Source: Bacilli bacterium
GTDB taxonomy: Bacteria; Bacillota; Bacilli; JACDOE01
Length of the DNA: 64,000 nucleotides
Assembly: GCA_041686735.1 (NCBI GenBank)
Contig: JAWLDF010000005.1
Coordinates: forward strand, 837-64,836
Direction: 5' to 3'
Shown here: one piece after another, positions 1 to 64,000 of the stretch
How positions within the stretch are numbered: the stretch's first letter is position 1
How the letters are laid out: every line of letters starts with the position of its first letter
Notes under the pieces: model-generated
Told to the model about the DNA's origin: nothing
The model's input: the letters and a program-made list of their open reading frames with translations, nothing else
Database searches by the model: none
Made by a program: the position numbers and the translations under genes

Positions 1-43
1 ACGGGTATGAACCGTACGCTCTAGCCAGCTGAGCTACGCCGCC
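1..43 (-). tRNA. tRNA-Met(CAT), elongator type; 5' part only, 3' end lies outside the window
   Basis: Reverse complement GGCGGCGTAGCTCAGCTGGCTAGAGCGTACGGTTCATACCCGT; D-arm and anticodon loop TT-CAT-AC. Confidence 0.9.
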
Positions 44-51
44 ACAGAAGA

Positions 52-127
52 TGGTGCTCCCGACAGGGATCGAACCTGCGACCTCATCCTTACCATGGAT
101 GCGCTCTACCGACTGAGCTACAGGAGC
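52..127 (-). tRNA. tRNA-Thr(GGT)
   Basis: GCTCCTGTAGCTCAGTCGGTAGAGCGCATCCATGGTAAGGATGAGGTCGCAGGTTCGATCCCTGTCGGGAGCACCA; 76 nt cloverleaf with encoded CCA. Confidence 0.96.
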
Positions 128-137
128 ATCAAGATTT

Positions 138-386
138 ATTTACTTTGGGTTTCATTGCCTTTTTGTCCTGGCGGAGAGGGAGGGATACCTTCCCCTTCGC
201 CGATTCCATCGGCTCGGCTCCGGAATCCAACATCGACTCGGCACGGTCCTTACGGCCCTGTCCTCGACGTGTTTCCAACGAACCCCTTCTCTCCTTCGGA
301 GAGCGGGTTCCAATCCCTGCCTGAGTTTATCTCGGATAATTTACTTTGTGTTTCATTGCTTTTTGTCCTGGCGGAGAGGGAGGGAT
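138..386. repeat. Direct repeat of about 49 bp (138-186 and 339-386) containing the tRNA-Ser 3' end plus trailer, bracketing a structured insert
   Basis: atttactttgggtttcattgcctttttgtcctggcggagagggagggat vs atttactttgtgtttcattgc-tttttgtcctggcggagagggagggat; 1 mismatch and 1 indel. Confidence 0.9.
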
Positions 387-462
387 TCGAACCCTCGAGA
401 CGGGTCTACCCCGCCTACACGATTTCCAATCGTGCTCCTTCGGCCAGCTCGGACACCTCTCC
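369..462 (-). tRNA. tRNA-Ser(GGA), long variable arm
   Basis: GGAGAGGTGTCCGAGCTGGCCGAAGGAGCACGATTGGAAATCGTGTAGGCGGGGTAGACCCGTCTCGAGGGTTCGAATCCCTCCCTCTCCGCCA. Confidence 0.96.
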
Positions 463-573
463 GCATAAAGGATGCCGTGACATCGTTTGAGCACGGCAAT
501 TACTAAAATAACATATTTAATTTAAACTTTCAAGCACTAATCTTTTCCTGATCTCCTGATCGATTTTTCCGGG

Positions 574-2199
574 TTATTTATTCCAGCGAAATCGATTGAC
601 GATTTGCTCAAGATGTTGGGATTGTTCCAGTAATTGTTCTGCTTCTGAAGACAGGGATTGTATTCCTTTCACCTGTGAATCCACGGTAGCTGCCGTCTCT
701 GAGGCTGACGATGTAAATGACTCGCTGATTTCTGTCAAATGTTCCATAATGCTTTGTAATTCCTGACTGTCATTTTCAAGAATCTCGGCACTTCTGCGAT
801 TTTCGTCCACCTGTTCCCGCATTTGTTTGATAACATCATGAAGCTGATCAATGGCATCCCTGGACATTCCAACCATGGAAACACCTTCTTGAATTTGATC
901 CACGCTGTTTTTCACCTTTTCCACAGCCTGCCGCGCTTCACTGCTCATCTCATTCAAAACATTGATAATTTTATCCGAAAAGGTAGATGTTTCTTCCGCC
1001 AGCTTTCTCACTTCTTCCGCTACCACGGCAAATCCACGCCCTTCTTCCCCGGCACGTGCCGCTTCAATAGAGGCATTTAGCGCAAGTAAATTCGTCTGTT
1101 GACTGATATTATAAATCGCAGCAACCTGTGAAAGGACCTCCTCTGAATCACGGGACATACTTTCGATAACACTTGCCAACTCTGAAACCGTGTGCTGAAT
1201 CGTTGTCATTTGTTCAGCTGACTTCACAGTCGCTTCACTTCCCTGATTGGCTGTCTGAAATGCACTTTCACTGTAACTCACGGTAACATCAATATTTTTA
1301 CGCATTTTCCGGGCTGCATCCAACATTTCATTAATCATTCCAAGAGCATTTTGTAAAGAGGACAATTGTTCCTCTGTTCCGGTAAAAAATTTTTGAATCT
1401 CACTGGATAACATTTCAAATTCCCGCACCTGGTTAGCGGCTTCCTGAGATTGGGACTGACTGATATGACGGGTCTTTTCCGCCGAAACAGCCAGTTCTTT
1501 CATAATCGTGCTCATTCCAAGGGCCACTTTATTTAACTCATACCCCATCTGATCAAAAAGATTACGTCCCTTCGGTTTAAGATGGTCCGTCAGATCACCT
1601 GAAGAAATTCTGCGTGTCATCCCATACCAGTCATGAAGGGAACCCGATAATCTGCGATAAGCCCAGAAACTGGCAGTTAAAGAAAGGATAGTACCAGCAA
1701 CAAGCGGAATCCATACAGAAGATACTGGAATGCCCGTTAAAATGGATAAAATCCCGATTATGACAGGAGAAGTTGCCGCAATCCCGAAAATGACCGGGCC
1801 CAGAAAAGGGCGGTGCACAATTCGACCAAGACGCAATTGATAGCGAATTCCTTGATTTTTTACAATCGGACAGGAGACGTCGATCACCAGTTCTCCCGTA
1901 TTTCTTGCATATAGTTGCAATAGTGGCTGATCAGTTGTAGCCGCTTTTATTCCGACATCATCATTAAAGAGCATCCCTTCCCTTAATCGATTGGTGTGTC
2001 TTAATGCTTTGCCGTTTCCATCAATCACCAGAACATATTCGTCTCTTTTTAATTCAGTGTCAAGAATTTGACCGGCTTTCTCTTTCACTTCATCAAAATT
2101 CTCTACACCTTGAAGGACAGGTTTTAATTTTTCTGCGATACGTGAAGCTTTGTTCAAGGCAGAACGTGCACTTCTGGAACGTAAGATCCCTTTGCTCAT
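574..2199 (-). CDS. Methyl-accepting chemotaxis protein
   Basis: MCP signalling motif [35 protein letters not shown]; two hydrophobic segments followed by a HAMP-like region. Confidence 0.92.
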
Positions 2200-2402
2200 T
2201 TCTCTACCCTCCCGTTTTCAAATTTTTTATGAAAAATGTCAAATAATTCATTATTTCGACTGATTTTCGGAAAATCCTTTTATTATTTTACTTTTCAAAC
2301 TTTTCAAACACAAAGATAAGGAATTTCTCTTTATGTCAAGTTCATGTATAATATGTAATTACTAATGACCGCATTGATTGAAACGGAGAGTGAGTATAAA
2401 AA

Positions 2403-3332
2403 TTGAAAAAACATTTGATTGCAGACCTCAGTTTGTTAATGGTTGCCTTTGTCTGGGGAACCACATTTGTACTTGTTCAAAATGCCATTGCTTTCTTGCC
2501 GCCGCTCACGTTTAATGCTGTAAGATTTTTGTTTGCATCGGTCTTTTTATTTATTCTGCTGGCTTTATTTTATCGTCATCAGTTAAAGGCAATCTCGAAA
2601 AAAATGATGATTTCCGGGGTTATTCTCGGGGTCTGGTTATTTGGGGGATACGGTTTTCAGACGATCGGTCTGCAGTTTACAACCACATCAAAAGCAGCTT
2701 TTATCACCGGACTGTCAGTGGTTCTGGTGCCTTTATTAGGACTGCTCCTTTTAAGACAAATCCCTAAAATTCCCGCCATCATCGGTGTGATCATTGCCAC
2801 CATCGGTCTTTATTTACTTACAATGGGAGATTCCATGACGTTAAATCCCGGAGATGTGTGGTCATTTTTCTGTGCCGTTTCGTTTGCCATGCAAATTACG
2901 CTCACGGGAAAATATGCTCCTCATTTCCCGTCACTTGCCCTGGCATTGATTCAAATTACCACCGTCGGTATCGTCAGCGCCGCCGGAGGTTTTTTGTTCG
3001 AAGACTGGTCACGGGTGATGGATCCGCAAATTATGGGAAGCAAGGAAGTGGTGCTGGCGCTGATCATTACCGTCATTCCCGCGACAGCCCTTGCATTTGT
3101 AGTGCAGACAGAATCACAAAAATTCACGACTCCCACCCGCGTTGCTCTGATTTATGCCATGGAACCGGTTTTTGCAGCGATCACGGCGTTCATCTGGACA
3201 GACGAAGTACTGGGAACAAAAGCAGTCATCGGTAGTCTCGGTATCTTCATCGGTATGATTCTGGCTGAAATGCCTCCTCAGGTTTTAAAATGGAACAAAA
3301 AAAACAAATCAAAAAATCATCAAATGGTGTGA
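2403..3332 (+). CDS. DMT/EamA family transporter
   Basis: About 10 hydrophobic segments; VWGTTF and EPVFAA motifs; TTG start after GGAGAG. Confidence 0.88.
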   Translation: MKKHLIADLSLLMVAFVWGTTFVLVQNAIAFLPPLTFNAVRFLFASVFLFILLALFYRHQLKAISKKMMISGVILGVWLFGGYGFQTIGLQFTTTSKAAFITGLSVVLVPLLGLLLLRQIPKIPAIIGVIIATIGLYLLTMGDSMTLNPGDVWSFFCAVSFAMQITLTGKYAPHFPSLALALIQITTVGIVSAAGGFLFEDWSRVMDPQIMGSKEVVLALIITVIPATALAFVVQTESQKFTTPTRVALIYAMEPVFAAITAFIWTDEVLGTKAVIGSLGIFIGMILAEMPPQVLKWNKKNKSKNHQMV

Positions 3333-3336
3333 TAAG

Positions 3337-4140
3337 ATGAACTATAAAATGATTACCATTGATCTGGACGATACATTGTTAACGGATGAGCTTACGGTGA
3401 CGGATACATCTAAAAGAGCGATCAGACAGGCTGTTGATCAGGGGGTCATCGTAACACTGGCAACCGGACGCATGTTTGCTTCCGCTGCCAAAATTGCTTC
3501 TCAACTGCAATTAAACGTTCCCCTGATCACGTATCAGGGGGCCTATGTAAAGGGGCTTTACGATAAAAGCACCCTTTATGAGAAATCAGTCTCTCCCGGG
3601 ATCTCACAGGAAGTCTACAATGTGGCGCAACAATATGGTGTGCATATGCAGATATACCAGGAAGATACGTTGATCAGTCCGGAAGATAACGATAAGATTA
3701 AACACTATGTTCAAATTGCCAATGTCCCCTATGTCGTAAGGGAAGATTTTGAAGAATTGCTGGCACGTCCTTCGACCAAGATATTGTATTCTGACGACCC
3801 GGATAAACTGGATCATCTTCAGGATTTACTGAAAAAGAGGCTTGGGAATGCTGCATACATTACCAAATCGAAACCGTTTTTTCTGGAGATTCTCCATCCG
3901 GAAGCATCAAAGGGAAAAGCCATCCTGTATCTGGCTGAGCATTTCGGAATTGATCCGAAACAAATCATTGCCGTCGGAGACAGTTATAATGATCATGACA
4001 TGCTCGAAGTTGCCGGACTCAGCGTAGCCATGGGGAATGCTGTAGAATCTCTTAAGGAAATAGCGGATTATATCACCGCCACCAATAATGAAGACGGGGT
4101 AAGACAAGTCATCGAAAAGTTCATACTAAAAGCCTCCTAA
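3337..4140 (+). CDS. Cof-type HAD-IIB hydrolase
   Basis: [23 protein letters not shown] and MGNA motifs. Confidence 0.92.
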
Positions 4141-4153
4141 GCAGGAGGCTTTT
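4128..4153. terminator. Bidirectional intrinsic terminator between convergent genes
   Basis: aaaagcctcct-aagc-aggaggctttt, with A/T runs on both sides. Confidence 0.8.
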
Positions 4154-4739
4154 GTTTTTCCATGATGGCTTTCCATACCTGGTCTTTTCCTTCACCCGTT
4201 TCAGCGGAAAAAAGGATGAGGGAGTCCGAAGGATCGACGTTAAGGTCCTGTCTGATGATTTTTAAGTGCTTTTGCCATTTGCCGCGTGGTACTTTGTCTG
4301 CTTTGGTTGCGACAACGATCACCGGAATCCCGTGATGTTTCAGCCACTCATACATATGTTTGTCATCCTTTGAAGGGGGATGGCGCAGATCTACAATTTG
4401 AAGCACCGATTTTAACGCTTCTCTTGTAGTCAAATAATACTCAATCATCTCCCCCCACTGTTCCTTCACTTTTTTGGAAACCCGGGCAAATCCGTAACCG
4501 GGGAGATCAACAAAAAAGAAACTTCCTTTTTCTCCGGTTATCCGGTAAAAATTTAAGGTCTGTGTTTTGCCCGGTTTTGAACTGGTACGGGCAAGATTTT
4601 TCCGATTGATCAACTTGTTGATTAATGATGATTTTCCCACATTGGAACGCCCTGCCAGAGCGAACTCAGGCAGGGGCTCTCCGGGATATTGTTTCTCACT
4701 TACCGCACTAATCACAATTTCTGCATCGATTACCTTCAT
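4137..4739 (-). CDS. engB: Ribosome biogenesis GTPase EngB/YsxC
   Basis: [15 protein letters not shown] and TKADK G-motifs; position after lonA. Confidence 0.96.
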
Positions 4740-4767
4740 AACTAAACGCTTCCTCTTCCCATTTTGA

Positions 4768-7110
4768 TCATGATGATTTCACTTTTTCTTTACGCAATGC
4801 ATACTCAAGAACCTTATCCATATGGTCAACCATGATGAATTCCAGATCATTGCGGACTGTTTCCGGGATATCTTCGATATCCTTCTCGTTTTCCGCGGGT
4901 AAAATAATCTTCTTGATTCCGGCGCGATGAGCTGCCAGCGCTTTTTCTTTCAGTCCCCCGATGGGAAGGACGCGACCCCTTAAGGTAATTTCTCCCGTCA
5001 TAGCCACTTCACGGGATACAGGAATCTCCGTGAGTGCGGAAACGAGCGCTGTAGCCATGGTAATACCGGCCGACGGCCCGTCTTTGGGAATGGCTCCTTC
5101 CGGAACATGGATATGAATATCCTGTTTTTCATAAAATTGAGGACCAATGTTTAATTGCTCAGCACGGGAGCGGATATAGCTGAATGCGGCCTGGGCAGAC
5201 TCCTTCATCACGTCACCCAATTTCCCCGTAAGCGTCAACTTCCCTTTTCCGGGTAAAAGAGAAACTTCAACAGTCAACGTGTCTCCGCCCACTTCCGTCC
5301 AGGCCAGTCCTGTTACCGCACCTATCTGATCTTCTGTTTCCGCAGTACCGTATCGATAAACCGGTTTACCCAGCATTTCTTCAACTATTTCAGGAGTTAC
5401 GACAACACGCTCTTTTTCGCCGGCGACGATCTGTTTCACTGCTTTGCGGCAGATCGTCCCGATTGTCCGGTTGAGATTACGGACTCCCGCTTCACGGGTG
5501 TACTGACGGATAATTTTAAGCAATGCTTCCTGTTCAATCTCCATTTGCTCTTCCTTCAGCCCGTGTTCCTTCATTTGATTGGGAATAAGGTATCCTTCGG
5601 CGATTTTTGTTTTTTCCACTTCCGTATACCCGGAAATATAGAGCACTTCCATCCGGTCCAGTAGAGGTCGCGGAATATTGTGCATAGCGTTGGCCGTCGT
5701 GATAAACATGACGTGAGATAGATCGTATGGTTCCTCAATATAATGATCACTGAAAGTATCATTCTGATTGGGATCAAGGACTTCAAGCAGGGCAGAAGCC
5801 GGATCTCCGCGAAAATCCATGGCCATTTTATCGATTTCATCCAGTAAGAAAACCGGATTGATGCTGCCTGCCGTTTTCATTCCCTGAATGATTCTTCCCG
5901 GCATCGCACCTACATAAGTTCTTCTATGACCGCGAATCTCCGCCTCGTCACGGACTCCGCCGAGGGAAATGCGGACAAATTCCCTGCCCAGTGCTTTCGC
6001 AACCGACTGTGCGAGTGAAGTTTTACCTACCCCCGGAGGGCCGACCAGACAAAGGATAGGCCCCTTCATTTTTTCTACCATTTTTTGTACGGCCAGATAT
6101 TCGATCACACGTTCTTTTGCTTTTTCCAGACCATAATGATCCTCATCCAGCACTTTCTGTACATGCTGAATGTCGAGATGATCTTCTGTCTTTTTCGTCC
6201 ATGGCAGTGATAAGATCCATTCGATATAAGAGCGAATTACACTTCCTTCGGCTGATGTCGCCGGCATTTTTTCAAGACGGTCCAGTTCTTTTTCCACTTT
6301 CTCTTTAATCCGTGGCGGAGCGGACAATTCTTTAAGCTGTTTGCGCAATTCATCAATTTCCCCGGCGCGTCCTTCTTTTTCGCCGAGTTCTTTTTGAATG
6401 GCCTTCATTTGTTCACGCAGGTAATATTCTTTTTGCGTTTTCTCCATTTGCTTTTTGACGCGCTGACTGATTTTTCTTTCCAGTTCCAGCACTTCTCGCT
6501 CGTTGTTCAAAAGATTGAGCAATTTATTCAGCCGGTCTTTGACATCCACCGTTTCGAGAATGCTCTGTTTGTCTTTGATTCTCAGGCTCAGATGGGAGGC
6601 GATCACGTCTGCCAGCCTGCCGGGATCATCTATATCCGAAACGGCCGTTAAGGTTTCAGGTGTAACTTTTTTTGAGAGGCGAATATATTGTTCAAAATGA
6701 TCAAGCACACTGCGCATCAACGCTTCAACCTCGGGGGAAAGCTCCCCTTCCTCCTCGAGATAAGTGATCTGTACGGTAAAATAGGGTTGATCACTGACAA
6801 ATTTATCAATACGTGCGCGTTTTAACCCTTCGACCAGCACGCGAATCGTTCCGTTGGGCAATTTTAACATCTGCTTTACTTTGGCTACGGTCCCAACTTT
6901 AAAGATATCTTCTTCATTCGGCTCTTCAATTTGAACTTCTTCCTGGGTAGCCAGCAGAATGAGATGATCATCAACCATTGATTGTTCAAGTGCTTTAACG
7001 GATTTATCTCTTCCCACATCAAGATGGAGTACCATGTTGGGATATACGAGTAACCCGCGAAGTGGGAGTAAGGGAATCTGTCTGACTGTATCGTTCATAT
7101 CGTGCAACAT
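4768..7110 (-). CDS. lonA: ATP-dependent protease La (LonA)
   Basis: GPPGVGKTS Walker A, PKDGPSAG catalytic Ser, Lon N-domain; start moved to ATG 7110 behind GGAGGTG. Confidence 0.96.
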
Positions 7111-7173
7111 TTCACACCTCCATTGCCATGAATGCCTTGTGTTCAATATTTTATCCTAACAATATGGGATTGT

Positions 7174-8874
7174 CTAATGTTGTGCATCGAACAGGGACGG
7201 AGTGGCTGTTAAAAAATCGGGAGCAACCGACTGAGAAGCACTTTCTTCCTTAACCTGTTCCTTCGTTAAGATCGCATATTCGAATACTTCCTCAATATGC
7301 TCGACTGCAATCACATCTATATCAGGCATGGTGTTGAACAAATATTGCCAGTTATCTTTCGGTATGAGTACCCGGGTTGCACCAGCCTGACGGGCAGCCT
7401 CCACTTTGGCAACGATTCCTCCTACAGGCTTCACTTTTCCATGGATGCTTAATTCTCCGGTCATGGCAATCTTGTTGTCAACCGGCAGATTTTTGATTGC
7501 CGAATAAATGGCTGCCGCCGTAGAGATTCCTGCTGAAGGGCCGTCAACCGGAGTCCCCCCCGGAAAATTGATATGGAGATCGTAATCATAGGGGTTCATT
7601 CCATGAGAAGCAAGGATGGTCAAAACATTTTCCACTGAACCTTTCGCCATCGATTTTCTCCTTAACGTGCGCTGTCCTCCACCCATCTCCTCTTCTTCAA
7701 CCACGCCGGTAACTTGAATCTTACCCTGGCCGGGTTGAGAGGCCGGGCGGGCCGATACTTCAATTTCAAGCAGGGTGCCCATGTTCGGTCCATAAACAGC
7801 CAGACCGTTAACCAGTCCGACCTGAGGACGATCAGGGACTTTTTTATCCGGACGGGGCGATTTCTGGCTACTGTGCACAACCCATTCCACATCGGTTGTT
7901 GTTATGATGTTGCGATTCTCCGTTTGCGCAATTCCTGCTGCAATCTGCACTGTATTTACGGCTTCACGACCGTTGGTAGCATAACGGCTGATAATATCGA
8001 GCGCATCCTTTTCATATTGAAAATTCATCTTGTGAATGGCGTTTTTGGCTATGGAAATAATTTCATGGGGGAGTAGCGCTCGAAAATAGATTTCCAGACA
8101 ACGTGAACGAATGGCCGGAGGAATTTCATGGGGCATGCGGGTGGTTGCCCCCACAAGACGAAAATCGGCAGGTAATCCATTTTGAAAAATGTCATGAATA
8201 TGTGACGGGATCTGCTGATTTTCTTCACTGTAATAAGCACTTTCCAGAAAAACTTTGCGATCTTCCAGTACTTTTAACAACTTATTCATCTGAATGGGAT
8301 GAAGTTCACCGATCTCATCGATAAAGAGGATTCCTCCATGAGCTCTGGTTACTGCTCCCGGCTTGGGTTGAGGAACTCCCGCCTGTCCCATTGCCCCCGC
8401 TCCCTGATAAATGGGATCATGGACCGAACCGATCAGCGGGTCGGCAATTCCCCGTTCATCAAAGCGGGCAGTGGTAGCGTCTAGCTCGACAAAGACAGCA
8501 TCTTTTTTAAATGGAGACATCGGGTTTTTCTTCGCATCTTCCAGGATGATACGCGCCGCTGCCGTTTTTCCGACTCCGGGCGGTCCGTAAATGATCACAT
8601 GCTGTGGGTTGGGGCCGCACAAAGCAGCTCTAAGAGACTTGATTCCATCCTCCTGTCCAATCACTTCCTGCAGGGTTTTGGGGCGTGTTTTTTCCGCAAT
8701 CGGCTGGGTTAATGAGATGGAGCGCAGTTTTTGCAAATGCTCCATTTCCTTGCGTGACTCACGGTCTACCGATGTTTTATTGGAACGCTGGTTTTTTAAC
8801 AAGTTCCAGAAATACAAACCAATTACAATTGAAAAGAAAAATTGAACAATCACAATGACTGTTGTCCAGTTCAT
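7174..8874 (-). CDS. lonB: Membrane-anchored ATP-dependent protease LonB
   Basis: N-terminal TM segment (MNWTTVIVIVQFFFS), [16 protein letters not shown]; start at 8874 behind GGGAGGG. Confidence 0.94.
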   Translation of the reverse strand: MNWTTVIVIVQFFFSIVIGLYFWNLLKNQRSNKTSVDRESRKEMEHLQKLRSISLTQPIAEKTRPKTLQEVIGQEDGIKSLRAALCGPNPQHVIIYGPPGVGKTAAARIILEDAKKNPMSPFKKDAVFVELDATTARFDERGIADPLIGSVHDPIYQGAGAMGQAGVPQPKPGAVTRAHGGILFIDEIGELHPIQMNKLLKVLEDRKVFLESAYYSEENQQIPSHIHDIFQNGLPADFRLVGATTRMPHEIPPAIRSRCLEIYFRALLPHEIISIAKNAIHKMNFQYEKDALDIISRYATNGREAVNTVQIAAGIAQTENRNIITTTDVEWVVHSSQKSPRPDKKVPDRPQVGLVNGLAVYGPNMGTLLEIEVSARPASQPGQGKIQVTGVVEEEEMGGGQRTLRRKSMAKGSVENVLTILASHGMNPYDYDLHINFPGGTPVDGPSAGISTAAAIYSAIKNLPVDNKIAMTGELSIHGKVKPVGGIVAKVEAARQAGATRVLIPKDNWQYLFNTMPDIDVIAVEHIEEVFEYAILTKEQVKEESASQSVAPDFLTATPSLFDAQH

Positions 8875-8914
8875 ACGGTGTATCCCTCCCGTGCCAGTTA
8901 TGTTGTATACCATG

Positions 8915-8944
8915 TATTATTGCCGACTAAGGAGGGCGTTAAAC
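8915..8944 (-). promoter_or_regulatory. SigF/SigG-type forespore promoter of lonB
   Basis: GTTTA-15 nt-GGCAATAATA matches the sigmaF consensus; lonB is sigmaF-dependent in B. subtilis. Confidence 0.7.
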
Positions 8945-9017
8945 GAATGAATGATTCCATCTTATTAGAAAAGCCGCGGCATGATCGGTAACATGCCACG
9001 GCTCTGAATCGCCTTAA

Positions 9018-10280
9018 TCAGGCGCTTTCTTTCGGTTTATTACTCTTGTTTGATTTCAGTTGTAAATCGGGCTTGATTTTTTCACGGACGGTCTGTTCCG
9101 TAACAACACATTTTTCAACATCATCACGGGACGGCAGCTCAAACATTACTTCAAGCATGATCGATTCGATAATCGAACGTAAGCCGCGGGCTCCCGTATT
9201 CCGTTTAATGGCCTCTTTTGCGATTTCACGCAGAGCGCCTTCTTCAAACTCCAGTTCAACCCCGTCCATTTCAAACAGTTTTTGATACTGTTTCACCAGC
9301 GCATTTTTCGGCTCGGTCAGGATACGCATCAGCGCATCTTCATCGAGCGGTTCAAGCGTACTGATAACCGGGAGTCGGCCTACAAATTCCGGGATCAAGC
9401 CGAATTTTAACAGATCCTCCGGAAGAACCTGACTCAATAGTTCCCCTTCCTTCAATTCGTCCTTTTTACCGCCTGCGGCGCCAAATCCGATCACTTTTTT
9501 ACCGATGCGGCGCTTGATGATCTGTTCAATGCCGTCAAATGCTCCACCACAAATGAACAGAACATTGGAAGTATCGATTTGAATAAACTCCTGGTGAGGA
9601 TGTTTTCTTCCTCCCTGAGGCGGCACGCTGGCTACGGTTCCTTCCAATATTTTGAGGAGGGCCTGTTGTACCCCTTCTCCGGAAACATCCCGTGTAATCG
9701 AAGGATTTTCCGACTTGCGGGCAACTTTATCGATTTCGTCGATATAAATAATCCCTTTTTCCGCCTTTTCCACATCGTAATCGGCAGCCTGAATCAATTT
9801 AAGCAAAATATTTTCCACGTCTTCACCGACGTAACCGGCTTCCGTAAGGGATGTCGCATCAGCAATCGCAAACGGTACATTTAAAATACGGGCCAGTGTT
9901 TGAGCCAGTAAAGTTTTCCCGCTGCCGGTCGGTCCGAGCATGATAATGTTACTTTTTTGCAACTCGACATCATCTGTTTTGGTATTGGAATTGATGCGTT
10001 TGTAGTGATTGTAGACAGCAACGGACATTACTTTTTTGGCTGCATCTTGACCGATGACATAATCATCCAGAATTTTTCGTATCTCCTGTGGTTTCGGTAT
10101 TTCCTGCAAATCGAGTTCTTCTTCTCCACCCAGTTCTTCTTCTACAATCTCAGTGCAAAGTTCGATACATTCATCACATATATATACGCCGGGACCGGCT
10201 ACCAATTTTCGAACCTGATCCTGAGATTTACCACAAAAAGAACACTTCAACTGTCCTTTTTCATCATTAAATTTAAACAT
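9018..10280 (-). CDS. clpX: ATP-dependent Clp protease ATP-binding subunit ClpX
   Basis: CSFCGK zinc finger, [11 protein letters not shown] loop. Confidence 0.97.
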
Positions 10281-10292
10281 GCTGTATCACCC

Positions 10293-10889
10293 CTATTTTT
10301 GCTGTTCTTTCCGGATGATCACCTGGTCAATAATCCCGTAATCCTTTGCTTCTTCAGCACTCATAAAGAAATCCCGGTCAGTGTCCTTCTCAATCCGTTC
10401 AAGCGGCTGGCCTGTACGTTCTGCATAGATACGATTCAACCTGTCTTTAGTACGTTGAATCCAATCGGCGTGAATCTTTATGTCGGATGCCTGACCACGC
10501 ACCCCGCCAAGGGGCTGGTGAATCATCACCTCGCTGTTCGGCAGGGCATATCGTTTCCCTGGTGCGCCCGCCGCAAGCAGGAAAGATCCCATACTCGCAG
10601 CCAGACCTACACAGATTGTTGAAACATCAGGTTTTATGTATTGCATGGTATCGTAAATTGCCATTCCGGCTGTAACCGAACCGCCGGGTGAGTTTATGTA
10701 AAGATTAATATCTTTCTCGGGATCCTCGGCAGCCAAAAACAACAATTGAGCCACAACAACATTGGACACATTGTCGTCAATCGGTGTGCCGATAAAGATG
10801 ATCCGGTCTTTTAACAACCTCGAATAGATATCGTAAGCTCTTTCGCCACGATTACTTTGCTCGACCACCATCGGAATCAAATGACTCAT
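10293..10889 (-). CDS. clpP: ATP-dependent Clp protease proteolytic subunit
   Basis: YINSPGG, AASMGS and MIHQP motifs; start [10 protein letters not shown] at 10889. Confidence 0.97.
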
Positions 10890-10963
10890 TAATTTTCCTC
10901 CTTTCAATCTGGTAAAACAAGGCACGAAATGGAATATCGTGCCCTGTCATCTTTTGCGTTAGA

Positions 10964-12256
10964 TTATGCGACGAATTTGCTGTTTGCAACAAGTAAATCG
11001 ACTGTTTTTCTAATTTTGATATCATTTTTGATGCCATCAAGGCCGCCCTGAGCTTCAAAAATCGAACGGATTTCATCCACTTCACGGCTGTACATTTCCG
11101 CGATTTTTTTCAGTTCCTCATCCAGATCCTCATCTGTCACCTCGACATTTTCCTCTTCCGCGATGGCTTCAAGGGTGAGACGGGTGCGGATCCGTTTTTC
11201 GGCATCCTCTTTAAATTGTTCCCTTAATGCTTCCTCGTTTAAACCTGAAAACTGGTAATAAAGATCCAGATTCATACCCTGCATTTGCAGTCGTTGCTCC
11301 AGGTCCTGCAACATGTGGTCAATCTCATGGGAGATCATCACTTCAGGAAGATCAATGGTGGCATTTTCAGCTGCTTTTTCCACCACAGCTTCACGTTTGT
11401 AGTTTTCCTCATCCTGCTTCGCTTTTTCTTCAAGTCTATTCTTGATATCTGCCTTTAATTCTTCCAGGGTATCGAATTCACTGACATCTTTGACGAACTC
11501 ATCATCGATCTCGGGCAGATTCAAGCGCTTGATTTCATTTAATTTTACCTTAAAAGTAACCGGCTGTCCCGCAAGATTCTCGGCATGATATTCTTCCGGA
11601 AAGGTCACTTCAATTTCTTTTTCTTCTCCCGGTTTCATACCGACCAGTTGTTCTTCAAATCCGGGGATAAACGTGCCGGAACCAATCTCAAGGTCAAATT
11701 TTTCTCCCTTTCCGCCTTCAAAGGGCTCCCCATCTTTAAAACCTTCAAAATCGATGATGGCATGGTCGCCGTTTTGTAATTCACCGTCTTCAACCACGAT
11801 CAGTTGGCCCTGTTGTTCCTGCATTTTTTGCAGTTCTTGTTCAATGTTTTCATCGCTTACCGAAAAATCTTTTTCTTCAATTTCCAGATCCTTATACTGG
11901 CCCAATTTGGTTTCAGGTTTTACCGTAACTGTGGCCTTGAATATTAAAGATTTCCCTTTTTCAATCTGTTCGATATCCACTTCCGGCTGATCAACCGGTT
12001 CGATGCCGGCTTCATCAACAGCATTACTGTATGCTTCCGGAAGCAAAATATCCAGCGCATCCTGATACAGGGATTCTACTCCAAAACGTTTTTCAAAAAT
12101 AGGACGCGGTACTTTTCCTTTGCGAAATCCGGGCAGGTTTACCTGTTTCACTACTTTTTTGAACGCTCTGTCCAGAGCCTGATCCACTTGTTCTGCATCC
12201 ACTTCAATGGTTAGAACACCTTCATTTGTTCCGGTCTTTTCCCAATTTACTTTCAT
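10964..12256 (-). CDS. tig: Trigger factor
   Basis: GFRKGKVP ribosome-binding motif and FKBP domain ([11 protein letters not shown]). Confidence 0.97.
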
Positions 12257-12385
12257 TTCGAATTACCCCTCCTACCAATCATCCCATACACAAAATTTCG
12301 TATGTACCTGCAGGCTATCTGCCAGTATAACCACTTCATTATAACATAAACAATCCCCTTTTCAACAATGGGAAAAATTATTGAA

Positions 12386-13444
12386 TTATGACGAGGAAGA
12401 TAATTGTAAAACCTTATTCATTTCCTCATAAACACCGATCATTTCATGTACATAAACGGAGTAAGCACGTGCGATCTCTTTACTTGAGGTTGAACGGTTC
12501 ATGACTTGATGCGTAACATAGTCGAGCGCCGCTGCCCATACTTCCTTTTTTTCAATCCCGGGGACAAGAGGATAGACCGTCAACAAATACTCCATCCAGA
12601 TCTGGTAAGCAAAAGCATGGAATGTAGGATCATGATCCATTGTTCGTTCCGAAACCATTCTGATCACCTGTTGTTGATCAACCGGGATATCCTTTTCATC
12701 AAGGGGAACATCCTCAACATATATCTCCACCAACTGATCGAACTTGTAAACGGCGACGGTCCCCCTCTCCCCCATTTCTTTCAACGCCCTTAAAGCAAAT
12801 GTTTTCAAAATGGGGTGAGACTTCGGTAAAACGAGATATTCCTTAAAAACTTCGGACACTTCAGAGACGTTTAAAAACTTAAGACGTTCGATGGACAACA
12901 ATTGTTCTTCGTAAGTTCCTTGTTTTAATTGTTCGCTCAAGTCTTGAATTAAATGAGGGTTATTTTCTGCATCCTGTAAAACTTTCATACGCACCAGGTC
13001 TTCTTCCGTTTCAACCGATTCCTGTTCCTCTGCAAGCATAAGGCATGTTTCTTTCAACTGTCTTAATTCATCTCGTTCTCCATCGGATAACTTGTCTGAA
13101 TGCAGCATTAGTTCCAGTTGATCATACGCTTCATAAAATCTTTCCAGTTGCATGAGTGTTAATATATGTAGTCGTGATACCTGAAGCGGATTGCCGATTT
13201 TTTGAGTTAACATATGTTCCACAATTTCTAGAGTCCTGGGAAATTGTCCCATCTCATAATAAGTGACAGCCAGTCCGTACAAAGCTGTGACATGCTCGGG
13301 GTTTGTACGCAAAATTTGTACAAAGCTTTGCACAACCTGTTCAAAGTCCTTCCGCTCCCTCGCCTCGTTAGCCTGTTTCAACAACTTTTCCTCCAGATGG
13401 GGAAAAAGAACAATGTTATTACTTGATTGATGTTTGTTCATCAC
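12386..13444 (-). CDS. Tetratricopeptide-repeat protein (YsoA-like)
   Basis: N-terminal TPR-like helices (ALYGLAVTYYEMG); position upstream of tig as in B. subtilis. Confidence 0.7.
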   Translation of the reverse strand: MMNKHQSSNNIVLFPHLEEKLLKQANEARERKDFEQVVQSFVQILRTNPEHVTALYGLAVTYYEMGQFPRTLEIVEHMLTQKIGNPLQVSRLHILTLMQLERFYEAYDQLELMLHSDKLSDGERDELRQLKETCLMLAEEQESVETEEDLVRMKVLQDAENNPHLIQDLSEQLKQGTYEEQLLSIERLKFLNVSEVSEVFKEYLVLPKSHPILKTFALRALKEMGERGTVAVYKFDQLVEIYVEDVPLDEKDIPVDQQQVIRMVSERTMDHDPTFHAFAYQIWMEYLLTVYPLVPGIEKKEVWAAALDYVTHQVMNRSTSSKEIARAYSVYVHEMIGVYEEMNKVLQLSSSS

Positions 13445-13605
13445 CCTCGCCTCTCGATAACGTATAGTTAAAATATTATATCAAATTTAATGGACGATTC
13501 TCCAACATGAATGTGTTCAATATAAAAAAGGCTTTTGCCAGACTTCCCGCAGCTCTGGCAAAAGCCGGGGCAGGTTAACCTTCGCTCCCCTGATTGAGGC
13601 CGGGT

Positions 13606-13878
13606 TCAGTCGGAGAGGTTATCGAGCGTCTCATCTTTTCCATGTTCGTAACGAATGGGATCCGCTGCTGGATCAAGACGGGGAAGATCATCATGCAATC
13701 GTTTATTTTCAAAGGAAAAGCGTGGTTCGACATGCTCCCCCGTGTCCCACCCCGAACTTTTTCCCAGAGACATGGACGGGATGGGGGATCCGTAAGGACC
13801 TTCAGGAAATTCTTCGAGGGTACGGGAATGAATTTGATCATGATCTGTAGATAGAGGGGTGTAAGGATTCTTTTTCAT
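13606..13878 (-). CDS. Small hypothetical protein (EEFPEGPYGSP motif)
   Basis: RBS AGGAG upstream, followed by a terminator hairpin near 13525-13570. Confidence 0.65.
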   Translation of the reverse strand: MKKNPYTPLSTDHDQIHSRTLEEFPEGPYGSPIPSMSLGKSSGWDTGEHVEPRFSFENKRLHDDLPRLDPAADPIRYEHGKDETLDNLSD

Positions 13879-13932
13879 CGGATCAACTCCTTTTTACAGG
13901 TAGTATTCCCGATTTCGCTCCCTTACACACGA

Positions 13933-15303
13933 TTATGAACTATGAACGGGCGTCCTCTTTTTGTCACGATGAAATGTAAAAAGAAACAAGGTCAAGCTGA
14001 GCAAAATGAAGGCGATAAATGTGAAAAACAAATTGCTGTAAATGGCTGCAACCTTCATCTGCAACAATGGATTTATTATGAATTCAACCCGGGATACATC
14101 GAGAATTTTCCCCACAATGGAAAAACTGAAAGCTCCCGCCATGAAAAAAACCAGGTTATAAATTCCCATTCCAACCCCCGTCTGTTCCTGAGAAAGAGTA
14201 TTGGAGACGGTGCTTGCCAGAGAGGATTGCAAAAATGAGAACCCTGTGTAACACAAAATCAGTACTATACTGATGATCCAGCTTACACTTCCGGCCAGGC
14301 TGGATAATCCGAAAAAGCCCAGGGCAAGCAGAAATAATCCGATGATCACAACCGGCACTCCCCCTATCCTGTCGGTGAGGCGCCCCCCGTATGTACCCAA
14401 AAATGCAGCACTGATTGCCCCGGGAAACATGACCATCCCGATTTTAGCGGAAGTTAAATGATTGAGATCCTTTAACATCAACGGAACCATAAACATCATA
14501 CCGAAAACGGTACCGACAGCGAGAAATCCGGTAATCAGAACATTCCTGAAGCGATTGTTGCGAAAAAGCCTTGGTTGTATAAAGGGATGTTCCACCCTGT
14601 GAATGTGACGAACAAAAACAATCAGAAACAACAGGCTGACGGGAAGAATCCACCAGATAAAACGGGATATGAACAGCAAAAAGCCGGCGATTCCCGCGGC
14701 AAGAAAAATCGCTCCCCATAGATCAAATCTTCCTTCCCCCTTCTCTTCACGAGGCAGCCACTTCTGGAAAAACGGTATCGTGAACAGGGTCAGAAGTGAG
14801 ATCAAAAATAGATATCGCCAGTGCAGCATCCCGGCGATAAATCCTCCCACAATCGGTCCCACCGCTGAAGCGAATGCCACAGTGGATGCGATTGTACCGA
14901 GGACACTTCCCCTTTTTTGCGGCGGAAAATAGCGGGTGGCAACAAGCATGGCAAGAGCCGGAATCGCAGCAGATCCGGTTGCCTGTATCATGCGTCCGGC
15001 AATCAGCATCGGATACCATTGCGCAAAGGTTCCCACCAGAGAACCGACACTGAATGTCAATAAACCGATTGAAATTAAATGGCGTACGGGAAAAATATCC
15101 GCCAGTTTGCCATAGGTGACGGAACCGATAGAAAAGAAAACGATATAACCGGTAACAACCCAACTTACTTGGGAAGGTGATAATCCGAATTGTAATGCAA
15201 TATCGGGAATGGCTACATTAAACATTGTACCGTTGAGAACGGAAAAAAAGATAATGAAACTTAACAGTGGGACAATTCTTCTGATTTCTTTTTCCTTATC
15301 CAT
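13933..15303 (-). CDS. MFS DHA2-type efflux transporter, Tet(L)/Tet(K)-like fold
   Basis: About 14 TM segments; FSVLNGTMFNVAIPDIA, YGKLAD and GPIVGG motifs. Confidence 0.8.
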   Translation of the reverse strand: MDKEKEIRRIVPLLSFIIFFSVLNGTMFNVAIPDIALQFGLSPSQVSWVVTGYIVFFSIGSVTYGKLADIFPVRHLISIGLLTFSVGSLVGTFAQWYPMLIAGRMIQATGSAAIPALAMLVATRYFPPQKRGSVLGTIASTVAFASAVGPIVGGFIAGMLHWRYLFLISLLTLFTIPFFQKWLPREEKGEGRFDLWGAIFLAAGIAGFLLFISRFIWWILPVSLLFLIVFVRHIHRVEHPFIQPRLFRNNRFRNVLITGFLAVGTVFGMMFMVPLMLKDLNHLTSAKIGMVMFPGAISAAFLGTYGGRLTDRIGGVPVVIIGLFLLALGFFGLSSLAGSVSWIISIVLILCYTGFSFLQSSLASTVSNTLSQEQTGVGMGIYNLVFFMAGAFSFSIVGKILDVSRVEFIINPLLQMKVAAIYSNLFFTFIAFILLSLTLFLFTFHRDKKRTPVHSS

Positions 15304-15458
15304 TGTTTCTCTCCTCTCCCATATCCACATCCCATCATATCATATATCTTCCGGTTTTTAATAAACAAATCCCGCTGTCGGGACACTCACCACAGATACG
15401 TACGCCCCATACATTGTATTGACATGGATTTTTTTATGGGAAGAAAGGAGTTGAATGG

Positions 15459-15890
15459 ATGGCAGTCATTAAAGTAACCGATGAAGACGTAAAGATGCTG
15501 GCTCGACTGATGCGGGCAGAAGCTGAAGGTGAAGGCAACCTGGGAATGTTGATGGTAGGTAATGTCGGGGTCAACCGGATCCGTTCCAATTGTCTGGATT
15601 TCAGGGGAATAAGAACCATGCGACAAATGGTTTTTCAATCTCCCGGCGGTTTTGAAGCGACTCAAAAACCCTATTTTTATCAACGCGTCAGGGAATCTGA
15701 AATTCGTCTTGCCAGACAGGTGATTGACGGCAATCGATATCATCCGGCCAGTTATGCACTCTGGTTTTTTCGTCCGCAGGCGGGGTGTCCCGGTGCCTGG
15801 TACAATCAGGCCAATGCGGGCAGATATAAAGCTCATTGTTTTTATAATCCGTCCGGAAATGATTGCCCCAATGTCTACAATACTTTTTAA
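15459..15890 (+). CDS. cwlJ: Spore cortex-lytic enzyme CwlJ
   Basis: LARLMRAEAEGEG Hydrolase_2 motif; paired with gerQ. Confidence 0.92.
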   Translation: MAVIKVTDEDVKMLARLMRAEAEGEGNLGMLMVGNVGVNRIRSNCLDFRGIRTMRQMVFQSPGGFEATQKPYFYQRVRESEIRLARQVIDGNRYHPASYALWFFRPQAGCPGAWYNQANAGRYKAHCFYNPSGNDCPNVYNTF

Positions 15891-15919
15891 AACAAAAAAC
15901 ATAAAAGGAGGAGTTATTT

Positions 15920-16441
15920 ATGAAGAGTAGAAAATCAATGTCTCCCTGTGCAGGTTATGGAATGGGGAATGTTTACCCCGGCACTCCCGGAGGATTGGGA
16001 ACGGGTCCGGGTGGTTACCCCGGATATGGAGGTGGATACATGGCAATGCCTTATCCTGTAACACCACCTCCAACCCCCGGAACCCAGGGAACGCAGATGA
16101 TGCCGCCTTCCGGCGCTGTCATTCCCCCTGCCGTTACGCCTGCTGTCCCCCCTGTTGCACCCACCTTTGCCGTTGAAGAATCTTACATTGAAAATATTTT
16201 ACGTCTTAATCTGGGTAAAATGGCAACGGTCTATATGACTTTTGAAAATAACGAGGAGTGGAATGCCAAGGTTTTCCGGGGCGTGCTTGAAGCGGCCGGA
16301 AGAGATCATATTATTATCAGCGACCCGGAAACGGGAAGGCGTTATCTGTTATTGATGGTCAATCTGGATTACATTACTTTCGACGAAGAATTACAATATT
16401 TTTATCCCTATCCTGTACTGCCTCCCGTAACCTCAAGATGA
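15920..16441 (+). CDS. gerQ: Spore coat protein GerQ
   Basis: Gly/Pro-rich N-terminus; EESYIENILRLNLGK and AAGRDHIIISDP motifs. Confidence 0.92.
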   Translation: MKSRKSMSPCAGYGMGNVYPGTPGGLGTGPGGYPGYGGGYMAMPYPVTPPPTPGTQGTQMMPPSGAVIPPAVTPAVPPVAPTFAVEESYIENILRLNLGKMATVYMTFENNEEWNAKVFRGVLEAAGRDHIIISDPETGRRYLLLMVNLDYITFDEELQYFYPYPVLPPVTSR

Positions 16442-16583
16442 CTCAATAAATTATCGGCAAAAAGGCATACGGAGACGACCCGGAAAGTACATTCTGACGG
16501 GACCGTCTCTTTTTTTGTTTGCAATTGTACATCGTTCCTCTACAATAAAATACATGTGAACCTATTCATGGAGGAAAAAGGGA

Positions 16584-17936
16584 ATGCAACAAACAAACGG
16601 GATCAGTCTCAAACAATTATTTATGTTGACTTCAATTACCATCGCCGGACTTCTTTTTTCATTTGCCTTAGGGATACCTCTGGCGGCTGGTTTCCTTCCG
16701 GGACTTGTGACATTGGGAGTAATGGTTAATCGTGCCGGATTTTCATGGCGAGAGATCGGACAATCTGCCTATTCCGGCGCTGTTCAGACCCGTGAGGTCA
16801 TTTGGATTCTCATATTTGTCGGTCTGTTGATCCCTTCGTGGATGGCCAGCGGAACCACACCCTATATGATCGAAAAAGGATTGCAGTTCGTCATCCCCGA
16901 CCTGTTCTTAACTTCAGTTTTTGTGTTGGCTTCTGTCGTCTCCATGACACTGGGCACGTCCGTGGGTACCCTCAGTACGATCGGCATTCCTTTAACGGGC
17001 ATGGCTGCTGTTCTTGGTGTTCCTTTACCCTATGCCGGCGGCGCTCTCGTTTCCGGGGCATTTGTCGGTGATCGAACATCTCCTTTTTCCAGTGCGAGAC
17101 ACCTGATGGCTGTTGTAACCGGAGTGGATCACAAAGTACAGGGAAAGTCCATGCTTCCGACATCAGTCGCTGCGTTCGTTCTTTCACTGATATTTTTCAT
17201 TTTGTTTGATTTATATGGAAACTGGAAATTTTCTTTAATCCAAGACAATAACGAATCCTTTACAGAATGGTTTTCATACAGCCCGTTTTTGATGCTTCCA
17301 CCGCTGTTGCTTATCGGAACCATGATAGCCGGGGGAAAAGTAAAACACGCTTTTCCTGTAGCCATCGCAAGCAGTATGATCATCGGTACTCTGTACCAGA
17401 ACATCTCAGCAGAGGAGTGGGTCCGATATTTATTGTTCGGATTTCGTGAAAACGCCCCAGCCGCCTTACATAGTCAGGGACTGATCAACATGGCCGGACT
17501 CATGATCTTTATCGCATTGACCGGTTGCTTTAACGGAATTTTGGAGAAAACAAGGGTCCTTCATCCCTATTTTGAAAAGGTCCTGGCAACAGCAGACAAC
17601 CTTTTTTCCGCTACAAATCGTACCGTCCTGTTTGGCCTGGGAATGAATATGATTTCCTGCAATCAAACCTTACCGATCATGATCAGTGGAAGAAATCTGT
17701 TACCTTTCTGGACAAAACGTTTTCGACCAGAGGATCTCGCACGTGTGATCGCAGATTCGGTCCATATTTTTGCAGGGATGATTCCGTGGAATATGCTGGC
17801 CATTTTATGTAGTACAGTCATCGGAGTACCGGTGGCGGATTATCTCCCATATGCTGTCTTTTTGTGGTCAATGCCGATACTGACGACGATTTTATCCTAT
17901 ATCAAAACAAAATCTTATACTGGTATTAATAAATAA
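16584..17936 (+). CDS. NhaC-family Na+/H+ antiporter-like transporter
   Basis: GTSVGTLSTIG and SGAFVGDRTSPFS motifs; polytopic membrane protein. Confidence 0.8.
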   Translation: MQQTNGISLKQLFMLTSITIAGLLFSFALGIPLAAGFLPGLVTLGVMVNRAGFSWREIGQSAYSGAVQTREVIWILIFVGLLIPSWMASGTTPYMIEKGLQFVIPDLFLTSVFVLASVVSMTLGTSVGTLSTIGIPLTGMAAVLGVPLPYAGGALVSGAFVGDRTSPFSSARHLMAVVTGVDHKVQGKSMLPTSVAAFVLSLIFFILFDLYGNWKFSLIQDNNESFTEWFSYSPFLMLPPLLLIGTMIAGGKVKHAFPVAIASSMIIGTLYQNISAEEWVRYLLFGFRENAPAALHSQGLINMAGLMIFIALTGCFNGILEKTRVLHPYFEKVLATADNLFSATNRTVLFGLGMNMISCNQTLPIMISGRNLLPFWTKRFRPEDLARVIADSVHIFAGMIPWNMLAILCSTVIGVPVADYLPYAVFLWSMPILTTILSYIKTKSYTGINK

Positions 17937-18031
17937 CATACCCTATTTACCTGATCCCTTTTTAAACGTACGATATAGAGTAATTTATATGCATCAAGGG
18001 CCAGACCAAATACGTTTACGGGAGGGAATTT

Positions 18032-19276
18032 ATGTCGGAAGTATTAAATTCTTATGAAATTGTTGTCCGAAAGATTAAAGAGGTAACAAAGCTTCTGGGG
18101 ACCCCGTCCCATATCGCAGATATTTTGTCGAAACCGGCACGTGTCTTAACTGTTTCCTTTCCTGTAAAAATGGATGACGGTACGATCAAGGTATTTGAAG
18201 GGTATCGGTCTCAACATAACGATGCAATCGGACCAACCAAGGGAGGAATTCGCTTTCATCCTGCCGTTACATTTGATGAGGTAAAGGCTTTATCTATGTT
18301 GATGACCTTCAAATGCGGTGTCGTCGGCCTCCCCTACGGCGGAGCCAAAGGTGGCGTCATTTGCGATCCCCGTAAATTGAGCCAGGCTGAACTGGAGCGA
18401 ATCAGCCGCGCTTACATCGAAGCCATTTCTTCAATTATCGGACCGGATAAGGATATCCCCGCACCCGATGTCTATACCAATGCAAAAGTAATGGGTTGGA
18501 TGACGGATGCCTACAGTCGCATCAATCGAAGCTTTTCCCCCGCAGTGATCACCGGGAAACCTTTGATTATCGGTGGATCAAAGGGAAGGAATGAAGCTAC
18601 TGCCCGTGGATGTATGTATGCGATTCTGGAAGGGTTAAAATACCTTAACATATCGGCTGAGGGTGCAACGGTTGCCGTACAGGGATTCGGAAATGCCGGA
18701 CAAAACGCGGCACGTCTATTGAATGCCGCAGGTTGTAAGGTCGTTGCCGTATCTGACTCAAGTACGGCTATATATGATGCAAACGGACTTAATCTCGAAG
18801 AAGTAAACAGAGTTAAGGAGCAGGGTTCCCTCGCTGATTTTGACCGGTCCCGTCAGATTTCCCATGAAGAATTGCTTGCTCTCGAGGTCGATATCCTCAT
18901 CCCGGCTGCTCTGGAAAATGTGATTCACGAAAACAATGCTCCCGCTGTAAAAGCTAAAATTGTGGCGGAAGCGGCAAACGGTCCCACCACGCCGGCAGCA
19001 GACCGAATCCTTAAAGAAAAGGGAGTTCTTGTGATTCCGGACATTCTCGCCAATGCCGGCGGCGTCACCGTATCATATTTTGAATGGGTACAGAACCTGA
19101 TGAACTTTTATTGGACTGAAGATGAAGTCAATCAACGATTATACGAAATCATTGTTCAGTCTTTTGAGAGAATTATAAAAAATGCGGAAGTGCACCAGAC
19201 TGACATGCGCACCTCCGCTTACATGATTGCCATTGAGAGAGTGATCGAAGCCATGGATGCCCGCGGCTGGATTTAA
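18032..19276 (+). CDS. Glutamate dehydrogenase (Glu/Leu/Phe/Val family)
   Basis: GPTKGGIRF, GGAKGG, QGFGNAG and ANAGGVTVSYFEW motifs. Confidence 0.92.
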   Translation: MSEVLNSYEIVVRKIKEVTKLLGTPSHIADILSKPARVLTVSFPVKMDDGTIKVFEGYRSQHNDAIGPTKGGIRFHPAVTFDEVKALSMLMTFKCGVVGLPYGGAKGGVICDPRKLSQAELERISRAYIEAISSIIGPDKDIPAPDVYTNAKVMGWMTDAYSRINRSFSPAVITGKPLIIGGSKGRNEATARGCMYAILEGLKYLNISAEGATVAVQGFGNAGQNAARLLNAAGCKVVAVSDSSTAIYDANGLNLEEVNRVKEQGSLADFDRSRQISHEELLALEVDILIPAALENVIHENNAPAVKAKIVAEAANGPTTPAADRILKEKGVLVIPDILANAGGVTVSYFEWVQNLMNFYWTEDEVNQRLYEIIVQSFERIIKNAEVHQTDMRTSAYMIAIERVIEAMDARGWI

Positions 19277-20447
19277 TCCGGACTGCGCTGATCAGATTTT
19301 TTGTTGCTGACAGCCCCGGTCATTTGTTTCCATACCGAACCCTGTGCTTCATGTCCGCCCTCGATTCGTTCGAGGGCCATTATTATTTGCATTTGAACTT
19401 CAAATTCGGGATCGTTCTCCGCTTCACGTAATGCGGGAATCGCCGATTCGTCTCCACTTCATATAAAAACATGGCCGCTCGCCAGCGCACCAGTTTATTT
19501 TCATCCTTGAGTGCTTCGATCATCGGTCCTGTTGCTGCAGGGTCACCCAGATCCGAAAGAGCATCACCCGCGGTACGGCGGATAATGAATGCAGGATCAC
19601 GCAGTGCTTCAAATAACAGCGGCAATACACGGGAGTCATCCAGTTCTCCAAGATAGGCCACTGCAAGCCTTCTCACCGATACATGCGGATCACGGACCGC
19701 TTTTGTTAACAGATCAAGACAGGCGATATCCGGAGACATTTGTTGCAGAGCGGCATAACGTGTTCGCCAGTCGTCCGAGGACATCATCTCTCTGATTTTT
19801 TCTGGACTCAGCCGCTTCGTGGAAGGTTGTGACTTCAAAGCGAAGGACAATAATTCCTGCAGGCGTTGCTGAGGGTAGGCCGCTTCAAGTTCTTCCACCA
19901 CCTGTTTCGCGATGTCCTGCGGGTCTCCATAACGAATTCCCTGTTCGACCCATTTTCTTTCCAGAATCACATTTTCCGATGCCTTCTGTGCTTCCATTAC
20001 GACATTGACAAACCGTTCCGGAATGCCCACCCTGATTTCTTCAATTCCGGCAAGCAATTTTACCTGCATCGGGATGTCGCGAAACATTTGAATATAGACT
20101 CTGACTTCTCCGGGAGCCGTTTCATGTTTTTGCTCCTCGATTCGTATCTGTGCCTGTGCAGACTGCCTTTCTTTTTCCGATTGTTCCTGATTCTCACCTA
20201 ACAACTGTCTGATTTGAGATAAAACGGATTGCCAGTCTGCCCCTGGGTCACGGTCAACCGCAATAAAATCAGCGGTCTGAAACAATCCTTTTACACCTTC
20301 GATTTGAAGAATCTGACGCAATTCATCCGGAGCCTGATCCATCTGATCACGTTTAAAAGACCGGCGTACACCATCGGGCAATCTGGTATCCACCGTTAAT
20401 TTCATGGAATGGGGGCTTGGAGTCGGTTCAATGGAAATAAGCTTCAC
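19273..20447 (-). pseudogene. YpgR/CvfC-family protein (scaffold domain plus HEAT repeats) with a one-base frameshift near 19454; real or a sequencing error
   Basis: Adding one G in GTG-GA restores ...[50 protein letters not shown]..., ending at TAA 19273-19275. Confidence 0.8.
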
Positions 20448-20527
20448 ATTCCTTCCCTCCTTATGTCATTATTTTCATGGTAACACAAGGAGTCATTCCT
20501 CACTATGCGGGAATGTGCTCTGCGACA

Positions 20528-21571
20528 TCAACCGTCTTGCCCGACGCTTTCAGTTTCCGCAACAGCGAAGGTACCTCGAAATTTCTTTTTTTCCTGCAAA
20601 ATCTGGGAGATGGCCAGCAGTTCATAACATACAAATACCAGTGAAGACAGTTGCCCCTGCTCAATATGATCAAGATCATGAATGTATTTTTTTAATATCC
20701 GGATATGAGGAGTCAGATCCTCAACAACACGGGAGTCGTCCGACATTAATTTAGCAATCATTGAGGCAGCCTGCTCGATATTCTTCAGAACCTCGGGATC
20801 CATTTTTGCATTCATTTTTTGTATCGGAATGAGATTTCCCAGATGATAAAACGTCTTCTGCAACAGATCCAGTTCCCTTTGCTGAACTGTAAATTCTCGG
20901 ATTTCCGACATTTTGTGTTTGCGATATTGCCATTCTTCCCGTTGAAACTGAACATATTGAAGAGCCCGTTCCAGATCCCTGTTATACAGATGATATCGCA
21001 TGCGCAGTCCGTTTTTACTGCCGTTTCCATATAATATATTGTCGATGGTATCGACAATTAACATCGATGCACGTTGATACAGGTCACTTTTTAATTCCCG
21101 GATCATCGGTGCAAAACGGGGCGGCAACAAAAGAAAGTTAACCAGGGTAGATATTATGATTCCAATCGAGGTTGTTGCAAGTCGAATAAAGAAAGCCATC
21201 AAAAAATGATCTTCCGTCTCCGGGATCATAGCCGTTGCCGTGAGTGTTGCCACGATGATCGCATCGTCCCAGCGCAGTTTGTGACAGACCACAATGGTAA
21301 AAACGGCTGAAAGGGCAAAAGTCAGAGGAATTTGACCCCATAAAAAGTCAAAAAACATGGCAAATGCAGCCCCCACCGCCGCTGCCGGGAGACGGATCAT
21401 GCCTTTTTTTACCGAGGAGGCTGCCGTAGGTTCGATCGTGACAATGGCGGCGATCACGGCAAATACGACCGGAAAGTTAAAATACTGACATATTGCAGCT
21501 GTGATAAATACGGACAATCCTGTTTTGATTACTCGTCCACCCAGAATTTTTCTGAGATTCATCCAACTCAA
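20528..21571 (-). CDS. Aromatic acid exporter / FUSC-like family protein (YgaE-like)
   Basis: GGRVIKTGLSV and AIVTIEPT motifs; N-terminal TM block plus helical C-terminus; start may be 21562. Confidence 0.8.
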   Translation of the reverse strand: MSWMNLRKILGGRVIKTGLSVFITAAICQYFNFPVVFAVIAAIVTIEPTAASSVKKGMIRLPAAAVGAAFAMFFDFLWGQIPLTFALSAVFTIVVCHKLRWDDAIIVATLTATAMIPETEDHFLMAFFIRLATTSIGIIISTLVNFLLLPPRFAPMIRELKSDLYQRASMLIVDTIDNILYGNGSKNGLRMRYHLYNRDLERALQYVQFQREEWQYRKHKMSEIREFTVQQRELDLLQKTFYHLGNLIPIQKMNAKMDPEVLKNIEQAASMIAKLMSDDSRVVEDLTPHIRILKKYIHDLDHIEQGQLSSLVFVCYELLAISQILQEKKKFRGTFAVAETESVGQDG

Positions 21572-21742
21572 CTCCGAAGTATTCTTTATCTCTGTACATG
21601 ATTATATGGCAAAAGTGAGAAAAAACGTAGTATGTTGTTGAAATTTTGCCCCGATTGACAGGCACGGAGCCGGAGCCGCCTGTATAGAAATATGAAAGAA
21701 GGATGGGCGATGGCCCAATGTTATGCTGGAGGGATTGATTCT

Positions 21743-23587
21743 ATGTGCGGAATTACCGGATGGATCGACTGGAGTAGAGATTTAAGAAACGAACAATCCG
21801 TTCTAAGGGATATGACGGATGCGATGATCAAGCGGGGACCCGATGCAAGCGGAACCTGGGTGTCCGAACATGCCGCCCTCGGCCACCGACGATTGATTGT
21901 GGTGGATCCTGCAGGAGGCGGGCAGCCCATGGTCAGACTTTTCCGGGATCAACTTTTTGTCATGCTGTATAACGGAGAATTGTATAATACGGAGGAACTG
22001 CGCAATCAATTAAAATCCTTCGGACACCGTTTTCAATCCCATTCCGATACGGAAGTTTTATTTACCGCATATCTGCAATGGGGAGAACAGTGTTTGAACA
22101 AATTGAACGGCATTTTCTCTTTTGCCGTATGGAATGAAAATCAACAGCAACTGTTTATGGCACGGGATCGGCTCGGTGTAAAGCCCCTTTTCTACACTTT
22201 TAAAGAGAAAAGTTTTTTGTTTGGATCTGAGATCAAAGCACTCCTTGCCAATCCCGAAGTGCAACCGGTCATTGACCGCGAAGGTCTGGCGGAAATCTTC
22301 GCCATCGGTCCTGCACGCACTCCCGGACACGGTGTTTTTAAAGAGATCAAAGAATTGAAGCCCGGAGACTATCTCATTTTTGACCGGAACGGATTAAAGA
22401 TAAATTCGTACTGGCGGCTCGAATCCCGTGAACATCCCGATGATTTACCAAGCACGATTGAAAAGGTACGTTATCTCGTAGAAGATGCCGTGACCCGACA
22501 ACTGGTTTCTGATGTTCCGGTCTGCACTTTTTTGTCCGGAGGACTGGATTCAAGCGCCATCTCAGCCATTGCGGCCGCGGCCATGAATAAAAACGGTGAA
22601 GGTCCGCTCCACACCTATTCCGTCGATTATGCAGACAATGATCGCTATTTTCAGGCAAACGATTTCCAGCCCAACGCCGACGGACCCTGGATCAAAGAGG
22701 TGTCACGGCATATCGGTACCCGGCATCACAACATCACTATCGATTCTTCCCTGCTGGTTGATTCACTGTTGGACGCGATGCGTGCGAGAGACCTGCCTGG
22801 GATGGCGGATATTGATTCTTCCCTGTACCTGTTCTCAGCAGAAATAAAAAAAGGAGCCACAGTGGCATTGTCGGGCGAATGTGCAGATGAAGTTTTCGGA
22901 GGATATCCATGGTTGCGCAGGAAAGATACGATCGAGGCCGATACTTTTCCCTGGTCAACACGTCTTGATACCCGTCTCAGCATACTTTCCCCGGAAACCC
23001 GCCAATATATTGAAGCAGAAAAGTATCTGGCTTATCGTTATCATCAGGCTCTCGGGGAAGTTCCTCATCTTCACGAAGAAAATGAATACGAGCGCCGCAT
23101 GCGCGAGATCTTTTACCTCAACCTCACCCGCTGGATGCCCACCCTGCTTGACCGAAAAGACCGCATGAGTATGGCCTGCAGTCTGGAAGTTCGTGTTCCG
23201 TTTTGCGACCACCGCATTGTTGAATATGTATGGAACGTTCCGATCGAACAAAAATTTGCGGGAGACCGGGAGAAGGGTTTGTTGCGTCTGGCATTGAAAG
23301 GATTGTTACCGCAGGGTGTGCTGGAAAGGAAGAAAAGCCCGTACCCGAAAACCCATCATCCCCTGTATTTTGAAAAGGTAAGAGACTGGTTATTCGAAAT
23401 TTTGGATGACCCCGCTTCACCGATTCTGCCGTTTATCAATGAGGAAAAAATTCGGGAGATGGCGGCCGGAGATGTTCGTGCATCGGCCAAACCCTGGTTC
23501 GGTCAGTTAATGGGAGTATCTCAGCTGTTCGCTTACCTGATTCAGGTGAATACATGGTTAAAAGAATACCGTGTTTCTGTTCAATGA
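21743..23587 (+). CDS. asnB: Asparagine synthase (glutamine-hydrolysing), AsnO-like
   Basis: N-terminal MCGI Ntn motif, LSGGLDSS and SGECADE; start at 21743 behind GGAGGG. Confidence 0.93.
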   Translation: MCGITGWIDWSRDLRNEQSVLRDMTDAMIKRGPDASGTWVSEHAALGHRRLIVVDPAGGGQPMVRLFRDQLFVMLYNGELYNTEELRNQLKSFGHRFQSHSDTEVLFTAYLQWGEQCLNKLNGIFSFAVWNENQQQLFMARDRLGVKPLFYTFKEKSFLFGSEIKALLANPEVQPVIDREGLAEIFAIGPARTPGHGVFKEIKELKPGDYLIFDRNGLKINSYWRLESREHPDDLPSTIEKVRYLVEDAVTRQLVSDVPVCTFLSGGLDSSAISAIAAAAMNKNGEGPLHTYSVDYADNDRYFQANDFQPNADGPWIKEVSRHIGTRHHNITIDSSLLVDSLLDAMRARDLPGMADIDSSLYLFSAEIKKGATVALSGECADEVFGGYPWLRRKDTIEADTFPWSTRLDTRLSILSPETRQYIEAEKYLAYRYHQALGEVPHLHEENEYERRMREIFYLNLTRWMPTLLDRKDRMSMACSLEVRVPFCDHRIVEYVWNVPIEQKFAGDREKGLLRLALKGLLPQGVLERKKSPYPKTHHPLYFEKVRDWLFEILDDPASPILPFINEEKIREMAAGDVRASAKPWFGQLMGVSQLFAYLIQVNTWLKEYRVSVQ

Positions 23588-24321
23588 TCTCCCATTTTTA
23601 TTAATTCGGATACCGTCACGAATTCATATCCTTTTGCCCTCAGCCCGTCGATGATTCTCGGCAGAGCATGTTGGGTTTGCGGACATGAATCACTGGCATG
23701 AAGCAGAATTATATCCCCCGGATGAGCACGTTCTAGAACCCGGTTAGCGATTTGATCGACACCCGGTTTCATCCAGTCCAGGGAATCCGTATCCCACTGT
23801 ATCACTTCATATCCGAGATCATTTAACGTGCGGATGACCCTTTCGTTAAAATCCCCATTGGGGGTACGAATGAGACGCGTCTTTTGTCCTGTGATTTGAT
23901 ATAAAGCGTCTTCCGCTTTTTTTACCTGATCACGTATCCATTCATTGCTGAACTGGCTGTAATTCTGATGTTTCCAGCCGTGACTGCCTATCTCAAAACC
24001 CATGTCATCAATGCGGCGCACGATATCTTGATGTTTCAATGCCCAGGGACCGGAAAGAAAAAAAGTTGCATTATATACGTCTTTTTCTCCCAACACGTCC
24101 AGGATGGGATGGGCGTATTTGTTGCCCCAACTGATATCAAAAGTAAGTGCAAGTACCTTTTTGTCGGTATCCACCTTATAAATGGCTGATGGCTTCTCAC
24201 TGCTTGCTTGAAGGGTTTGCGCATGAATCACGTCAGCACCGATATAGATAAAAACACAGGCAAAAATGACTGCAAGCAACAGGTAGACCCATATTTCCAA
24301 ATAGAATCGTTTATTAAACAT
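23581..24321 (-). CDS. Polysaccharide deacetylase (PdaB-like)
   Basis: LTFDISWG, GSHGWKH, RTPNGD and LLHASD NodB motifs. Confidence 0.85.
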   Translation of the reverse strand: MFNKRFYLEIWVYLLLAVIFACVFIYIGADVIHAQTLQASSEKPSAIYKVDTDKKVLALTFDISWGNKYAHPILDVLGEKDVYNATFFLSGPWALKHQDIVRRIDDMGFEIGSHGWKHQNYSQFSNEWIRDQVKKAEDALYQITGQKTRLIRTPNGDFNERVIRTLNDLGYEVIQWDTDSLDWMKPGVDQIANRVLERAHPGDIILLHASDSCPQTQHALPRIIDGLRAKGYEFVTVSELIKMGDH

Positions 24322-24401
24322 GAAAAAATCCTCCCGTATGTATTTTCTATCTATAGATTGGCTTACCACGGGAGGATTATGGCTGGAAAGGAATGGGAAG
24401 T

Positions 24402-25289
24402 CTATTTGCTCCTGGGGAGACCCAGCAACTCGGATACCGTCACAAATTCCACACCGTCGGCCCGTAATTGTTCAATTATTTTGGGGAGGGCTTTCACTGT
24501 ACCCGAGAGATCTTCCCCTTTTCCACCGGCACTGTGTTGCAAAATGATCGATCCGGGAAAAATGGTACTGAGTACATTGGTGGCGACCTGATCGGCACTC
24601 AACCCTTTCCAGTCAAGGGAATCGACATTCCAGTTCACAATCGTGAATCTCTGACTGGAAAGCCATTTGATTTGCTCTTCATTTACATTTCCATATGGAG
24701 GACGAAACGTCTTCGGACTGTACCCGGTAATTCTCTGAATCAGTTCGTCCGTTTGCCTGAGCTGACGCTGAAAAGCATCATTGCTCATTTTAATAAGATT
24801 TGGGTGATTGTATGTGTGATTGCCGATTTCATGGCCTTCGCGATGCATGCGGCGTACGATCTCAGGATGAGCCTCGGTTCGGTTTCCGACGACATAGAAT
24901 GTGGCCTTCACGTTATATTCCTTTAAAACATCAAGGATTTGCGGTGTATATTCCAGGTCGGGACCATCATCAAACGTCAGAGCCACCTGCCTTTTGGACG
25001 AGGGACCGTTTAACACAAATACACTGGGATATTTCCTGCGGAGATCTGACAGCGTGATCGGGTGCGGACGCCTTACTTCTTTTTCTTTTCCGCCTGCAAG
25101 ATCGGGCGTTTCATTTCGATTCCTTTCCCGTTGTTTTTGTTGATCCTGTTGTTGAGTTTCCTGACGGGATTGATCTCCCTCACCCTGTCCCTGTTGTCTC
25201 TGCTCATCCCTTTGAGCCGTACAGGCTGTTAAAAGGAGGGTAGCGACAATCATCAAAGATATCCATTTTCTTATAAAAGAAGATGCCAT
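24402..25289 (-). CDS. Polysaccharide deacetylase lipoprotein
   Basis: Lipobox LLTAC; LTFDDGP, HTYNH, FRPPYG and ILQHS motifs. Confidence 0.88.
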   Translation of the reverse strand: MASSFIRKWISLMIVATLLLTACTAQRDEQRQQGQGEGDQSRQETQQQDQQKQRERNRNETPDLAGGKEKEVRRPHPITLSDLRRKYPSVFVLNGPSSKRQVALTFDDGPDLEYTPQILDVLKEYNVKATFYVVGNRTEAHPEIVRRMHREGHEIGNHTYNHPNLIKMSNDAFQRQLRQTDELIQRITGYSPKTFRPPYGNVNEEQIKWLSSQRFTIVNWNVDSLDWKGLSADQVATNVLSTIFPGSIILQHSAGGKGEDLSGTVKALPKIIEQLRADGVEFVTVSELLGLPRSK

Positions 25290-25369
25290 CGGAACAAACC
25301 TCCTGTTTACGCTTGTTTTTTCTAGTATGCGTTAAGGACATGGTTTTATCCGAAAGCACCTCATCTTCA

Positions 25370-26197
25370 TTAATCTTCAATTTTATGATAAGAAAAAGAA
25401 GATTCCCGACGGTTTATTTCTTGCTCAATTTCCCTTGACAGTTGCCGAAGTTGTAATATGTCACCGATTTTGATGAGATGATTAAATTGTTCCTGAAAGT
25501 CATTGGCCTCGACCACCGCTCCCTGTAAAAAGAGGGATTCAATATTTTGAAGAATGTGGGAGACAAGGGATGACTTCAGTTCAAAAGATTTTTGCGCGGA
25601 CATAATCTCATCCCGGATATCGGACATTTCCTGATCCAGCTGAAAAGCGGCCTCAGCAGCACGTCTCAGTTTATTTTTTATATGTTCGGGAATATTCTGC
25701 TCATATTTATAATTAAGGGAATGTTCGATTGTAGCCCAGAAGTTCATGGCCAGTGTACGGATCTGAATTTCAGCCAGAATTTCCTTTTCACCTCTGGCCG
25801 TTTGCACGGGATAGTATATAATCATGTGATAACTGCGATATCCGCTTTCCTTTTTATTGGCAATATAGTCCTTTGCCGTAACGATTTTGAGATCCTTCCC
25901 GTCACGTTGATGAATTAAATCCACAACCTTTTCGATATCGTCAACAAACTGGCACATAATCCGGATACCGGCAATATCTTCCATCTCCTGTTCGATACGA
26001 TCCAGAGGGATATTTAATTTACCCGCTTTGGATAAGATGCTGGACACTTTTTTGACTCTGCCCACAACAAATTCGATCGGCGAATAGTTATTCCGTTTTT
26101 TTAACTCGGAACGAATCGCACGGAACTTGATTTTCAATTCATCGACGGCCTGTTCATACGGTATGAGAAATTCTTCCCAGCCCCTGCCGTTCTTCAA
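25370..26197 (-). CDS. Small alarmone synthetase / GTP pyrophosphokinase (RelQ/YjbM-like)
   Basis: GRVKK, DIAGIR, KDY, SGYRSYH and EIQIRT motifs. Confidence 0.9.
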   Translation of the reverse strand: MKNGRGWEEFLIPYEQAVDELKIKFRAIRSELKKRNNYSPIEFVVGRVKKVSSILSKAGKLNIPLDRIEQEMEDIAGIRIMCQFVDDIEKVVDLIHQRDGKDLKIVTAKDYIANKKESGYRSYHMIIYYPVQTARGEKEILAEIQIRTLAMNFWATIEHSLNYKYEQNIPEHIKNKLRRAAEAAFQLDQEMSDIRDEIMSAQKSFELKSSLVSHILQNIESLFLQGAVVEANDFQEQFNHLIKIGDILQLRQLSREIEQEINRRESSFSYHKIED

Positions 26198-26363
26198 CGT
26201 GCGTTACCCCCTCGCTGTCATTTCGTTCAAAACAATCCATGTTCCACCCTTTATTTTACATGGAAAGATCCTCTAGTCACAAGAATCTTTGTTAAATTTT
26301 TTCTGACACAGACAAAGGAAGCCTTCTTCACGGCGTGAAGAAGGCTTCTTTCATTCATATTTA

Positions 26364-28274
26364 TCACTCATAATTCTCATAATATTCACGGATTCCGTTG
26401 ACCAGAGCACGTGCCACTTTTTCCTGAAAATCCGGCTGCATGAGTTTGGCATTTTCTTCGGGATGAGTCAGGAAACCTGTTTCTGTTAATACGGCAGGCA
26501 TGGTAGTATTCTTGATTACATAAAAGGGAGCGGTTTGAACCCCTCGGTTCGGAAATTGTGTGGCTTCCACCAGATATTTGTGTATCACACGTGCGAAGGC
26601 TTCACTCTGCCTGTTGTAATAATAGGTTTCCGTTCCCCGTGTTCCGGGCACATAAGCATTGGCATGGATCGAAATGAAAAGGTCGGCATCCATGTCATTG
26701 GCTAGTTCCACCCTTTCCTGCAGGGTGAGAAAAGTATCGTCCGAGCGGGTGGCCATGACCTGAAACTCCTCATATTCACTGAGCATTTCCACCATCAGCA
26801 TGCTCACTTTCAAATTGAAGTCCTTTTCCACATTTCCCGCTGTTCCGCGTGCCCCCGGATCTTTCCCCCCGTGACCGGCATCGACGATAATTAAGTAACC
26901 CGTTTTTGGCGGTAGAGGATTTAATTTAATTTCCAGACCGTTTTTATGTGGAATGATCTCATAATCACTTTTACGATTCAACTCCAGTACCACTCTGACG
27001 GTATAAGGAGATTGATCGTATTGGCTGTAACGAATTTCCCGTATAACCGGATAAGGATTGTCATCCTGAATAATCAATCCGCTTTCTGCATCAAAGGAAG
27101 CGATATCGGGAATATCCTCCTCCGACTCAGTATCATCAACCGCATTTTCTTCCTCGTTTTCCGGGCTGACTCCTTTTTCAGGGAGTTGATCTCCGGTTTC
27201 AGAAAGATCTGCTTCCTCAACGGGATCATTCGTTGTTTTCCTTTTTCCTTCGTCTTCAGTCAGTGCCAATTCTTGATCCTGCAGAACTTGTTGCTGATTT
27301 AAAAAGTCGAGCAATTCCCCGGACAAGTTGGCGGCGGGCAAATCAAGCACGATCCGGTGCGGACCCACCAGCCTAAAATGTTCAGGTTCAACAGGTTCGG
27401 AAGTCCTAAGAAAAACACTTGTCTCATCTTCACGATCTATGGCTTCGATCTTTTCCAGTGTTCTCAGACGTTCAACCACCAGTTGCGGTTCTGGTTCAAT
27501 AGTCCAATTAATCACTTCATCATCCAGGATTTCTTGCAGCTGATCCATGGTGATAACAAGTGATGAATCAATTTCCTTCGCCACTTCTTCTCCGATCCTA
27601 TTGTTACTTTTGGATGACTTTGTGATAGCCGATCTTTTTCTGTCGGACCGGTCAACCAGGATCGGTTCATCGGCTTTGATGGAAAAAGAACGATCCTTTT
27701 TCTTTATGACCATTTTTTTCTGTTCTTGATCCCATTCATAATCCAGATAAATCAGTCGTGCGATGTCCTGCACGGAGATGTAATATTGACCGTCCATCAC
27801 ATAGCCTTTCACTTTACCGGTAACATCTTCCCCATTCGCCTCAACCGAAAAAGGGTGATTGGCATAAACCGTTCGCGTGTTACTCTCCCATCCGACAGTA
27901 ATCCCGAGTGCTTCACCCACAAAACGCATCGGCAATAGCATGCGGTTATTTTGTAAAAACGGTGGTGCATCCAACTCAACATTTTCGCCGTCGATGCTGG
28001 CTACCGGATTATTCAACTGTAATTGAATCTCCCTGTTTTCCTTCGTAATGGTAGCCGTTTTGGTTTTTTGGTCCCATTCGACGATTGCATTTAGTCCTTC
28101 CGCCACAACCCTGACCGGAACCATCGTACGTTGATTATGTATGACCGGCGGTACATCCGGCTCCACTTTTAATCCCTGAATAACCAGGGATACCGGTTCG
28201 GCGGCTTTCACTCCGATCGGTATGAAAAAGGCCATGAACAACAGTAAACACAACGATGCGACAATTCTTTTCAT
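26364..28274 (-). CDS. N-acetylmuramoyl-L-alanine amidase with copper-amine-oxidase-like N-terminal and AMIN domains
   Basis: Signal peptide; RTMVPVR/RMLLPMRF; DAGHGGKD, SIHANA and LTETGF motifs; start at 28274. Confidence 0.88.
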   Translation of the reverse strand: MKRIVASLCLLLFMAFFIPIGVKAAEPVSLVIQGLKVEPDVPPVIHNQRTMVPVRVVAEGLNAIVEWDQKTKTATITKENREIQLQLNNPVASIDGENVELDAPPFLQNNRMLLPMRFVGEALGITVGWESNTRTVYANHPFSVEANGEDVTGKVKGYVMDGQYYISVQDIARLIYLDYEWDQEQKKMVIKKKDRSFSIKADEPILVDRSDRKRSAITKSSKSNNRIGEEVAKEIDSSLVITMDQLQEILDDEVINWTIEPEPQLVVERLRTLEKIEAIDREDETSVFLRTSEPVEPEHFRLVGPHRIVLDLPAANLSGELLDFLNQQQVLQDQELALTEDEGKRKTTNDPVEEADLSETGDQLPEKGVSPENEEENAVDDTESEEDIPDIASFDAESGLIIQDDNPYPVIREIRYSQYDQSPYTVRVVLELNRKSDYEIIPHKNGLEIKLNPLPPKTGYLIIVDAGHGGKDPGARGTAGNVEKDFNLKVSMLMVEMLSEYEEFQVMATRSDDTFLTLQERVELANDMDADLFISIHANAYVPGTRGTETYYYNRQSEAFARVIHKYLVEATQFPNRGVQTAPFYVIKNTTMPAVLTETGFLTHPEENAKLMQPDFQEKVARALVNGIREYYENYE

Positions 28275-28308
28275 ACCCTTCCCCTTCCCGTCAATAGATG
28301 TCACTACG

Positions 28309-28337
28309 TTAGACTCGAAGAGGGGGGAAAAGTTTCG
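28309..28337 (-). promoter_or_regulatory. Candidate ECF sigma promoter for the amidase gene
   Basis: CGAAAC-17 nt-GTCTAA. Confidence 0.45.
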
Positions 28338-28384
28338 CATGTTGACGAAGTTGAAGATGAGAAATCGATTCCTGTTGATTCAAA

Positions 28385-29134
28385 TTATGTCTGATCCAGC
28401 GGGGAGAGCCAGTCCTTCATAAAAACAGATAAATACTCTGGTAATTCACTCAAATCAACATTTTTTGTATCTGTTTTTTTGTGAATCTTTCCTTCACCCA
28501 TAATCACCATACTCTGACACAAAAAGCGGATCTCCTGATAATCATGACTGACAATCACCGTGGTTGTTCCCGTTTCGGAAAGAATTTGTTTAAAATCGGT
28601 TAACAAACTTTTTTTGGTGGGCAGGTCAAGGGCGGTAAACGGTTCGTCCATAAATAAGACCCTGGGGTCGGATATCATCGTCCGGGCCATATTTACCCTT
28701 TGTTGTTCACCCCCGGACAATGACCGGGCAGAACGGTCAGCGAGATGAGCTATCCCGAATCGTTCAAGCCATTTCATGACCTGCGGCCTTATCTCCTTAC
28801 GGGATACTCTGCGCAATTTGAGGGGCAGGGCCACATTGTTATAGACCGATGTTGACAACATAAGAGGTTGTTGAAACATCACCGCCATTTGTCTGCGTAC
28901 GGACAAATCGATTTTACCGGGCCATACCTTTTTTCCTCGTATGAAAATGGTGCCCTGACCGGGTTCTTCAAGTAATGACATGACTTTAACCAGAGTACTC
29001 TTCCCTGCTCCGTTCGGGCCTGCTATCCCCAGGGTTTCACCGGGTGATAACGACAACAAGCCAATATCGAGGATGGAGCGATTTCCTTTATTTATTTTTA
29101 TATCACGCAATTCAATAATCGGAGGGGATTCCAT
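28385..29134 (-). CDS. tupC: Tungstate ABC transporter ATP-binding subunit
   Basis: GPNGAGKS, LSGGEQQR, DEP; operon context. Confidence 0.8.
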   Translation of the reverse strand: MESPPIIELRDIKINKGNRSILDIGLLSLSPGETLGIAGPNGAGKSTLVKVMSLLEEPGQGTIFIRGKKVWPGKIDLSVRRQMAVMFQQPLMLSTSVYNNVALPLKLRRVSRKEIRPQVMKWLERFGIAHLADRSARSLSGGEQQRVNMARTMISDPRVLFMDEPFTALDLPTKKSLLTDFKQILSETGTTTVIVSHDYQEIRFLCQSMVIMGEGKIHKKTDTKNVDLSELPEYLSVFMKDWLSPLDQT

Positions 29135-29136
29135 GT

Positions 29137-29835
29137 TTAATTTTTCACCTCGCGCTGCTGCAGAAGAGTCAACCCCAGCGTGACCAGATAGGCCAGGGTA
29201 AGCAGAATAATAGAGATTCCTATGGCAACTTCCGTGTTCCCTTTTGATGTCTCCATGACCGTGGCCGTCGTCAACACCCTTGTATACCCTTTAATATTCC
29301 CGCCGACCATCATCGATGCCCCGATTTCGGAGATGGCGGCTCCGAACCCGGCGATGACAGCGGCAAGCAGAGAATAACGAGCTTCGCGTATCACCAGAAA
29401 TAGGGTCTGATATTTCGTGGCACCCAGGGAGCGGATTTGCAAGCGCATACGTTCATCTACCTGCATGATGGCGGCACTGGTCAATCCGGTGATAATGGGT
29501 GTGGCGATAATCGATTGGGCGATCACAATTGCGGCTGGAGTAAACAACAGTTCGAAATCCCCGAGCGGACCGCTGCGTGCCAAAAACAGAAAAACCCACA
29601 GACCGACGACAACGGGGGGGAAACCCATTGTCGTATTCACAATACTGATATAGATTTTTCTGCCGGGAAATCTGGCCCAGGCCAAAAACATGCCAAGAGG
29701 GACACCAACGACCAAACTGATGATCGTTGCCGTCCCTGAAACTTTTAATGTTAACCAGGTAATTTCATAGATTTCCGGATCCCCGGAAAAAATCATGACA
29801 AAAGCCTGTACAATCCCCTGCAATATCATTTCCAC
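29137..29835 (-). CDS. tupB: Tungstate ABC transporter permease
   Basis: PPVVVGL and EIGASMMVGGNIKGYTRVLTTA motifs. Confidence 0.88.
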   Translation of the reverse strand: MEMILQGIVQAFVMIFSGDPEIYEITWLTLKVSGTATIISLVVGVPLGMFLAWARFPGRKIYISIVNTTMGFPPVVVGLWVFLFLARSGPLGDFELLFTPAAIVIAQSIIATPIITGLTSAAIMQVDERMRLQIRSLGATKYQTLFLVIREARYSLLAAVIAGFGAAISEIGASMMVGGNIKGYTRVLTTATVMETSKGNTEVAIGISIILLTLAYLVTLGLTLLQQREVKN

Positions 29836-29894
29836 GAGAATCCGTCCCTCCGTTCAAACCTCCCCGGGTTTACACATTTGCAATCATTTTCAGT

Positions 29895-30830
29895 CTATTG
29901 TGCAAAAGCCTCTTCCGTTTTTCCTCCGTCGGCAAAGAACAACGGTTGTCCGTATTGATCCACGCCAAACTCGGCGATAACGGCCTGGGTTTCCTCAGCG
30001 AGCATAAAAGAAACAAATTTTTCTGCCGCATCCGCATTGATTTTATCAGACTTTTCCGGATTTACCTGCATCACGTGGTAAATGTTTAGTAAACTGGCTT
30101 CTCCTTCAACGAGAATTTTCAGATCAATTTCATCTTGTAGTGCAAGATAAGTGGCACGGTCTGTTAAGGTGTAGCCGCCTTTTTCTGAAGCAATGCGAAG
30201 AGTCTGCCCCATTCCCTGTCCGGACTCCTGGTACCACTGTCCCGAAGGTTCCTGTCCCGTTTGTTTCCATATGGATAACTCTTTTTTATGGGTGCCGGAA
30301 TCATCTCCGCGCGAAACAAAAATCTGTCCGGCTGATGCAATTTTTGCAAAGGCATCTGATGCCTTTTTTTCAGATTGAATACCAGCGGGATCATCCGCGG
30401 GACCAACAACAACAAAGTCATTATGCATGACCAGCTGACGGTTAATCACATCTCCGTTATCTACCAGTACTTTTTCGGAAGCTGGAGCATGAACCAGTAA
30501 AACATCCGCTTCACCCTGTTCGCCCATAGCTAGGGCTTTTCCTGTCCCGACGGCAATTGTTTTTACACGATAGCCTGTTTGTTCTTCATACATGGGAACC
30601 AGTACATCCAGCAGTCCGCTGTCCTGAGTGCTTGTGGTGGTGGCTAATATCACAAATTCTTTGGTTTCCTGATTCTGTTCATGTCCATTTTCGCTTGCTG
30701 CCGGCTCCTGGGAATCCGTATTTTCCTGACCGGCATTGTTTGCATTATTACTTCCGCAGGCACTTAATAAAGCCATAATCAATACAAAAATGATCACGGT
30801 AAGACTGTTTTTTGAAAAGAATGTTCTCAT
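29895..30830 (-). CDS. tupA: Tungstate-binding lipoprotein TupA
   Basis: Lipobox LSAC; ATTTS, GTGKAL and SRGDDSGTH signatures of TupA. Confidence 0.9.
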   Translation of the reverse strand: MRTFFSKNSLTVIIFVLIMALLSACGSNNANNAGQENTDSQEPAASENGHEQNQETKEFVILATTTSTQDSGLLDVLVPMYEEQTGYRVKTIAVGTGKALAMGEQGEADVLLVHAPASEKVLVDNGDVINRQLVMHNDFVVVGPADDPAGIQSEKKASDAFAKIASAGQIFVSRGDDSGTHKKELSIWKQTGQEPSGQWYQESGQGMGQTLRIASEKGGYTLTDRATYLALQDEIDLKILVEGEASLLNIYHVMQVNPEKSDKINADAAEKFVSFMLAEETQAVIAEFGVDQYGQPLFFADGGKTEEAFAQ

Positions 30831-31798
30831 AATCCAATCTCCTCAACAATTTGTCCTGTTTGATCTACTTCATATCCGCCCAAGTTGACGATATTTTGTT
30901 TAAAAGAATCCGATGAAAGAACGTGTTTGATCAATCTCCATGATTCACTGTCATAGAACGAACGATGCATGACCAGATCATAATTTTCACGGGTGAGCGG
31001 GACAAAATCAACTCCGACAGCACGGGCCGCACTTTCAATACCCAGGGCGGCGTCAGCTTCTCCCCTCGATACGGCAGCGGCAGCCCCGTAATGCGTCGTT
31101 TCAATTTGATCGCATCCCTTGATATCACCCGGTTTAAGATTCAATTTTTTTAACTGATAATCGAGTAACACACGGGTGCCCGCTCCTTTTTGGCGGTTGA
31201 CTATGGTAAGATCTTTTCTCTTTAAATCCTGCCAGCCCGAGATATGCTTTGGATTCCCCCGCGGGATCATCCATCCCTGTGTGCGACGGACAAAACGAAC
31301 GACAACCACCTGTTCTCCGGCAAAAATTCGTTTAATGAAGGGAACATTATATTCTCCCGTTTCCTCATCCAGCAGGTGGCATCCTGCCATATCAGCCTGT
31401 CCTCTAAATAGCTGGAACAACCCTTCCATACTGCCGACAAATGCCGGAATAATGCGGGATCCACCTGAAGATTCTTCCAGAAATCGAACGAGGTAATCGA
31501 ATGATAAATCATGACTGCCGGTAAAAGTCACCGGGGAAAACGACAAAGTTTTGAATTTATTGCTTATAAGTTGTGCAGAATCGGGAATTTCCTTTGTCGG
31601 AGTCTCTTCGGATATAAAGGCGGATGCCCCTTTTTTCCTCTGGAGATATGCATCGAGATCCTGCTGATCGATACGAATCTTTTTCCCGATTCGTGTTGCC
31701 GGCAACTCCCCCCTTTTTACCATTTCATACACCGTGTATTTGGATATCTGGAGTTTGGCGGCAACTTCTTCCGGTGTGTAAAGATGCATCATATACAC
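30827..31798 (-). CDS. Excisionase-type HTH plus molybdate/tungstate-binding PBP domain regulator (YvgK-like)
   Basis: YTPEEVAAKLQISKYTVYEMVKRGELPA; GSHD, GSMEGL and NRQKGAGTR; stop overlaps the tupA start. Confidence 0.88.
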   Translation of the reverse strand: MYMMHLYTPEEVAAKLQISKYTVYEMVKRGELPATRIGKKIRIDQQDLDAYLQRKKGASAFISEETPTKEIPDSAQLISNKFKTLSFSPVTFTGSHDLSFDYLVRFLEESSGGSRIIPAFVGSMEGLFQLFRGQADMAGCHLLDEETGEYNVPFIKRIFAGEQVVVVRFVRRTQGWMIPRGNPKHISGWQDLKRKDLTIVNRQKGAGTRVLLDYQLKKLNLKPGDIKGCDQIETTHYGAAAAVSRGEADAALGIESAARAVGVDFVPLTRENYDLVMHRSFYDSESWRLIKHVLSSDSFKQNIVNLGGYEVDQTGQIVEEIGL

Positions 31799-31860
31799 CC
31801 CTTTTCCGATTTATCATATCGCTAACATAGCTTAAATTCCCAATCATGTCAATGAGTATT

Positions 31861-31900
31861 TGTTAGTTTTAATTAGGTTTAATAGCATTTAATTAGTTTA
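31861..31900. repeat. Four imperfect 10-bp direct repeats just upstream of a sigmaA promoter (TTGACA at 31848-31853, minus strand)
   Basis: tgttagtttt / aattaggttt / aatagcattt / aattagttta. Confidence 0.65.
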
Positions 31901-31903
31901 TAT

Positions 31904-31983
31904 AAAGATAAACATGCTGGATTGATTTGCCTTTCCCTCACTTCGTTCGGCCGGTCTGCATCAAATCCAGCATGTTTATCTTT
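31904..31983. repeat. Hairpin module A: 20-bp perfect arms around a REP-like core
   Basis: aaagataaacatgctggatt ... aatccagcatgtttatcttt; core ttgcctttccctcacttcgttcggccggtctgc. Confidence 0.85.
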
Positions 31984-32049
31984 TGATCAAAAGAAGAGCG
32001 AGATGATGAAAGGGATGGAAATCGCTGGATATATCCGAAAGCAACAATA

Positions 32050-32183
32050 TTGACATACTCCAACCACCTGCGCTAGCGGTTAGAGGTTGGGGATTCTTGG
32101 GACGTACCAGCTATCACCGGTATATTACCAATCGTTTTGGAAATCTTAGTCGAGCCATCTTAAGGCAATTGGTGAGCCCATCT
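32050..32183 (-). mobile_element. Orphan IS200/IS605-family right end / TnpB omegaRNA-like scaffold, without tnpA or tnpB
   Basis: Minus strand ...gatagctggtacgtcccaagaatccccaacctctaaccgctagcgcaggtggttggagtatgTCAA; subterminal hairpin plus terminal TCAA, matched from memory to IS605/IS1341 right ends. Confidence 0.65.
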
Positions 32184-32185
32184 AA

Positions 32186-32260
32186 AAAATAATATTCTGA
32201 TTTGATGCAGACCGGCCGAACGAAGTGAGGGAATGGCAAATCAAATCAGAATATTATTTT
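32186..32260. repeat. Hairpin module B: 21-bp perfect arms, same core as A but inverted
   Basis: aaaataatattctgatttgat ... atcaaatcagaatattatttt; the core reverse complement differs from core A at one base. Confidence 0.85.
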
Positions 32261-32309
32261 AAATAATAAACCCGCCCAGTACAATGGACGGGTCACTCTT
32301 ATTATTTTT

Positions 32310-34610
32310 TTAGTAAAGTATGTTCTGAAGCTGACCCCGTTTATTCATATAACGGATCAGAACAATCGCTGCTTCCGCTCTGGTCAGGGAGTCGTCGGGA
32401 CGAAACTGCTGATTGTACCCGTTCATGATCTCAAGGATATTCACAATCGCCACAGAACCCCGATCCGTGATTTGGTTGCTGTCTGTAAAAGGAAGATGAT
32501 AATAATCATCCTTTTCGACCAGCGCCTGTAATCCAAGGGCGTTTACAATCCAGGTCGCCGCCTGCTGTCTGGTTATATCCCCGTCGGGATTAAATTGGTT
32601 ACCCTCATCGATGATTTTGTTTTCCAGGGCCCAGTTTATAGCGGCAAAATATTTATGGTCTGTGTTTACATCATCGAAAGAAGGTTCAATTTTCTGATCC
32701 AATCTATAATATTCAAGACCCCTTCCGACCACGTAAGCAAGCATATTTAAAAATTCGGCTCTGCTAACCACCCGGTCCGGATAAATCTTGCCATCTTCGG
32801 CTTCCTTAAGAGCTCCCAGTTTCATGAGATAATTCATTTCAGTCTTTGCCCAGTGTCCTTCAAGATCCTCCGGCAATTGGGGATCCTGTGCGGACACAGG
32901 TTTGCCATCCCGCATGTTAATTAACTCTCCGTTGAATGCATCGATATAGTATGAAACATTTTGAACCGGTATAAAGCTGTAGACAAGATAAGCGTCTACG
33001 GTTTCACCCTGTCGGCGTTTTTGGTAAAAATCTCTGCCGAAAGAACGGTATTCCAATTGAAAATGACCGCTGTTTAAGTAGATCTCTTTTGCCTCATCTG
33101 CAGAAATCGTCCCTTCCACTTCAGGCAAAGAAGCATTCCAGTCCCAGTTTTCATCAAATCCGATGACATCACCGTTTTCTTTGAGAACGGATACTCTGAC
33201 ATAATGGGGTTCAACCTGAATCCCGTTAACAACCCTTGCAAAATGAAATGAATACAGCCGGGAATTATCGGTAAGTACAGGCTGCTGATTATACTGAATC
33301 AGTGCCAGTTGGTGCACTTTGTCGCCACTCTGTTCTTTTACATAATCAAGGGCAATTTCTTTAGCCTCTTCAATGGAAATTCCTTTCCCTTCGTCAGTCA
33401 CGTCCTTTTCGCCTTGAACAATACGATCTATGTTCATATAATAGGTGTCCAGGTTAAAACGAATGATTCTCCCCGTATGTGCATCAACTATCGCACCGTC
33501 CCATCCGAATCCACCATGATCATACTGGTATTCAAACTGAATGTTCCAGGTCGGTGATCCATTCGGATTATTTTGAACATATCGGACAGCGGAGATTTGG
33601 ATTTCATCAGGAATATCAGCAAATTTCTCGACAATTTCCAATGCTTCTTCTTCCGTCACAGGCTTCTCAAGTGGTTTCGATGGTTCATTAAGCGGTTCTT
33701 CAGCAAGTGTTTCCATACTTTCATGCTGATAAACAACTTCATTTCCCTCATAATCAATCGGGACCAATTCTTCCGCATCCCACTGACCGAAATGAGCAGG
33801 TTGATACGCAACGACAATTTCCGGCTTCTCTTGTTCACCGGCTCCAAAATAAAAATACTTTTTATACCGGTACACTTTCTTCATGAACAAGTTTTCACGG
33901 GCGAATTTTTCCATTTCATCTTGAGATTTGACCCCGTCCGCAGATTCAAACCTGATTCTGTCATACATGTTTGCATACAGGGATGTAATATTTCCGTTTC
34001 CATCAACGGATACACTTACACTGTTTTGCGAGTAAGGGATTCCGTTTATCACGCTTTGAAAAATAATGTGATAAGAATCCTGCGGATTACGTATTACCTG
34101 TCCTTCATTCCACGGTTGTTCACGGTATTCGAGGTGAAAGTCTTTTTCCCCGTAGATCCGGTTGACAAAATCCCGGGCAATTTTTACAGCATCATCATAA
34201 CTTGTCTCAGGGGGAATGGATACATTTTTATTTCTTTCATCATCATATTGGTGATAATTCAAAACGAACCCCGTATTCGCATCAATCGAAATGTTAATGG
34301 ATCCGTGACTCGGACTGTCCTTTGTCCACCTCAAACTCCAGATGATTCCTCCTTCATAGTCGGAGGTTTCCCGGGAAATGTGAGGTCCTTCATATCCTTC
34401 GGGGATAGTAAAATATTTCTCTGCAATTTTTTGTGCTTCTTCTCTGGTGATTTTTGTCTCGGTCTCTTGTAATGTGTTTTGATCAACGGCTGTTATGCTT
34501 TCACTGTAAACTTCAGCACCATTCGTTTCGGCCAGTGCCGGAACGTTTGAAATTGAAGTTAAAACAAGTACGCCACCAAGTAAGGTATGTATGGTTCTTT
34601 TTCTCCACAT
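32310..34610 (-). CDS. Secreted YcdB/YcdC-like (PepSY-type repeats) protein with C-terminal S-layer homology domains
   Basis: Signal peptide; repeated IDANTG/VDAHTG/IDAFNG motifs; SLH motifs HWAK, ITRQQAA and LTRAEAA. Confidence 0.82.
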   Translation of the reverse strand: MWRKRTIHTLLGGVLVLTSISNVPALAETNGAEVYSESITAVDQNTLQETETKITREEAQKIAEKYFTIPEGYEGPHISRETSDYEGGIIWSLRWTKDSPSHGSINISIDANTGFVLNYHQYDDERNKNVSIPPETSYDDAVKIARDFVNRIYGEKDFHLEYREQPWNEGQVIRNPQDSYHIIFQSVINGIPYSQNSVSVSVDGNGNITSLYANMYDRIRFESADGVKSQDEMEKFARENLFMKKVYRYKKYFYFGAGEQEKPEIVVAYQPAHFGQWDAEELVPIDYEGNEVVYQHESMETLAEEPLNEPSKPLEKPVTEEEALEIVEKFADIPDEIQISAVRYVQNNPNGSPTWNIQFEYQYDHGGFGWDGAIVDAHTGRIIRFNLDTYYMNIDRIVQGEKDVTDEGKGISIEEAKEIALDYVKEQSGDKVHQLALIQYNQQPVLTDNSRLYSFHFARVVNGIQVEPHYVRVSVLKENGDVIGFDENWDWNASLPEVEGTISADEAKEIYLNSGHFQLEYRSFGRDFYQKRRQGETVDAYLVYSFIPVQNVSYYIDAFNGELINMRDGKPVSAQDPQLPEDLEGHWAKTEMNYLMKLGALKEAEDGKIYPDRVVSRAEFLNMLAYVVGRGLEYYRLDQKIEPSFDDVNTDHKYFAAINWALENKIIDEGNQFNPDGDITRQQAATWIVNALGLQALVEKDDYYHLPFTDSNQITDRGSVAIVNILEIMNGYNQQFRPDDSLTRAEAAIVLIRYMNKRGQLQNILY

Positions 34611-34681
34611 GTTAACAACCCCTCCCTTTCTTTTTTTTAACTTCGTTTCGGGCAATTGTAAAAATCTCCCGTCCAGTGATA

Positions 34682-34710
34682 TATACGAACAGGGAAAGGA
34701 AAAAGTTGCA
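34682..34710 (-). promoter_or_regulatory. Candidate ECF sigma promoter for the SLH-domain gene
   Basis: TGCAAC-17 nt-CGTATA, resembling SigW/SigX/SigM-type consensus. Confidence 0.5.
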
Positions 34711-34764
34711 TGATTTCTAGTGTTTATTTAACGACAATTATCATCAAGAAAAAAGGAACAAAAA

Positions 34765-34825
34765 AACTGACATTTCAACAGGGGATAAAATAATTTCTTT
34801 TATCTTCCCTCTTGAAATGTCAGTT
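34765..34825. terminator. Long imperfect hairpin downstream of the tRNA pair; probable terminator
   Basis: aactgacatttcaa ... ttgaaatgtcagtt 14-bp outer arms, followed by a T-run on the minus strand. Confidence 0.6.
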
Positions 34826-34852
34826 ATTCGGTCAGATGACGCGGTCGTAGTA

Positions 34853-34929
34853 TGGTGGGCCCACCAGGACTCGAACCTGGGACCGATCGGTTATGAGCCG
34901 ATTGCTCTGACCAACTGAGCTATGGGCCC
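34853..34929 (-). tRNA. tRNA-Ile2(CAT, lysidine-modified)
   Basis: GGGCCCATAGCTCAGTTGGTCAGAGCAATCGGCTCATAACCGATCGGTCCCAGGTTCGAGTCCTGGTGGGCCCACCA; CAT anticodon in an Ile2-type body (Ile2 vs Met is inferred). Confidence 0.85.
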
Positions 34930-35046
34930 TCAGTTACTCATTGGATCATATTCGGCGTAACACGCAAATATATAGGTTTCACCCTTCGGGTACCACTGAC
35001 GTTCTTGGCAACGAAGCTGATTCGACGTAGTGTTCGAAACAAATAT

Positions 35047-35122
<76 letters not shown>

Positions 35123-35154
35123 ACGATGTTAATGTGTTTTGTGCGACAAAGAAT

Positions 35155-35183
35155 AATATACAGGATTTTATTATAAATTGCAA
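35155..35183 (-). promoter_or_regulatory. SigmaA promoter of the tRNA-fMet/tRNA-Ile2 unit
   Basis: TTGCAA-17 nt-TATATT with an extended TG. Confidence 0.65.
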
Positions 35184-35263
35184 GAGGTTTTAGGCGACAA
35201 ATTCAGGAAAATATCACAACAAAGAGAAAACACTGGGCGAGAGGCGCTGTGAGTGTTGTCTTA

Positions 35264-35455
35264 TCACCACATATACCTGACACCATAACGCCCTTTTTTC
35301 GAACGAAATATTTCCACATAACGGGGGCTGTCGTATCCGATCACCCACCAGTCTTCAGAAATTCTGGCAACCAGACATTTCGCCTGAAATTTGGATTCGT
35401 ATAATTTACCCCAGTATATCCAGTTGTTGCTCTGTCTTTCTTCCTGTTCAAGCAT
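35264..35455 (-). CDS. Small hypothetical protein (63 aa, Trp/Tyr-rich)
   Basis: RBS GGAGGG upstream; fills the intergenic gap. Confidence 0.6.
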   Translation of the reverse strand: MLEQEERQSNNWIYWGKLYESKFQAKCLVARISEDWWVIGYDSPRYVEIFRSKKGRYGVRYMW

Positions 35456-35520
35456 GGAATAAATCCCTCCAAAAGCTGCTGTGCAAAAGTTATAATCGGA
35501 GCAACATTTCCAACTGAAGT

Positions 35521-36081
35521 TTAACCGGCCTGTTCCTTAGTTGCTGAAGTTTCCCGTGATTCTTCATCATCTCTCAGCCGGTGAGCCAAACGGCTGGCAG
35601 CAGAAGCCGCGATACTTGCAACAATATCATCCAGAAATGTGTGGATCGATTGACTGTTTTTTTCATTTAATTTCTGAATGATTCCCTTCTTTTCTTTGTC
35701 AAGATATCCAAAAGTGGTGACGGCGATACTTCCATATCCAAAAACTGACCCGAGAGCCAGGGTTTCATCACAACCAAACAATCCTTCATCCGTTTCCACG
35801 ATGGATTGCAGCGGCTGGGAAAGCATCCCCTTTTCTGCAAGCATGTCAAGTTCAATTCCTACCAGGATGGCGTGCTGTACTTCTCTTTTTTCCAGAACGG
35901 CTTCGACACTCTCTCTGCATAATGACATATCAAGATCGGGGTTATAGACCACCTGCAATTCATAAACAATTTTTGCGATCTCCTCTAGGGTAACACCCCG
36001 TTCTTTCAACCGATTGAGAGCACTTTCTTTAACGACTTGACTGTGAACCGGTTTCCTCATAAGCATCTCCTTCCCATACAT
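35521..36081 (-). CDS. Phosphatidylglycerophosphatase A family protein (YpjQ/YutG-like)
   Basis: DEGLFGCDETLA, YGSIAVTTFGYLDK and FLDDIVASIAA motifs; start may be slightly downstream. Confidence 0.85.
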   Translation of the reverse strand: MYGKEMLMRKPVHSQVVKESALNRLKERGVTLEEIAKIVYELQVVYNPDLDMSLCRESVEAVLEKREVQHAILVGIELDMLAEKGMLSQPLQSIVETDEGLFGCDETLALGSVFGYGSIAVTTFGYLDKEKKGIIQKLNEKNSQSIHTFLDDIVASIAASAASRLAHRLRDDEESRETSATKEQAG

Positions 36082-36329
36082 GACTGAAAACGAGAAAATG
36101 GTTATAAAAAGAGTTACTTTATCTTATCATAATCGTCCGACCTGTGACACAAAAAAATTTTGATAAAGAAATTCTGCCACCCTTAGTATATAATAAAAGA
36201 AAATTAAGAAAACGGTAAATATCCGGGCCAATAACGGGAAAAATTTCCGTCATTTAAATTTATATGATTCCAATTGCAGGTTTAGGTTGATTGTGAACGT
36301 GAGAAAATATACCATATAAAATACAGGGA

Positions 36330-36863
36330 GTGATGAAGTTGTATTATTGTGTTGTCATTTTCCCTTCTTCACCCGTTCAGGAGAAAGCAAATACATATCG
36401 CAAAAGATATGATTCACAATATGCTTTTATTCCACCTCACGTCAAACTTCTCAATCCTTTTCAATTATCATCCGGTCAACTCAATCACCTGACCGAAACG
36501 ATTCGCAGGATCGCAGGCAATACAGAACCATTTACCCTCCGTTTTCATAAAGTGGGTTCTTTTGCCCCGACAAACAATGTGATTTATTATGGAATTGAAA
36601 ACAAAGAACATCTGACAGCACTGCACCGGGAATTGACCGACAGGATCCCCGTTGCGGGTGATCCGTACACATACGTTCCGCATTTGACGATTGCCCAAGA
36701 ATTAACGGTAGCAGAGTTGAACGATGTCTACGGTCGTCTCAGAATGGTAAACGTCAATATGAGCAGTGATGTCAGACACATCCACTTATTACAGCGACCC
36801 GATCCAGACTCCGTATGGGAAATCGTTCAGTCTTTCCCTCTCGCAAATAAAGAAAGTGAGTGA
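36330..36863 (+). CDS. 2H phosphoesterase / 2'-5' RNA ligase family (YjcG-like)
   Basis: PPHVKL and VPHLTI HxT-type motifs; adjacent to a yjcF-like GNAT. Confidence 0.82.
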   Translation: MMKLYYCVVIFPSSPVQEKANTYRKRYDSQYAFIPPHVKLLNPFQLSSGQLNHLTETIRRIAGNTEPFTLRFHKVGSFAPTNNVIYYGIENKEHLTALHRELTDRIPVAGDPYTYVPHLTIAQELTVAELNDVYGRLRMVNVNMSSDVRHIHLLQRPDPDSVWEIVQSFPLANKESE

Positions 36864-36873
36864 GCAGCCAACC

Positions 36874-37353
36874 ATGAACACATTATCACACACCATCCAT
36901 TTCAAAATTGCGTCCAATGATCAGGAAAAATCTGACGCTTTTTTAGTCCGGCATAACGTTTTTGTTATAGAACAACAGGTTCCGCCCGAACTGGAAAAGG
37001 ATTCATTTGATGATCATCCCGACACGGTCCACCTCGTCGCCTACATCAACAATCAACCTGTTGCAGCAGCTCGTTTCAGACCCCTTCCGCTCTCATCTGA
37101 ATCGGATCAGGTTCTCACAGCCAAGGTTGAAAGGGTCGCCATGTTGAAAAAATTGAGAGGACACGGATACGGGGGGAAATTGATGCAATTTCTCGAAGCT
37201 GAAGCTGAAAAAAGAGGGGTCCGACAACTGAAACTTAACGCACAGCTTCACGCCAGACCCTTTTATGATCAACTCGGATATGAATCTTACGGAGACATTT
37301 TCATGGACGCCGGTATTGAACACATCGCCATGAAGAAAGAGTTGTTATCTTAA
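36874..37353 (+). CDS. GNAT acetyltransferase (YjcF/ElaA-like)
   Basis: RHNVFVIEQ, RGHGYGG, LNAQ and FMDAGIEH motifs; start moved to ATG 36874. Confidence 0.85.
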   Translation: MNTLSHTIHFKIASNDQEKSDAFLVRHNVFVIEQQVPPELEKDSFDDHPDTVHLVAYINNQPVAAARFRPLPLSSESDQVLTAKVERVAMLKKLRGHGYGGKLMQFLEAEAEKRGVRQLKLNAQLHARPFYDQLGYESYGDIFMDAGIEHIAMKKELLS

Positions 37354-38202
37354 CGATTTCCTTTTTAAATATGCCGCTCTTTCCTTCAAGAGCCGGACAG
37401 TATCCAGCGGTACCGTTTTCGATCCCAGATCACCATGGAAAACCTGACCGTTGCGCTCTCCGTGGAAATCAGATCCTGCTGTCATAATTAACCCATAATC
37501 CTTTGCCATTCGCTCAAACCATTTTTCTTCTTCTTCTCCGTGATCCGGGTGATAGATTTCAATTCCGTCAAGACCTCCCTGTATTAGTTGCCGAATAAGT
37601 TCCACATCATCGTATAATCCCGGATGAGCCAATACAGCAACTCCGCCTGCGTGATGAATCAGTTCAATCGCCTCCTGCGGCGAGATTCGGGGAGGGTTGA
37701 CATAGGCTTCCCCTTCTCTGCCCAGGTACTGGTCAAAGGCTTCCTGCAGGGAATCAACAATCCCTTTTTCCATTAACACTTCTGCTATGTGAGGACGACC
37801 GATGTTTTCACCATCTTTTTTTCTCGAATAAACTTCTTCCCACCTAATCTCAATACCCAGTTGTTGTAAACGATCGATCATCATATGGTTCCGCTTGTTT
37901 CGCGTGTTTCTCAATTCCTCCAATTGTTCGAGAAAACGGGATTGTTCGCCGTCAACATAGTATCCGAGAACGTGTACATCCCGATTGGCCGCAACCGTAC
38001 TGATTTCTATTCCCGGAACCACTTCAATACCTCCCAGCTTTTTAGCATGTAGCAGAGCGTCACGCCAGCCGGAAACGGTATCATGATCCGTTATGGCAAT
38101 TGCCGCAAGTCCTTTTTCCTTTGCCCGCTCCACCGTCTGTTGCGGGGAAAAAGTGCCGTCTGAGGCCGTCGTATGAGCATGCAAATCAGCCAGTTTATCC
38201 AT
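37345..38202 (-). CDS. PHP-domain metal-dependent phosphoesterase (TrpH/YciV-like)
   Basis: DLHAHTTASDG, ITDHD, PGIEIS and GSDFHG motifs. Confidence 0.88.
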   Translation of the reverse strand: MDKLADLHAHTTASDGTFSPQQTVERAKEKGLAAIAITDHDTVSGWRDALLHAKKLGGIEVVPGIEISTVAANRDVHVLGYYVDGEQSRFLEQLEELRNTRNKRNHMMIDRLQQLGIEIRWEEVYSRKKDGENIGRPHIAEVLMEKGIVDSLQEAFDQYLGREGEAYVNPPRISPQEAIELIHHAGGVAVLAHPGLYDDVELIRQLIQGGLDGIEIYHPDHGEEEEKWFERMAKDYGLIMTAGSDFHGERNGQVFHGDLGSKTVPLDTVRLLKERAAYLKRKSLR

Positions 38203-38308
38203 TTCAATCCCTCCAACCATTCTCGTTTGATTCCTTAAAACCCTTATTTTCATGTATGTGAGTTTTCCCCACCCGGGGTGAACCAGATAGACAATTTACC
38301 ATAGGAGG

Positions 38309-38686
38309 ATGATTATGCAGCTTACACTTAAATCTTTGTCAGGTTGTGTGAATTCCCTGTCACTTGTGGACCGCCTTTTTACCCAGCAGGGCTTTAAAAG
38401 AAGAGACCGAATGGGGCTCCCGTCTTATGACATGCGAATCGAAGATGCGGCGACAAATTGTGTTTATTTCCTCATTATTCCCCTCAAGTGGGAGGGAGAA
38501 AAACCATCATCCATCCCTAATGAATCGCAATATGAGCGAACAGTGCGCATCGGTAATCCTTATTTTGACCAAAAGAAAGATGGAATGCAGGTTCCGGTTT
38601 CTATCAAACGTGCAGCCGAACATAAACTGGCGGAAATTGCCGATTATTTGAAAACATCAACTCAGAAGAAAAGTCACTCAGGTTAA
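38309..38686 (+). CDS. Hypothetical protein, YugN-like
   Basis: RBS GGAGG; downstream terminator near 38705-38755; resemblance to YugN is from memory. Confidence 0.55.
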   Translation: MIMQLTLKSLSGCVNSLSLVDRLFTQQGFKRRDRMGLPSYDMRIEDAATNCVYFLIIPLKWEGEKPSSIPNESQYERTVRIGNPYFDQKKDGMQVPVSIKRAAEHKLAEIADYLKTSTQKKSHSG

Positions 38687-38776
38687 ACGCATCACTTGAC
38701 GTGAAGAAAAGGGCTCACAACTCCTTGGAAAACCGGGAGCGTGAGACCCTTTTTACATGTTAAAATCGGATGCAGT

Positions 38777-39553
38777 TTAATTTCCTAAAATATTGAATCC
38801 GGCATCTACATGAATTATCTCTCCTGTAATTCCGCGGGACAGATGACTCATTAAGAACATGGCCGTATCGCCCACCTCTTCCTGGTCGATAGTACGACGC
38901 AGAGGCGCTTTTTCTTCGATTTCTTTCAGTATGGAGTTGAAGTTTCGTACTCCTTTTGCTGCCAGGGTACGAATCGGTCCGGCCGAGATGGCGTTGACAC
39001 GAATGCCGTCTTTACCAAGATCATTGGCCAGATATTTCACATTGGCATCAAGAGCCGCTTTTGCCACACCCATCACATTATAATTGGGAACCACACGTTC
39101 TCCGCCCAGATAAGTCAGAGTAACAATGCTTCCCCCTTCTGTCATCAGCTTCCGTGCTTCACGGGCAACAGCAATCAGGGAATAAGCGCTGATATCCTGA
39201 GCAAGATGATAACCGTCACGGGACGTATCGATAAACTCCCCTTCCAGTTCTTCAGTTTTTGCAAATGCAATGCAGTGGGCCAGCCCATGAATGACCCCCA
39301 CCTTATTTTTTATCTCGGCGAATGCATTTACAATATCATTGTCACTTGTCACATCACAGGGAATAAGATGAACTTCGTTCTGATCGAGGGTAGAAGCCAG
39401 TTGTTCCACATTTTCTTTCAAACGATCCCCCTGGTAAGTAAAAATCAGGTTGGCTCCTTCACGGCTGAGGGACTGAGCAATGCCCCATGCAATGCTTCGT
39501 TTGTTGGCAACACCCATGATGACAATATTTTTTCCTTCCAGATATCGACTCAT
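38777..39553 (-). CDS. fabI: Enoyl-ACP reductase FabI
   Basis: GVANKRSIAWGI, YNVMGVAKAAL and AGPIRTLA motifs. Confidence 0.95.
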   Translation of the reverse strand: MSRYLEGKNIVIMGVANKRSIAWGIAQSLSREGANLIFTYQGDRLKENVEQLASTLDQNEVHLIPCDVTSDNDIVNAFAEIKNKVGVIHGLAHCIAFAKTEELEGEFIDTSRDGYHLAQDISAYSLIAVAREARKLMTEGGSIVTLTYLGGERVVPNYNVMGVAKAALDANVKYLANDLGKDGIRVNAISAGPIRTLAAKGVRNFNSILKEIEEKAPLRRTIDQEEVGDTAMFLMSHLSRGITGEIIHVDAGFNILGN

Positions 39554-39664
39554 ATGTACTTCCTCCCATTTATCCTGTATGTGCTTGATCTCATTCTCAG
39601 CACGATTATACCATTTCATCCCCAAAAAGAAAAATGCCATATCCCCTGATAGGAAATATGGTCA

Positions 39665-39826
39665 TTAATTTTCCCATTCCTGGTGCAGGCTTGTGATTTG
39701 ACCATCTTCTTTGTTAAGCTGATCGATCACGGGGTTATATACCGTGCCTGCCTCCGTCACCTGTGAGAGACCTCTGCTATCCCAATCCAGCGCAGTTGAC
39801 TGCCGCGACGCTTCCTGTTTTTTCAA
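39665..39826 (-). CDS. Unlisted 53-aa small protein (MKKQEASRQSTALDWDSRG...QEWEN)
   Basis: AGGAGG RBS, 8 nt spacer, TTG start; open frame to TAA; below the ORF-track size cut-off. Confidence 0.5.
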   Translation of the reverse strand: MKKQEASRQSTALDWDSRGLSQVTEAGTVYNPVIDQLNKEDGQITSLHQEWEN

Positions 39827-39976
39827 TTGTCATTCCTCCTGAAGGACTTGATATGATCATCATTGTCTCCCTCAGGGATTCATTTTATACAGAGTAAGGG
39901 TTGAACGGTGTATCAACTTCTCAAACTCTGACAAAGAAGGTCCCCCTCCAGACTGGTTGCTCACCGGAAACATATT

Positions 39977-40432
39977 TTACTCAAGCACATGAATGTAAGC
40001 AATCATCGGCCCGTGATTTTCAATTGTATTATGGACAAGGCAAATCATGGGATACACACCCGCCTCTTCGGCCACAAAACGTACGGTCGTTTCACCGCCC
40101 TTGGTGACTTCTCCGTTGACGTTCAATCCCTTAATGATGAAAGGATGGGCTTTGCCATGTACCCCGATAATTCGTAACGTTACCCGGTCCCCTTTGTTGA
40201 CGATGATGTTCCCCGGATTCCAGCGATAAACTTCCATTTCCTTTCCATTCTCAAGTGTGGTTTTATATTCCGTCGTAATTATATAAAATTCCTTTGTCTG
40301 TTGCGAAGATTTTTTCACACTGAATACGGGCATACCTTCATCGCCGCTCATCTGCCAGATAAAAAAAGCCAGGATCAAAATGAGAATGGCCCATCCGAAG
40401 TGTCGCGCCTTCCACACAAAAAATCTTGTCAA
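39977..40432 (-). CDS. Cupredoxin-domain membrane-anchored protein
   Basis: N-terminal TM segment; HPF and CLVH..H..M copper-type ligands. Confidence 0.75.
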   Translation of the reverse strand: MTRFFVWKARHFGWAILILILAFFIWQMSGDEGMPVFSVKKSSQQTKEFYIITTEYKTTLENGKEMEVYRWNPGNIIVNKGDRVTLRIIGVHGKAHPFIIKGLNVNGEVTKGGETTVRFVAEEAGVYPMICLVHNTIENHGPMIAYIHVLE

Positions 40433-40502
40433 GGCTTATCCCTCCTTTTTTACTAAGAAGTCTATGCCCTGACCGGAGGGATTATCCCATTTTTGACGTT
40501 CA

Positions 40503-41576
40503 TCACGTAAGCTCTTTTTCCTCCCGCGGCTTTTGTTCCAGTTGATTTTTTCCGCGATATAGACGGCTGTTCATATAGAAAAAACGAGACCGCCAGGAAG
40601 ACTGTTTCAGCAAGGCTCTGGAGATGCGCGAAACCATCGGTTGCCGCTCCACTTTGCCATCGGCGAGATATAGACCAACGAGGCCTTCCACAATCCGTTT
40701 ATGAAAAATCGGATTGGGCAATCGACGGGCTGCATCGTGTGCACGGTCTAAAATGTAGATGAGTCGCTCGATTGTTTCCTTTTCATCCTGATAGTATGAA
40801 ATGAAATTTAAATCGCCCCCGATCCGGTCCTCTTCAAGATCAACCAGATAATCCAATAAGATATGGAGACCGCAGATCCAGGGAAAATAGGATTCCATGG
40901 TTTGCTCCACTTCTTTTACAGGTATGTGTTTATACGTCGCCAGTTGAAACAGGATAAAAATCCCAAGGGTTGATCCGGTGGCAGCGGCAAATTCATTCCA
41001 GCGAATGTCCGAATATTTCCCGGAATAAGGCTGCCACCAGTTTTTCAGGCGAACCTCCCGCTCAAAAGGAATCACATGTTTGTGTACCTGTAAATCGGTA
41101 TACCAGCGTGCAAGTTGTAAAATCTGATCCTGAACATCATGGTAGCCGGGAAGACGGCCGATCATTTTTTGACAGGTTAAAACCAGTTGATTGAGATAGC
41201 CTTCTTCTTTCTCCTTTCGGTAAAGGTAATAGTCTCTTAAAGGTGCTCCCGGTGTCAGAGCATCGAGCATCGAAAGATGCAATTGCCTGAAGTCCTCCGG
41301 ATCCATCGATGTGCTGCGGTCACACAGATTATCGAGATAATCGCTGATCGTCTGATAAGCTACAATCAACGGAATGAGTGTTTCACGATACGTAAGGACC
41401 GGTACAGCATAAATCGCTCCACCCTCACAGTGAAATGTTTTATTATCGATACTCTGCAGAGCCTGCATGCGCAGTTCAGCATCGGGAATGTGGCCCGCTC
41501 TTTCCTTCCACATGTTCAATTCCCGTTGTACAATGGGGAATATTTTGCGATATATCCGGTAAGTAAAAAGCAACAA
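40503..41576 (-). CDS. Tetraprenyl-beta-curcumene synthase family protein (YtpB-like)
   Basis: KTFHCEGG, AYQTISDYLDNLCD, AAATGSTLG and LHILLDY motifs. Confidence 0.88.
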   Translation of the reverse strand: MLLFTYRIYRKIFPIVQRELNMWKERAGHIPDAELRMQALQSIDNKTFHCEGGAIYAVPVLTYRETLIPLIVAYQTISDYLDNLCDRSTSMDPEDFRQLHLSMLDALTPGAPLRDYYLYRKEKEEGYLNQLVLTCQKMIGRLPGYHDVQDQILQLARWYTDLQVHKHVIPFEREVRLKNWWQPYSGKYSDIRWNEFAAATGSTLGIFILFQLATYKHIPVKEVEQTMESYFPWICGLHILLDYLVDLEEDRIGGDLNFISYYQDEKETIERLIYILDRAHDAARRLPNPIFHKRIVEGLVGLYLADGKVERQPMVSRISRALLKQSSWRSRFFYMNSRLYRGKNQLEQKPREEKELT

Positions 41577-41736
41577 TGTTCATTTCACCTCAAATATTTG
41601 CCATACTATCATGATGACATTTTTTACCCTTCTTTAAAAGGGGTTTTACAATTAAAAAAGATTCCCCATGCCAATAAGGGGAATCTTTCAGGTATATTAT
41701 CAGGGAAAAAGAATCGGTCAGGTCCGGTGATTTGCT

Positions 41737-41925
41737 CTAATCAAGAATCAAAGGCAGCAGTAAAAATGGGAGCAGCAGGCCCAAATTCCTACCATAATCA
41801 AAATCATGATATCCGTAAGCATCCGGTCCGCCAAACGGGTAATGATAGTATCCGTAACCCGGTCCATAAAAACCGCCCGGATAATGGTACGGGTTTACGC
41901 CATAAGGGTATAATTGTCGTTCCAC
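41737..41925 (-). CDS. Small Tyr/Gly/Pro-rich protein, probably spore-associated
   Basis: YPGGFYGPGYGYY low complexity with a hydrophobic C-terminus; directly follows the LysM gene. Confidence 0.55.
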   Translation of the reverse strand: MERQLYPYGVNPYHYPGGFYGPGYGYYHYPFGGPDAYGYHDFDYGRNLGLLLPFLLLPLILD

Positions 41926-41927
41926 GA

Positions 41928-42308
41928 TTATGTCAACCTCCCTGAAGATGATGATGAATCATCGTAATAGGAATCATGCGGTGACTCCATCATTTCATAC
42001 ATACCATAATATTGTGGCGGCGCCACATGCTGAGGCATCATCGGCTGAGGCATCATCGGCTGGGTCATCTGAATCTGGGTCAAGTAATACATCTGCAACA
42101 CCTGTGGCAAATAAGGCACGATACACTTCGGCTCCTTCGGGTATTCCTTGTGATCCGTACCGATCGGGATATAAAGCAATTGACCCGGAAAAATGAGATT
42201 GGGGTTTGGAATATGAGGGTTGGCGCGAATAAGATCCTGTAAACCAACGCCGAACCTTTGCGCCAGCTTATACATGGTGTCCCCTGATTTTACTCTATAA
42301 GCGACCAT
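41928..42308 (-). CDS. LysM-domain spore coat assembly protein (SafA/ExsA-like, short)
   Basis: YRVKSGDTMYKLAQRFGV...NPNLIFPGQ LysM domain; Pro/Gln/Met-rich tail with a 15-bp tandem duplication (QPMMP twice). Confidence 0.8.
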   Translation of the reverse strand: MVAYRVKSGDTMYKLAQRFGVGLQDLIRANPHIPNPNLIFPGQLLYIPIGTDHKEYPKEPKCIVPYLPQVLQMYYLTQIQMTQPMMPQPMMPQHVAPPQYYGMYEMMESPHDSYYDDSSSSSGRLT

Positions 42309-42479
42309 GTGAAGTTCCTCCTTTTTTAAGTGATTTCAATTTAAAATATGATTCGTATGGGCTGGGCGTTTATCATTTAGGCTCGTTCAAGCGCCCAATT
42401 TATAGATGCAGTGAAAGTTATATCCTCTGAGGGATAGGGAATAATCAATAGAGAACGAATAAAGGCAGGTGAATAGTCA

Positions 42480-42965
42480 TTGGCAGACAAAAATCATTCC
42501 GAGGTAAATTATGTAACCGAGGAAGGATTACAAAAATTAAAAGATGAATTGGAATATCTCAAAGGAACAAAACGAAAAGAGGTGGCTGAAAAATTACAGA
42601 TAGCCATCGGTTACGGAGATCTCAGCGAAAATTCCGAATATGACGCAGCCAAAGACGAGCAGGCCCACGTGGAAACAAGAATCGTCACTTTGGAAAAACT
42701 GATTTCAAATTCAAAAATCATCACAAAAAATGAAGGGGATCAGGATGTCGTCTCAATCGGCTCCACCGTCGTCATCCAGGAGTGGCCGGATGGAGACAAA
42801 GAAACGTACACCATCGTCGGAACAACAGAATCCGATCCTTCCGACGGAAAAATCTCCAATGAATCGCCCATCGGTTCGCAATTGATCCGCCGCTCGGCAG
42901 GAGATATCGTTCACATTCAGGTGCCTGACGGAACGATCCCCTTTAAGATTTTAGAAATAAAATAG
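42480..42965 (+). CDS. greA: Transcription elongation factor GreA
   Basis: GDLSENSEYDAAK and ISNESPIG motifs. Confidence 0.93.
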   Translation: MADKNHSEVNYVTEEGLQKLKDELEYLKGTKRKEVAEKLQIAIGYGDLSENSEYDAAKDEQAHVETRIVTLEKLISNSKIITKNEGDQDVVSIGSTVVIQEWPDGDKETYTIVGTTESDPSDGKISNESPIGSQLIRRSAGDIVHIQVPDGTIPFKILEIK

Positions 42966-43004
42966 CAGCGGTCCTTTTTCTCCGGTTCCGCTGCTTCATT
43001 ATAC

Positions 43005-43652
43005 TCATTTTGTCTTCATTCTCTTTTTTCCCTCGCGACAAATGTGCAGCAGGGGACATCCTTCACATTTGGGATTTTGTGACTTACAGTGATATCTGCC
43101 GAGAAAAATCAAGCGGTGATGGGTTATCGACCACTCGTCCCGCGGCACTTTACTCATCAACGTTTTTTCCACTTCCAGCGGGGTATCTTTCCAGCGGCAA
43201 ATCCCGAGTCGTTTGCTGACACGTTCCACATGAGTGTCCACTGCGATTGCGGGTACACCGAACGCGTTGGATACAACCACATTCGCTGTTTTTCTTCCCA
43301 CTCCGGGTAATTCGGTCAGAGTCTTATGATCACGGGGAACTTCTCCGCCGTACTCATAAACCAGTTTTTCACACAGACCGCGAATATTTTTTGCCTTATT
43401 GCGCCAGAGTCCGATGCGCTTGATATCCTGCTCCAGTTCTTCAAGAGGAACGGCGAGATAATCCTGCGGTGTCCTGTATTTTTTAAATAAATCCTCCGTC
43501 ACTTTATTAACCATCTCATCCGTCGTCTGCGCGGAAAGGACAACGGCAATCAACAATTCAAACGGGTTGGCATGACGGAGCTCGCACTGTGCGTCGGGAA
43601 ACATTTCGGATATGATATCGAGCGCTTCTCTGATCTCCGTTTTTTTCAACAT
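43005..43652 (-). CDS. nth: Endonuclease III
   Basis: LSAQTTD, LPGVGRKTA, VDTHV; 4Fe-4S motif C-X6-C-X2-C-X5-C. Confidence 0.95.
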   Translation of the reverse strand: MLKKTEIREALDIISEMFPDAQCELRHANPFELLIAVVLSAQTTDEMVNKVTEDLFKKYRTPQDYLAVPLEELEQDIKRIGLWRNKAKNIRGLCEKLVYEYGGEVPRDHKTLTELPGVGRKTANVVVSNAFGVPAIAVDTHVERVSKRLGICRWKDTPLEVEKTLMSKVPRDEWSITHHRLIFLGRYHCKSQNPKCEGCPLLHICREGKKRMKTK

Positions 43653-43653
43653 T

Positions 43654-44490
43654 TTACTTCCCCTTCCCCCAGTGATCAACCAGTCTGGCAATGGCATGAT
43701 CTTCACAGGATACGGTCACATGGTCGGCTACTTTTTTGACAAAAGGATGGGCATTGTCCACGGCCACGCCCCAGTCTGTTTCCTGCAACATTTCCACATC
43801 GTTCATATTGTCACCGACCGACATCATTTCCGCCAGTGTTATCCCGGTATGTTCAGCCCATATCTTCAGTGCTTCCCCTTTGCTTACACCCGGGGGGAGA
43901 ATCTCAAGATATTGTTCGTCAGAATAAACCACCGGATACGGCGTTTGTTCACGCAGTTCCTTTTCCAATTGTTTCAGCCGTTCGGGATTGGTGTGATGCA
44001 ACACCACTTTGAATAAAGGAACCTCTTTTTTTACTTCTTTGATGCCTTCCACATGTCGCAGCGGAATATAAGTCCTTTTTTTCACTTCCTCATATATATA
44101 AGGATGTTGTTGATACACGACCACTTCCGTTCCCTGATAGACGAACTGCATAATATCAGGGTTTCGACGGTCAATCTCAGCGATAAGATCGTGAACATCC
44201 ACGGGCAAAGCCTGTTGCCACAGTGCTTTTTCTTCTTTAAAATCGTAAATTTTGGCCCCGTTGTAAAGAATGACCGGGGTATTGACATTGATCAGTTTTG
44301 CATATTTACGGACCGTATGTTCCATGCGACCGGTCGCCAGCGTGAACAGACCGCCCTGCTCCTCAAAAAAACGAATCGCTTCCAGGTTTTGTGGTGATAC
44401 TTCTTTTCTGGCATTGAGCAATGTACCGTCCATGTCGGAAATCAGACTGCGGATATGAGAAAGATCTTTTATCGTCGGTTTTCCCGTCAT
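43654..44490 (-). CDS. Cof-type HAD-IIB hydrolase
   Basis: DMDGTL, ATGR, VSKG and GDNMND motifs. Confidence 0.9.
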   Translation of the reverse strand: MTGKPTIKDLSHIRSLISDMDGTLLNARKEVSPQNLEAIRFFEEQGGLFTLATGRMEHTVRKYAKLINVNTPVILYNGAKIYDFKEEKALWQQALPVDVHDLIAEIDRRNPDIMQFVYQGTEVVVYQQHPYIYEEVKKRTYIPLRHVEGIKEVKKEVPLFKVVLHHTNPERLKQLEKELREQTPYPVVYSDEQYLEILPPGVSKGEALKIWAEHTGITLAEMMSVGDNMNDVEMLQETDWGVAVDNAHPFVKKVADHVTVSCEDHAIARLVDHWGKGK

Positions 44491-44491
44491 C

Positions 44492-44920
44492 TTATTCTTC
44501 AACTCGCTGTCCGTTGATTTCGATATGGTAGGTAATTTTTGCATTGAGTGATTGAGATACCGAACAGTATTTTTCTTTCGACAGTGATACGGCTCGTTTT
44601 ACTTTGTCAAAAGGAAGATCGCCACTGAAGCGATATATAATATGGATGTCCGTAAACCGTCGCGGATGGTCGTCTGCCCGCGTACCTTCCAGCTCCATGG
44701 AAAAGGATTCCACGGTCAAACGCATCTTGTTCAAAATCATCAACACATCGATCCCGGTGCACCCTGCCAGACCGTGAAGAAGTACTTCCATCGGACGGGG
44801 GCCTTTATTTTCTCCGCCGACTTCCGGTGCTGCGTCAAGGGTGAGTGAATGTCCGGAATCTCCCTTCGCTTCAAATCGCATGTTCCCCATCCAGGAAACG
44901 ACTGATTTCAAAATGATCAC
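44492..44920 (-). CDS. OsmC family protein
   Basis: GPRPME, LAGCTGIDV and KYCSV motifs. Confidence 0.9.
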   Translation of the reverse strand: MIILKSVVSWMGNMRFEAKGDSGHSLTLDAAPEVGGENKGPRPMEVLLHGLAGCTGIDVLMILNKMRLTVESFSMELEGTRADDHPRRFTDIHIIYRFSGDLPFDKVKRAVSLSKEKYCSVSQSLNAKITYHIEINGQRVEE

Positions 44921-45055
44921 TTCCTTTATTTTAATGAAATGTATTGATCACAACTGTTATTATCATTAGTTTGCCATGAGATACGCCAAAGAACAACGGT
45001 TAAAACGTTGAAAAGAGAGAAACACACCCCAGGGTGTGTTCTGTGGAGATGATTT

Positions 45056-45361
45056 TTAAACTAAGATGCTTTTATTAATCTTCTGAGCCATAGAAAAATC
45101 TTTCCCGGTCAAACCGCCTTCATCGTGTGTCGTCAGGGTAATCTTTACCCGATTGTTTTGAATAAAGATGTCGGGATGATGTTTGGATGCCTCCGCCAAA
45201 TTTGCAACTTCATGAACAAAATTGACAGCCTCACGAAAGTCATTAAACTTGAATTCCCGTTCGATCACCTTTTGGTCTTTCAACATCCACCCATTAATTT
45301 TGGACATGTTTAATTCAATCTGGTCAAGAGACAATCGAGCCAATACGAAGACACCCCCCAC
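45056..45361 (-). CDS. Pterin-4-alpha-carbinolamine dehydratase
   Basis: HHPDI, LTTHD and GLTGKD motifs. Confidence 0.9.
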   Translation of the reverse strand: MGGVFVLARLSLDQIELNMSKINGWMLKDQKVIEREFKFNDFREAVNFVHEVANLAEASKHHPDIFIQNNRVKITLTTHDEGGLTGKDFSMAQKINKSILV

Positions 45362-45464
45362 AGTATTTTATTATTAATTCTATGCAGGAATAGACGGTTC
45401 CTGCCAAAAAAATCATCCTTTTTTTATCTTTTTTTGATTACCCCCTAGACAGATCAAATGAACG

Positions 45465-45502
45465 ATTGTATATTTATATTATATTTTGAATGAATATTCA
45501 TA
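45465..45502 (+). promoter_or_regulatory. Tandem ArgR/AhrC (ARG) boxes
   Basis: TGTAT-attt-ATATT (45467) and TGAAT-gaat-ATTCA (45487), 20-bp period. Confidence 0.65.
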
Positions 45503-45521
45503 TCTACTGGAGGGACTTACT

Positions 45522-46037
45522 TTGAATTTTCGCGCGGCTACGATCCATGACATCCTAGGGATGATGGATTTAATTAATATTTATGCCGAACAGGGGCTGA
45601 TGCTTCCCCGTTCCAAACTGTCTTTATGTGAAACTCTGCAAAATTTCATGGTGATTGAAGATCAGGGAAAAATCGTCGGCGTGGGTGGACTGCACATTTT
45701 ATGGGAAGACCTGTCCGAAATCCGTTCCCTGGCCATAGCACCGGACTATGCCGGACAGGGACTCGGCACAGCACTGGTTGAAAAGCTGGAAGACCGGGCA
45801 AAAGTTCTCGGTATTCCCCGTGTGATTACGCTCACGTACCAAAAGAGATTTTTCGAGAAAAGCGGATATGAAGTCGTCGAAAAAGAGCAGTTATCACATA
45901 AGGTATGGAAAGACTGCCTTAATTGTCCCAAATATCACGCCTGTGATGAAATCGCCATGATTAAACGTATAGAGCCCGTCGTGCCACAACAGGCCGAATC
46001 AGTAAAGGAACAGGAAAAGTTGGGAACATCCGTCTGA
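45522..46037 (+). CDS. Short GNAT N-acetyltransferase, probable N-acetylglutamate synthase (short ArgA type)
   Basis: GLMLPRS, EIRSLAI, GQGLG, LTYQKRFF and KVWKDC motifs; TTG start behind GGAGG; ARG boxes upstream. Confidence 0.78.
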   Translation: MNFRAATIHDILGMMDLINIYAEQGLMLPRSKLSLCETLQNFMVIEDQGKIVGVGGLHILWEDLSEIRSLAIAPDYAGQGLGTALVEKLEDRAKVLGIPRVITLTYQKRFFEKSGYEVVEKEQLSHKVWKDCLNCPKYHACDEIAMIKRIEPVVPQQAESVKEQEKLGTSV

Positions 46038-47225
46038 TCATTTTTTTAATTTAAGGACTTTCTTCAGTAGATCAACTGTTCTCGAACCTACCAGGTCATC
46101 CGCCCTCTCAATGACATCGCGGATGACCTTTAATACTGATTGTTCTCCGTTCCAGTGCTCTTCAATTATCTGTGGATCGACATCGACCAGAATCGCTTTC
46201 AGTGCCATCACGCCGAGTACAAGATCATCGAGAAATCCCAGAGGACCCAGCAAAAATTCGGGAATTACATCCACCGGAGTAATAAAGTAAGCTACAGCCG
46301 CACCGACGATTGCTTTAGACTTAAGCGGAACACGGGGGTCTTTTAACAGACGGGCCAAAAGAACAAAGATGTCGGGTACAAGAAGCAGGTATCCGGCGTT
46401 TTTTTCTGCCCTCTTCCCGCCCTTTTCCTGTATAAATATTCGAATTCGTTCGCGCAGACGATCGTAAAAACGCTGGTGTTCTTCTTCAAGACGAATCGTT
46501 TGATCATCAGACGTGACGACCTTCCCGCGAATTTTCTCATGTTGTGACGTTTCGATTTCCACACGGCTCTCCTGTTCTTCATACACGTTTAGTGAAGGTT
46601 CATCCCAGCCGATGATCGAAATATCCACATTCATTCTGCGATCAAGTAAGGTGATATTCTTGATCCTGACCAGTTCCAGCAATGATTTGCCGAACCATTT
46701 TTTTTGTTGAAGTTGTTGAAAGCGAGGGACTTGATCCAGATCGAGTATCATCCGCTTACCTTCGAATGTGATTCCCTCGGTATCACGCAATACATAGCCG
46801 ATCACGGATTGTCCGGTGATGGCCTCAAGAAGAAACTTCCCCGTGCCAAACAAAAGTCGCTTCCCCAGCGATACGTCATCGAGGGGAATTTCTTCCCGAT
46901 ATGAAAGAACAAAACGATGTTGACCGGGATGAAAAACACACTGATCGATCCAGATTTTATAATGGCCCGTAACTTTTTCTTCTTTTACTTCAACATCGGC
47001 CGTGACTTCAAAATAACCGTCACGAATACGAATATCCAGCTTTTCAACCTCGGAAGGCAATTGCTTGATAAAAAGAGGAAGATACTTCTGATTCAGTGTC
47101 GTTTCATCAATGACAATTCTACCCTTCGTTAATTCCAGCCATTCAATGTTACCGAGAATCTGTGCCAGTTCTCTGCGGTGTTCCCGCAAATAATTGACCG
47201 TTTTCTTGACATTTTCTTTAAACAT
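46038..47225 (-). CDS. YkvA/DUF1232-domain protein with a long unknown N-terminal extension
   Basis: C-terminal AYFITPVDVIPE..GPLGFLDD motif. Confidence 0.75.
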   Translation of the reverse strand: MFKENVKKTVNYLREHRRELAQILGNIEWLELTKGRIVIDETTLNQKYLPLFIKQLPSEVEKLDIRIRDGYFEVTADVEVKEEKVTGHYKIWIDQCVFHPGQHRFVLSYREEIPLDDVSLGKRLLFGTGKFLLEAITGQSVIGYVLRDTEGITFEGKRMILDLDQVPRFQQLQQKKWFGKSLLELVRIKNITLLDRRMNVDISIIGWDEPSLNVYEEQESRVEIETSQHEKIRGKVVTSDDQTIRLEEEHQRFYDRLRERIRIFIQEKGGKRAEKNAGYLLLVPDIFVLLARLLKDPRVPLKSKAIVGAAVAYFITPVDVIPEFLLGPLGFLDDLVLGVMALKAILVDVDPQIIEEHWNGEQSVLKVIRDVIERADDLVGSRTVDLLKKVLKLKK

Positions 47226-47341
47226 TTTTTCTCACTCTTTCCTCACCTGTATAGAATAGTACGCTAATATTATGGCTTTAAAGTCATTATCTCATGAAAA
47301 AAGGACAAGTCAATTGAGATTGACCTGTCCTTTTAATCTTC

Positions 47342-47827
47342 TTAAGAAGGATTGGATTGCTCCAGATTTAAAAAATACTGTGAAATCTCAGCAACAACCG
47401 GATCTTCCGAACCCTCGCGGTGAAGTTTCAATGTCTGTTCCACGAATTCTTCCAGGCTGGAGAGCAAAGTGGTTTCATTTTCAAAACGAACATGTAACCA
47501 CTTATCACGGTCAGTCGGCTGCTCACCATACACCAGTACGATTGATTCGGGTTTCATGGTAAGCAAAACATCCCAGGAATTCATTTCCCGATCGGGCCCG
47601 ACTGCTACTATTTGCGGAAAATAGACCTCGATCGTACGCTCCCCGTGAAAAATATAGAGGATCAATGCCGTTTCATTGTCTACCAGTCCGGCCCCCCAGC
47701 GACAATCACCCTTAACGGAGGATTCCTGAATATCCTGGTCGTTTAAATCGCTATCCGGATCCCATAAGTGTAATTCTTTTTCAGATTGATCTCTTCCCAG
47801 TGCAACGGGATGTACACGATTCAGCAA
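47342..47827 (-). CDS. Hypothetical protein
   Basis: RBS GGGAGGG; 161 aa ORF filling the gap. Confidence 0.6.
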   Translation of the reverse strand: MLNRVHPVALGRDQSEKELHLWDPDSDLNDQDIQESSVKGDCRWGAGLVDNETALILYIFHGERTIEVYFPQIVAVGPDREMNSWDVLLTMKPESIVLVYGEQPTDRDKWLHVRFENETTLLSSLEEFVEQTLKLHREGSEDPVVAEISQYFLNLEQSNPS

Positions 47828-47888
47828 AAGTGAATCCCTCCCCGCAATTTAGAATGATGTAACGTTGTTAATGTCAGTTTGTTCACGA

Positions 47889-50800
47889 TTACTGGTCCAA
47901 TTTGTAATAATCCGGATGCGGCTTTAACGGACGCATCATCCAGTAAGGACGGCGCATTCCATGCTCCTTCGGTGCGGGACGGGTTAATTTTAACCACTCA
48001 TGGTAAACTTCATGCGCTTTTTCCGTATCCACCTGGATATCTCCATACTGGTCGTTCGCTCCGGGCAATTCCGCTTTTACTTTCTGGTGCCAGCAGTGCA
48101 TCCCGCTGATCGGATCCGGTTGAACGAGATGAATGATGTTTTGATGCACACCGGCATCTTTCCACCAGATTCTCTCGGAATCAGGGTCCTCACTCTTCCA
48201 AGGTTGCACGCCATGGACCATTTTCATTTTCCATTTTGAGCCTTCTTTCTCCAGTTTGACGACTGAGGAGTTCCAGCGGTCACTACCTTTGTCCTCATGT
48301 AATCTCCATCTTCCCAGATGGTGTGAGCAGGCGATGACTCCCGTACGGATACCGTCCGTAACCCAGACTTTATCTACAAAATATCCGCTGACGGTACTTA
48401 TTTTTAACAGATCGCCTGTTTTTACTCCCATTTTGCGGGCATCGACCGGATTCAACCAGATCGGGTTGCTGTGAGCAATCTCATACAACCACTTGGCCCC
48501 GTTCGTTCGGGAGTGAATCAGGGTCGGCAGACGGAACGTCGGCAAGAGAATGTACTCCTGGTTATCCCAGTCAATGTGGTCCGGATGAACCTGAGTGATA
48601 ATATGCGGCATCTTCGCCCGCTCTTCCTTATTACGCGGATAAATCGGAACCGCGTATTCCGGCCATCCCCAATCACGCAGGGTGGAGGAGAAGAACTCCA
48701 GCTTTCCGGAAGGCGTCGGGAATCCCTGAACGGGTTTTCCGTCAACGACCACTCCGACACGGACCTCACCGTTCTTATTTTTAAACGGTCCCGGATAAGG
48801 ACGGAGGTTGGTTTTCGGCGGCGGAGTTTTAACCCAGACACCGGGTTCTGCTTCGGAATCAGAGGAAGCGACAGTTGAAGGCTCTTCCGCAGTTGCCGCA
48901 GCTTCGGAATATCCTTTGTCTTCTGTTTTCGGAGCAACAACGGAAGCCTCTTTCAGAATCTCTTCACCAATCGGCTTCTCATGTTGCGAATAAACATCGT
49001 CCGTGATCTGGAAGGAACCGTATTTTCTCATATACTCCATCGGAGTAAGTCCTTCTTTTGCGGCAGCTTCAGGCAGACCCGGTACGGAATTTTCAAATAT
49101 CCAGCGATAATATTCTTCAATGGTTACTTTCTCGCCCGGTCGATAGGGTGATTCAAAGTATTGACGAATACCCATGGATCCATCGGGATCGATTCGCCAG
49201 GACAATTCAATCCAGAACTCATTTTCTTCCCAGACTTCACCCGGATTAGCCTCATAGGTAAACTCAATTCTCTGGCCGTCTTTCTCCTTTTGAACGCGAA
49301 GTACCGGCTGACGGAAACCGATCCACTGTGCAGCGTGGGTTTCATAACTGTGCAAATCGTGACGTTCCGGTCCGAGACCCATCGGCAGTACATAGTCCGC
49401 ATATTGGGCCGATTCGTTCCAGGTAGGTGCAAGTGCAGCATGAACGCCCACTTTTTCTTCATCCTGAAGCATTTCAATCCACGAAAATCCATCCGGGAAT
49501 GTCCACACCGGATTTAATACGCGGGTGAAATAGACATCCAGTTTCTTATTTTTATGCTTTAAAATATGGGGCAGGAGGAATCCCATTTCAAAGTTGGCCA
49601 GCGGGAATTCTCTCGGAAAATGATTTTCGTTCCAGAACTTCACATTTTGATGCGGTTCGTTAAACGGCGCCGGAACGAACTTGACCCATGAGTTGGGGAG
49701 CATACTTCCCGGGGTTCCTACCGCACCCATCAATACGTTTAAGAAAAACAGTGCCCGGGCAATCATCCAGCCGCCACGGTGCCCCGCTGAAGCATTACGC
49801 CAGACGTTGGACGAAAAAGCAGTTCCAGCCCGCGCTATCTCGTTGGCTACGTCAATGATCATCTGCGCTTTTACACCTGTCTCTTCTTCTGCAAATTCAG
49901 GTGTATACGCTTTGTACATGTCCTTCATCAGGGCAATGAAATCTTCAAAAGTATCACCTTTCGGCATTTCACTGATGAATCCCGTGTCATGGAGACTTTT
50001 GAGATATTCACGGTCGGCCAGAAGTTCATCCCAGTTGACCCATTTACGTACAAAATCAAAGTTGAACAGATCGTTCTGAATAAGATGGTTAGCCATCGCC
50101 AGTAACATGGCCGTTTCAGTTCCCGGCCAGGGTGCCATCCAGTAATCGGCTTTTGAAGCGGTATTGGAAAGGCGTGTATCAATGACAGCGATTTTGGCTC
50201 CTCTTTCCTTTGCCTCCATAATTCGTTGCGCATTGGGATTGAAATAGTGTCCCGATTCAAGATGCGCACTCATCATCAGGATAAAGCGTGCATTGCTGTA
50301 ATCCGGTGCGGGACGGTCCATTCCCATCCAGTACATGTAACCGGTACGCGCTCCGGAGGAACATACGTTGGTGTGGGAGTTATGACCGTCTACACCCCAG
50401 GCAGAAAGAACACGCTCGGTAAAGAGGTCTTCACCGGGACGGCCTACATGGTAAACGACTTCATCTTTACGATTTTCCTGGATCGCCTTGCGGATACGTG
50501 GAGCCAGATCATTCAGGGCTTCATCCCATGTGATGCGCTCCCATTCCCCGCTGCCACGGGGGCCTTTACGCTTCATCGGATATAATACACGTTCAGGGTT
50601 AGTCACCTGTCCGATGGTAGCCGGGCCTTTGGCACAGTTTCGGCCACGGCTGGCAGGGTGCAGAGGATGTCCTTCAAGTTTACGAATCTTGCCGGTTTCT
50701 TTATCGATATATGCCAGAAGTCCGCACGCTGCCTCGCAGTTAAAGCAGACGGTGGGAACCAGTCGATAGTTTTTCTTTACCTGGCGCGGCCAGGATTTCG

Positions 50801-50900
50801 AATCTAATTCTTCCCAGTCATCCCAACGATCCGGCGGCGGAAAAGAACTCAGTTTGCCAAATCGCTGAAACGGTTTGTTTGCAGTTGTACTCACAATCAT
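47889..50900 (-). CDS. DMSO-reductase-superfamily Mo/W-bisPGD oxidoreductase catalytic subunit, no Tat leader
   Basis: CFNCEAACG...CAKG 4Fe-4S motif; NSHTNVC putative Cys metal ligand; VIDTRLSNTASKAD; C-terminal cofactor-binding domain. Confidence 0.9.
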   Translation of the reverse strand: MIVSTTANKPFQRFGKLSSFPPPDRWDDWEELDSKSWPRQVKKNYRLVPTVCFNCEAACGLLAYIDKETGKIRKLEGHPLHPASRGRNCAKGPATIGQVTNPERVLYPMKRKGPRGSGEWERITWDEALNDLAPRIRKAIQENRKDEVVYHVGRPGEDLFTERVLSAWGVDGHNSHTNVCSSGARTGYMYWMGMDRPAPDYSNARFILMMSAHLESGHYFNPNAQRIMEAKERGAKIAVIDTRLSNTASKADYWMAPWPGTETAMLLAMANHLIQNDLFNFDFVRKWVNWDELLADREYLKSLHDTGFISEMPKGDTFEDFIALMKDMYKAYTPEFAEEETGVKAQMIIDVANEIARAGTAFSSNVWRNASAGHRGGWMIARALFFLNVLMGAVGTPGSMLPNSWVKFVPAPFNEPHQNVKFWNENHFPREFPLANFEMGFLLPHILKHKNKKLDVYFTRVLNPVWTFPDGFSWIEMLQDEEKVGVHAALAPTWNESAQYADYVLPMGLGPERHDLHSYETHAAQWIGFRQPVLRVQKEKDGQRIEFTYEANPGEVWEENEFWIELSWRIDPDGSMGIRQYFESPYRPGEKVTIEEYYRWIFENSVPGLPEAAAKEGLTPMEYMRKYGSFQITDDVYSQHEKPIGEEILKEASVVAPKTEDKGYSEAAATAEEPSTVASSDSEAEPGVWVKTPPPKTNLRPYPGPFKNKNGEVRVGVVVDGKPVQGFPTPSGKLEFFSSTLRDWGWPEYAVPIYPRNKEERAKMPHIITQVHPDHIDWDNQEYILLPTFRLPTLIHSRTNGAKWLYEIAHSNPIWLNPVDARKMGVKTGDLLKISTVSGYFVDKVWVTDGIRTGVIACSHHLGRWRLHEDKGSDRWNSSVVKLEKEGSKWKMKMVHGVQPWKSEDPDSERIWWKDAGVHQNIIHLVQPDPISGMHCWHQKVKAELPGANDQYGDIQVDTEKAHEVYHEWLKLTRPAPKEHGMRRPYWMMRPLKPHPDYYKLDQ

Positions 50901-50931
50901 CCCTCCATGTTTGATCTTTACGTAATCGCCA

Positions 50932-52482
50932 TTAACTTAACGGAACGGACTGACCTGCCTGCACATAAGCATGTTCATAAGCCAGCACACCGATCAATGC
51001 CAAGAGCGCTGTGATTCCGTAGATACTTGCAAATCCGAGTAACAACGGAATCAAACCACCGGCAATTAATCCCGTCCAGAAGTAACCACGGAAACGTCCT
51101 TTGATCATGTTGTGAGCAGCTTTTTCTGCATCCGCAGTCATGTGCGGTATAACCATTTCACTGAGTATCAATGCTACGTGAGCAGCTACAGAAACAATCA
51201 ATGTGATATTAACAATTTGGAGTGCATCAGCCGGCAAACTGATAAACCATGACAAAATAATAAAAGAAGCTGCACCGGTCATTACGGACTGAACAAATAA
51301 ATGTACCGGCAATACGGGATTCTGCCATAAATCACGCCCTTTGGATTGAGCGAACAGGAAAGCGGTGTAGATGGCAGTAAGAATAGCAAGTACGACTCCC
51401 GGCCACCACAATGCTTTAGCCAGTGCCTGATTGGATGTTAATCCCGCAGCAAAAAGAAGCACGAGAACCAACGTATATCCGGCGATGATAAACGCACCGC
51501 GAACCAGCCACGATTTCCATTGCGGCCGGGTAAAAATTCGATAAAATCGTTCCGGATGAGACAATTTGGAAATGAGCAACAATCCTGTTAATGCTAAAAA
51601 GAAACCGCCAATTACTGCTGTCGTTGTTGTCCAGACCGACTCCAGTTCATGTCCGAACAATCCTAAAAGAACGTAGATTAAAAACACTCCGGCAGCAATG
51701 GACTTTGTCCATGAATATAGGGAAACACGCCAGTCCCAGTATGGCTTATGTGGTACGTCGTAGGCAACACGCGCGGCGGCTATGCTGTTAAAAGAAGCTT
51801 CAACCTCTTCAACGGGATAACCTTCATTCTGTTCCGACCACATATGCATGCCTGTATACTGGGCAGCCGTAGGAGATAATGTGGCTTCGTTCGCACCCTT
51901 ATAGAAAACCTTGGGATTCGTTCCTTTTTCGGGTTTGCGAACATCTACTTTTTGTCTTGAGATAATCTGTGATACTTCACTTTCAGGGTCGTTCAGATTT
52001 CCGACAATGATCGCTTCCTCAGGACATACGACAACACATGCCGGCTCCATTCCCTGATCAATTCTGTGGGCACAGAAGTTACATTTCTCAGCGCTGTTAC
52101 TGCTCGGACTGATATGAATTGCATCATACGGACATGCGGTCATGCATGCCTTACATCCGATACAAACATCGCGATCAAAATCAACAATTCCGTCCGGACG
52201 TTTAAACATAGCCGTTACCGGGCAGACCGGTACACAGGGTGCATCTTCACACTGGTTACAACGGGTAACCTGAAAATGCCGGCTGACTTCCGGAAAAATA
52301 CCGACCTCGACCTGTTTTACATAAGTACGGTTGACGCTTAACGGCACTTCGTTTTCTGATTTACATGCCGTGGAACAGGCGTGGCAACCGATACACTTAT
52401 CCTGGTCGATGACCTTACCCCACTTGACAGAGCTACTCTGGTTGGAATCTACTAGTTCCAGTTCTTTAAGCAATGGGTCCAT
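50932..52482 (-). CDS. Fused 4x[4Fe-4S] ferredoxin (DmsB/PsrB-like) and NrfD/PsrC membrane anchor
   Basis: CIGCHACSTAC, CNQCEDAPCVPVCP, CIGCKACMTACP and CNFC...C motifs, then about 8 TM segments with KLSHPERF. Confidence 0.9.
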   Translation of the reverse strand: MDPLLKELELVDSNQSSSVKWGKVIDQDKCIGCHACSTACKSENEVPLSVNRTYVKQVEVGIFPEVSRHFQVTRCNQCEDAPCVPVCPVTAMFKRPDGIVDFDRDVCIGCKACMTACPYDAIHISPSSNSAEKCNFCAHRIDQGMEPACVVVCPEEAIIVGNLNDPESEVSQIISRQKVDVRKPEKGTNPKVFYKGANEATLSPTAAQYTGMHMWSEQNEGYPVEEVEASFNSIAAARVAYDVPHKPYWDWRVSLYSWTKSIAAGVFLIYVLLGLFGHELESVWTTTTAVIGGFFLALTGLLLISKLSHPERFYRIFTRPQWKSWLVRGAFIIAGYTLVLVLLFAAGLTSNQALAKALWWPGVVLAILTAIYTAFLFAQSKGRDLWQNPVLPVHLFVQSVMTGAASFIILSWFISLPADALQIVNITLIVSVAAHVALILSEMVIPHMTADAEKAAHNMIKGRFRGYFWTGLIAGGLIPLLLGFASIYGITALLALIGVLAYEHAYVQAGQSVPLS

Positions 52483-52581
52483 TCCTCCTTACGCCTAGTG
52501 TGTAATTATGCTATTTGTGACAACTTTATGGCAACTCTAAGGTACCATGTTTTTGACTTTTCAGTAAAATTGAAATATTAA

Positions 52582-52610
52582 ATGACCTATAACAAAGTGT
52601 TATAGGTCAT
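52582..52610. promoter_or_regulatory. 12-bp perfect inverted repeat containing a T-N11-A LysR box; candidate operator
   Basis: atgacctataac-aaagt-gttataggtcat. Confidence 0.55.
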
Positions 52611-53503
52611 GTGTGATCGCGCTGTTGCCGAAAAAAATTCAGCAGTTTGTCTACACCCTGGCGTCGAAAACGCTGTGGAGCGAGAACAATCCACAGACTT
52701 CTTTTAATTCGAAAATCTTTTATTTTTACTTCTTTCAAGAGATTGAATTCCAGTTCCCTTTTTACTGTCATCCGAGATAAAAAAGCTACACCCAGACCGG
52801 CCTCTACGGCACCTTTAATCGCCTGTGTACTGCCGATTTCCATCGCAGTCACAATACGATCAAGGATCCCCTCTTTTTGTAAAGCATTTTCTACGACCAT
52901 TCTCGTTCCCGAACCGACCTCGCGCCATATCAAACGTTCTTTTACAATCTCGTCAGGATGAATCTCGTTTCTGTCAGACCAGGGATGATGAACCGGGCAG
53001 ATCAGAACCAGTTCATCATCAGCAAACTTCTCGGCAATGAGTGATTCATCGTTGACACTTCCTTCGATCAATGCAATATCGATGGTATGTTCGGCAAGAC
53101 TGTCGAGAATTTCCCGGGTATTGGCAATGCGAATAGTCAGATTTAAATCCGTTTCCTGTTGCTTAAATTTTTCAAGTAAGCGGGGAAGCAAATATTCACC
53201 GATAGTCAATGTGGCACCGACACAAATTTGGGCCTGGTCCTTCCCTTTGTAAGTGGACAATGCCTCTTTCGCCCGTTCGTGATCTTCCAGTATCGCTTTC
53301 ATGTAGGGATATAAAATTTTTCCTGCTTCCGTAATCTGCAATTTGCCGCCGGTTCTATCAAATAATAACACATCGTAATACTCTTCCAGCGCCTGGATCT
53401 GTCGGGTCACAGCCGGTTGCGAGACAAAGAATTTGCGTGCCGCTTCACTGATACTGCCATTTTCAACGACAAGACAAAACATTTTAAAACTATCCAGATT
53501 CAC
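52607..53503 (-). CDS. LysR-family regulator (CysL-like / selenium-metabolism-associated type)
   Basis: SISEAA..VSQPAVTRQIQALE HTH; GATLTIGEYLLP and REVGSGTR motifs; GTG start at 53503. Confidence 0.88.
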   Translation of the reverse strand: MNLDSFKMFCLVVENGSISEAARKFFVSQPAVTRQIQALEEYYDVLLFDRTGGKLQITEAGKILYPYMKAILEDHERAKEALSTYKGKDQAQICVGATLTIGEYLLPRLLEKFKQQETDLNLTIRIANTREILDSLAEHTIDIALIEGSVNDESLIAEKFADDELVLICPVHHPWSDRNEIHPDEIVKERLIWREVGSGTRMVVENALQKEGILDRIVTAMEIGSTQAIKGAVEAGLGVAFLSRMTVKRELEFNLLKEVKIKDFRIKRSLWIVLAPQRFRRQGVDKLLNFFRQQRDHT

Positions 53504-53579
53504 TCGATCACAACCTTTTATCCGTTTCGTTCTCTTTGTATATATCATACCAAAAAAATCAGGATCATGTATGAATATA

Positions 53580-54626
53580 TTATTTCCGTGTGCGACCGAG
53601 GTATTTCAGTGTGACAACTCCATTACCCTGGCGTCCTCTTGGTACAGATAACGTAGCAGCCGATCTTTTTAACAATCGAAACAGACCTGCGGGGGAAAGT
53701 TTTTTGTAATAAGCGAGGAATATTGCCGCGATACCTGTCAAATGGGCGGCGGCCATTGAAGTTCCGCTGAGTTTACGGTATCCTCCTCCCGGCCATGTTG
53801 ATAATATATTGACACCGGGCTCCACGAAATTAAGTCCTCTGCCACGGCTGCTGAAGGCAGGCACGCGATTGCGGATATCGATGGCACCCACCGCAATCAC
53901 GCCGCTATATCGTGCCGGGTAATCCACACTGCCTCCGCTGTTTCCGGAAGCGGCGATCATTACAATTCCCGCATCCCTAGCAGCATTGATTGCGTTCCTT
54001 TCAGCACGGCTTCCCTGACCGGAACCAAAACTCATATTCAGGATATCCATGCTGTTTTCTATCGCCCATTCAATTCCTTCGATGACATCGGCGGAACTCC
54101 CTGTTCCATCCGCACCAAAAGCTTTAATCGCATACAACGATGCCCCGGGTGCAATTCCGGTAATTCCGGAACCATTAAGGGCGGCGGCGATTGTACCTGC
54201 AATGTGGGTACCGTGCCCGTTTCGATCAATAAATGGACTGCCAGAACCCATCACATTGACTCCTCCAGTCACCCTTCCCCTCAAATCAGGGTGGCTGCGG
54301 TCAATTCCGGTATCAATAATCCCGATTCGCACACCACTTCCCTGCACCCTCCTCCATACTCCGAGAGCACCCACTTTTCGAACGCCCCAAGGGATTGTTT
54401 CGCTGTGAAGTTTATAAACTTTATCGTCTTCGACGGTAATCTGTTTTTTTGAAAGTTGAGTCACCTGATTCTGGATACGGGAAAAATCTTTGCTGTCCAT
54501 GCATACCGTTTTTGTTCGCGGGAAATAACGGCATCGTTTTTTTATGGACCGAGGCAGACGTTGCCAGAATTCCTTCAATTCCTGGTCATGATCAAAAGAA
54601 ATCAACTTTCTCACGGACGTCACCAT
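53580..54626 (-). CDS. Subtilisin-like S8 serine peptidase, no evident signal peptide
   Basis: IIDTGID, GHGTHIAG and SGTSMAA catalytic triad motifs. Confidence 0.9.
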   Translation of the reverse strand: MVTSVRKLISFDHDQELKEFWQRLPRSIKKRCRYFPRTKTVCMDSKDFSRIQNQVTQLSKKQITVEDDKVYKLHSETIPWGVRKVGALGVWRRVQGSGVRIGIIDTGIDRSHPDLRGRVTGGVNVMGSGSPFIDRNGHGTHIAGTIAAALNGSGITGIAPGASLYAIKAFGADGTGSSADVIEGIEWAIENSMDILNMSFGSGQGSRAERNAINAARDAGIVMIAASGNSGGSVDYPARYSGVIAVGAIDIRNRVPAFSSRGRGLNFVEPGVNILSTWPGGGYRKLSGTSMAAAHLTGIAAIFLAYYKKLSPAGLFRLLKRSAATLSVPRGRQGNGVVTLKYLGRTRK

Positions 54627-54719
54627 CCCTCGTTTTCTGCTTCATTTTATGAAGCAGTCCGGGGGATAGCGCGCCCAAAAATCATGACTTTAATCATATC
54701 GACTACAGTTCGGTACAAT

Positions 54720-56843
54720 CTATTCCGATTTAATGCGAAGCAATCGAATGCCGTTGACCGTCACAAGAATGGTGGCACCCATGTCTGCCAGAATGGCAAG
54801 CCATAACGTAAGCCATCCCGGAAAAACGGCAAGTACAGCCAGAATTTTAACAGCCAGAGAAAAAGTAATATTCTGTTTGATCACGCGCAGGGTGGCGCGA
54901 CTTAATTTTAGCGCATAGGGGATCTTTGTCAGATCGTCTCCCATGATGACGACATCCGCAGTCTCCATTGCCGTATCTGTTCCCGCTCCCCCCATGGCTA
55001 TTCCTACACTGGAGACAGCCAGCGCCGGAGCATCGTTAATGCCATCTCCGACCATGGCCGTTGTTCCATAACGATTGTTCAACTCATGGACCCGTTGCAA
55101 TTTGTCTTGAGGCATCAACTCGGAATATACTTCATCAATTCCCGATCCCTGCGCAATCGCGTCCGCTGTACGGTGATTATCTCCCGTAAGCATAACCACT
55201 TTTTTCACAGAGAGGGATTTTAATTTATGAATCACAGAAGTCGCCTGTGGGCGAATTGAATCTGCTATGCTGATCCAGCCCATGACCTCCAGCTTTCCGG
55301 CAAGGCCGATTACCGTTTTCCCTTCATTTTGCCATTGTTTTATTCTTTGCTCCTGTTCCGGGGGGATTTGTATTTCTTTTCGGATCATTTCCGGGCTCCC
55401 GACCAGATATAATTCTCCATTGATTCGGCCCCTGACCCCCTGACCCGTGATGGACTCGAATTGTTCCGCTTCCGGTGCTTCAACATCATCATGCCGTGCC
55501 CTGTTGACGATTGCCCGTGCCAGGGGATGTTCCGATTTGGACTCCAGGGCTGCGACCAGTGCCAAAATTTTTTTGCGGCTCTGTTCATCTTCCGGCTGTT
55601 GCAGCGGGAGGATATCAATCACCCTCGGTTCCCCGGACGTTAAAGTGCCCGTTTTGTCAAAAGCAATCACCTTTGCTTTCCCCAACTCTTCGAGGTAAAT
55701 TCCCCCTTTTACCAGCACACCCTGCCTCGCTGCCGAACCAATCGCACTGACAATGGCGACCGGTGTAGATACTACCAGCGCACACGGGCAGGCAACAACA
55801 AGTAATGCAAGACCGCGGTAAATCCAGTCATGCCATCCCCCTCCGAAAAAGAGGGGTGGAATCAAAATAATGGAAAGAGCGAGTACCATGACAACCGGCG
55901 TATAATATTTTGCAAAACGGTCGACGAATGCCTGGGACGGAGCCCTTTCCGACTGGGCCTCTTCAACTAAATGAATGATTTTGGTTAACGTGTTATCCTC
56001 AACTGTTCTGGTCACTTTAATTTTTAAAAAGCCGTACTGGTTGAGTGTCCCTGCAAAGACTTCATCATTCTTTTGTTTCTCAACGGGAATGGACTCCCCG
56101 GTAATGGCCGCCTGGTTAACCGAAGATTCTCCTTCAATCACCACACCATCCATGGCAATTTTTTCACCCGGCTTTACCAGCATCGTATCTCCCGCTTCAA
56201 TTTCTTCTACCGCAAGTTCCAGTTCCCGTCCCTCACGGATGATCACCGCTTTTTTGGGGGAGATCTTCATCAAAGAGCGGATGGCATTTCGCGCTTTATC
56301 CATCGAATAATTTTCCAGCAACTCACTGACGGCAAACAAGAAAGAGATGACGGCTGCTTCGCTCCATTCTCCGATCAGGACGGCTCCGCTCACAGCAACC
56401 AACATCAGCGTATTCATATCAAAATTAAAACGGAGTAGCCCCCTCCACCCTTTTTTTGCAGTAGCGTAGCCCCCGATCGCAATGGTCAGAGCATATAATC
56501 CATAGACGAAAAGCGGAGGGCTTTGTAAAAACGATGTCATCCAGGCAAGGATGAGGAAAATTCCCGATATTCCCGCCCGCCTTGCATCCCGGCTCTTCCA
56601 GACAGACTCCGTCTCCCCAACCTGCATCCCCTGCGGAATCGCCCGAATCCCGTCAAAGGCACCGGTACGATTAATCTGTTCCAGAGAAACGTCACCCTCG
56701 ATTTGCAATTTGCCTGCACCAAAATTAAGTTTCACATTACGCACGCCGGGTAATTTTTTTAAATCCCGCTCAAACTGAGCGGCACAATCCGCTCAGGTAA
56801 GTCCCTGCAAATGATATTGCTTATTCTCATGAGATGTACTCAT
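54720..56843 (-). CDS. cadA: P1B-2 Cd/Zn/Pb-exporting ATPase with an in-frame TGA at codon 17 (probable selenocysteine in a UxxC HMA motif); 707 aa if read through
   Basis: MSTSHENKQYHLQGLT*ADCAAQFERDLKKLPGV is in frame with the 674-aa ORF; ATG overlaps the cadC stop (ATGA) with RBS GGGAGGGG; CPC, DKTGT, SEHP and ADMG motifs. Confidence 0.88.
56766..56795 (-). promoter_or_regulatory. Candidate bacterial SECIS element immediately 3' of the in-frame TGA
   Basis: TGA-gcggattgtg-CCGCTCA-GTT-TGAGCGG; 7-bp stem, loop starting GU, 17 nt from the UGA to the loop. Confidence 0.65.
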
Positions 56844-57214
56844 TTGCTTTTCCCCTCCCGATGATGCATCAATGCAAGCTCAATAATGTCTGTTACGTGC
56901 TGATCGTCCAGGGAATAAAACACCAGTTTTCCCCTTTTTTCATATCTGGCAAGCCCCATATTGTACAGCAAACGAAGGTGATGGGAGGCTGTTGCGGTAG
57001 AGCATCCGACAATATTGGCTGCATCACAAACGCACAACTCCTTTTCCCTCGTCAGCGCGTAAGCAATCCGCACCCGGGTATCGTCAGCGAGGGCTTTAAA
57101 TAACCCGGAAAGTCCTTCCGTCACTTCTACTTCTTTTCGCAATTTCTCCACAATTTCTTCGTTATAGCAATAGATTTCACACTGGTGGGGATCCGAACCT
57201 CTATTCTGTGACAT
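56840..57214 (-). CDS. cadC: CadC-type ArsR/SmtB repressor
   Basis: CEIYC and ELCVCD metal sites; FKALADDTR and ASHHLR motifs. Confidence 0.9.
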   Translation of the reverse strand: MSQNRGSDPHQCEIYCYNEEIVEKLRKEVEVTEGLSGLFKALADDTRVRIAYALTREKELCVCDAANIVGCSTATASHHLRLLYNMGLARYEKRGKLVFYSLDDQHVTDIIELALMHHREGKSK

Positions 57215-57257
57215 GAGTCTTCTCCTTTCATAGAGGATACGTTCTTAATATTTTATT

Positions 57258-57333
57258 ATTCAAAAGATGATTTGAATGTTCTGGTTGCTGTTATTTTACA
57301 CCAGATCCAATCCATAATCAAATCATAATTTGA
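57258..57333. promoter_or_regulatory. Two CadC-type operator inverted repeats
   Basis: attcaaa-agatga-tttgaat (57258-57277) and tcaaat-cata-atttga (57318-57333), resembling the pI258 cad operator. Confidence 0.65.
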
Positions 57334-57385
57334 GTATAAAAAAGACCGCATCGGATATCCTGCCCGATCGGTCTTTGTCCAAAGA

Positions 57386-58429
57386 TCACCTGAATCCTCG
57401 GATATACTGTTTCGGTCCCTCATAAGGGATTCCGGCTTTGTGTTTCACCCTCAAAATCCACTGTGGATCTCGCAATAATTCTCTCCCCAAAAACACCAGA
57501 TCGGCACGCTCATTACCAATGATCTCTTCCGCTTGTTCCGGGCAGGTAATCAATCCGACGGCTCCCGTGGGAATACCCACTTCTCTTTTAATCCGTTCAG
57601 CAAAAGGAACCTGATAACCGGGATGAACCTTCGGCGGACGAACAGGAAGAATCGCGCCGGTTGAAACATCGATCAAATCCACTCCGCATTCTTTTAAAAG
57701 ACGGGCAATTTCCACACTGTCTTCGATGGTGACCCCTCCATCGACATAATCGACGGCTGATATGCGGACAAACAACGGGAACTCCTTGCCCCATTCACCC
57801 CGAACCGCTTCGATTACTTCACGAACAATACGAAAACGATTTTCAAGGGATCCTCCGTATTCGTCCGTCCTTTTGTTCGTAACAGGCGATAAAAATTCGT
57901 TCAGCAGGTAACCATGGGCGGCATGAATTTCAATGACATCAAAGCCGGCCTGTCTCGCTCTTCGTGCAGCCCTGGAAAATGCACTCACCACATCATCAAT
58001 ATCCTGATGAGTCATCTCCTTCGGAGTTTTCCTTCCTTCCTGAAAAGGAATGGGGCTGGGAGCGATGATTTCAATTTCTTCATCCAATTCTGCTTTGCGA
58101 CCGGCATGAGCCAGTTGAATTCCCGTTTTCACACCATGTTCACGGGCAAAATTGACGATTTTTTTAAGACCTTCGATATGTAAATCGTCCCATAATCCCA
58201 GATCATGAGGGCTGATTCTGCCCCTGCTTTCCACCGCGGTAGCCTCAAGAATCATCAGGCCTACTCCGCCTGCGGCCCGCGCACCGTAATGTACGATGTG
58301 CCAATCGGTTACTTCCCCCTTCTCTGTTGCGGAATACATACACATCGGCGACATCACGATTCGGTTGGGCAGGGTAACATTTTTGACGGTATAAGGTTCG
58401 AAAATTTGCTTGATCTTCATGTCTGACAC
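57386..58429 (-). CDS. namA: NADPH dehydrogenase NamA (old yellow enzyme, YqjM-type)
   Basis: [23 protein letters not shown] and PGYQV motifs. Confidence 0.92.
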
Positions 58430-58527
58430 ACCCTTTCATGTATCTTGTCGAAAAAAAGAGAATAACCATCGTCATCTGGATACGATGGTTATATTGATCG
58501 ATGCTTGACTTCGCCGGTTACCCGGAA

Positions 58528-59322
58528 TTATCCGAGGATTGCCCGGTCACTGGCAAACTTCTCTCCGCGTAACCGTTCAAATTCGGATAACAACTTCTCA
58601 ATGGTCAGGTCTTTCTTTTCTTCCTCTGAAACATCGAGAATAATTTGTCCTTTATCCATCATAATCAGACGGTTTCCAAGGTCGAGTGCCTGTTGCATGT
58701 TATGTGTGACCATCAAGGTTGTTAAATGGTGCTGTTCCACAATCTCTTTGGTTAGATTGGTAATTAACTGGGCCCGGGCCGGGTCAAGTGCGGCAGTATG
58801 TTCGTCCAGTAAAAGAACTTTCGGCTCTGTAAAAGTGGCCATTAACAGACTAAGTGCCTGCCGTTCCCCTCCGGACAACAATCCTACCTTTGCCGTCAAC
58901 CGATTTTCCAGGCCAAGATGAAGACTTTCAAGATGTTCTCTGAACATCTGACGACGTTTCTGGTTGACTCCCAAACGAAGTCCTCTTTTTTTATCGCGTG
59001 CATAGGCCATTGCCAGATTTTCTTCGATGGTCATTGTAGGAGAAGTACCGGCCATGGGATCCTGAAAAACCCGGCCGATCATCGGTGCACGCTGATACTC
59101 TTTTAAATGATCCACCTTATTTCCGTCGATTTCAACATATCCTTCATCAGGCAGTAATACTCCGGAAATGATATTCATTAACGTTGATTTTCCTGCTCCG
59201 TTACTTCCAATAATCGTCACAAAATCTCCGTGGGCCAGTTCAAGGTTCACATCGGACAAAGCGATTTTTTCATCAACGGTACCTTCATTAAAGATCTTAA
59301 GTATGTTTTTTAACTTTAACAT
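58528..59322 (-). CDS. ABC transporter ATP-binding protein (aromatic amino acid uptake type)
   Basis: GSNGAGKST, LSGGERQAL and LLDEHTAALDP motifs. Confidence 0.88.
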   Translation of the reverse strand: MLKLKNILKIFNEGTVDEKIALSDVNLELAHGDFVTIIGSNGAGKSTLMNIISGVLLPDEGYVEIDGNKVDHLKEYQRAPMIGRVFQDPMAGTSPTMTIEENLAMAYARDKKRGLRLGVNQKRRQMFREHLESLHLGLENRLTAKVGLLSGGERQALSLLMATFTEPKVLLLDEHTAALDPARAQLITNLTKEIVEQHHLTTLMVTHNMQQALDLGNRLIMMDKGQIILDVSEEEKKDLTIEKLLSEFERLRGEKFASDRAILG

Positions 59323-59330
59323 GTGTCACC

Positions 59331-60257
59331 TCACCCTTCCACACTGGCCGATCCGCTTTTGCGACGGTCCGACTTTCTTTTTTTCTCACGCAACGAAGCG
59401 GTAATGCGCGGTGCAACCAGAGCAAAAATCACGATCAATGCCGTCATAAGCTTCATATCGGAAGGGTCCAGACCCACCCTTAACGCAATGGCAATCACCA
59501 GACGATAGATAATGGCGCCGCCGATGACCGCAATCGTAGCTCTTCTTACTGTACGATCACCAAAAACGGCTTCCCCGATAATAACCGAAGCCAGACCGAC
59601 GATAATCATCCCGATCCCCATCGAAACATCGGCAAATCCTTGATACTGTGCCCATAACGAACCTGAAAGCGCCACCAATCCGTTTGATAATGCCAGACCG
59701 AGAATAATGGTATTATCCGTGTTGGTGGAAAAACTGCGGATCATTCGCGGGTTATCCCCGGTTGCACGCATGGCCAGTCCGATTTCGGTATCGAGAAACC
59801 AGTCCACAATCAATTTTATAATTAATACAAACAGAGCCATGGTAATTAATAATACATAATTGGATGAGAAAAGATGAGAAAAAAATGATTCCATTCTGTC
59901 GATCAAAGTATCCTGTCCGAGTAGCGGCACATTGGCTCGTCCCATGATACGAAGGTTAATGGAATATAATGCAATCATGGATAAGATACCGGAAAGGAGC
60001 GGGTTGATTTTTCCTTTGGTGTGAAGGATTCCGGTAATACTTCCTACCACCAGTCCCAACAGAAAAGCACTCAGTGTCCCGACAAAGGGAGAATACCCGG
60101 CTACGATCATCGTTGCCGCAACGGCGCCTCCGGTGGCAAAACTCCCGTCGACCGTCAGGTCGGGAAAGTTAAGTATACGAAAGGTGATATAGACACCCAG
60201 TGCCATAATGGCAAAAATAATTCCTGCTTCTAATGATCCAATGAATGACTGAAACAT
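59331..60257 (-). CDS. ABC transporter permease
   Basis: FPDLTVDGSF, NLRIMG and GLASVIIGE motifs. Confidence 0.88.
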   Translation of the reverse strand: MFQSFIGSLEAGIIFAIMALGVYITFRILNFPDLTVDGSFATGGAVAATMIVAGYSPFVGTLSAFLLGLVVGSITGILHTKGKINPLLSGILSMIALYSINLRIMGRANVPLLGQDTLIDRMESFFSHLFSSNYVLLITMALFVLIIKLIVDWFLDTEIGLAMRATGDNPRMIRSFSTNTDNTIILGLALSNGLVALSGSLWAQYQGFADVSMGIGMIIVGLASVIIGEAVFGDRTVRRATIAVIGGAIIYRLVIAIALRVGLDPSDMKLMTALIVIFALVAPRITASLREKKRKSDRRKSGSASVEG

Positions 60258-60363
60258 TGTGTCCTCCTTTCAACTTCTGCGGCCCAACTGTTTTCTCGGT
60301 AAAAGAGCCATAGGGTGATCTGATCCCCATGGCTCAATTTTGTTTCATCTGGAATGCACTGAT

Positions 60364-61422
60364 TTATTCACCAATGCGTACAGCCTGTTTCAGCAGTTCT
60401 TCCGGAAGTGATTCAAGATCAATTCCCTGCTCGGCCGCAGCCTTCAGGTTGATGACGAGATCAAGATTCTCCGGGAACCCAACGGAAATGTCCCCAGGGC
60501 TCTTGTTTCCTTCCATCACCTGCAGAGCCATTTGACCGGTAGAATATCCCAGATCGGAATATTCAAAACCAAAACCGGCAAATCCTCCGCGCTTCACTGA
60601 ATCGGATTCTCCAACAAACATTGGAATATCGTTATCATTAGCCACCTGAATTACAGATTCCAGGGCGGATACAGCCGTGTTATCCTTTGGAATGTAGATG
60701 ACATCTGCACGACCCACCAGGGAATCAGCAGCCTGTTTTACTTCAGAACTGTTGGATACAGTTGCTTCTACCGGTTCAAGACCGAGTTCTGCAAGAGCCG
60801 CTTTGGCATTTTCAACATTGACCACGGAATTCTGTTCTCCATCATTATAAATGATCCCTACAGTTTTTGCATCAGGGAAAAATTCACTAATGGTTTCCAT
60901 CGTCTTTTTGATTGCATCCGGATGAGTATCGGATGTTCCCGTAACATTTCCGCCCGGATTCTCCAGATTACTTACCAGTCCGGCACCAAGCGGATCTGTA
61001 ATCGCCGTAAAGAAAATAGGAATGTCCTTCGTTTCTCCGACAACAGCCTGTGCACTGGGAGTAGCAATGGCAAGAATCAAATCTACCTTGTCGGCGACAA
61101 ACTTCTGAGCGATGGTTTTATTGTTGTTTGGATCGCCCTGGGCAATTTGAACATCAAGCTCCAGATTTTCTCCTTCTTTATATCCGGCATCGGCAAGGGC
61201 CTGAATGAAGCCTTCGCGTGCTGCATCAAGGGAAGGATGTTCCACGATTTGTGTAATCCCGATGCGCCATGTTTTTTGCGGTTCTGCACCATTATCAGCA
61301 CCGTTGTTTTGCCCTGAAGTTCCCTCGTTGGTTCCTTGATTTCCCGTTGAGGACTGACCGCAGGCAGCAAGTAAAACCAGCAGTCCGACCATAAGTACTG
61401 CAACCCACTTTTTCAAATGCAT
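60364..61422 (-). CDS. ABC substrate-binding lipoprotein (Trp/Tyr-binding-like)
   Basis: Lipobox LAAC; QIVEHPSLD, AQGD, ATPSAQ and NVTGTSD motifs. Confidence 0.85.
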   Translation of the reverse strand: MHLKKWVAVLMVGLLVLLAACGQSSTGNQGTNEGTSGQNNGADNGAEPQKTWRIGITQIVEHPSLDAAREGFIQALADAGYKEGENLELDVQIAQGDPNNNKTIAQKFVADKVDLILAIATPSAQAVVGETKDIPIFFTAITDPLGAGLVSNLENPGGNVTGTSDTHPDAIKKTMETISEFFPDAKTVGIIYNDGEQNSVVNVENAKAALAELGLEPVEATVSNSSEVKQAADSLVGRADVIYIPKDNTAVSALESVIQVANDNDIPMFVGESDSVKRGGFAGFGFEYSDLGYSTGQMALQVMEGNKSPGDISVGFPENLDLVINLKAAAEQGIDLESLPEELLKQAVRIGE

Positions 61423-61501
61423 AACCCCCTAATATGTTTTCTGAAATTATTAAATACAATAAATATTATAACAGGTAGAGGCAAAAGAAATAAAGTAAAA
61501 A

Positions 61502-62413
61502 TTAGTCGGATCCTGCACGTTCCCACAACTCTTTCATGTCTATGGGAAGCGCACTTTCCACTCGTATCATTTCATCGCGGATTGGATGGTGAAAAATCAT
61601 CTGTCCGGCATGCAAGGCATGTCTGGATATTCCTTCGATACGACCGCCGTACAAATCGTCACCAGCAAGGGGATGGCCGATATGACTGAGATGAACACGA
61701 ATCTGATGAGTACGGCCCGTTTCAAGTGTCAGTCTCAACATGGAATAATGCTCAGTCCTTCCGGCCAGTTCCCAGTGGGTGACAGCTTCTTTGCCGTCAT
61801 GTCGAACTTCCCGCTCAATGATCGAATCTTTTTTGTTCGCGATGGGAAGACGTATGGTGCCCGAGGGTTCAAACTTCCATGAACCGTGGACTATGGCGAT
61901 GTACTTCTTCACCCATTGCTGCGAGGGAAGATCGGACATTCGCTGATGAATCCAGGGGTTTTTTGCCACCATCACCAGACCGGATGTATTCCGGTCGAGA
62001 CGGTTAACCGGGCGAAACTTGCGAAAGATCTGATGCTGTTGCCAGTAGTGCATTACACCATTGGCCAGGGTGTGCTCCCAGTACCCCATAGTCGGATGAA
62101 CGGTAAGTCCGGCCGGTTTGTTTATGACCATCAATTGTTCATCCTCGTAGCGAATGTCCAGTTCCATCGCTTCCGGCTTGATGTATTCCGCCGTTTCGTC
62201 CGGCCAGTGAATGGAAATCTCATCCCCCTGATGCAGAGGCTCGTCCAGATAAATGGCGGACTTGTTTTTTTGAATTCGATCATCATCTTTGAGATGGGTT
62301 AGCAGACGCCGTGAAAAATGATATTCCCGTCGCAAATAAGATTTAACGGTATCATCAGGGCGGGGATTATTTGCACGTATGATTAATTTTTCGATGGTAG
62401 CTTCAACAATCAC
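61502..62413 (-). CDS. RluA-family pseudouridine synthase
   Basis: NRLDRNTSG, LETGRTHQIRVH and GDDLYG motifs. Confidence 0.92.
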   Translation of the reverse strand: MIVEATIEKLIIRANNPRPDDTVKSYLRREYHFSRRLLTHLKDDDRIQKNKSAIYLDEPLHQGDEISIHWPDETAEYIKPEAMELDIRYEDEQLMVINKPAGLTVHPTMGYWEHTLANGVMHYWQQHQIFRKFRPVNRLDRNTSGLVMVAKNPWIHQRMSDLPSQQWVKKYIAIVHGSWKFEPSGTIRLPIANKKDSIIEREVRHDGKEAVTHWELAGRTEHYSMLRLTLETGRTHQIRVHLSHIGHPLAGDDLYGGRIEGISRHALHAGQMIFHHPIRDEMIRVESALPIDMKELWERAGSD

Positions 62414-62577
62414 AGCGTTCCACCTCCACCTTCCTCCTCAATAAAGAAAACCCGGCTTTCACCAGGCATCCCTGCACAATGGAGAATTGACAATTACTCC
62501 TGTATGGTTCACCTCAATGGTTATGATCATGTTAAAAAATCCCCGAGTGAACACGGGGATTTATGAAAAAACTTATT

Positions 62578-62895
62578 TTACAGATGTGGATTCACTTTAC
62601 TTAATAATGCTTCTTTCGGCTGGAATCCGACGATCTTGTCAACGGGTTGACCGTTTTTGAACAGCATGAGAGTCGGAATGCTCATTACGCCGTAACGTCC
62701 GGCGGATTCCGGATTCTCATCCACGTTTAATTTAACAATTTTCAGTTTGTCACCGATTTCCTGATCCAACTCTTCCAGGACCGGGGCAATCATCTTACAG
62801 GGACCGCACCAGGGTGCCCAGAAATCAACGAGTACCGGACCGTCTCCGGAAACCTGATTTTGAAAATTTTGATCTGTCACATGTTCTATTGCCAT
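62578..62895 (-). CDS. trxA: Thioredoxin
   Basis: WCGPC and MSIPTL motifs. Confidence 0.96.
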
Positions 62896-63086
62896 GATTA
62901 TTACCTCCTAACTGTTTCCAACCCTTTACCAGTAAAGTATACCACCGATTGAGCAATTTATCCAATAGCTTTTTACCCACATTTTAATCTATATGCAGGA
63001 GGGGTTCGGAATGACACCCGAGGAAAAGGTGATCCGCACCCCTGCTTGTGATTAATATTCGTCTGCCACAATCCTCGCTTCGCGAA

Positions 63087-64000
63087 TCATGAAGATTGCA
63101 ATACTTTTTTAAATTCTTCCGTTAACTTGGGAACCACTTCAAACAGATCACCTACAATGCCGTAATCGGCAACCTGAAAAATAGGAGCTTCGGGATCCTT
63201 ATTAATTGCCACGATGACCTTTGAATTGGACATTCCGGCCAGATGCTGAATCGCCCCGGAAATACCGGCAGCAATGTAAAGATCAGGAGTTACCACTTTA
63301 CCTGTCTGTCCGATTTGCATGGAGTAATCACAGTATTCGGCATCACATGCTCCCCGCGATGCACCGACAGCTCCGCCCAGCACTTTGGCCAGTTCATACA
63401 GAGGTTTAAATCCGTCTGCACTTTTCACGCCGCGACCGCCGGAAACAACAATTTTCGCTTCACTCAGATCGACGCCCTCCGTGGTTTTGCGGACGATTTC
63501 CTTTACGATTGTACGTAAATCCTTGATTTCCACATCTGCGGATTTCACTTCGGCAGTACGTGAAGCATCCGGTTCGTCTGCTGCGATGTTATTGGGACGA
63601 ATTGTAGCAAAGATCGTTTCATCTTTCACTTTTTTCTTTTGAAAAGCTTTACCGGCATAGATCGGGCGGACAAATACAATCTCGTCACCGCTTACTTCAA
63701 TATCTGTGCAATCAGAAATAAGTCCCCACTGTTTGCGTGCAGCCACCCGCGGTGCCAGATCTTTTCCGATCGCGGTATGTCCCATCAAAATAGCATCGGG
63801 ATTCACCTGATCCAAAACCTGCAGAAAAGCCTGGGTATAGGCATCCGTTGTATATTGTGTCAGTTGTTCATGTTCTACGAGCAACACTTCATCTGCTCCG
63901 TAATGGGCGAGGGAATCGGTGTATCCCTTCACATCTCCTCCGAGAACTGCGGCAGTTACTTTTCCGCCGGCGGACACCTTTTTGGCTGCTGCCAGCGCCT
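63087..64000 (-). CDS. etfA: Electron transfer flavoprotein alpha subunit; 5' end beyond the window
   Basis: VSGGRG, GASR, QIGQTGKVV and GISGAIQH motifs. Confidence 0.95.
   Translation of the reverse strand, partial: ALAAAKKVSAGGKVTAAVLGGDVKGYTDSLAHYGADEVLLVEHEQLTQYTTDAYTQAFLQVLDQVNPDAILMGHTAIGKDLAPRVAARKQWGLISDCTDIEVSGDEIVFVRPIYAGKAFQKKKVKDETIFATIRPNNIAADEPDASRTAEVKSADVEIKDLRTIVKEIVRKTTEGVDLSEAKIVVSGGRGVKSADGFKPLYELAKVLGGAVGASRGACDAEYCDYSMQIGQTGKVVTPDLYIAAGISGAIQHLAGMSNSKVIVAINKDPEAPIFQVADYGIVGDLFEVVPKLTEEFKKVLQSS

Follow-up and report, generated by a model that had tools for sequence, protein, structure and literature searches.

A PSRLC3-family molybdoenzyme operon in a Bacilli bacterium as a candidate sulfite-inducible, cytoplasm-facing sulfite:quinone oxidoreductase

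The pairing of a catalytic Mo/W-bisPGD subunit (A) with an iron-sulfur and membrane-anchor partner (BC) is textbook biochemistry. PsrABC and PhsABC (structure 2VPW) are Tat-exported, periplasmic and quinol-oxidising, with separate B and C subunits. SoeABC of Allochromatium vinosum and Aquifex aeolicus comprises a Tat-less, Cys-ligated Mo-bisPGD subunit, a four-cluster FeS protein and an 8-TM NrfD-type anchor facing the cytoplasm; its gene order is A-B-C, with B and C separate. In the PSRLC3 (cytoplasmic psrBC-psrA) family, as described in PMC3906813 and PMC5473276, B and C are fused, BC is encoded before A and there is no Tat leader. Hosts given in PMC3906813 are green sulfur bacteria (GSB), Marine Group A, MGII archaea, Chloroflexi and haloarchaea. 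The GSB complex goes back to Frigaard and Bryant 2008 and Gregersen 2011, cited here via PMC3906813, PMC5473276 and PMC9324843, and the PSRLC3 name was applied through such secondary citations listing Chlorobium luteolum. In the literature the GSB complex is proposed to oxidise Dsr-made sulfite; no biochemical characterisation, assay, mutant or expression data were found in the literature for any PSRLC3 member.

The locus described here lies in a stretch of 64,000 nucleotides from a Bacilli bacterium (the window) and comprises the following features.

52607..53503, minus strand: lysR, CysL/YeiE-type regulator, GTG start
52582..52610, minus strand: candidate operator palindrome, core ATAAC-N5-GTTAT at 52589-52603 with a T-N11-A LysR box
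52505..52547, minus strand: candidate sigma-A promoter elements, consensus matches alone
50932..52482, minus strand: PsrBC-type FeS-NrfD fusion, 516 aa, 4x[4Fe-4S] plus 8-TM NrfD/PsrC
47889..50900, minus strand: catalytic Mo/W-bisPGD subunit A, 1003 aa, PSRLC3 family, Tat-less
47342..47827, minus strand: orf161, 161 aa, final operon gene, matching no known family
47299..47334, minus strand: terminator-like hairpin and T-run at the operon end, 16-bp arms, 94% complementary

The ORF finder carried lysR on to 53548, against 53503 with the GTG start. The genes named in the original prediction were all recovered (LysR, the fused 4x[4Fe-4S] and NrfD protein, and a 1003-residue A subunit with no twin-arginine motif and a putative Cys ligand in SHTNVC), and the two-subunit composition that it proposed is borne out by the fused BC and A. 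The conserved fourth gene, the palindrome and the hairpin are additions to it. Every gene of the locus is under purifying selection (dN/dS 0.025-0.095), which rules out a pseudogene reading.

By sequence the pair belongs to the PSRLC3 family, and the locus is an already-described arrangement, not a new architecture. The family is large (more than 8000 homologues) and mis-annotated. Full-length identity is 54% between A and C. luteolum ABB22919, which is encoded upstream of dsrAB, and 42% between BC and ABB22918. In an A-subunit tree with Psr, Arr, Ttr and Soe references and no Fdh row, A and ABB22919 fell in one 100/100 clade, apart from SoeA, Phs, Arr and Ttr. The sister clade is Tat-bearing and uncharacterised, and one of its members lies in an arsenic island. 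An Azoarcus protein of this sister clade may resemble the antimonate reductase AnrA. A full-length BC fusion was present in 69 of 80 loci, and BC is encoded before A here, as in PSRLC3. The arrangement was at first held to be unusual and unassignable, a view that gives way to membership of a named family. Tight clustering with a characterised enzyme of the same architecture had been named beforehand as grounds for refutation; the clustering was found, with a described family, and the characterisation was not.

The C. luteolum locus and the present one have in common two genes, a fused BC, the BC-before-A order, the lack of Tat, and the FS0 and HNSHTNVCS motifs. They differ in that this host is a member of the Bacillota with no dsr genes found, that a CysL/YeiE-type lysR and candidate operator precede the pair, that orf161 lies downstream where GSB have tauE/tusA/dsrE, that the quinone site carries Asp306Lys, and that A is approximately 50 residues longer.

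The FS0 motif of A is formed by Cys52/55/59/89. Cys180, within HNSHTNVCS, is the predicted metal ligand and pairs in alignment with the Cys that occupies the Mo-ligand position in PsrA (2VPW), ArrA (6CZ7), PhsA, TtrA-like proteins and SoeA; modA and a TupA-like gene in the host genome bear on the choice between Mo and W. The closest PDB sequence match of A was 2VPW (PsrA; E 8e-39). AlphaFold gave a model of moderate quality (pLDDT 67), with low confidence around the active site; a fold search using it confirmed no more than the superfamily. Membership of the PsrA/PhsA, ArrA and TtrA families was ruled out by HMM scores below cut-off (bits/cut-off: PhsA 195/694, ArrA 117/1600, TtrA 105/1750), the lack of Tat and separate branches. 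No RR motif was found on A. In-frame stops precede both start codons, at a distance of 13 codons for A and immediately for BC; no Tat leader could therefore be gained from an alternative start, and the Tat-less assignment stood when alternative starts were checked. A loose RR pattern occurred in only 2 of 120 A homologues, both as RRF within longer N-termini unlike signal peptides.

The BC fusion contains 16 Cys in four ferredoxin motifs, followed without an intervening stop by an NrfD domain of eight helices. The N-terminal 4x[4Fe-4S] domain spans residues ~20-195 (closest PDB sequence match 2VPW, E 7e-50; the FeS half of the structure model was unreliable) and the 8-TM NrfD/PsrC quinone-reactive anchor residues ~248-511. 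Across 86 fusions the positive-inside bias assigned both the FeS domain and the loop at the quinone site to the inner side of the membrane. The predicted topology is N-in/C-in and cytoplasm-facing, in support of the cytoplasm-facing, quinone-linked complex originally proposed.

The regulator consists of HTH_1 and LysR_substrate Pfam domains, and its top PDB matches were 8SBF and YeiE (8SBH/7ERP). Its pocket residues T98, L99, N128, T129, E147, R194, S198 and T200 correspond to S96, S97, N126, S127, E145, R191, S195 and T197 of YeiE; five of the eight are identical and two conservative, and the Glu that governs selectivity for sulfite against sulfate is kept, as is the Arg. These residues support the CysL-like assignment made at the outset. 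The score against the YeiE equivalog HMM (205) was below its cut-off (480), and no CysL model was among the LysR HMM matches listed. Whereas CysL of Bacillus subtilis and YeiE usually target the cysJI sulfite reductase, cysJI was not found in this genome, and lysR here precedes the molybdoenzyme operon instead. Among 8 close relatives, 7 have lysR immediately before the fusion gene. The protein is probably a sulfite sensor that activates the operon.

The palindrome is perfect, and its core is unique in the genome. A compensatory change was present in the relative locus L001; the core was intact in L288, L001, L291, L292 and L294 and had a single mismatch in L289. A LysR-type box upstream of the operon is conserved in Bacillota. 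Conservation thus points to a probable operator. The palindrome scores as terminator-like in this window and may double as the lysR terminator at this locus; its reading as a terminator alone is made less likely by L291, where it lies ~170 bp from the lysR stop and separate from lysR's own terminator hairpin. Two candidate promoters were noted: an extended -10 at 52547-52539, with the operator centre near -64, or a -35/-10 pair at 52534-52505. For orf161 no Pfam or NCBIfam match was found, and an atlas search returned nothing usable (all matches below 0.8). It follows A immediately in 6 of 8 close relatives, and an Mrp/ApbC FeS carrier gene often comes next. Its dN/dS of 0.095 indicates purifying selection; our guess is a maturation or accessory factor.

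We favour the reading, at a probability of roughly 0.65, that the complex is a sulfite-inducible, cytoplasm-facing sulfite:quinone oxidoreductase of the PSRLC3 family. A sulfite-sensor-like LysR adjoining the operon suggests oxidation of toxic sulfite to sulfate inside the cell; both the substrate and the direction of the reaction are what we infer. Cytoplasmic sulfite would come from APS reduction and from persulfide dioxygenases, whose substrate would be sulfane sulfur made by SQR. As the pocket and box conservation imply, it would bind the LysR protein, which would then activate BC-A-orf161 from the palindromic box. At the Cys180-ligated Mo (or W) centre sulfite would be oxidised to sulfate with oxygen from water, by analogy with SoeABC, and two electrons would pass from FS0 through the four [4Fe-4S] clusters of BC to membrane quinone at the NrfD domain, a path that follows from the PsrABC structure, in which the same three modules occur. 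The quinone expected in Bacilli is menaquinone, and the role would be sulfite detoxification with electron recovery.

SoeABC, which matches the present complex in the features given above (with the cytoplasmic orientation predicted here), is the most likely functional analogue of PSRLC3. Orthology with SoeA was rejected: identity is ~24%, the active-site motifs differ from the FS0 CYMCACRC and ligand AHGGFCS of SoeA, and the clades are separate (AU p=0.012, which is moderate evidence because of the LG+G4 model, long branches and a grouping named after the first tree was seen). In addition, the quinone site is His in Soe and Asp/Lys in PSRLC3, and BC is fused and encoded before A. The SoeA and bacterial SreA references were metagenome proteins found by motif, two of them named SoeA by JGI, and searching the phylum of genome G065 with a SoeA pattern gave no match. 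Since A is not a SoeA orthologue, function is not transferable by descent; PSRLC3 would have reached the SoeABC solution independently.

Sulfite oxidation is also suggested by genomic context. Among 39 dsrA-positive GSB, 24 carried the PSRLC3 family only, 10 aprA only, one both and four neither (counts that are not independent, the genomes being kin, and with genome completeness not stated); the family and aprA almost exclude each other. Among aprA-negative GSB the family tracks dsrA, being present in 24 of 28 with dsrA and in four of 20 without a dsrA match. Of 14 GSB loci, 6 have it a few genes ahead of dsrN-C-A-B, a linkage characteristic of GSB members and not of the family at large. In 80 genomes the neighbours, as raw counts without background control, included MBL-rhodanese persulfide dioxygenase-like (23), SulP (14), SQR-like (6) and YeeE (6) genes; at least one was present in 31 loci, mostly of Bacteroidota and Acidobacteriota. 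TauE, TusA, DsrE or SoxB-like genes adjoin the family in Kyrpidia, Hydrogenibacillus, Rhodococcus and Natrinema. The host genome (100% complete) has genes that produce sulfite. It encodes DsrE2/TusA, cysH-tauE-sat, three SQR-like genes and three resembling MBL sulfur dioxygenases; searches of it for siroheme sulfite reductase, aprA and dsrA found none, and dsrA was likewise without a match at the other non-GSB loci inspected. Against sulfite oxidation stand the lack of SoeA orthology, the uncharacterised sister clade with its member in an arsenic island, the 49 of 80 loci with none of these neighbours, the four GSB that carry the family without a dsrA match, and the window itself, in which no sulfur gene apart from lysR was found. 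A sulfite-oxidase-fold gene and two TauE genes of the host could handle sulfite instead.

An unlikely but substantial alternative is that the complex acts on other cytoplasmic sulfur species, by quinol-driven reduction of polysulfide, sulfane sulfur, thiosulfate or tetrathionate, or by oxidation of TusA/DsrE-carried sulfur. PsrA and ArrA are the top PDB matches of A by sequence and by fold, TusA, DsrE and rhodanese genes are among the neighbours, and a Sulfurovum homologue falls in the same clade as A; Tat-less Psr-like enzymes of Sulfurovum, not necessarily of the PSRLC3 clade, are proposed sulfur reducers in PMC10045233. However, the LysR has a sulfite pocket, and it is sulfite oxidation, not sulfur reduction, that would lead one to expect the near-exclusion of aprA. 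Sulfur-oxidising phototrophs and members of largely aerobic groups are numerous among the hosts. Tolerance of Asp306Lys also fits a quinone-reducing enzyme, since QrcD D120A retains approximately two thirds of its activity and the equivalent Asp site is essential in the quinol-oxidising PsrC and DmsC.

The sulfur or selenium oxyanion originally suggested keeps its sulfur half, through the regulator pocket and the genomic evidence; selenium is left as part of a weak rival. Under this improbable reading the complex would detoxify a metalloid oxyanion (selenite, selenate, arsenic or antimony) and the LysR would sense selenite. It would accord with the top NCBIfam match of the LysR (LysR_Sec_metab, 233 bits against a cut-off of 250), a host selD with an in-frame TGA, the arsenic-island member of the sister clade and a cadmium-type ATPase gene 1.2 kb upstream of lysR. 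The ATPase link is nevertheless confined to the nearest relatives, the metal ligand is Cys and not Sec, no selenium or arsenic gene family recurs among the neighbours of the 80 loci, and the dsr linkage and aprA exclusion are left unexplained.

Decay of the complex, or its uncoupling from the quinone pool, in this lineage is very improbable. Residue 306 is Asp in 84 of 86 fusions and Lys in this lineage only, at the site essential in PsrC and DmsC. Against decay, three genomes that are 86-97% alike all carry the Lys, BC has a dN/dS of 0.029, Ser324 and the remaining invariant anchor residues are intact, and QrcD tolerates loss of this Asp. A formate:quinone oxidoreductase is hardly credible, although several homologues are auto-named formate dehydrogenase, weak Fdh HMM matches occur and the 'Fqo' label of PMC8076601 possibly points the same way (its FqoC2, of a Chloroflexi branch, may overlap the PSRLC3 family): formate dehydrogenase identity was rejected on motif, as Ser181 follows Cys180 where formate dehydrogenases have His after the Cys/Sec ligand (Cys-His in 9VAP), scores are far under every Fdh cut-off, A lies in the Psr/Arr/Ttr/Soe branch of the tree without an Fdh row, and the family has a sulfur context.

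Sulfite oxidation by this complex would address the question of how cytoplasmic sulfite is disposed of in most GSB and in SQR/persulfide-dioxygenase heterotrophs. In surveys based on SoeABC, SorAB and Apr, direct sulfite oxidisers can come out as rare, and the PSRLC3 family is not among the enzymes named in the available portion of one such survey (PMC12345210). We put forward tentatively, at somewhat short of even odds for the whole, that PSRLC3 may be a second class of cytoplasmic sulfite:quinone oxidoreductase with an evolutionary origin of its own, spread over Bacteroidota, Chloroflexota, Acidobacteriota, Actinomycetota, Bacillota and haloarchaea and hidden as 'formate dehydrogenase', with a CysL-type sensor rewired in Bacillota from sulfite reduction to oxidation and Lys at the quinone site in this lineage. 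The locus makes the PSRLC3 proposal easier to test, as it comes with sulfite as the predicted inducer, a predicted operator sequence and carriers that can be cultured (Kyrpidia, Alicyclobacillus and Rhodococcus jostii RHA1). If true, PSRLC3 would supply the final step so far missing both from the SQR-persulfide dioxygenase pathway and from Apr-less Dsr sulfur oxidation.

The order of LysR regulator, FeS-NrfD fusion and Mo/W-bisPGD A subunit was found as in the original prediction, with all three genes on the minus strand. A fourth gene (orf161) and a palindrome, both overlooked at that stage, were added.

Features of the operon
52607-53503, minus strand: LysR regulator
52582-52610: perfect palindrome, core ATAAC-N5-GTTAT, between lysR and the fusion gene
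50932-52482, minus strand: FeS-NrfD fusion, 516 aa, four ferredoxin motifs continuing into an NrfD domain
47889-50900, minus strand: Mo/W-bisPGD A subunit, 1003 aa
47342-47827, minus strand: orf161, 161 aa, directly after A
47299-47334: terminator-like hairpin at the end of orf161

The operon is real and intact. Relative to a single 97%-identical relative, dN/dS was 0.025 for A, 0.029 for the fusion (BC), 0.046 for LysR and 0.095 for orf161, and these low values indicate that the genes are maintained. No twin-arginine leader was present in A or the fusion when both gene starts were inspected, and in-frame stops shortly upstream rule out a longer start for either; the A subunit is thus Tat-less, as proposed. 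No NCBIfam model matched A at cut-off (top score PhsA, 195 vs 694 required). By alignment, Cys180 of the SHTNVC motif, the putative ligand, occupies the metal-ligand position of PsrA, ArrA, PhsA, TtrA-like and SoeA references. The metal may be Mo or W, with modA and a TupA-like gene both present in the host genome; the latter, a TupA-like tungstate-binding protein (window 29991-30674, minus strand), scored 222 bits over a partial stretch against a cut-off of 400. Upstream of lysR lie a probable ArsR-type regulator, a cadmium-type P-type ATPase and a subtilase (53580-57214, minus strand), a linkage confined to the nearest relatives.

The architecture, earlier considered unusual and unassignable, is already published, and by sequence the operon is a further member of the named PSRLC3 family (cytoplasmic psrBC-psrA). 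PMC3906813 describes a psrBC fusion, BC ahead of A and no Tat signal in Chlorobium luteolum, other green sulfur bacteria (GSB), Marine Group A, MGII archaea, Caldilinea and Haladaptatus; the role it proposes is oxidation of Dsr-made sulfite. PMC5473276 refers to "2 genes encoding PSRLC3", and PMC9324843 terms PSRLC3 an inferred sulfite oxidase. The window A and fusion proteins were 54% and 42% identical to C. luteolum ABB22919 and its partner ABB22918, respectively. In GSB, BC-A usually has a TauE-like gene after it, and often tusA or dsrE2; dsrN-C-A-B lies downstream in 6 of 14 GSB loci.

A maximum-likelihood tree of 36 proteins placed window A and the GSB proteins in one clade (support 100/100), with SoeA, PhsA, ArrA-like and TtrA-like proteins outside it. 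The enzyme therefore clusters tightly with a named family, albeit one for which no biochemical study was found in the literature searched (two primary papers being known via citing papers). The sister clade (97/96) comprises mostly Tat-bearing uncharacterised proteins, and Tat leaders also occur in a small number of divergent proteins within the wider clade. One sister-clade enzyme, encoded on an Azoarcus KH32C plasmid (L089:6296-14187), is a Tat-bearing B-C-A molybdoenzyme within an arsenic island, 30% identical to window A, with an unusual FS0 motif in which Asp replaces the third Cys. A tree constrained to group the family with SoeA was rejected (p-AU 0.012, with long branches and model as caveats). 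SoeA references also differ in gene order, motifs and their separate B and C subunits, so the inward-facing layout probably evolved separately from SoeABC.

The structural model of the fusion contained eight long helices C-terminal to the FeS domain. Across 86 fusions, mean Lys/Arg counts were 1.2, 3.6, 1.9 and 3.6 in alternate loops on the FeS side and 0.2, 0.5, 0.2 and 0.0 in the opposite loops. An N-in/C-in topology is predicted, with the FeS domain and quinone-site loop cytoplasmic; together with the lack of Tat, this loop bias favours the cytoplasm-facing complex originally proposed. Ser324 was invariant. Position 306 was Asp in 84 of 86 fusions and Lys in the host and its two nearest relatives. 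By motif it matches the helix-2 position that PsrC and DmsC, which oxidise quinol, cannot do without, but that the quinone reducer QrcD can lose; by this analogy, tolerance of Lys306 leans weakly towards quinone reduction.

In 6 of 8 close relatives the fourth gene, orf161, was likewise next after A, and an Mrp/ApbC FeS carrier gene often came after it; orf161 gave no family match in Pfam, NCBIfam or atlas searches. The palindrome core occurs once in the host genome. Five relatives also have it in front of the fusion gene, one of them with a compensatory change in the arms. The window palindrome also scores as terminator-like. Because the core recurs, and in one relative (L291) is separate from the lysR terminator, it is most likely an operator.

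Four lines of evidence point to sulfite as substrate. The LysR retains the sulfite pocket of YeiE together with its sulfate-excluding Glu, which is present in 10/10 linked Bacillota LysRs and is Gly in the nearest host paralogue; the regulator, earlier called CysL-like, is thus predicted to bind sulfite. Among 39 dsrA-positive GSB, 24 had only the family, 10 only aprA, one both and four neither, a near exclusion expected if alternative routes serve one step (nominal p = 1.5e-5, overstated since kin are non-independent and genome completeness was not given). Persulfide dioxygenase-like, SulP, SQR-like or YeeE neighbours occurred in 31/80 loci, mostly of Bacteroidota and Acidobacteriota (a raw count with no background rate). 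The host genome encodes three SQR-like and three MBL sulfur dioxygenase-like proteins, DsrE2/TusA clusters and cysH-tauE-sat. Siroheme sulfite reductase, aprA and dsrA were not found in it, which leaves the regulator without the target usual for CysL. On the other side, the genome has one gene of the sulfite-oxidase fold and two for TauE that could also deal with sulfite.

Host contig G000:C27 (L280:5074-7922) carries the clustered cysH (APS reductase), tauE and sat; a search for siroheme sulfite reductase domains found none despite this cluster, in a genome rated 100% complete. Contig G000:C26 (L279:2499-9636) carries tandem duplicated tusA-dsrE2-MBL/rhodanese sulfur-handling cassettes with a possible CsoR/CstR-like repressor, read from sequence with no family match. 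On G000:C30 (L287:2348-4473), a type III SQR exceeding the cut-off of a "selenoprotein subtype" model is followed by tusE/dsrC-like and dsrE2-like genes.

In the proposed scheme, to which we assign a probability of about 65%, sulfite would activate LysR, which would switch on the operon; the Cys-ligated metal centre would oxidise sulfite to sulfate, and electrons would pass through five FeS clusters to membrane quinone. The foremost alternative, at perhaps one chance in five, is that the enzyme acts on carrier-bound sulfur, polysulfide or thiosulfate. Selenium or metalloid oxyanions, for which the presence of selD in the host speaks, are improbable substrates; that selD (G000:C7:10952-11884) has an in-frame TGA and probably encodes a selenocysteine-containing SelD. 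An uncoupled variant is very improbable, and formate as substrate slightly more so.

The family is very common, with at least 8000 homologues (8000/8000 scored candidates passed), the best 120 of which were 58-97% identical. The 80 genome loci cover Bacillota, Chloroflexota, Acidobacteriota, Bacteroidota, Binatota, Gemmatimonadota and others, with a full-length BC fusion in 69; copies were plasmid-borne in Thermomicrobium, Rhodococcus jostii RHA1 and haloarchaea. Near the host it is patchy (4/61 related genomes), the closest named record being a Bacillaceae MAG (86%). A full orthologue was found in 40/251 Bacteroidota genomes, 29 of the 40 being FMO-bearing GSB. In Alicyclobacillus mengziensis (L295:4303-5589) an IS110 element sits between BC and A. 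Sulfurovum mangrovi (L088:10001-13133) has a divergent member with an unfused NrfD gene plus a TorD gene, its A gene being frameshifted in that record. Another member (L061) lies in a Gemmatimonadota MAG labelled BHB10, linked by label only to the Bohai Sea station of that name, where PMC12345210 reports SoeABC as scarce.

What the study of this locus contributes is the PSRLC3 assignment, the predicted link between a sulfite sensor and an operator, the near exclusion between the family and aprA, the additional gene orf161 and the variant with Lys at position 306.

Follow-up and report, generated by a model that had tools for sequence, protein, structure and literature searches.

The window, by which we mean the whole 64-kb stretch of DNA that was analysed, carries a two-gene cadC-cadA operon on its minus strand. 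The first gene, cadC (56840..57214), encodes a metal-sensing repressor of the ArsR/SmtB family (124 aa; 87.9 bits against NCBIfam NF033788, cut-off 55) that has a C-x3-C motif near its N-terminus (QCEIYCY) and an ELCVCD motif; we take these to match the ligands of the alpha3N site in pI258 CadC. A consensus scan places a sigma-70-like promoter candidate, TTGATT-17-TAAAAT, upstream of cadC (57293..57321, minus strand), as a pattern match only, since the count of promoter-like sites in the region is not above the shuffled expectation. Between this candidate and cadC lies an operator-like inverted repeat, ATTCAAA-N6-TTTGAAT (57258..57277, no strand assigned), whose arms are complementary at 7/7 positions and which recurs upstream of cadC in two relatives (two copies at locus L081, and again at L082). 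From the general behaviour of ArsR/SmtB repressors, this repeat is likely the CadC binding site.

The second gene, cadA (54720..56843, minus strand), opens at ATG 56843-56841, where it overlaps the TGA stop of cadC as ATGA, and runs for 707 codons plus a stop, with one in-frame TGA at codon 17 (56793..56795), the proposed selenocysteine (Sec) codon in place of the first Cys of the HMA CxxC. A ribosome-binding site, GGGAGGGG (56852..56859, minus strand), precedes this start, and its GGAGG core (56858-56854) ends 10 nt before the ATG. The mechanical ORF list begins the ATPase at GTG 56744 (54720..56744, 674 aa); we regard this GTG and the one at 56735 (together 56733..56744, minus strand) as artefactual truncated starts within the HMA domain, and there is no Shine-Dalgarno sequence upstream of either. 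The extension upstream of the listed start reads MSTSHENKQYHLQGLT-TGA-ADCAAQFE. A preliminary description of this DNA had proposed that the frame continues to ATG 56843, with a strong ribosome-binding site and the overlap with the cadC stop, that the TGA falls on the first Cys of the HMA motif (QGLT-TGA-ADCAAQFE), and that annotation pipelines would call the gene truncated. The frame, the start and the position of the TGA were confirmed by reading the minus strand, and the expected truncation was borne out by close homologues in the protein database, 3/3 of which have their start placed within the HMA domain; one of them, P0001, is 671 aa long and is without the PF00403 domain. A protein search with the 77-aa N-terminal domain returned no candidate, no catalogued protein has as many as three 5-residue words in common with the true N-terminus, and this N-terminus is unannotated in the searched database for all nine of the TGA-bearing genes described below.

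Apart from the TGA, cadA encodes an ordinary pump. The protein scores 649.2 bits against TIGR01525 (cut-off 346.25) and 546.9 bits against the cadmium family TIGR01512 (cut-off 313.5) in an NCBIfam profile search. The ATPase motifs are intact: TGES (56091-56102), CPC (55782-55790), DKTGT (55644-55658), HP (55521-55535) and GDGIND (55032-55049), and a C-terminal DxG is present along with the CPC in TM6. The combination of CPC and ADMG is, we presume, that of P1B subtype 2 (Zn/Cd/Pb), and by its profile scores and motifs the predicted product is a P1B-2 heavy-metal ATPase. The N-terminal HMA metal-binding domain spans approximately residues 8-72 (56628..56822, minus strand) and is split by the UGA after its first beta strand. 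An alignment pairs residues 6-71 with residues 3-68 of the metal-binding domain of Listeria CadA (2AJ0; E = 2.3e-16), and in that solved domain the counterpart of position 17 is the first of the two metal-binding Cys residues in C-T-N-C. Three Cys-type homologues (P0119, P0005 and P0010), like 2AJ0, have Cys at the position of the UGA, where decoding of the TGA as Sec would give U-A-D-C; a UGA at a metal-ligand Cys fits Sec.

Immediately 3' of the TGA is a 17-nt hairpin (56766..56782, minus strand; CCGCTCA-GTT-TGAGCGG) that we propose as the SECIS. Its 7-bp stem begins 10 nt after the UGA and its GUU apical loop 17 nt after the A of the TGA, in agreement with the stem and loop given in the preliminary description. 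By the rules set out in bSECISearch and the E. coli literature, a bacterial SECIS is a 17-nt minihelix that is placed approximately 10-11 nt beyond the UGA and carries GU in its apical loop. The 17-mer is unique in the window, with 0.06 matches expected when up to 3 mismatches are allowed; its folding energy alone is only modestly unusual (z = -2.3), and the hairpin is short. No SECIS family was matched in Rfam at gathering or E-value thresholds, a result that is uninformative, as we know of no Rfam model for a bacterial SECIS of this kind.

The TGA is not peculiar to this gene. The set of TGA-bearing genes consists of nine sequences: the window gene, two syntenic relatives (L081 and L082) and six metagenome contigs returned by a scan with the pattern T-TGA-x-D-C-A-A-Q-F-E (relatives include those in SRR34348018, SRR13776092 and GCA_017656255.1). 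The codon-17 TGA, the reading frame and the hairpin are kept in all eight further genes (L081-L088). The ATPases of the syntenic relatives are 85% and 65% identical to that of the window, and the gene order namA-cadC-cadA-S8 peptidase-LysR-molybdoenzyme is shared. Among the metagenome genes, at least three diverged groups can be told apart, whose proteins share 38-55% identity with that of the window and whose contigs have 58-66% GC; a ~700-aa ATPase follows the TGA in 4/4 of the contigs that reach far enough, and an arsR-family gene lies upstream of the ATPase in three of those tested (overall, such a gene is found at L081, L082, L083, L085, L088 and L089). The 16 codons before the TGA are in frame in every sequence, with synonymous changes such as GGA/GGT, CTT/TTA and TTG/CTC, and encode the first HMA beta strand, Y/F-x-L/V-x-G-L/M/I-T; to judge from this pattern of substitution, they are translated. 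Across the whole gene dN/dS is 0.08-0.11, and 0.07-0.26 in the HMA domain, at a dS of 0.86 between the window and L081 and at saturation against L082. Purifying selection acts, across several lineages, on the UGA, on the hairpin and on the reading frame to either side of the UGA. The nearest Cys-type homologue, P0119 (57% identical), has TGC at this position and no hairpin, and in a scan of genome contigs with the full protein the matches listed, at no more than 53% identity, were all Cys-type. The preliminary description had named an alignment of orthologs for TGA/Cys alternation and a conserved hairpin as a check on its proposal, and a private nonsense mutation or a sequencing error as ways in which it could fail; both the alternation and the hairpin were found, the private mutation is rejected by the two syntenic and six metagenome genes that keep TGA and hairpin alike, and an error is excluded by the agreement of nine assembled sequences, of which eight differ from one another around the TGA.

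Conservation of the hairpin is far beyond chance across these relatives. Its cells are paired in 98% of cases across the 8 distinct sequences, and one stem pair shows a compensatory change in which both partners are replaced (C-G to U-A) in three distinct sequences; this covariation, confined to one pair, is probably a single evolutionary event. As the retrieval pattern for the metagenome genes fixed many hairpin bases, only the free positions count as independent evidence, and the third bases of GCT, CAG, TTT and GAG, which the pattern left free, are invariant even on the contigs of 58-66% GC. The resulting consensus, GCYGCUCAGUUUGAGCRG, is almost invariant in lineages of 46-66% GC and approximately 40-55% protein identity. 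Counted from the TGA, 30 nt of the window gene match L082 at 30/30 positions, compared with 64% over the whole gene, which makes this the best 30-nt stretch of the gene; 9/9 synonymous codons are kept there, against a background of 0.41. Such a pattern of identity indicates that constraint at the RNA level acts on the stretch just 3' of the TGA. The region 3' of the UGA folds at -8.1 to -12.2 kcal/mol in the nine TGA genes, versus a mean of -3.3 kcal/mol for the matching region of 47 Cys-type HMA sites, the Cys-type loci from the contig scan being reused here as controls. Among the genes examined, the hairpin is found only in those that bear the TGA. A SECIS-like hairpin of conserved structure is present directly 3' of the UGA, as judged by conservation, pairing and folding energy.

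A second helix is possible at the same site. The 5' arm of the proposed SECIS can pair either with its own 3' arm or with the TGA region, giving two mutually exclusive helices; the alternative, hairpin A, is an 8-bp stem formed by CUGAGCGG and CCGCUCAG (56775..56796, minus strand) that contains the UGA. It is almost as well conserved as the proposed SECIS: 97% of its cells are paired, and the C that takes part in its closing pair, at a synonymous position of the ACC codon before the TGA, is invariant in 9/9 sequences. Internal A.C mismatches occur in L081 and L084. As a candidate for the SECIS itself, hairpin A was ranked second, given these two internal mismatches, the lack of any compensatory change and the expectation that a ribosome with the UGA in its A site would melt it.

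The preliminary description had also called for a search for selA, selB, selC and selD. Neither the 64-kb window nor any of the fetched loci contains one of these genes; no sel gene emerged among 30 large window ORFs annotated with NCBIfam, tblastn with E. coli SelA and SelB against all fetched loci gave no match, and no tRNA-Sec was found in the window, in L081-L088 or in L090. Three window ORFs of 465, 354 and 631 aa, considered as sel genes, proved to be an MFS transporter, a HEAT-repeat-like protein and an asparagine synthase. Plasmid SelA seeds for Firmicutes came from Enterococcus, Ligilactobacillus and Terrisporobacter only and were set aside as too distant to pick out the SelA of this lineage. 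By comparison of its Lon protease, the host belongs to a Bacillales lineage near Ammoniphilus, Aneurinibacillus and Brevibacillus. The genera around this lineage include carriers of the Sec trait: SelD, SelA and SelB are found in Aneurinibacillus terranovensis and several Brevibacillus strains (PMC5029168 Table S1). In the host genome TGA serves as an ordinary stop, ending 17/45 long window ORFs, including cadC, lon, clpX and namA. A scan of the window for TGA-split ORFs as possible second selenoprotein genes gave 86 mechanical candidates, among which only cadA has a long conserved ORF on the far side and a plausible start.

Taken together, SelB/SECIS-directed insertion of Sec at codon 17, giving a U-x-x-C metal site, is very probably the best explanation of this sequence. 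An in-frame TGA also invites the view that the gene is dead, with a nonsense mutation having knocked out either the pump as a whole or its HMA domain, and with the 48 nt upstream of that mutation left as a decaying remnant. Gene callers do treat cadA as truncated, and no Sec machinery is seen in the window. A dead codon, though, would not outlast a divergence such as this one: the TGA is kept in nine sequences over ~40-86% protein identity, the upstream codons remain in frame with synonymous substitutions, and dN/dS is ~0.1 for the whole gene (0.07-0.26 for HMA) while dS runs from 0.86 to saturation, so that a pseudogene is highly improbable. Less probable still, to the point of being negligible, is a sequencing or assembly error, or a TGA read as a sense codon. 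An error is an a priori possibility only, set against the same TGA in both isolate-like and metagenome data, and a sense reading conflicts with the use of TGA as a stop throughout the window.

Two further readings were weighed. Leaky UGA decoding occurs in Bacillus-type bacteria and read-through can be favoured by a structure immediately 3' of the stop, so that the hairpin could stimulate a SelB-independent, near-cognate decoding of UGA as Trp or Cys; that no Sec machinery was found in the window or the fetched loci also speaks for this. Such read-through is nevertheless very unlikely. The UGA coincides with a metal-ligand Cys, a position at which Sec and Cys classically alternate, the geometry (17-nt minihelix, 10 nt spacing, GU in the apical loop) fits the bacterial SECIS rules, and the family is already classed as selenoproteins and found in Sec-decoding organisms; moreover, a Trp at a metal ligand would be purposeless, and for Cys a plain TGC codon would serve better. 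Alternatively, the first 16 residues could be a regulatory peptide and the ATPase could start at GTG 56744 or 56735 without an intact HMA domain. P1B ATPases can remain capable of transport when their N-terminal metal-binding domain is missing, and hairpin A, which lies over the UGA, could be regulatory. Against this, the two GTG codons are without a ribosome-binding site and would start translation partway through the HMA fold, although purifying selection acts on this domain to either side of the UGA and its alignment with 2AJ0 runs from end to end; residues 18-33 (ADCAAQFERDLKKLPG) are conserved as protein, which would be unexpected of an untranslated spacer. A leader peptide followed by a truncated pump is thus hardly credible.

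The conservation of TGA and hairpin in relatives and the rejection of both an error and a private mutation support the reading of the preliminary description, a Cd/Zn exporter with a predicted Sec. In the mechanism that we propose for Sec insertion, CadC would occupy the ATTCAAA-N6-TTTGAAT operator and come off it in the presence of Cd, Pb or Zn, as expected from its family. Translation of cadA starts at ATG 56843, where the ATGA overlap couples it to the cadC stop, and the ribosome meets the UGA at codon 17. The hairpin just downstream, acting as the SECIS, would recruit SelB-GTP-Sec-tRNA(Sec) and Sec would be inserted. The product would be a full-length P1B-2 ATPase with an ordinary membrane CPC site and catalytic core, whose HMA domain would coordinate metal with a selenolate-thiolate pair, U17-x-x-C20, in place of a Cys pair. 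Sec may change the soft-metal affinity or the kinetics of this regulatory metal-binding domain. Synthesis of the pump would also depend on the supply of selenium, given that only 16 residues are made when recoding fails. Going beyond a simple Cys-to-Sec substitution, the two exclusive helices might constitute a translational switch, with the SECIS marking a mobile cadCA module whose pump is gated by selenium; since the UGA at codon 17 precedes any functional part, synthesis would then be all-or-none and set by SelB-Sec-tRNA(Sec), i.e. by selenium status. We consider this extension unlikely.

The gene is mis-annotated wherever it was seen, and inventories of resistance genes and of selenoproteomes alike miss it. 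Its product would be among the few selenoproteins in which Sec is predicted to act as a metal ligand rather than as a redox centre. A spore-forming Bacillales host and a two-gene operon offer a convenient system in which to study the role of a selenolate ligand with Cd/Zn/Pb (or Hg), and one equally suited to the question of whether metal resistance becomes selenium-dependent. In addition, the near-invariant 17-nt hairpin is a compact and well-supported candidate SECIS from Bacillales that can be used as a search pattern.

The preliminary description was correct that cation-transporting ATPases with Sec have appeared in selenoproteome surveys: a Sec-containing heavy-metal ATPase family is listed in PMC1976440, PMC2398784, PMC5029168, PMC9312934 and PMC13188914, and the finding is less novel for that reason. 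In 2016 the family counted 32 genes in 25 organisms (PMC5029168 Table S3), and a 2026 review describes its members as predicted, not demonstrated, to contain Sec. The cadA gene of the window is most likely a real, unannotated additional member of this predicted family. It shares with the published genes the P1B heavy-metal ATPase architecture, a single Sec at the first UxxC position, a score above the TIGR01525 cut-off, and the character of a metal-related selenoprotein, not a redox enzyme; this likeness, to ABB15669.1 and the other 31 reported genes, is drawn from their published descriptions. The archetype, ABB15669.1, is presumably from Carboxydothermus, as its accession range suggests, whereas the host here belongs to an aerobic-type, spore-forming Bacillales lineage.

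Compared with the Cys-type CadA proteins of Firmicutes (the cluster P0114 of Staphylococcus aureus pI258 CadA, and Listeria monocytogenes CadA, 2AJ0/2AJ1), cadA has the same cadC-cadA layout and P1B-2 core motifs, 51-57% identity over the full length and an HMA domain that aligns end to end. It differs in having TGA for TGY at the first ligand Cys, and in the residues that follow this site, AAQFE(R/Q) in the window type, constrained by the hairpin, and A(A/G)KFE(K/Q) in the Cys forms; it also has one HMA domain, while most of the close Cys-type matches have two or more. Like the SECIS elements bound by SelB, e.g. that of E. coli fdhF, the proposed element is a 17-nt minihelix inside the gene, next to the UGA on its 3' side, whose apical loop begins with G followed by U approximately 20 nt from the UGA, and in both the UGA can pair in a lower or alternative helix. 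Unlike the fdhF type, the window hairpin has a loop of only 3 nt and no bulged U, and its UGA-containing helix competes with the minihelix rather than extending it. Finally, the HMA-like fold and a Sec ligand in a GxxCxxC-type loop are shared with the 'UxxU metal-binding (seleno)protein' family NF041115 and with Sec-type MerP/MerT. The match of the cadA N-terminus to NF041115 is weak (E = 3e-4; 20.7 bits, cut-off 95), and we rejected membership in that family, the resemblance being limited to the HMA fold: in cadA the domain is fused to a pump and would carry one Sec (UxxC), not two (UxxU).

The P1B-2 Cd/Zn/Pb ATPase gene cadA (54720-56843, minus strand) is called from internal start codons: GTG 56744 in the mechanical ORF list (674 aa), and GTG 56735 in the stored protein-database gene call (P0001, 671 aa, with no HMA domain recorded). 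When the minus strand is read over 56500-57400 and 54720-56843 is translated, the frame is open upstream as far as ATG 56843, which forms an ATGA overlap with the stop codon, TGA, of the upstream 124-aa gene and is preceded by the ribosome-binding site GGGAGGGG (56859-56852, minus strand). The product then begins MSTSHENKQYHLQGLT, followed by an in-frame TGA at codon 17 (56795-56793, minus strand) and ADCAAQFERDLKKLPGV; ten nt past the TGA begins the hairpin CCGCTCA-GTT-TGAGCGG (56782-56766, minus strand). The upstream ATG, the ATGA overlap, the codon-17 TGA and the 3' hairpin reported in the preliminary description are thus all present. When codon 17 is read as Cys, the ATPase reaches 649 bits against TIGR01525 and 547 bits against the cadmium-family model TIGR01512, both well over cut-off, and all of its catalytic motifs are intact. 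Seventeen of the window's 45 long ORFs end in TGA, and the code is therefore the standard one.

The preliminary description took this TGA, at the first Cys of the HMA GxxCxxC motif, to be a selenocysteine (Sec) codon; the alternatives weighed here are a private nonsense mutation and a sequencing error. The only close homologues from the protein search were P0002 (85% identical) and P0004 (65%), likewise called at ~671-674 aa without an HMA domain. At the DNA level, the loci of two relatives from two sequencing runs (L081 and L082), syntenic with the window over >20 kb, both carry TGA at codon 17 in the same frame, and the ATG ahead of it either overlaps the stop of cadC or directly adjoins it. 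Six more contigs (L083-L088) came from JGI metagenomes scanned for DNA encoding T-TGA-x-D-C-A-A-Q-F-E, a pattern whose information content leads us to expect about one chance match. All six have the TGA within the HMA context Y/F-x-L/V-x-G-L/M/I-T-U-A-D-C; the four that are long enough have a ~700-aa ATPase ORF after it, and an arsR-family gene was seen upstream in three of those tested. A private nonsense mutation is rejected by these relatives, and an error is excluded by nine assembled sequences carrying the TGA, eight of them distinct around it. Since the proteins of the metagenome genes share only 38-55% identity with that of the window and the contigs have 58-66% GC, the Sec-type form is old or mobile and no recent accident. 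The AT-rich core of the putative SECIS, GCUCAGUUUGAGC, is identical in the six contigs despite their GC content, which suggests that the Sec-type N-terminus arose once, long ago, or spread horizontally.

The N-terminal region also bears the marks of a translated domain. The 16 codons upstream of the TGA stay in frame between the window and L082, with purely synonymous differences (GGA/GGT, CTT/TTA, TTG/CTC), and dN/dS is 0.08-0.11 for the whole gene and 0.07-0.26 for the HMA domain (codons 1-75). Synonymous divergence (dS) from the window is 0.86 for L081 and saturated for L082. Residues 6-71 align to the solved Listeria CadA metal-binding domain 2AJ0 (E = 2.3e-16), codon 17 aligning with the leading Cys of that domain's C-T-N-C motif, and the gene-caller starts lie in mid-fold of the domain and lack a ribosome-binding site. 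Selection before and after the TGA, the end-to-end alignment and the mid-fold starts indicate that the domain is made in one piece, and therefore that the UGA must be decoded. As predicted, annotation pipelines have truncated the gene: all three close homologues are called from an internal GTG, and among 5.8 billion protein-database clusters none has three 5-residue words in common with the 77 residues of the true N-terminus; gene callers seem to truncate this Sec-type cadA clade systematically.

No other 30-nt stretch of the 2.1-kb gene is as well conserved between the window and L082 as the one that starts with the TGA (30/30 identical, against 64% gene-wide), and 9/9 synonymous codons there are unchanged compared with a background of 0.41. 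Folding yields two mutually exclusive helices: hairpin B, the 7-bp stem with a GUU loop flagged earlier, and hairpin A (56775-56796, minus strand), an 8-bp helix CUGAGCGG/CCGCUCAG in which the UGA codon and its flanks pair with the 5' arm of hairpin B. Over the eight distinct sequences 98% of cells are paired in hairpin B and 97% in hairpin A, figures to be read with the metagenome search pattern having pre-set many hairpin bases; pattern-free positions are nonetheless invariant even at 58-66% GC, namely the third bases of ACC, GCT, CAG, TTT and GAG, and the next codon, C-N-G. In three distinct sequences one pair of hairpin B has changed in a compensatory way from C-G to U-A, silently as GCC to GCT and at the cost of CGG Arg to CAG Gln, and hairpin B has one mismatch, in the terminal pair; hairpin A has no compensatory changes among the eight and an internal A.C mismatch in L081 and L084. 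Hairpin A is closed by the third base of the ACC codon ahead of the UGA, a synonymous C that is invariant in 9/9 sequences; this helix may act as a switch or be the analogue of a lower stem. In 47 Cys-type HMA sites from 80 genome loci the corresponding region has a mean folding energy of -3.3 kcal/mol, compared with -8.1 to -12.2 in the nine TGA genes. At locus L089 the Cys-type gene closest to the window's, P0119 (57% identical), reads TGC GCG AAC TGC GCC GCG AAA TTT GAG CAA and forms no stem in the region after the TGC. Hairpin B is thus specific to the TGA genes among the sites compared. Rfam holds no model matching the hairpin region.

The 124-aa upstream gene product (cadC, 56840-57214, minus strand) is an ArsR/SmtB metalloregulator (NF033788, 87.9 bits vs cut-off 55) with the CadC motifs C-x3-C and CVC. 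Upstream of cadC lies a conserved operator-like repeat, ATTCAAA-N6-TTTGAAT, at 57258-57277 and 57314-57337 in the window, 9424-9443 and 9482-9501 in L081, and 9511-9530 in L082; L081 has two copies, and the second is degenerate in the window and L082. The cadC-cadA operon may have a tandem-operator architecture. By analogy with its family, CadC would sit on this repeat and repress the operon until it binds Cd, Pb or Zn. On the reading with most support, translation of cadA would then start at ATG 56843, hairpin B would recruit SelB with Sec-tRNA(Sec) at the ribosome mRNA entrance for Sec insertion at codon 17, and the regulatory HMA domain of the pump would bind metal via a Se/S pair. To reach the UGA the ribosome must melt hairpin A, by which the 5' arm of hairpin B is freed. 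Conservation shows recoding only indirectly; that SelB binds, that selenium is incorporated and that metal affinity or exchange rate gains from it are inferences. The UGA precedes every functional part, so failed recoding would leave a 16-residue peptide and no pump, and metal resistance would hang on selenium supply, as previously suggested. The conserved UGA, the UxxC at the Cys position and the conserved 3' hairpin support the proposed Sec-containing Cd/Zn pump, and on these sequence comparisons we consider Sec decoding of the cadA UGA highly probable.

Lon protease places the window in a spore-forming Bacillales lineage, with identities of 97% and 87% to two assemblies derived from sequencing runs, 87% to the 'Bacillaceae bacterium' MAG GCA_017656255.1 (syntenic at locus L090), and 77-80% to Ammoniphilus, Aneurinibacillus, Microaerobacter and Brevibacillus. 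The gene clpP (10293-10925, minus strand) lies between tig and clpX, in the order tig-clpP-clpX-lonB-lonA-ysxC, an arrangement that recurs in L090; Bacillus subtilis is not known to have it, and it fits placement near Brevibacillus and Aneurinibacillus. An MFS transporter gene (13933-15330, minus strand) has as its best match a Tet(L)/Tet(K)/Tet(45) efflux model at 322 bits, far under the cut-off of 650; it encodes a DHA2-family efflux pump, and this match does not justify the name of tetracycline-resistance gene. SelD, SelA and SelB are listed for Aneurinibacillus terranovensis and several Brevibacillus strains (Peng et al. 2016, PMC5029168), and in genera near the window lineage the Sec trait occurs, though patchily. 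No sel genes or tRNA-Sec occur in the 64-kb window or any fetched locus. Two genes downstream of cadA, a LysR regulator (52607-53548, minus strand) best matches NF040786, 'selenium metabolism-associated LysR' (233 bits, just below the cut-off of 250), a weak hint of Sec machinery. Beside it, in an order kept in L081 and L082, are genes for a fused 4Fe-4S/NrfD protein (516 aa; 50932-52482, minus strand) and a molybdopterin oxidoreductase of 1003 aa, of the Psr/Phs/Ttr/DMSO-selenate reductase type (47889-50900, minus strand). Together they could be an operon for the reduction of chalcogens or oxyanions, perhaps with a link to selenium metabolism. After the molybdoenzyme genes, the window, L081 and L082 share two conserved ORFs of 161 and 395 aa (46038-47827, minus strand) with no NCBIfam match; the relatives' counterpart of the latter carries DUF1232.

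A Sec-type heavy-metal ATPase is not a new kind of selenoprotein. In line with the earlier remark that such ATPases occur in selenoproteome surveys, Sec-containing metal ATPases were already among known selenoproteins listed in 2007-2008 (PMC1976440, PMC2398784); a 2016 census counted 32 genes in 25 organisms (PMC5029168), and reviews of 2022 and 2026 list the family, the latter still as predicted (PMC9312934, PMC13188914). The window gene has each of the defining features examined, namely family membership, UxxC at the Cys position, a conserved UGA and a conserved 3' hairpin. Membership in the UxxU metal-binding family NF041115 is rejected (20.7 bits vs cut-off 95). By its sequence, cadA is a new, unannotated member of this known, computationally predicted selenoprotein family. 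The family itself will not surprise a specialist; the locus offers a compact, well-supported putative SECIS in a simple operon, and possibly a first experimental handle on a selenoprotein with Sec as a transporter metal ligand. In bacterial SECIS elements a minihelix follows shortly 3' of the UGA and its apical loop begins with G and U; hairpin B fits these rules as a 17-nt minihelix 10 nt past the UGA with G/U at +21/+22.
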